Shown: positions 1 to 37,790 of the stretch, piece by piece
Layout of the letters: every line of letters starts with the position of its first letter
Position numbering within the stretch: position 1 is the first letter of the stretch
Assembly: GCF_001194135.2 (NCBI RefSeq)
Contig: NC_068981.1
Location: forward strand, 24,238,352-24,276,141
DNA length: 37,790 nucleotides
Source: Octopus bimaculoides
Taxonomy: Eukaryota
Reading direction: 5' to 3'
Made by a program: the position numbers and the translations under genes
The notes under the pieces: model-generated
The model's database searches: none
What the model was told of the DNA's origin: nothing
What the model saw: the letters and a program-made list of their open reading frames with translations, nothing else

Positions 1-33
<33 letters not shown>

Positions 34-40
34 GTGTGTG
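1..40. repeat. (TG)n microsatellite
   Basis: Near-pure dinucleotide run at the window start. Confidence 0.98.
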
Positions 41-1140
41 TAATATAAGGGAAGGTCAAAGATTATCCTCACTTTGATCGAAACCTTTTTTAGGTTGGCC
101 GCACTGCGTAACAGAGGTTTGACCTTCATTGCTTTAGTTTTCTTTCTTGTGTTACAGAGTAAACATGGCTTCTCCGCTGGCTGTGTGTACCAAGTAGGAG
201 CAGGGATCAGTGATCTGACTTCTCTGGTTTAAAGGTGACAGCGGCTGAAATTCTTCTAAGGCTTTCAATATAATAAGGAGACAGCGTCTCTACCGCATAG
301 AAGTGTGAATAAGTGGATCGAGAAGATTTGAAATGACAAGACAAGGATGAAGCACGAAGAAGGAGTAGCACGCCCATCAACTGCCTTCACTGACGTGAAG
401 ATTCAACAAGCTCGAGAGATGTTTCTGCCAAACTGACCAATGACAACCGATGATGTGCTTTGTTTTCTGCACATTAGTCGTGGTTTTGCATAAGAAATCG
501 TCCACGACAAGCGAGATGGGTTCCAAGAGAACTTAGTGAAACGCATAAGTTTGGGGTTCTATCAAACGCTTACTCGACCGCTACAACGATGAAGGCAAGC
601 GTTTTTGGAGAGAATAGTCACAGGAGATGAGACCTGGTTCCATCATTTTGAGACAGAATCCTAAAGGCAGAGCATGGAGTGGAAAATCCCGAAATCACCA
701 ACGAAACGTAAATTCTCAACCTTCCACAGAAAAAGTGATGCTAACTGTCTTGGAGACGCAAAAGGGTCTCCTACTGAAACATTACCTGCAAAAAAGATCA
801 ACAGTTACCAATATAGGCTACAGTGAAATGCTGGCCAACAAACTGAAATCAGCAATTAGTAGAAAACGTCGAGGCCTATTGTCAAAGCAAGTGTCAATGT
901 TGCACGACAATGCACGCCAACATACAGCCGCCTACACCGTTGAAACTATTAAAAAATTGGACTTCGAGTAGCTGAAACACTATGCATTCAGTTCAGATCT
1001 CATACTTTCCGACTATCACCTCTTTGGACCGCTCAAACATCCTTTACGAGGTTGGAGATTTGCTACGGAAGAAGAAGCAGTGGCTGCATGAACATTCGGA
1101 AACCTTCTTCTCCGAAGGAATAAGCAAGCTTGTGAATAAG
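41..1140 (+). mobile_element. Decayed mariner (DD34D) DNA transposon with transposase pseudogene
   Basis: ATG at 165 begins MASPLAVCTK*EQ. RIVTGDETWFHHFE is at 611-652 and KVMLTV...LLSKQVSMLHDNARQHTAA at about 733-930, followed by FSSDLILSDYHLFGPLK. There are 34 residues between the HDNA Asp and the SDYHLF Asp. Multiple stops and frameshifts are present. The 3' end is replaced by an unrelated repeat at 1145, and the 5' TIR near 41 is only tentative. Confidence 0.93.
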
Positions 1141-1144
1141 ATTG

Positions 1145-1257
1145 TGATGAAGAATTACGGACCTTCTGTTTATGTCTCCTGTTCGATTTCGCATTCAGTA
1201 TACGTTACATCGTTTGTGCATACATTTTTTTTCATTTACCTCTCCATATTAAGAAAT
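1145..1257 (+). repeat. About 110-bp repeat, left arm of an inverted pair (partner 2337-2447)
   Basis: Manual alignment to the reverse complement of 2337-2447 gives 8 substitutions and a 2-nt T-run indel over 113 nt. Confidence 0.93.
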
Positions 1258-1310
1258 AGATGATGTTTTTTTTTATCTTTTACTTGTTTCTGTCTTTAGA
1301 CAGAAACTAG

Positions 1311-1416
1311 AATGCAGAAATGCATCGAAAAGAAATACCTCGAAAAGCAAGAATGCTACATCAAAAAATCATGCAATTGTTTGACAACATTTGTTTGAAA
1401 AATTACAGAAATAAAG
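1311..1416 (+). CDS. Candidate coding exon of an unidentified gene (NAEMHRKEIPRKARMLHQKIMQLFDNICLKNYRNK)
   Basis: Long pyrimidine tract at about 1265-1298 with AG acceptors at 1298-1299, 1309-1310 and 1316-1317. One open frame, with ATG at 1320, ends at a strong donor AAG|GTACGT (1416|1417). No homology recognised. Confidence 0.35.
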
Positions 1417-2119
1417 GTACGTATAATTTTTGACTTGCTCTCGTATAATGTAACGTGAATTAACAGAAGATTAATCAAACAGTGCAGATTTAAATCAAAA
1501 TAATTACTTTCTGAAAACCTTGGACACATTAGTGTTTCAATCAGACAATACACACAGACAGACACACACACACGCACATACATACGCACAATTGCACACA
1601 TGCACACACATTCACTTCATCAACATGAGTGCAAAATAGCAAGTTTATTGAAATAGTTTCGTTCGTATGCACTCGAGGATGACGGGTATATATGAACACA
1701 AGTTTTTGTAAACAAAGTTGAAATGTTATGTTGTAAGTTTCGAACAAGTCTCTGAGGGTAAATTCTCTGCATCAAAGTGATCTACAATTTCATGTATAAA
1801 ATTTAGACTCTGTCATTGGAGTATATCTGTAAATATTCGTCAAATACATCAATAATGTGCGTAAGTATAGGCATGTACACATAATACACAACACAAGCAG
1901 AAGTATAGAAATGATTTTAATGTTTCGGACGTTGACTCTTTATCAGGAAGAAACAGATAGGGGAAAGGAGACAATAAAGGGGAGAACATTAGAAAAAACG
2001 AACGTGGTAACACATGTCTCTCGCAAGTATAAACTCTGTAGATTTATGAACATAGTTATCTGCAATCTTTTAGATATTCTTCTCAATAGTGTGTATGTGT
2101 GTGCGTGTGTGCGTGTGAT

Positions 2120-2328
2120 TTGTGTCTGTTTGTCCCCGAACTACCGCTTGACAACTGGTATTGGTGTGTTTACGTCACTGCAATTCGCGGTTCAGCAAAA
2201 TAAATCGATGGAATAAGTACCAGGATTAAAAAATGTACTAGGGGCGATTTATTCCATTAAAAATTCTTCAAAACGGTGTCCCAGTATGGCCATAATCAAA
2301 AGACAGAAACAAGTGAAAGATAAAGATA
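2120..2328 (+). mobile_element. SINE family 1 (CORE-like octopus SINE), 3' half
   Basis: ccgcttgacaactggtattggtgtgtttacgtc...aataagtacc...ccagtatggcc...gaaacaagtgaaaga matches the 3' halves of the other copies in the window. Confidence 0.85.
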
Positions 2329-2336
2329 TATCTTTT

Positions 2337-2447
2337 ATTTCTTAACATGGGGAGGTAAATGAAAAAATGTATACACAAACGACGTAACGTATACTGAATG
2401 CAAAATCGAACGGGGGACAAAAACAGAAGGTCCGTAATTCTTCATCA
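2337..2447 (-). repeat. About 110-bp repeat, right arm of the inverted pair (partner 1145-1257)
   Basis: About 91% identical to the reverse complement of 1145-1257. Confidence 0.93.
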
Positions 2448-2489
2448 GTTATCGACCAATTGATAATATTCAGTTTCACACCATGTGGG

Positions 2490-2515
2490 TAAGTGTGCGT
2501 GCATGCGTGCGTGTG

Positions 2516-2547
<32 letters not shown>

Positions 2548-2560
2548 TGTGTGTGTGTGA
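2490..2560. repeat. (GT)n/(GCGT)n compound microsatellite
   Basis: Read directly from the sequence. Confidence 0.95.
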
Positions 2561-2714
2561 GTGCTTATTTCTATGTCAGGGTTGTGTTGGACGAATGATA
2601 GAGGAGAGCTCAGTACATGTTTTGAGGATATAGATGTTTTTCTTTTTTGAAATCGCAACTGAATGCTTGTTTCACGACCCGAGTGTCTTTACATACCTTC
2701 ATACATGCATACGC

Positions 2715-2741
2715 ACATACATACATACATACATACATACA

Positions 2742-2775
<34 letters not shown>

Positions 2776-2782
2776 CATACAT
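2715..2782. repeat. (ACAT)n microsatellite, 5' flank of the LINE fragment
   Basis: Read directly from the sequence. Confidence 0.97.
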
Positions 2783-3131
2783 AAACCCAGCGGATGTTAA
2801 CATGAAGCTGAAGATCAGGGAAAAAGAGAAAACCTGTTCTGAACTGTTGAGAAATCTGCAGTTACTTTATCTAGATTACAAGTTCAGGTTTACACCTGTA
2901 TTTATTGGGGCCCTGGGATATGTAACACACTGCCTAAATACCAATCTTGAGAAATTAAGCTTTTCAAAACCAGATTGGAGAAAGCTAATTCGAAGACTAC
3001 AGATCCAATCCATCACTGGAACTGTAAAAATCTGTAAAACTTTCCAGAAGTTTATCATTTAAATATATATGAACATGTCTAGATATGTAACTATATGCAT
3101 GAGAATGCCTACACAAAACATACAAATCTGC
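2783..3131 (+). mobile_element. 5'-truncated R4/Dong-type non-LTR retrotransposon (C-terminus of the restriction-like endonuclease plus short 3' UTR)
   Basis: Open frame PADVNMKLKIREKEKTCSELLRNLQLLY...FTPVFIGALGYV...LEKLSF...LQIQSITGTVKICKTFQKFII*. It fits the R4-clade C-terminal pattern (K..EK..KY..L, P(I/V)xIGALG, LQ...GT..I). The stop is at 3060-3062, and (ACAT)n resumes at 3132. Confidence 0.85.
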
Positions 3132-3165
3132 ACATACATACATACATACATACATGCGTGCATGC

Positions 3166-3228
<63 letters not shown>
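3132..3228. repeat. (ACAT)n followed by (GACA)n microsatellites
   Basis: Read directly from the sequence. Confidence 0.96.
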
Positions 3229-3267
3229 TGTGTTTATGTATGTATGTTAGCTTCCTCTTATCACTAG

Positions 3268-3294
3268 AGAAAAAGCTTCTCCTTTACTTCAATG
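3268..3294 (+). CDS. Candidate 27-nt micro-exon (phase 1 to phase 1; (E)KKLLLYFN)
   Basis: Acceptor cttcctcttatcactAG and strong donor ATG|GTATGT. In frame with the phase-1 donor at 1416. Confidence 0.22.
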
Positions 3295-3472
3295 GTATGT
3301 CAATTTTGGACAAATATTGATACTTCTGATTATTTCGCCTTCTAGAGTGGATCTGGGCTTAACTGTTATTTGGTATCTATGATACAGCTTCTAGAGTTGG
3401 AAATAATTTTAATAAATCAAGAATTTATGTCGAATGCTATTTTATATACTTGTATGTATGAATGTGTGCATG

Positions 3473-3478
<6 letters not shown>

Positions 3479-3513
<35 letters not shown>

Positions 3514-3912
3514 NNNNNNNNNNNNNNNNNNNNNNNNNNNNNNNNNNNNNNNNNNNNNNNNNNNNNNNNNNNNNNNNNNNNNNNNNNNNNNNNNNNNNNN
3601 NNNNNNNNNNNNNNNNNNNNNNNNNNNNNNNNNNNNNNNNNNNNNNNNNNNNNNNNNNNNNNNNNNNNNNNNNNNNNNNNNNNNNNNNNNNNNNNNNNNN
3701 NNNNNNNNNNNNNNNNNNNNNNNNNNNNNNNNNNNNNNNNNNNNNNNNNNNNNNNNNNNNNNNNNNNNNNNNNNNNNNNNNNNNNNNNNNNNNNNNNNNN
3801 NNNNNNNNNNNNNNNNNNNNNNNNNNNNNNNNNNNNNNNNNNNNNNNNNNNNNNNNNNNNNNNNNNNNNNNNNNNNNNNNNNNATATATATATATATATA
3901 TATATGACAGAC

Positions 3913-3994
<82 letters not shown>

Positions 3995-3995
3995 T
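3479..3995. repeat. (TA)n, assembly gap (N 3514-3883), (TA)n, (GATA)n
   Basis: Read directly from the sequence. Confidence 0.97.
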
Positions 3996-5020
3996 CTTAA
4001 ATAGATAGTTACATACATACGTTTGTATGAAAAAAGAGTGCTGGCTGACAACTGTCACATAAACAGACGTAGAATTTATCCGGAGTGACCTTTTCATAAA
4101 TTTTCCTGCCAACATTTTCCTGTCGATTCCTGTTACCGTTTTTTTTTCTTTTTTTCTTTTGCCGCTTTTTGGAAATGAATGTTGATGACAATTCTTGAAA
4201 TCGTATTCAGAGAAATACTGATAGACGATCCATCGGGACTGATAGTACGCAGTATTATAGGTTCTTTGAACTAGGCATTTAAAACGATATAGTGCATGCT
4301 ATATGACTGCAACAGGGATATTCCACATACTTAATATGTCTTTCAGTCGTTGTAATCTATATTGCTGAATATAAGAATTGGTCGTCCACTTCTGTAAACT
4401 ATGGATTTATTAAATGTTCTTGCTATATCTACTATTAAGGAAATTAATACCATTCAGTCTGATAGTGTTAGCTTCTATAGCTTCTATAGTCACTAATGCT
4501 GACAGATATAGCAGCCATATTTGCTTCAGATGACACTCTACCGTCTTGCAAAAGTGAGACAAGTTGGAGAATGTTGTTGCAGAGATATTTACCGGGCCAT
4601 GGGCAGGGTTACCGTAGTTATAAGGGTTTCGGTCACGAGTCTATTCAGACAAGATTACTTTGGGGTGAGGAACTAAACTTCAGTAACAATACACCGACAA
4701 CATAACAGCAAAAACAAAATATGAATTTAAGGAGAGGTCGTTGATATACCTTATATGGTGCCTTCAGGGGAGAAACACAAATGAAATAATGAGTGTTAAT
4801 TATTCAATCTAATTTTTTATATTAGGAACAATGAATTTTAATGGATTCAAGGAACATATAGGTATATACGTTGGTCCTAATTAGATATACGTATTATCAA
4901 ATGTTTTCGTGCTGTGACCATCCATAATTACGTTTAGGTATTTGTTTTGGAAGATTCCTGGTATGAAATCGTGTGTTGAATTAGATAGTTTTATTTAAGG
5001 ATGGTCATATCTCTTGCCAA

Positions 5021-5288
5021 TTAACCAATTAACCACACGCACGATATACGTGTTCTTCACTTCAGCTTTGATATTATTCTTATTTTAGTGTCCTTTGTCT
5101 GAAATCTTTCGTCACACATCCTGTGACCTCTTCAGCGACTCACATCCCACATGGAGACACGTGTGATGGAGATTCGTTGAAGAGGTCACAAGGTGTGTGA
5201 CGAAAGATTTCAGGTACAGGACACTAAAATAAGAATAATAAAGTTGAAGTGATGAACAAGTATACGATGCGTCTGGTTATTTGGTAAA
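5021..5288. repeat. Long imperfect palindrome (about 128-bp arms) of Penelope-like terminal repeat sequence, with hammerhead-like cores
   Basis: 5030-5141 versus the reverse complement of 5171-5279 shows 14 substitutions and a 3-nt indel (about 85%). Each arm reads (C/T)TGAAGA-G-GTCACA-loop-TGTGAC-GAAA-GATTTC. The palindrome is seen directly; the Penelope origin is inferred. Confidence 0.8.
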
Positions 5289-5859
5289 AAAAATTAAATG
5301 ACCCCCACCACAAATATAACAACCTCCATAATTCTTATGCGAGTTACTCAAGGCCATAGATTTTTAGTACTAGGCCTGGTTGGAGTCAAAATATGGCATT
5401 TGATGCTGATGATGTCTATCAATCTAGGACCAAGTAGTCACAGAACTCTTGCCTTCAGAAAAATAGTCTTTACCACAATGGCCCATTAATTTCAGGGAAA
5501 CGCACATTTCTTGAGATTATCTCCCCTTCTAATTCGGAGTCTGTCGCAATTGCCGCTAGATGCTTATTTACTCCTGCTCGAATCGAAGAAAATTTCAGCA
5601 AATGAAAAATTGACCATGTATCACATTTACCATCTTGTTATGTGCCCTTTGAAATTCCAAGACAGAGGGGGTGTTATAAAGGGAAGTAATGGTTGCTACT
5701 TTTAACAGACTGAGCAATTAGGTAGGGGTTCTGTCATTCGTTCGGTTTAGTGGAAGGGGAGTTAAGATAGATAAAGAATAAAACTAGGGAAGTGAAAATA
5801 AATGAAAGGTAATTAATATTTTAGATTATACAGACGCCTTGTGTATCTCTAGAAAAATG

Positions 5860-5862
<3 letters not shown>

Positions 5863-5923
<61 letters not shown>

Positions 5924-6138
5924 GATATAGAAATAAATTGATTAATAGGTAGGTAAGTAGGTAGATAGGTAGGTAGGTAGGTAGGTAGGTAGGTAGGTAG
6001 GTAGGTAGGTAGGTAGGTAGAGAAATAGATAGACTGACCGACAGACAGGTTGATACACAGACAGATAGACAGACAGACAGACGGACGGACGAACAGACGG
6101 ACGTACGGACAGACAGACAGATAGACAGACAGACAGAC

Positions 6139-6198
<60 letters not shown>
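5863..6198. repeat. Compound microsatellite block (GT)n, (GTAG)n, (GACA/GACG)n, (GATA)n
   Basis: Read directly from the sequence. Confidence 0.97.
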
Positions 6199-6645
6199 TC
6201 TGCTCTTAGTTCTTTTCATCTAAATTTAGTCTACACACAACAACGTCGATAACATTGGTAAAGTCGGCTCGCATGTAATTCCTGTAATTCATAAATTTTC
6301 CACAGCTTAGTTATTAGTACTACTGAGACATATACGAAGATAAAAGACTATTGGCTGGTGCTGCATAATAATTAGCTTAACTCTTGTTATATTTCATATT
6401 AGTGTACTAGCTGATTTGGTATTAATATTGAAACTAAAACATACGATTAACACTCTTATGTGTATCAACATTTATAATTGAAAATACGTAAAACGAACTT
6501 TAATTTTCTTTAGAAGTTATACAATTTATAGACACTATTCTTCTTAATTATAAGAACGAAAATATTACTTGATTCTGTTAATTAATAGCAAAATGAAACT
6601 ACAATCTCAGCAGTCGTGTATAATTAATACTATTTTATTATTCAG

Positions 6646-6698
6646 ATCGAACCAAAGGGGTCACGTGGAAGCATACGTGATAAGCTAAAATGTTATAT
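6646..6698 (+). CDS. Candidate 53-nt internal exon (IEPKGSRGSIRDKLKCY; phase 0 to phase 2)
   Basis: Acceptor tattttattattcAG and donor AT|GTAATT. Only frame 0 is open through the exon, and the phase matches the candidate terminal exon at 18232. Confidence 0.33.
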
Positions 6699-8391
6699 GT
6701 AATTGAGAATATCTGAACCGAGCTGCTTGCAAGTCGATCAGCAGTCACGATCGAATGGCGAAATATTCATATGAACACGTAGACAAGTCATAACTTACAA
6801 GTCTAGAGGGATAAATACTCTGAGTGAAAAGCCATTATACACGAAACCTATGATTTTAGTGACTGGAGCTTTGATTCAGAAAATGTGTGTTCTTTGATCA
6901 TGATATCACCTTCGTCCGTGATAAACAACTCAGTTAGTCATCTATATATAGTTCGCTTTTTCGCAAATTCTAAACACACATGCCAAACTGCGTGACGATG
7001 AGATCTTTCAAGTAAGAGAATAATTGCTTTTCATTCTGATAACTCTTTCCCTCATTACATATCCTACGTTATTAACGAAAATAAATGCTAATATTCTTAG
7101 AATGAGATGTTATCGTATGCTAAATTGTTATGCTTAATGGAGGAAATGTTACACCACCACGACTAGCTTCCTCTTCATAATATCTCTCTAGATCCTTGCT
7201 GTGTTTTCATTTTATTATTTCATTCTATTTTTTTAGTTTTTAGTTTTATAATTTCGAAATTGATCATTAGTTCAGTTCGAAGGGGAAATTATTTTCTCCT
7301 TGCTTTATATAACTCTTGCTATTTTCCCACCGGTTTCGGGTGACTCACTTCATATCAAGAGTGATGGTAGTTGAACAGCTTGTACACTTCATGTGTTATC
7401 GATACTTGGTTCAGAAATGGACTTAATGTTTTATTCATATTTTGTTCACCGTCTCACTTGTTTTATTCATTTTTCTTTTCATTACTTCGAAGATTGTTAT
7501 TGATCTACATTCGGAAATAAAAAAAAAACAAGAATAATTAATGCACTAACTTATTTTAGGTTAAACACAAAGGCGTAATAACTTAGAGAGGTGTGACATT
7601 CATGCCTTTCTCGGGAGCATTGACTGTTTCAGTTAACTGAAAAAAAAAAATCAACGCGGAATCGAAACCAAGTCGCAGAATTTGGTTACTGAGGAATTTA
7701 GCAATTAGTGTGCACTATTCGCCACAGTACAATTAAAATATTTGATGCAGAAACAAAAACAAAGGAATGTGTTTACTTATTCTTCATCAAGAGAAAGTGA
7801 TATTAATGTCTCTGTTATTACGAAATTCGTTTGAAAATGTGCTGTTTATGTGTAAATGAAGATTGCTGTTTGTGGCATTCGTTAAACGTATCATTTTCTC
7901 TTCCTCTAATTAAATAGTATATAATGTCACAGCTATACTCCAAAATAGCCTCATTTCTGCCAAATTCTGTCATAAAAGAACAACTATAAATGGAACTCTT
8001 TCAGGCAGATATTTAAACTTTCAAACACATAGTTAAGCTGAGCAAATAATGAGGGTATATATAGTAGATAAAACAGACAGCGATTCACATCATACTTTTA
8101 TACAATTGCAACACATTTAGCGAGGCCAATCATTTTTTTTTTTTTCTATACACAAATATTGATTTCTTACACTGACAGAAGGCGACACAGTTACAAAACA
8201 CTTTTATACGATCAAACCACTCTCCAGTATATTGCTGGTATATTTGTCATTGCTGCTGGTGGCATGAAAATCAAAATATATTACTGCATATCTTAACTTG
8301 AAACGTACATTTTCACTGTACTTTACTGATTGTGAAATTGACAGCCCCTTTCAAAACGGACCTCAGTATGCTAATGGTAGGTGTTGGACCC

Positions 8392-8513
8392 GGTGACCGG
8401 TAAATTCTACCGTGGTAAATTCCACCACGGAAAATTCCACCAGGTAAATTTCACCATAGGTAAATTCCACCACGGTATATTCCACCAAGGTAAATTTCAC
8501 CATAGGTGAAATT
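8392..8513 (+). repeat. Left TIR, array of about 15-bp units (consensus GGTAAATTCCACCAC)
   Basis: Units start at 8399, 8414, 8429, 8443, 8459, 8474 and 8489. Confidence 0.93.
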
Positions 8514-8548
8514 ATTATTGCTGTTATTATTATTTTTGTTATTATTAA

Positions 8549-8581
<33 letters not shown>

Positions 8582-8601
8582 CATTATTATTATTATTATT
8601 A

Positions 8602-8660
<59 letters not shown>
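8511..8660. repeat. (ATT)n trinucleotide microsatellite
   Basis: Read directly. It explains the poly-Leu and poly-Ile ORFs. Confidence 0.98.
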
Positions 8661-8662
<2 letters not shown>

Positions 8663-9790
8663 ATGGGCTACGATATTATGGAAATAAATAGAAGAATGTA
8701 TAAAAAAATAATATCAATAATGTCCATGAATACAAAAAATACGAGGGGAAAAAAATAATTAAGGAACAGCCAGACAAAGAAATACCAGGTGAATACTTTA
8801 AACACCTGAATGAGGAAGGGGTAACAAAAAGATACTCATTGAAATTTATAAAACAAAGCAAATACTCAATGAGAGATAAAAATATTATACAATATTTACA
8901 AGAGAGAAACGACTGTTATGGAAGAAAAAAAGACATGCAGATATTGCAAAAAAACAAAACAAAAAAGAAAAACAAAGGAAATATCGAACACAAGGCAATA
9001 CAATGTGGAAAAATAGCAGAGACGAAAAGTAAAGAGAGACACGATGAGATAGCCATGACAATCTTTGCAAACTTACTGCAGCAATAGTGGAGGTGCAATG
9101 GCCCAGTGGCCCAGTGGTTAGGGCAGCGGACTCGCAGTCATAGGTTCGCGGTTTCGATTCCCAGACCAGGCGTTGTGAGTGTTTATTGAGCGAAAACACC
9201 TAAAGCTCCACGAGGCTCTGGCAGGGGATGGNNNNNNNNNNCACAACTTTCTCTCACTCTTACTTCCTCTTTCTGTTGTGCCTGTAATTCGAAGGGTCAG
9301 CCTTGTCACACTGTGTCACGCTGAATCTCCCCGAGAACTACGTCAAGGGTACACGTGTCTGTGGAGTGCTCAGCCACTTGCACATTAATTTCACGAGCAA
9401 GCTGTTCCGTTGATCGGATCAACTGGAACCCTCGACGTCGTAAGCGACGGAGTGCCAACAACTGCAGCAATGTAACATATCAAAAAAAAAAAAAAAAAGC
9501 AGAAAATCAGAAACGTGCAAATAGAAAAGGTAACAACTGAAAAGGTTAAGATTTTAGTAAATAGCCCAGTAATGACACCAAACCATATAGAATTCAATAA
9601 ACCCAATATTACAATATTTGACCACGAACGAAAAGAAACAATAATAATCGAAATTGAAATAACATCGACAAAAAACTGAACGAAGTGGAAATGACAAAAA
9701 TACAAAAGTGTAATAGACTTGCTAAAGAAATTAAACAGATGAATGGATATAAGGTTAAAATAATACCATTTATAACGGAATGGTTTGAGA
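8661..9790 (+). mobile_element. R4/Dong-type non-LTR retrotransposon fragment (CCHC zinc knuckle plus restriction-like endonuclease), split by a SINE
   Basis: Across frameshifts it reads YLQERNDCYGRK-TCRYC...NIEHKAIQC...KERHDEIAMTIFANLLQQ [SINE] ...KIRNVQIEKVTTEKVKILVNSPVMTPNHIEFNKPNITIFDHERKETIIIEIEITS..LNEVEMTKIQKCNRLAKEIKQMNGYKVKIIPF. This gives the C-x2-C/H/C knuckle, RH(D/N) motif and a decayed PD-(D/E)xK nuclease. The C-terminus and 3' UTR are missing. Confidence 0.85.
9086..9460 (+). mobile_element. SINE family 3 (tRNA-derived), full length with 11-bp TSD
   Basis: A box TGGCCCAGTGG (partly duplicated), B box GTTTCGATTCC and a tail ending ...ggagtgccaaca. TSD ACTGCAGCAAT at 9075-9085 and 9461-9471. 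There is a 10-N gap at 9232-9241. Confidence 0.93.
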
Positions 9791-9819
9791 CGGAATGGTT
9801 TCAAAGAGGGGAAAAAAAA

Positions 9820-10215
9820 GACGAAATGTACATTTGGTGCAGTGTAGTCAACAGGGACAGTGCCTAAGATGGGAGGAATATATGGTCAATCGCAAAATCA
9901 CATGGAAAGAACTTTGGGCTTGGGAACAAGCAAGAACATCCTTCCTGATCAAGTCCATCTTCGACGTTTTGCCGTCACCGGTCAATTTAGTCCGGCTGAT
10001 GAATGTAAATGCAGAGAGAAAGCGACAATGAGACATGTTCTGTAAAAACTGCTGGCTGGCACTGGACAGATATACATGGCGTCACAACCAAGTCCTCGGT
10101 GTTATAAGCACAGCACTCAAGGAGAAAATCGAGGAGTACAGTAGGGGGGAGTACTCGAAAGTGGAAAAGCGCGGAAGGATATACCTCTAGAAGGAAGGAA
10201 AAGGACATAAGACCA
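9820..10215 (+). mobile_element. HERO-type non-LTR retrotransposon fragment (pre-knuckle region plus CCHC knuckle)
   Basis: VQCSQQGQCLRWEEYMVNRKITWKELWAWEQARTSFLIKSIFDVLPSPVNLVR...DECKCREKATMRHVL..CWLALDRYTWRHNQVLGVISTALKEKIEE, read across frameshifts. The DVLPSPxNL and RYTWRHNQVL motifs are typical of HERO. There is no RT and no endonuclease. Confidence 0.85.
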
Positions 10216-10294
10216 GGTATTGACCCACGGTCCAGAGAAACTGACCACGGTGATTATTAGCGGGAGCAGCTTATATTGGAAGTCTGTCCATAGC

Positions 10295-10399
10295 TGGAAT
10301 TTACTATGGTGGAATATACCGTGGAATTTACCTATGGTGAAATTTACCTGGTGGAATTTTCCGTGGTGAAATTTTCCGTGGTGGAATTTACCTAGAACC
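10295..10399 (-). repeat. Right TIR, inverted array of about 15-bp units
   Basis: The reverse complement reproduces the left arm, including the variant units ggaaaattccacca, ggtaaatttcaccata and ggtatattccacca in the same order. Confidence 0.93.
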
Positions 10400-10519
10400 G
10401 TTGGACCCCTTTGGGAGTAAACACAAACCCGGATGAGAAAAATACGCCTCAAGTGTTACTTTCCGATTATAATTCCATTCACATCTAGGAGGCGAATATT
10501 GTAGGAATATTAAATCAAA

Positions 10520-10655
10520 CACTTTACTTGACCCGTACTTTACTTGGGGAAAGGTAAAGTTGAACTCAGAAGCAGTTCAATTCAAACAAAATGGGACGTG
10601 ACTAAACCTCACAAACCATTTTGTCCACCGCTCTACCAATTCTGCTGGCGTTGAC
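10520..10655 (-). mobile_element. Highly degenerate SINE family 2 remnant
   Basis: ggaaaggtaaagttgaactcagaag...ctaccaattctgctggcg resembles the family 2 body and head. Confidence 0.45.
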
Positions 10656-10960
10656 TAAACAGCGCTTGATAGTTTAATGATAATTTACCGCCCTATCATT
10701 CACCACCGTTTTCCTTATGAAAATGTAGTTCCCACCTCACTGCATTGTCACATTTTATATGCTCGTCAGTGGAGAGGAGCATGAATTGAACAAAGACTGT
10801 AAAAAGAGACGTGGCAAAGTACTTTAAGATTTTTAATCTAGCCTTCATCGTTTATTTACATTCCAGACACGTTGCGAATAACGAATGCAATTAATTAAAA
10901 TTCTGAAAATTTGTGCCATTTTGTAAAAATAAATCAAACAGTCATTTGCCGAATGAAATA

Positions 10961-11167
10961 TATTTGGTTGGTGCATAATTATTGCGGCTTTTTTTTTTCA
11001 ATAAATTTTATTCAACAAAATTTTTTAACAAAACGCCAAGCAGAAATTGATGTAGATGGTGAACATGCTCCGGAATATTCATTTAAAATGTTTTTTTGTT
11101 AAATGTTATTGTTTTTGTGGAATAAAATTCAGTGAAAAAAAGCCACAATAATTATGCACCAGCAATA
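10961..11167. mobile_element. Mariner-derived MITE (about 207 bp)
   Basis: TIRs TA-tttggttGGTGCATAATTATTGCGGCTTTTTT and (reverse complement) TA-ttgctGGTGCATAATTATTGTGGCTTTTTT. TA ends, AT-rich non-coding interior. The TIR resembles MADE1/Hsmar1-type ends. Confidence 0.85.
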
Positions 11168-11197
11168 AAATTAACAGTTATGAAAAAAAATAAATAA

Positions 11198-11825
11198 TGC
11201 TTTCTAATTTTGGCACAAAGCTAGCAATTTTAGTGAGAGGGAATAAAGGATGTAATTGACTCCAGTACTTGATTGGCGCTTTACTTCATCGCCCCTGAAA
11301 GGCAAGGATAGTCTCGCCGGAATTTGAACTCGAAATGTAAAGTGACAGAATAAATGCGACCATGTATTTTGTCCGGGTGTTAGCGATTCTGCCAATCCAC
11401 CATTCTATAATGGTTCCTAATTCAGGTACAGGGCATAGCATTTTGGAGGGGCCACGTTAACCGACATCATCGACCACAGCATTTGATTGGTACTTTAGTT
11501 TATCGAGCCCAAAATAAAGAAAAGCAAGTTGACCTTTGCAGGATTTGAACTCAAAATGTAAAGAGTCGGAACAAATGCCGTAGAGTATTTTTTCCCAACA
11601 CTTTTATGACTCAGCCCGTTGCCGCTTTTAATAGTAAGTTAGGCAAAAGCCGGGTATTTTAAGGGGTGGGTATTAGTCGATTATATCGACCCAAGTACTT
11701 GACTAACACTGTATTTTTTCAACGCCGGGAGGATGAAAGGCAAAACGACATCGGTAGGATTTGAACTCTGAATGCAAATGCAGAACAAATTGTGCAAAGT
11801 ATTTTGTCCGATGCTCGAATAATTT
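11198..11825 (-). mobile_element. Three older head-to-tail SINE family 2 copies
   Basis: Three diverged repeats of ggcacaa(g)gccagcaatttt...gaaaggc...gaatttgaactc, at about 11198-11405, 11406-11630 and 11630-11825. Confidence 0.85.
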
Positions 11826-11944
11826 CTTAATGGAGATACAATGAAATAGCAAAGCTGTTATATATAAGCCTAGCAATCAAATTTCAACTACTGCAAGAAA
11901 AGCTGTCTGATACTTATATGAGGCTCCACTGCCTTCGAAAATAA

Positions 11945-12375
11945 TGATTTCAAATTTTAGCACAAGGCCAGCAATTTTGGAGTAGGGGGTTAAGTCGATT
12001 ACATCAGCCCAAGTTTCCAACTGGTACTTATTTTATCAGCCCCGAAAGGATTAAAGGCAAAGTCGACCTCGACGAAATTTGAACTAAAAAACGTAAAGAC
12101 AGACGAAATGCTGCTCAGCATGTTGCCCGGCGGTGTTAACGATTCTTATTTCTTTACTGCCCACAAGGGGTTACACACAGAAGGGACAGACAAGGACAGA
12201 CAAAGGAATTAAGTCGATTACATCGACCCCAGTGCGTAACTGGTACTTAATTTATCGACCCCGAAAGGATGAAAGGCAAAGTCGACCCCGGCGAAATTTG
12301 AACTCAGAACGTAAAGACAGACGAAATACCGCTCAGCATTTCGCCCAGCGTGCTAACGATTCTGCCAGCTCGCAG
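11945..12375 (-). mobile_element. SINE family 2 dimer
   Basis: Minus strand reads gcgagctggcagaatcgttagc (A box), ttctgagttcaaatt (B box) and gtcgactttgcctttcatcctttcggggtcgataaattaagtaccag (conserved core). The second unit starts after the A box. Confidence 0.93.
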
Positions 12376-12696
12376 TCTTTGTCATCAAAAATAGTAGCTG
12401 TGGAAGTTACAATACAGACCGCGCCATTAGATAGCATGTAATAAGATTGATGAAAATGACAGTGTATTAATTATTGGCATAGCAATAACAACTGATTATA
12501 ACGCTCTACAGAAATGAACTGTTGAACTGAAAACATGGCAAGTTAAGGAACGTGTCTATCATTCCTTAACAACCAGAATGATATACAGCCATAGAGTAAG
12601 GACATAGATAATTTTTCTTACAAGGCTAGACATTGGTGCGTACCAGAAAATAGCTATATTAGAATCTATAATCATTTTTCAGTCATTCTTACACAG

Positions 12697-12826
12697 CACT
12701 TTTGTTAACCCTATACATTTTGTCATCCATAAGTTTTTTTTTAATCATAACATTAAGCATTTTGTTAAGCATAAACATTTTATTAATCCTCTGCATTTTG
12801 CTAATCCTCAGCATGTTCGTTAACTC
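12697..12826. repeat. Degenerate 18-bp minisatellite (cattttgttaatcctcag-like)
   Basis: Units at 12758, 12776, 12794 and 12812 have exact 18-nt spacing, with weaker units upstream. Confidence 0.7.
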
Positions 12827-13184
12827 TTAATCTTGAACGTTCTCTTTAATCTCTGACATCCTTGTCAACTCTAACTGTTTGTATAGATATGCAAACACTT
12901 ATATCAAAAAGACCTGAAACTGAACAAAGGGTAGCTGCGTGATAAAAAGAAAACAACTTTGCAGTCACTCTCATGCGGTTATGAACCGTATTAGTCTGTA
13001 CTATACTTTCACTAATTGTTTTGAGGTGCCTGTATAGCCTTGGGCAGACATATACATCCTTCAATCCTTGGCCCAACGGACCATCAAGCATGTCACAATA
13101 GGAGGATAGAACAGGATGCACCAGCACTAGGCTAGCACTCATTTTCAACAGAGTAGACTAAAACACAACGACGCAATACATCGC

Positions 13185-13250
13185 ATGATCCAGAAATCAA
13201 ATCCATCACCTTATGATCTTCAGCTAAACACTCTAACCGCTAGACCACCT
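13185..13250 (-). mobile_element. Degenerate tRNA-like SINE head
   Basis: Minus strand gtggtctagcggttagagtg... has an A box. The B box is decayed. Confidence 0.45.
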
Positions 13251-13529
13251 GAGTTAAGCAGACAAAAAAGGAAGTTGATATCACATCGAAACATGAATAG
13301 TTAACAGTAGGTCGAGATTTTATTGATCGCATAAAAAAACATTCGTTATTATATGCGTCACATTACTATGATACTATGTGTGGAGACATTTGATATTTCC
13401 ATCTCTTCAGTACCACATGTAGACAGATGTAGACGTGGATGTGAAGTAAACTTAACCACACAACCACGAATGATTTGACTGTTATCTCTAGCACGTCAAT
13501 ATCTCCATTGAAGCTAGTCTTTTATTATC

Positions 13530-14135
13530 ATTATTTCCTACTCTAGGCACAAGGTCTGAAATTTTTAGGGAAGATTACCAGTCGATTAATTATCGACCCA
13601 AAAGGATGAAAGGCAAAGTCGACTTCGGCAGAATTTGAACTCAGAACGTAAAAACAGACGAAATACCGCTAAGCATTTTGACCGGCGTGCTAATGTTTCT
13701 CATTTATTTACTGCCCACAAGGGGCTAAACATAGAGGGGACAAACGAAGACAGACAAAGGGATTAAGTCGATTAGATCGACCACACTGCGTAACTGGTAC
13801 TTAATTTATCGACCCTGAAAGGATGAAAGGCAAAGTCAACCTTGGCGGAATTTGAACTCAGAACGTAAAGACAGACAAAATACCGCTAAGCATTTCGCCC
13901 GGCATGCTAACGTTTCTTATTTCTGTATTGCCCACAAGGGGCTAAACATAGAGGGGACAAACAAAGGGATTAAGTCGATTAGATCGACCCAACTGCATAA
14001 CTGGTACATCAATCCCGAAAAGATGAAAGAGCAAAGTCGACCTCGGTGGAATTTGAACTCAGAACGCAACGGCAGACGAAATGCCGCTAAGCATTTCGTC
14101 CAGCGTGCTAACGTTTCTGCCAGCTCGCAGCCTTC
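13530..14135 (-). mobile_element. SINE family 2 trimer
   Basis: Units at about 14135-13914, 13913-13697 and 13696-13530. Only the first has a complete head. Confidence 0.93.
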
Positions 14136-14595
14136 ATCGAAACTCGTCTATTTTGCCTACGTATATCAACATATTTACATTACTAATGTCAGAAGTATGT
14201 ATCTTTTTATCTTCACAACAGGTTATTTCAGAATTATTGGTTGTTGAAAATTCTAATTTCACGCATAGTGAATTCGGTCTTCAAGTCATAAATGACCTTT
14301 TCAGTTTTCCGGAACAAAAGCTTTACTCCGTCATTGCTTTCAAACCCCCACTCGCCTGCCTGCCTGCCTGCCTGCCTCCCTCCCACAGTCACCTACTATC
14401 TCTTTATCTCTTGCATAAAGTAGAAAGCCATGGAAAACTTTAATACCGACAGGCCAAGTGATTAGACATGATGAAAAAAGATAAACAATTTCGTATTTAA
14501 GGTTTAAACAAGCTTTTCACTCTTATAATATCAAAGGTTAGACATACTTCCGCTTTTGTGCCATGTCAAAATTCGAAACATGGATATAAACAAAT

Positions 14596-14616
14596 TCTCT
14601 CTCTCTCTCTCTCTCA

Positions 14617-14678
<62 letters not shown>

Positions 14679-14966
14679 NNNNNNNNNNNNNNNNNNNNNN
14701 NNNNNNNNNNNNNNNNNNNNNNNNNNNNNNNNNNNNNNNNNNNNNNNNNNNNNNNNNNNNNNNNNNNNNNNNNNNNNNNNNNNNNNNNNNNNNNNNNNNN
14801 NNNNNNNNNNNNNNNNNNNNNNNNNNNNNNNNNNNNNNNNNNNNNNNNNNNNNNNNNNNNNNNNNNNNNNNNNNNNNNNNNNNNNNNNNNNNNNNNNNNN
14901 NNNNNNNNNNNNNNNNNNNNNNNNNNNNNNNNNNNNNNNNNNNNNNNNNNNNNNNNNNNNNNNNNN

Positions 14967-15015
<49 letters not shown>

Positions 15016-15425
15016 ACACACGCACACATCTCGCCTTATCGTTCGATGTCATCGTTGTCATGATTCTCTTTCTACTCCTCCACTACCATACACTCTTATC
15101 TTCCTTTCACACTCCACTCTCTCTTTCTTTCTTTCTTACTCTCTCTCTCTCTCTTTCTCTCGTTCTCTCGCTCTCTCTTACACTCTCTTTCGTTCTCACG
15201 CGCTTTCTAACTTCTTACTCTCTTTCACTCACACACCCTTCACACTGTTACACACACTCTTTTTCCCTCTCCTTCTCTCTTTCCCTCTCTTTCTCTCTCT
15301 CTCTCTGTATCTGTCTCTCAATCTCACAGTGTCACAGTGTCATTCTTTCTCACATTCTGTCTTCCTCTTTTTCTTTCTCACCCACAGTCTCTCATCCCCC
15401 GTCTCTCTCACACTCTCTCTCTCTC
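14596..15425. repeat. (CT)n microsatellite with gap (N 14679-14966) and a long degenerate CT/CA-rich tract
   Basis: Read directly from the sequence. Confidence 0.95.
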
Positions 15426-15840
15426 TTTCACATGATTTTTACAGCATGGACCACAGACTAAATATGACAATTATTTATAATCATTCTGTTTTTATTTATT
15501 TGTATTTATTTTGATTTCAACATCTAGTTCTCCAATTGTCTCAAACGGTTCACAGATATTCATAACTTAAAGTTCCTCGTTCAAGTTCGGCTTGTGGATG
15601 CCGTTTTCTTATTGAAATAATCTTTTTTTTTTTAAATCATCGAGCAATGGCTGACACGATGAGCAAATCAAAGGGGCCGGTTAAACTTCTCCTGCTTTCG
15701 TCTCCATATTATCTCGTCTTCGACAAGACACTTAACCTTCTAGAAAATCAAAACAGAATTTATACAATTGTTATTAAGGAAAAAAAAATTAACGTTTTCT
15801 TTCCAAATTTTATACAAGCTAACAACAAACAAACAATGCA

Positions 15841-15845
15841 TATAT

Positions 15846-15918
<73 letters not shown>

Positions 15919-16577
15919 NNNNNNNNNNNNNNNNNNNNNNNNNNNNNNNNNNNNNNNNNNNNNNNNNNNNNNNNNNNNNNNNNNNNNNNNNNNNNNNNNN
16001 NNNNNNNNNNNNNNNNNNNNNNNNNNNNNNNNNNNNNNNNNNNNNNNNNNNNNNNNNNNNNNNNNNNNNNNNNNNNNNNNNNNNNNNNNNNNNNNNNNNN
16101 NNNNNNNNNNNNNNNNNNNNNNNNNNNNNNNNNNNNNNNNNNNNNNNNNNNNNNNNNNNNNNNNNNNNNNNNNNNNNNNNNNNNNNNNNNNNNNNNNNNN
16201 NNNNNNNNNNNNNNNNNNNNNNNNNNNNNNNNNNNNNNNNNNNNNNNNNNNNNNNNNNNNNNNNNNNNNNNNNNNNNNNNNNNNNNNNNNNNNNNNNNNN
16301 NNNNNNNNNNNNNNNNNNNNNNNNNNNNNNNNNNNNNNNNNNNNNNNNNNNNNNNNNNNNNNNNNNNNNNNNNNNNNNNNNNNNNNNNNNNNNNNNNNNN
16401 NNNNNNNNNNNNNNNNNNNNNNNNNNNNNNNNNNNNNNNNNNNNNNNNNNNNNNNNNNNNNNNNNNNNNNNNNNNNNNNNNNNNNNNNNNNNNNNNNNNN
16501 NNNNNNNNNNNNNNNNNNNNNNNNNNNNNNNNNNNNNNNNNNNNNNNNNNNNNNNNNNNNNNNNNNNNNNNNNNNNN
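15841..16577. repeat. (TA)/(TACA)/(CA)n microsatellite followed by a gap (N 15919-16577)
   Basis: Read directly from the sequence. Confidence 0.97.
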
Positions 16578-16850
16578 TATATATAGGGAGAATTCACAAC
16601 AAAAAAAACAACAAACGAAGACAGATGGGATTGAAAATAAATAGATGTATTAGTTATAACGCTCGGGAATTGAGAAAGTCTTTAACGTTTCGAGCGTACG
16701 CTCTTCTACAGAAAGGAACACGGAAAGCAAGTGCAGATTAGAGAAAACAGAGTAAGAACATCCCGAGTAGGAAGAAACGACAGAAAAAAAGAACAGTAAG
16801 TACACACATATACATATATAAACTCGACTCAAAGCGAGCGCATAGTAGGA
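16578..16850 (-). mobile_element. Penelope-like pseudo-LTR remnant
   Basis: T-rich minus-strand segment containing a minimal hammerhead motif and ending in ccctatata. The architecture is typical of Penelope terminal repeats (inferred, not aligned). Confidence 0.55.
16680..16715 (-). ncRNA. Minimal type I hammerhead ribozyme motif (one core substitution)
   Basis: Minus strand CTTT-CTGTAGA-A-GAGCG-TA-CGCTC-GAAA-CGT-T-AAAG. Stem I is 4 bp, stem II is 5 bp, and stem III is the palindrome ACGT. The core CUGANGA carries A6 to U. Confidence 0.65.
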
Positions 16851-16859
16851 GAAATCTTC

Positions 16860-17620
16860 AGACGAAGAACTCCCATCCGACAAGTGTTTCGTTCCTTATA
16901 CCTGACACTCTACGGGAACCAGGCCCACCTAGGTCATGTCTACTATGTGCCCTTCTGCTGCTTTCCAAAATATTGTCTCTAGCGAGATTTGAACCTGGGT
17001 CGTTCTTTTTGTGAACTTGTGTCCTCGGGTCTGTGTTTCGGCCCACTAGGTCACTCTGCCCGACGAAGGAACCAGTTCTCTTATTCCTTCTACTCCTGTA
17101 AATAGCCAATGGAATCCATAACTAGGTCCATTGGTCGTTGTTCTTCTCCGATATCCACATTGACCTCTATCCAGCAATATCAGACAAGCGTTTGATTGTA
17201 GCAGTTTTTTCTGTGATCTTTGATACCCAACTGCCCGACAGCCAGTAGGTTAATGCAACCACAAATCTTCACGATCCAACTTCAACTATTTTCACAGTAG
17301 AGTGGTAACACTCACTCCTTAGCTGCTTTGCCAGCTCACCATATTTGCTCATCTTAAAAACGTTCCACTCTTCTATGTGGCTCTCGTATGATACTGACAA
17401 TTCAATGAGAATCACTTTGGCAACCTGTTCAGACCATTACAGGAGATCTTGGTCGTGAGCCATTCTTGGTGATAAACTCTGGGTAGTTCTTGTGTTTCTC
17501 ACTGATGCCTGCAGCTAATTCCCAGGAATCCTCGCGTCCATGTAGGTTTCCTCCTGCCACAAATTCATATCCAGTTATCTTCTTCGCTCCAGCCCACTGC
17601 AGAACAATGTCTTCAGGAAA
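16860..17620 (-). mobile_element. HERO-type non-LTR retrotransposon 3' end (restriction-like endonuclease plus 3' UTR)
   Basis: EFVAGGNLHGREDSWELAAGI...YPEFITKNGSRP[+1]DLL*WSEQVAKVILIELSVSYESHIEEWNVFKMSKYGELAKQLRSECY...IVEVGS*RFV...IKRLSDIAG*RSMWI. This matches the HERO pattern RPD/IELxVxxE/KxxKY/VEVGxRGF. The 3' UTR has two cgaaacac motifs. Confidence 0.88.
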
Positions 17621-18231
17621 TAACGAAAGCAGCGAAGAACTGGAGGTCTCTGGCCCGAATTCTTACGGCAGAATGAACTCTGTTACAGACACCTAAGGAC
17701 CAGATTATATTGTTAAACCCGTTGGTGTCTTAGGCCGATGACACAGTTAGAATTATGAGAAAGCTTCTACGCTGTTTTACGACTTTCTAAAAGTGACAAC
17801 TAAATTTTTTCCATATTATGTTGCTTTATACAAAAATATCGTTTCGCATAAAGCACTATACATTATATAGACATTAAGATCAGGTGACTTTAATCAAAGG
17901 ATTACTCTATTGTAGCTAACCTGGAACTAAATGATTATGAACTACTAACAAGTAATCCTCTACATAGTCACTCGACTTGCTGAAGATAGTAACTAAATTT
18001 TCTTCATGCCATATACTACCGTTTTATACAATAAAAGTTTCCTTTAGAAAGCGTATTTCTAGGTATGCAATAGGACGAGATTTTCAAAGCCTGAATGTTT
18101 TTGATCATGTGTCTATTCGATTATGGCTGACCTGGAGCAAAATTGCAACAACTAATGTGCTTATAAATCTCTAATGCACTTGGGAAATGCAAGAACTTCA
18201 CATCGTCTCCTTTATATTTATTCCTCCTCAG

Positions 18232-18325
18232 ATCAAAGGACCTTGCCCCAATTCAAAAAGAATGTCGGCGATCAGTCTTTAAAATAGAGCGAGAATATGA
18301 AAAGACACAAGAAACAAGAAGTTGA
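18232..18325 (+). CDS. Candidate terminal coding exon (xSKDLAPIQKECRRSVFKIEREYEKTQETRS*)
   Basis: Good acceptor cctttatatttattcctcctcAG. The phase-2 frame is open for 30 codons to TGA at 18323-18325, with protein-like composition. AATAAA occurs at 18769 and 19041. No homologue recognised. Confidence 0.4.
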
Positions 18326-19133
18326 AACATTTGTAGATTTTAGTTTTATTCCGTTTCATGTAGAAATGTCATGTCTTGGTAATGACTTCTGATAGTTTTG
18401 CCAAGGTTGGCGCCATCTTTATATTTCTTTAATGTTCTTTGTGAATTACAGCATTAGAGATTACAGCTGTTTTTATTGTTTGTATGGCGGGTTTCTCAAA
18501 TTAGATTAATTAGCACATATCTTGATCAATATCTGTTTTAATGAGCCACAAACCTCATTCTAGAAGTGTCATTGAAAGTATCCATCCAGCAGCCTACCGT
18601 ACACGCACAAGCACGCACACACAAACACCCACACAGACAGACACACGCGCGAGCATACACACAAACAGACAATCCAACCAATGAGGGGAGCTGATATCTG
18701 GTCGCTCGTTTTGCCATAAATAGGAGCCAAATCTTTCTCTAGCGTCTTCAAAAGAAAGCATGTTGGATAATAAATTTTTCGATAAAATGTATCCAGGAAA
18801 GATATGATAGTATTGACTGGAATGCGTTTGGTTATACGCTTTCTGGAAGGGAATGACATAAAGTTAAACAAAAGCAGCAACAACGACAACAACATCAACA
18901 AATGATTACGTGCAGATATTATTATCAAGTTTGCTGAATTCCTAAATTGTCTGAACGTCTATTCTGTTTTGTTCTCTCTCTAAAAATATCACATGTTTAG
19001 CAAGATACCCAGATATTGTGTATGTAGATCAGTTGTATTGAATAAATTCTAAATAAGGTGAACTACATCTCACACGAGAAACGAAATCACACATTCACGC
19101 ACATAAAGATAAATATCAAGTTAATTCAAGATA

Positions 19134-19360
19134 TTCTTGTCTACTCTAGGCCCATGGCCCGAAATTTTTTTTTTTGTGGGGGGGGGGGGTCAATCGAATA
19201 GATCAACTCCAGTACGCAACTGGTACTCAATTTATCGACCCCGAAAGGATGAAAGGCAAAGTCGACCTCGGCGGAATTTGAACTCAGAACATCACGGCAG
19301 ACGAAATACCGCTAAGCATTTCGCCCGGCGTGCTAACGTTTGTGCCAGCTCACCGCCTTA
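19134..19360 (-). mobile_element. SINE family 2 monomer
   Basis: Complete head (aaggcggtgagctggcacaaacgttagc), core and tail. Confidence 0.93.
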
Positions 19361-19470
19361 GGTAATTCAAGGTATTATTTATTGACTATACTAGCTATTA
19401 GTACAAAAAAGGTACACATAGATTTACTATTTACAAGCTATATCGCTGATATGTAAGGAAACATCTTGGA

Positions 19471-19741
19471 TTGGGCAAGTGTCTTCTATGGTCTCGAACC
19501 GACCAAAGCCTTGTAAGAGAATTTGTTAGACGGAAACTGAAAGAAGTACGTCGTATATGTATGTGAGTGCGTGTGTGCGTGTGTCTATGCGTGTGTGCAT
19601 GTGTGTCTTCGTGTCTGTGTTTCTCCCCCACCACCGCTCGACAAACAGTACCAGGTTTAAAATATAAGTACCGGGGTCGATTCGACAAAAATTATTCAAG
19701 ACAGTGCCCCAGCGTGGTCGCTGCCTAATGACTGAAACTAG
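19471..19741 (+). mobile_element. SINE family 1, 5'-truncated
   Basis: ttgggcaagtgtcttcta (CORE-like)...gaccaaagccttg...gacggaaactgaaagaag, internal (TG)n, and the 3' ccagcgtggtcgc...gactgaaac. Confidence 0.9.
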
Positions 19742-20078
19742 TATGAATTGTAAAAATATTAAACGTAGTGGATAAACTTACAGAGCTATATACTTCTAAA
19801 ATAGCAGTTGAGTAGATTCTACATAGATAATTAATTGAGATCTCCTTGACAAAAAGCCAGAAAACCCCAGTTGCAGTTTGAGATGCGAGAAAACTTCCAG
19901 CCGAGTTATGCAGGGAGGCAACCATTACGTTCTCTATGGGCGTATGCAGGCGTATTGGGGATGAAATGATACTTCCCAGATCTTGTTATTCAAACCCATT
20001 TCAGCCCTTATTGAGCCAGACCTATTGTCAAAGAGCTTTATCCAAGCCGTGATCATTCAATTTTTTTTTTCTTTATAT

Positions 20079-20293
20079 AAGGCACCGAGCTGCAGAAACG
20101 TTAGCATGCCAGGCGAAATGCTTTGCGGTTTTTTGTCTGTCTTTACGTTCTGAGTCCAAATTCCACCGAGGTCGACTTTGCCTTTCATCCTTTCGGGGTT
20201 GATAAGTTAAGTACCAGTTGCGTACTGGGGTCGATCTAATCGACTGGACCTTCCACAAAAATTTCGGGCCTTGTGCCTAAAGAAGAAAAGAAT
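20079..20293 (+). mobile_element. SINE family 2 monomer (the only plus-strand copy)
   Basis: aaggcaccgagctgcagaaacgttagc...gtcgactttgcctttcatcctttcgggg...aaatttcgggccttgtgccta. Confidence 0.93.
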
Positions 20294-32740: not shown

Positions 32741-32839
32741 CGGTGAGCAGAGATATGGTCCGGGGGGGGGGAAGAACATGGGGGGGTCTCCACTACCACA
32801 GGCTCGAACATAAGTCTGTCAGTGAGCGACCGATACCTT

Positions 32840-33050
32840 CACAAACACCCTTGACGATCATTTGCTCTTTTGCTCTCCAGAGTGATTTTGAGCAATGACT
32901 CGTGACGCATTATGTCCAAAATATGATGGCATTGTGGACTTGATCCTAGACAATAGAGGTATTTATTCTTTCAACTTCTGTCGCCTTGTTTTTTCCTGTT
33001 TATTCTGTCCAATCTTCTAAAGATCTATCTTCCTCTCCATTGCTGTGTAC
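32840..33050 (-). mobile_element. RTE-type LINE C-terminal fragment
   Basis: With one frameshift it reads LLSRIKSTMPSYFGH-MRHESLLKITLESKRANDRQG, fitting the RTE L..RIK....YFGHIMR...LLK..LEG motif. Confidence 0.6.
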
Positions 33051-33143
33051 TTTGTCCAAGTTTCTACCTTGTAGATAACAGTTGACATATTTCAACAGTT
33101 TACTAGCCTCGATTTTAGGAGCAGTGTTATGCTTTGATTGTTT

Positions 33144-33147
33144 TATC

Positions 33148-33178
<31 letters not shown>

Positions 33179-33300
33179 CTATCTGTCTGTCTGTCTATCT
33201 ATATTCTATTTATCTNNNNNNNNNNTGCTTCTTTGCATGTGTGTGTGTGTGTGTGTGCATGTGTGTGTGTGTGTGTGTGTGCGTGTGTGTGTGTGTGCTT
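33144..33300. repeat. (TATC)n/(TGTC)n, 10-N gap (33216-33225), (GT)n
   Basis: Read directly from the sequence. Confidence 0.95.
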
Positions 33301-33869
33301 GCGCTCTAGTATGTGCATGCATATGTACGCGTGTCTGAATGTGTGTAACGTTATGCTTAAATACAATTCTATAGTTGGCCAAAGTACTTGGTTAACCTAC
33401 AACTTCTACAATTTCTACTAAATTATGAGAATCTTTCTTTTTCTCAGGTCTGAAGTGAAATTTAAACTAGGAAGGATGTAAGATAAAAAATAAAACAATA
33501 AGACACAAGGAGAAAGATAAAAGCGCTAAACAACCAATAATAAAAGGGTGATGTGAGCTTTTTGTGTGCGTTTTTCTTTCGTTTCTATCTTTATTAACAG
33601 TTAAATAAAAAAAAATAAAATAAAAAAACGTTGAGTAGAAAGTACTTTAAACGGGTAAACTGAATTTCACTGTGAACTACTCGGAATGGGTGGGAAAAAG
33701 AACTTCAAGGATAAATTGCACTATACAATGTTGTTCCAATGTGATATCGTGTTCCGTCAGACAGGAAATAAATCTTATACAATGAATTCAGAAAATACAG
33801 GAAGCAGAATAAATACATACAAATAGAGAAATAGACAATGACTTAAAAAACACTTTTTATAACATACAG

Positions 33870-34260
33870 GAGTTGGCTGGTTGTCAGTCTGGTTGGCTGG
33901 CTGATTGGTTGGTTGGCTGTTTTTGTTTTTGTTTTTGGCTGCTTGGATGGTTGTCATTTTGTCTGGTTTGTTGGTTGGCTTGTTGGTTGGTTGGTTGCTC
34001 GTTATTGTTGTTTACCAAAGTCTGTACTGATCAAACAGATTTGTAATCAAAAGCTTTCTAGCCATGACCATCACTCATTTCCAGGCGTAGCTTATTCCCG
34101 GATATAATTTATTGCACAAGCGTCTTTTTTTTTTTTTTTGTTTTAAAGACACTAAGGTTGGTGGTCTGGCGGTTGGTGAGCTGGTGGGTTGGCGGGCTGG
34201 CGGGTTGGTGCGCTGCCGGACTGCCGGGTTTGGTGGCGGGTTGACTCGTTGTTGGTTACT
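33870..34260. repeat. Degenerate (TTGG/CTGG)n low-complexity tracts
   Basis: ggttggctggttg..., ggcgggctggcgggttgg. Confidence 0.75.
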
Positions 34261-34402
34261 ACGTTGACATGGTTGATACTTTTCACGAAGTTAATATTAG
34301 AAGTTTAAAACAAAATTAAGTGAAACTTAAATTAAAACTAAAATACTGCCTTTACTCTACGAACTCCAAATTTTAGGAAAGATCTGGAATCGAAATTCTC
34401 AT

Positions 34403-35249
34403 NNNNNNNNNNNNNNNNNNNNNNNNNNNNNNNNNNNNNNNNNNNNNNNNNNNNNNNNNNNNNNNNNNNNNNNNNNNNNNNNNNNNNNNNNNNNNNNNNN
34501 NNNNNNNNNNNNNNNNNNNNNNNNNNNNNNNNNNNNNNNNNNNNNNNNNNNNNNNNNNNNNNNNNNNNNNNNNNNNNNNNNNNNNNNNNNNNNNNNNNNN
34601 NNNNNNNNNNNNNNNNNNNNNNNNNNNNNNNNNNNNNNNNNNNNNNNNNNNNNNNNNNNNNNNNNNNNNNNNNNNNNNNNNNNNNNNNNNNNNNNNNNNN
34701 NNNNNNNNNNNNNNNNNNNNNNNNNNNNNNNNNNNNNNNNNNNNNNNNNNNNNNNNNNNNNNNNNNNNNNNNNNNNNNNNNNNNNNNNNNNNNNNNNNNN
34801 NNNNNNNNNNNNNNNNNNNNNNNNNNNNNNNNNNNNNNNNNNNNNNNNNNNNNNNNNNNNNNNNNNNNNNNNNNNNNNNNNNNNNNNNNNNNNNNNNNNN
34901 NNNNNNNNNNNNNNNNNNNNNNNNNNNNNNNNNNNNNNNNNNNNNNNNNNNNNNNNNNNNNNNNNNNNNNNNNNNNNNNNNNNNNNNNNNNNNNNNNNNN
35001 NNNNNNNNNNNNNNNNNNNNNNNNNNNNNNNNNNNNNNNNNNNNNNNNNNNNNNNNNNNNNNNNNNNNNNNNNNNNNNNNNNNNNNNNNNNNNNNNNNNN
35101 NNNNNNNNNNNNNNNNNNNNNNNNNNNNNNNNNNNNNNNNNNNNNNNNNNNNNNNNNNNNNNNNNNNNNNNNNNNNNNNNNNNNNNNNNNNNNNNNNNNN
35201 NNNNNNNNNNNNNNNNNNNNNNNNNNNNNNNNNNNNNNNNNNNNNNNNN
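34403..35249. other. Largest assembly gap (847 N)
   Basis: Run of N. Confidence 0.99.
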
Positions 35250-35394
35250 GGAATCTTGGGTAAGTGTCTTCTTCGATAGCCTCGAACCGACCAAAGCTTT
35301 GTGAGAGGAATTGGTAGACGGAAGCTGAAAGAAGCTCTTCGTATGTGTGTGTGTGTGTGCGTGTGCGTGTGTGTGTGTGTGTGTGCGTGTGTGT

Positions 35395-35426
<32 letters not shown>

Positions 35427-35594
35427 CCACCACCGCTTGGAAACCGGTGCTGGTGTGTTAAGGTCCCCGTAACTTAACGGTTCGGCAAAAGAGAGCGATA
35501 GAATAAGTACTGGAGTTGATACACTCGACTAAAAGTTTGAGGCAGTGCCCCAGCATGGCCGCAGTCTAATGTCTGGAACAAGTAAAAAGTAAAA
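35250..35594 (+). mobile_element. SINE family 1 (head lost in the gap)
   Basis: ttgggtaagtgtcttc...gaccaaagctttg...(TG)n...ccccgtaacttaacggttcggcaaaagagagcgatagaataagtact...ccagcatggccgcagtc. Confidence 0.92.
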
Positions 35595-36232
35595 TGTAAT
35601 AATTGCCCATAGCAGTTATTATGACCACAAATGTGTTACAAAAGTATCCAAAGAAATAGTCTTCAACAATGCATACATATAGTAGTTTATCAAATACATT
35701 CTATGTTAAATAATTTGGAGTAAGAGAAAATTGGTTAAGTCAGCGCTCAGAATTTTACTTACACTTATTTTAACATCTTTACTATAAAACCTTCTTCCAA
35801 ATTCTACGAAAGAATTCTACAGAAAGAGAAGTGTAGAGGAGAATGACATTCTTGTATTTAAAATATTGAATTTTAAAGGTAAGATGTGCGTTGAATATCA
35901 TTAAAATGTCAAATGTGTATGTAAAAAGATGTCAGTTGTTGAAGAATGAAGCAAGAACAAATGATTTCTGGAATTCTTGCTTTCATGACAAGTTTCTCTG
36001 CAAATGCGTAGCTGTTTATTAATTTCAATAAATTGTTGGTTTTGATCTGAGAAAGGGATTAAACCGTTGACTTTTATTCAAAATATGTGAATCGGCTTTT
36101 AGCGAGATCTATATACATTCGTGTGTGTGTGTGTGTGTGTGTGTGTGGTCAAAATACCTTGTAAATCTATTGTTATCAATCGTTAAGACTGTGAAGGTAG
36201 TAGACGTTGCGTCATAGATTCGATCCCTCGTA

Positions 36233-37242
36233 TACGAGGAGATAACCAAAGGTAACCGGAAAAAATCTCTGTGGGACAAACCAGTTGTAGTTCAGGCTTC
36301 CACCTCTAAGAAGCCATNNNNNNNNNNNNNNNNNNNNNNNNNNNNNNNNNNNNNNNNNNNNNNNNNNNNNNNNNNNNNNNNNNNNNNNNNNNNNNNNNNN
36401 NNNNNNNNNNNNNNNNNNNNNNNNNNNNNNNNNNNNNNNNNNNNNNNNNNNNNNNNNNNNNNNNNNNNNNNNNNNNNNNNNNNNNNNNNNNNNNNNNNNN
36501 NNNNNNNNNTGGCAGTGCTTTTCTCCTATTCGTCGATTTTTGCGGTCACTGAAACGAAAGAACAGCATGCTTCCGTGAAATTATGTTTTCTACTAGGGAA
36601 AAGGGCGGACGAAACCATTACCATACTTCAAGCAGCTTACAAGAACGCTGCCATGAGCAAAACAAAAGCATACGAGTTTTCTTCAGGCATTAGAAATGGT
36701 CACTTGTCGGTTGAATACCAACCTCGTTCAGGACGACCGTCGAGCTCCAGAACGAATGAAAACATCACGAAAATTCATGAACTGATCATGGAGGACTGTC
36801 ACCGAACAATTGACGAACTTGTTGATATGACTGGTGTGTTCTGGAGCTGTTGCAAACGAATTTTGAGCGAGGAATTGAGAATGAAGAGCTGCAGCAAAAT
36901 TTGTGCCTAGCTTGCTCATAGAAGATCAAAAGTAGTCGGGACTGAACGCATGTCGTGAACTGAGAGAACAGCTGGAAGTCGATCTGGACCGTTTTTCGAA
37001 AGTTATTACTGGTGACTAAAGTTGGTGCTACGGAATTTGTAGATGTGAAAGAGGTGAAGAAGAAGACATCACTTCGCAGAAGTTCCAGTACTGCTTTGAA
37101 CAGTGGAAAACGCGTCTGGGCCGATGGCATTGGCTCAAATGGAGAATACTTTGATGGCGATAAAATTGTAAACATAAAATTGTAAACAATTGAATAAATA
37201 ATATCGCAAAATTCCGGTTTCTTTTGAGGAAAATCCTTGTTA
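36233..37242 (+). mobile_element. Internally deleted mariner transposon
   Basis: TIRs TA-cgaggagataaccaaaggtaaccggaa and (reverse complement) TA-acaaggattttcctcaaaagaaaccggaa. Reads TKEQHASVKLCFLLGK...PRSGRPSSSRTNENI...RILSEELRMK...KVITGD*SWCYG, fused at about 37035 to FVDVKEVKKKT..FQYCFEQWKTRL..GSNGEYFDGDK. Gap N 36318-36509. Confidence 0.92.
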
Positions 37243-37579
37243 TATACTAAATTCTGTAATTTACTTTCCCGATAATAATCTGGTATCTAATCTCTAAGAA
37301 GAAATCAGTAAGGAAGAAATCACAGATATCCAGAGTCTTATCTGACGCTATATTACGTCAACTAATCTTTTTTGAATCGCAAGAATCCATACAAGAAATG
37401 CACATATTTTAAAGTACCCGCAATATTAGCACTAAGCGGATGACAGGTATAATCTTCTTTTTGTTGCATTAAAGACGCGTGTTCAGTTAATTTAGCTTTT
37501 CAAACGGTTACATCTTTCATCAATTCTACATAACTACCATTGTTTACATAGGCACTATGTTACTTGTAAATATAAATAT

Positions 37580-37746
37580 GAGGATGTGTGGTGAGGTGCT
37601 TCCATTCAGCCACATGCTTCCGGGTTCGGCCTGTCAGTGGCACCTTGAACAAGTGTTTTCTACTATAGCTTCGAGCCGACTAAAGCCTTGTGAACGGATT
37701 TGGTAAACGGAAACTGAAAGTAGGTAGCCCATCATATGTATATACG

Positions 37747-37790
<44 letters not shown>
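37580..37790 (+). mobile_element. SINE family 1, 5' half running into its internal (TG)n at the window end
   Basis: ggatgtgtggtgagg...ccgggttcggcc...gcaccttgaacaagtgttttctactatagc...gactaaagccttgtg...acggaaactgaaag. Confidence 0.88.

What the first reader, a model, noticed from the sequence alone, without database searches (positions are those of the whole stretch)
8383..10408. Pack-MULE-like element: 9-bp TSD and tandem-array TIRs enclosing fragments of two unrelated retrotransposons
Seen in the sequence: a perfect 9-bp direct repeat GTTGGACCC (8383-8391 and 10400-10408) flanks about 105-120-bp inverted arms built from ~15-bp units, and the variant units are collinear between arms. Inside are (ATT)n, an R4/Dong-type knuckle plus endonuclease fragment (with a nested SINE) and a HERO-type knuckle fragment, but no transposase. 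Established knowledge: 9-bp TSDs and TIRs with internal tandem arrays typify Mutator/Foldback (Rehavkus/Muta1-like) elements, Pack-MULEs capture genomic fragments in plants, and target-primed LINE insertions normally keep their 3' ends. Inference: both LINE pieces lack both their 5' and 3' ends and are fused at about 9775-9800, which carries a short duplication acggaatggttt. That fits capture of genomic DNA by the DNA transposon better than two independent insertions. If so, this is an animal Pack-MULE-like system shuffling retroelement domains.
Basis: partly seen in the sequence, partly recalled or inferred. Interest (0 to 1): 0.82.

Follow-up and report, generated by a model that had tools for sequence, protein, structure and literature searches.

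The report
Non-autonomous Mutator transposon carrying LINE debris
This is a real, transposase-less Mutator-family DNA transposon (Muta1-like, 9-bp target duplication, tandem-repeat ends) whose own interior has been wholly replaced by dead LINE and SINE fragments; it is a good example of a known kind, and a working "animal Pack-MULE system" is not shown.

Summary
The structure is real. An exact 9-bp duplication (GTTGGACCC) flanks two inverted arms. Each arm has a 7-bp terminal motif (GGTGACC / TAGAACC) and 6-7 tandem ~15-bp units.

I found the same termini and units in public contigs from another, probably different, marine animal. There they bound copies with 8-9-bp target duplications. These include a 2.2-kb copy encoding a FLYWCH zinc finger plus a MULE transposase domain, and internal-deletion derivatives of it. 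The family is therefore a Muta1-like Mutator element.

The window copy keeps only the two ends. None of the family's backbone or transposase remains. Its interior is (ATT)50, a decayed C-terminal piece of one restriction-like-endonuclease (RLE) LINE with a SINE nested in it, and a knuckle piece of a second RLE LINE.

The 15-bp duplication lies inside the first LINE, not at the fusion. The real junction (~9813-9830) looks like an ordinary LINE-into-LINE insertion.

Replacement of the interior by repair-type capture is slightly favoured (~0.5). One relative carries 357 bp of foreign filler, which supports this. Nested insertion plus deletion (~0.4) is not excluded. No second copy of the chimera was found. 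The assembly gap lies inside the SINE and affects nothing.

The parts
8383..8391 (.). left copy of the 9-bp target-site duplication GTTGGACCC
   Evidence: Exact and not extendable. It abuts the family terminus.
8392..8398 (+). left terminal motif GGTGACC (a GGTNACC palindrome)
   Evidence: The same motif ends the copies in L011, L012, L014 and L015.
8399..8510 (+). left arm: 7 tandem ~15-bp units (GGTAAATTCCACCA plus a 0-2 nt linker) and a partial eighth
   Evidence: It is 91% identical to the left arm of L012, terminus included.
8511..8661 (.). (ATT)50 microsatellite that starts where the family's subterminal backbone should continue
   Evidence: the family has GGGGAATATTGGAATATCACC... at this point.
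8662..8730 (+). A-rich stretch, unassigned; possibly the decayed 5' continuation of LINE piece 1
   Evidence: The profile of the relatives aligns weakly from about 8692.
8731..9085 (+). LINE piece 1, part a: region before and including the CCHC knuckle and RH(D/N) motif of an RLE-type (R2/R4/Dong-like) LINE. Frameshifted.
   Evidence: (P0077 residues 856-963 of 1174).
9086..9460 (+). nested tRNA-type SINE (A box TGGCCCAGTGG, B-box-like GGTTTCGATTCC). It is flanked by the exact 11-bp TSD ACTGCAGCAAT (9075-9085 and 9461-9471) and contains the assembly gap 9232-9241.
   Evidence: No tRNA or Rfam call.
9472..9827 (+). LINE piece 1, part b: PD..D/ExK endonuclease core up to the family-invariant WDG motif and 11 codons beyond. 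It contains a 15-bp tandem duplication at 9774-9803.
   Evidence: adding DGMVSKRGKKRRN raises the profile score from 30.6 to 52.6 bits.
9813..9830 (+). junction between LINE piece 1 (3'-truncated, about 95 codons plus UTR missing) and LINE piece 2 (5'-truncated)
   Evidence: Both profiles claim KKRRN.
9828..10202 (+). LINE piece 2: pre-knuckle region, CCHC knuckle and RYTWRHNQVL of a second RLE-type LINE. It stops before the PD..ExK core and has 2 frameshifts and 2 stops.
   Evidence: 160.6 bits.
10203..10294 (.). unassigned 92 bp between LINE piece 2 and the right arm; not the family's 3' subterminal sequence
10295..10392 (-). right arm: 6-7 tandem units. The outer units are of the family's right-arm type. 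The inner block is nearly identical to the window's own left arm.
10393..10399 (-). right terminal motif ...TAGAACC (GGTTCTA on the other strand)
   Evidence: Identical in L007, L010 and L012, with one substitution in L011. The paralogous empty site in L009 places the boundary right after it.
10400..10408 (.). right copy of the 9-bp target-site duplication GTTGGACCC

Best explanation
Shown: the 2,008-bp insert (8392-10399) is a non-autonomous member of a Muta1-like family of the Mutator superfamily. It entered this site by cut-and-paste integration, which made the 9-bp duplication GTTGGACCC. Each end is a short terminal motif followed by an array of ~15-bp units.

By analogy with Muta1, these units are the binding sites of a FLYWCH-MULE transposase supplied in trans by an autonomous copy. 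That step is inferred from literature on Muta1.

Inferred, and committed to at about 0.5: the element's native interior (5' region, transposase gene, 3' region) was lost and replaced in one DNA-repair event. This would be abortive gap repair after excision, or break repair with template switching inside the repeat arrays. The repair copied one contiguous stretch of ordinary repeat-rich genomic DNA. That stretch was an old RLE-type LINE into which a second, 5'-truncated RLE-type LINE had already inserted. The SINE jumped into the first LINE piece at some later or earlier time.

The result is a Mu-like 'same ends, foreign middle' element, which is Pack-type in structure. Its cargo is dead transposon debris with no coding potential.
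For: Identity as a MULE:
- Exact 9-bp TSD and arms.
- The same termini and units bound L012 (1,284 bp, TSD GCAAAACCT 9/9), L011/L014 (TSD ATTCCAAT(G), 8-9 bp) and L015 (2,197 bp, direct repeat GTGGAAAC, 8 exact or 9 with 1 mismatch).
- L015 and L013 encode FLYWCH (39.1 and 36.4 bits, cut-off 23.6) plus the MULE domain PF10551 (42.6 and 32.2 bits, cut-off 27.6).
- L007, L010 and L011 are plain internal-deletion derivatives of that copy.
- A paralogous empty site in L009 fixes the right boundary.
- Muta1 has the same plan: 8/9-bp TSD, a 10-bp palindromic terminal motif, 9 copies of a 12-bp repeat with 3-4-bp linkers, a FLYWCH transposase, and repeats needed for binding, cleavage and excision (PMC5499845, PMC5225508).

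Replacement of the interior:
- The window copy shares only the arms with the family. There is no backbone and no transposase.
- Homology to the backbone stops about 10 bp inside the left array.
- L012 shows the same process in milder form. In it, 357 bp of foreign DNA replace positions 321-1768 of L015, with an intact 9/9 TSD.
- The window's two arms share an inner block that in the relatives is specific to the left arm. This is what template switching between the inverted arrays would give.
- The LINE pieces carry at least 8 frameshifts and at least 4 stops in about 1.1 kb, while the shared arm block is 93% identical and the TSD is intact. This is weak evidence that the cargo is older than the element.
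Against: - Only one copy of this chimera is known. No parental locus, no second copy with another TSD and no empty site could be looked for, because the source genome is not in any searchable collection.
- The relatives come from other samples and share no other repeat with the window in 74 kb. They are probably another species, and the window species' own backbone might differ.
- A short, MITE-like relative exists (L008). Such an element plus nested LINE insertions needs only one later deletion.
- A SINE did insert here by retroposition, so nested insertion happens at this locus.
- The age argument is crude. Some frameshifts in A-runs may be assembly errors in a draft with 12 gaps.
Confidence: 0.5

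Rival explanations
1. Nested insertion followed by deletion, all at this locus. A short (MITE-like) or ordinary non-autonomous family member inserted at GTTGGACCC. A 5'-truncated RLE LINE then inserted into its interior by target-primed reverse transcription, and a second 5'-truncated RLE LINE inserted into the first. One or two deletions removed the 3' parts of both LINEs and whatever remained of the element's own interior. The SINE came in independently.
For: - The piece 1/piece 2 junction is a normal LINE-in-LINE 5' junction, and both pieces have the same orientation.
- The SINE with its own 11-bp TSD proves retroposition into this element.
- The window is packed with TE debris.
- Short arms-plus-loop relatives exist (L008).
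- The other TIR-bounded copies share a constant interior and this chimera is so far unique.
- Dong-type LINEs are reported to target (TAA)n repeats in insects, molluscs and cnidarians (PMC7998251), and a 150-bp (ATT)n abuts piece 1.
Against: - Starting from a typical member, both the backbone of at least 150 bp on the left and the backbone of about 250 bp on the right must be erased exactly up to the arrays, while both arrays stay intact. That takes at least two well-placed deletions.
- The microsatellite is in the wrong orientation for the canonical Dong target. The sense-strand upstream flank of Bombyx Dong is (TAA)7 (primer in PMC3774820), whereas here it is (ATT)n.
- The LINE pieces look at least as decayed as the element's arms.
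Confidence: 0.4
2. Composite (macro)transposition. The left end of one family member and the right end of a neighbouring one moved together and carried the genomic DNA lying between them.
For: The two ends have different terminal motifs and outer units. Foldback and Ac/Ds elements are known (from general knowledge) to mobilise intervening DNA in this way.
Against: The different termini are a normal family feature of single elements (L012, L015). A composite should retain the subterminal backbone next to each arm, and none is present.
Confidence: 0.05
3. Not a transposon: a chance palindrome, or a scaffolding artefact joining two loci at the gap 9232-9241.
For: The draft has 12 gaps, and one lies inside the element.
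Against: - The 9-bp TSD, the 11-bp SINE TSD and the collinear LINE frame all span the gap.
- The termini match independent family copies to the base.
- The unit count is 13 against 0.28 expected.
Confidence: 0.02

Closest known systems
Muta1 (Aedes aegypti), an active FLYWCH-MULE and 'type 2 foldback' element (Liu and Wessler 2017; PMC5225508, PMC5499845)
   Same: - 8/9-bp TSD.
- TIRs of about 100-150 bp, built from a short palindromic terminal motif plus about 9 tandem 12-bp repeats with 3-4-bp linkers (period 15-16).
- Transposase of about 450-500 aa with an N-terminal FLYWCH finger and a MULE DDE domain.
- Natural non-autonomous derivatives with unequal repeat numbers at the two ends.
- The terminal motifs even look alike: GGGTCTACCC against GGTGACC / GGTTCTA.
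   Different: - Different host: a marine animal, not a mosquito.
- Different repeat-unit sequence.
- The two termini of this family differ from each other.
- No activity data exist for this family.
- The window copy has no native interior at all.
Pack-MULEs of plants, and the Mu1-Mu8 classes of maize (same TIRs, unrelated captured interiors)
   Same: MULE ends and a 9-bp TSD enclose DNA that is unrelated to the autonomous element. A sister copy (L012) carries foreign filler.
   Different: - The cargo is LINE/SINE/microsatellite debris, not host gene fragments.
- No parental locus is known.
- Copy number is unknown (one copy seen).
- No transcript or ORF.
- Animal host.
Animal Pack-TIRs and Ssk-FB4 (Tan et al. 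2021, PMC8277862)
   Same: - TIR-bounded element with a foreign interior in an animal.
- Most animal cases are single-copy and are explained by repair-type gap filling, the mechanism favoured here.
- FB4 is a foldback/MULE-related element.
   Different: - That survey found no Pack-MULE in 100 reference genomes.
- It required a non-TE insert with a unique parental copy, a criterion this element cannot meet.
Rehavkus (Repbase; Tribolium and other arthropods, annelids)
   Same: 9-bp TSD. [quoted passage not shown]
   Different: The Rehavkus transposase has a PHD finger. The relatives here have FLYWCH, and Pfam reports no PHD.
Ds, dSpm, P and Mu internal-deletion derivatives with filler DNA (abortive gap repair; from general knowledge)
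   Same: The series L015 to L011/L010/L007 (simple deletions), then L012 (deletion plus 357-bp filler), then the window copy (everything replaced) is the classic spectrum.
   Different: Here the replacement is total and the filler is about 1.8 kb.

Membership tests
Mutator superfamily (MULE) | target-site duplication of 8-11 bp, typically 9 | tested here: met
   Window 9/9. L012 9/9. L011/L014 8-9. L015 8 exact, or 9 with 1 mismatch.
Mutator superfamily (MULE) | long terminal inverted repeats | tested here: met
   Arms of about 105-119 bp, 86-93% identical.
Mutator superfamily (MULE) | autonomous copies with the same ends encode a MULE-type DDE transposase (Pfam PF10551) | tested here: met
   L015 (same termini and units) scores 42.6 bits and L013 scores 32.2 bits, against a cut-off of 27.6. 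These are in other samples. The window itself has no transposase, and the source genome could not be searched.
Muta1-like / FLYWCH-MULE (type 2 foldback) | N-terminal FLYWCH (WRKY-GCM1 type) zinc finger in the transposase | tested here: met
   PF04500 scores 36-39 bits, against a cut-off of 23.6, in L011, L013 and L015.
Muta1-like / FLYWCH-MULE (type 2 foldback) | TIR made of a short terminal motif plus tandem subterminal repeats with short linkers | tested here: met
   7-bp motif plus 6-7 units, period 15. The relatives have 5-13 units. Compared with PMC5499845.
Muta1-like / FLYWCH-MULE (type 2 foldback) | phylogenetic placement of the transposase with Muta/Phantom clades | not tested
Rehavkus | PHD finger in the transposase | tested here: not met
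   Pfam finds FLYWCH and MULE only.
Pack-MULE / Pack-TIR | interior unrelated to the autonomous element, between intact TIRs with a TSD | tested here: met
   Only the arms match the family.
Pack-MULE / Pack-TIR | interior derived from host (non-TE) gene sequence | tested here: not met
   The interior is a microsatellite, two LINE fragments and a SINE.
Pack-MULE / Pack-TIR | identifiable parental locus elsewhere in the genome, and/or further copies with different TSDs | not testable with these tools
   The source genome is absent from all collections. There is no other copy in the window.
RLE-type LINE (R2/R4/Dong/HERO group), piece 1 | CCHC knuckle plus PD..(D/E)xK endonuclease downstream of the RT, and no N-terminal APE | tested here: met
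   Piece 1 aligns to residues 856-1078 of 1100-1300-aa proteins that have a central RVT_1 and no Exo_endo_phos domain. The RT of P0077 is closest to R2 structures.
R4/Dong clade specifically, piece 1 | RT phylogeny within R4/Dong; insertion in (TAA)n or rDNA | tested here: inconclusive
   No RT is present in the piece and there were no reference sequences. The adjacent microsatellite is (ATT)n on the sense strand, opposite to the Bombyx Dong flank.
HERO clade specifically, piece 2 | RT phylogeny within HERO | not testable with these tools
   Only the knuckle region is present. The relatives have an RT upstream and an RLE downstream, but no named HERO reference was available.
tRNA-derived SINE | internal pol III A and B boxes, retroposition TSD | tested here: met
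   A box TGGCCCAGTGG at 9099, B-box-like GGTTTCGATTCC at 9150, and an 11-bp TSD. ARAGORN and Rfam give no tRNA call, and no second copy was found.

The most novel reading that the evidence does not exclude
This Muta1-like family is, or recently was, an active animal MULE that repeatedly swaps its interior for foreign DNA. The evidence would be the window copy (LINE domains), L012 (357-bp filler) and possibly L007 (an intact TAF5-like exon about 740 bp inside a right end). That would make it a true Pack-MULE system in a marine invertebrate, a case the 100-genome survey of Tan et al. did not find.
Probability: 0.25. Interest if true: 0.6.

Novelty: new member of a known kind. Interest (0 to 1): 0.38.

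Why it matters
MULEs are rare and little studied in animals. The one large survey found no animal Pack-MULE. A Muta1-like family with clear ends, 8-9-bp TSDs and a recoverable FLYWCH-MULE transposase, plus a graded series of deletion, filler and fully replaced derivatives, would be a useful natural data set. It bears on how foldback-type ends promote template switching and cargo capture.

For genome annotation, the practical point is that these about 110-bp repeat arrays mark transposon ends, and that the LINE fragments between them are cargo or debris rather than independent insertions. As it stands, the window copy itself is an inert, decayed element.

Tried and rejected
1. Other copies in the window. 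None of the TIR units, interior, SINE or flanks recur. The third GTTGGACCC at 25596 (-) has unrelated flanks and is a chance match.

2. DNA pattern scans for two adjacent TIR units. Metagenome contigs gave 0. Viral contigs gave 0. Bacterial/archaeal genomes gave 2 single chance hits (L001, L002).

3. SINE patterns in viral and metagenome contigs, to read through the gap: 0 hits.

4. Pfam and PDB searches with the two LINE pieces: nothing. Rfam and ARAGORN on the element: nothing.

5. First protein search with three reading frames of the arrays. The only hit was borderline (P0001, E=5.6). It turned out to be real. A second search with the other frames then found the family. Five 'GGIFRGG' hits (P0243, P0245-P0247, P0251) are unrelated repeat proteins and were discarded.

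6. Flanks of piece-1 relatives (L003-L005), checked for (TAA)n targets: uninformative.

7. The idea that (ATT)n marks a Dong target site: rejected as support because the orientation is opposite.

8. The idea that ACGGAATGGTTT x2 marks the fusion or a TSD: rejected.

9. Clean TSDs for L010 and L008. L010 has lost its left terminus, and L008 is too diverged.


Full report
**1. The observation**

The region was read directly.
- GTTGGACCC occurs at 8383-8391 and 10400-10408. The repeat is exact and cannot be extended by a base on either side.
- A third occurrence at 25596 (-) has unrelated flanks. One extra hit of a 9-mer in 75 kb of two strands is expected about 0.3 times.
- Just inside the two copies lie inverted arms. 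The left arm is GGTGACC followed by seven ~15-bp units (8399-8510). The right arm is six to seven units followed by TAGAACC (10295-10399).
- The unit GGTAAATTCCACCA (up to 2 mismatches) occurs 13 times in the 37.8-kb window. All 13 are in these arms, 7 on one strand and 6 on the other. Shuffles give 0.28.
- TRF reports period 15 with 7.5 and 6.7 copies.
- The arms are collinear, variant units included: 93% over 72 nt, 86% overall, with one 3-bp indel.

**2. The gap**

The ten N at 9232-9241 lie inside a nested SINE (9086-9460).
- I could not find another copy of this SINE in the window or in the viral or metagenome collections. Continuity of the SINE itself across the gap is therefore unproven, and the true gap length is unknown.
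- Three independent features that straddle the gap show that both sides belong to one locus:
  - the SINE's own exact 11-bp TSD, ACTGCAGCAAT, at 9075-9085 and 9461-9471;
  - the host LINE reading frame, which resumes collinearly after the SINE, with 19 codons here against 17 in relative P0078 between the flanking aligned blocks;
  - the TIR/TSD pair itself.
- No coding frame relevant to the finding runs through the gap.

**3. The interior**

*LINE piece 1*
- After (ATT)50 (8511-8661) comes a decayed piece of a LINE on the + strand.
- An exhaustive HMMER search with its conceptual translation found 213 relatives (best E=9e-27). It aligns to residues about 856-1066 of proteins of 1100-1300 aa.
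- Those proteins have a central RVT_1 domain and no apurinic-type endonuclease. One is named an R2-type element by its source. The RT of the best hit is closest to solved R2 proteins.
- Piece 1 is therefore the CCHC knuckle plus the restriction-like endonuclease (RLE) region of an R2/R4/Dong-group LINE.
- It has at least 6 frameshifts and 2 stops.

*LINE piece 2*
- Piece 2 (about 9828-10202, + strand) matches the pre-knuckle and knuckle region (..DVLPSPVNLVR..CKC..H..C..RYTWRHNQVL) of a different RLE LINE family. There were 75 hits, best E=5e-39, at 45-61% identity.
- A relative's contig shows the RT upstream and the PD..ExK part downstream.
- Piece 2 ends before the catalytic core and has 2 frameshifts and 2 stops.
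- Both pieces contain a knuckle, so they cannot be two halves of one element.
- The clade names R4/Dong and HERO could not be tested, for want of reference sequences.

**4. The junction**

- The duplication is real: a 15-bp tandem, AACGGAATGGTTTGA / GACGGAATGGTTTCA, at 9774-9803.
- It sits on the family-invariant motif (S/T)WDG of piece-1 relatives.
- Behind the duplication, in the shifted frame, the sequence reads DGMVSKRGKKRRN. The relatives have WDGIISKRNKQHRS and WDGAVSKMNVKHRQ.
- Adding this stretch raises the score against a profile of the relatives from 30.6 to 52.6 bits.
- Piece 1 therefore continues to about 9827. The duplication is a slippage event inside it, and the real junction is at about 9813-9830 (KKRRN|VHLVQC).
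- A 3'-interrupted older LINE joined to a 5'-truncated younger LINE of the same orientation is the ordinary left half of a LINE-into-LINE insertion.
- 'Both pieces lack both ends' therefore needs only one further breakpoint on the right. It is not evidence for two captures.

**5. Finding the family**

No DNA collection held the arms. Because the unit is 15 bp, each frame of an array translates into a 5-residue periodic peptide, so I searched the protein collection with these peptides.
- The first search gave one borderline hit (P0001). A tblastn against the window showed it to be real.
- A second search with the other frames gave P0244, P0248, P0249, P0250 and P0252.
- Their contigs are L007-L012. 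Cluster mates of a FLYWCH ORF added L013-L015.
- Most contigs come from one ENA sample (ERZ25072293). One is from ERZ17083489 and one from a Tara Oceans marine metagenome.

What they show:
- **L012** has a complete 1,284-bp copy: GGTGACC plus 8 units, then 13 units plus TAGAACC, flanked by GCAAAACCT on both sides (9/9).
- **L011** (the same locus as L014) has a 1,254-bp copy flanked by ATTCCAAT(G), 8-9 bp.
- **L015** has a 2,197-bp copy flanked by GTGGAAAC, 8 exact or 9 with one mismatch.
- **L009** holds a paralogous empty site for the L010 copy. It places the right boundary immediately after ...CCTAGAACC.
- The unequal termini (GGTGACC at one end, GGTTCTA at the other) are a family feature. 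They coincide to the base with the boundaries that the window's TSD implies.
- L015 encodes a FLYWCH finger (39.1 bits) and a MULE transposase domain (42.6 bits, cut-off 27.6). L013 gives the same ORF between the same subterminal sequences.
- Neither ORF is intact.
- L007, L010 and L011 are simple internal deletions of this structure. L012 has positions 321-1768 replaced by 357 bp of unrelated DNA.

**6. What the window copy is**

- Its left arm, terminus included, is 91% identical to that of L012. Its right arm is 88% identical to those of L010/L009.
- Nothing else matches. There is none of the 5' backbone (GGGGAATATTGGAATATCACCGTGACTTAG...), no transposase, and none of the 3' backbone (...TTCTTACATCTGTGA).
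- Homology to the backbone stops about 10 bp past the last left unit, where (ATT)n begins.
- In the relatives the two arms are distinguishable. The left arm is built of GGTAAATT units with one GGTATATT unit near the inner end. The right arm is mostly GGAAAATT units.
- In the window both arms share one inner block that contains the left-type GGTATATT unit. The arms have therefore exchanged sequence.
- The window shares no other repeat with 74 kb of the ENA loci. The relatives are probably from another species.

**7. Mechanism**

*Shown.* The element is a Mutator-superfamily, foldback-type non-autonomous element inserted with a 9-bp TSD.

*By analogy.* Muta1 of Aedes has an 8/9-bp TSD, a 10-bp palindromic terminal motif, nine 12-bp repeats with 3-4-bp linkers and a FLYWCH transposase. 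Its repeats are required for transposase binding and cleavage and raise excision frequency (PMC5499845, PMC5225508). The 15-bp units here are therefore most likely transposase binding sites, and the copy could only move with transposase supplied in trans.

*How the interior came to be LINE debris is inferred.* I favour replacement in one repair event, at about 0.5. This would be abortive gap repair or break repair with template switching in the arrays, copying one stretch of LINE-in-LINE DNA. My reasons:
- both backbones are erased exactly up to arrays that are themselves intact;
- the arms show signs of template exchange;
- L012 documents filler acquisition in the family;
- the cargo looks at least as old as the arms.

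The rival, at about 0.4, is nested insertion into a short MITE-like member (such members exist: L008) followed by one deletion. Supporting points:
- SINE retroposition into this very element is documented;
- the chimera is so far unique, while other copies share a constant interior;
- Dong-type LINEs are known to target (TAA)n (PMC7998251). However, the microsatellite here is in the opposite orientation to the Bombyx Dong flank (PMC3774820), so this last point does not help the rival.

**8. Comparison and novelty**

- Closest known is Muta1, and more generally the animal FLYWCH-MULEs (Phantom-type; table in PMC6446971).
- It is not Rehavkus proper, because the transposase has FLYWCH and not PHD.
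- Structurally the window copy resembles Mu classes and Pack-MULEs: same ends, foreign middle. It fails the usual Pack criteria of a host-gene insert and an identifiable parent.
- Animal Pack-TIRs are already described: 370 in 100 genomes, none of them MULE, plus Ssk-FB4 in flies (PMC8277862).
- The finding is a new member of a known kind. 'A system shuffling retroelement domains' is not supported, since both pieces are dead fragments with no joint ORF.

**9. Verdict**

- Interest is moderate to low for the window copy itself, and somewhat higher for the family.

Noticed in passing
window 17134-17511 (-): A second fragment of the piece-2-type RLE LINE. This one carries the PD..ExK part (DLL.WSEQ...ELSVSYE...KY), so the family is present elsewhere in this genome.
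   Followed up: partly
window 2634-3062 (+): ORF ending in an RLE-LINE C-terminal motif (..KFRFTPVFIGALGYV..), fused to a TATC/CATA microsatellite translation. It is another LINE remnant.
   Followed up: partly
window 627-971 (+) and 36515-36910 (+): Mariner remnants: the DDE part (Pfam Transposase_1, 37 bits) and a weak Mos1-type HTH.
   Followed up: partly
window 5021-5288: 268-bp hairpin-like palindrome (arms 5072-5141 and 5171-5240, 90% complementary, 29-nt loop). It looks like a MITE or foldback and is unrelated to the 15-bp-unit family.
   Followed up: partly
window 11986-12379, 13586-14134, 19128-19360, 20078-20299: A repeat of about 160-330 bp in at least five copies (75-91% identical), partly tandem. 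It is probably a SINE family, and differs from the SINE nested in the element.
   Followed up: no
window 31627-32596 (-): Reverse-transcriptase-like ORFs (..YLDDCFILW..) interrupted by an assembly gap. This is another retroelement remnant.
   Followed up: no
L007 about 190-275 (-): An intact-looking TAF5-like WD40 exon (LTGHSGPVYATSFNPDNTYLISGSEDGT) with acceptor and donor sites. It lies about 740 bp inside the right end of a family copy whose left end is off the contig. It is either a host exon next to a truncated element or captured gene DNA.
   Followed up: partly
L012 7333-7689: 357 bp of foreign, non-coding filler replace the central 1.45 kb of the element, in a copy with a perfect 9-bp TSD. 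No source for the filler was found in the loci at hand.
   Followed up: yes
L008 750-1035 (Tara Oceans contig): A diverged MITE-like relative of about 290 bp: three units, a spacer of about 150 bp, three inverted units, and GGTTCTAGG-type termini at both ends. No recognisable TSD.
   Followed up: partly
L015 4001-5316; L013 215-1592: The FLYWCH-MULE ORF is broken in both copies. L015 has a deletion of about 100 bp and a frameshift, and L013 has stops. No intact autonomous copy was seen.
   Followed up: partly
window, 12 gaps (e.g. 3514-3883, 15919-16577, 34403-35249): Nearly all assembly gaps abut microsatellites. This is a draft short-read style assembly, so single-base indels in A-runs of the LINE pieces may be errors.
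   Followed up: no
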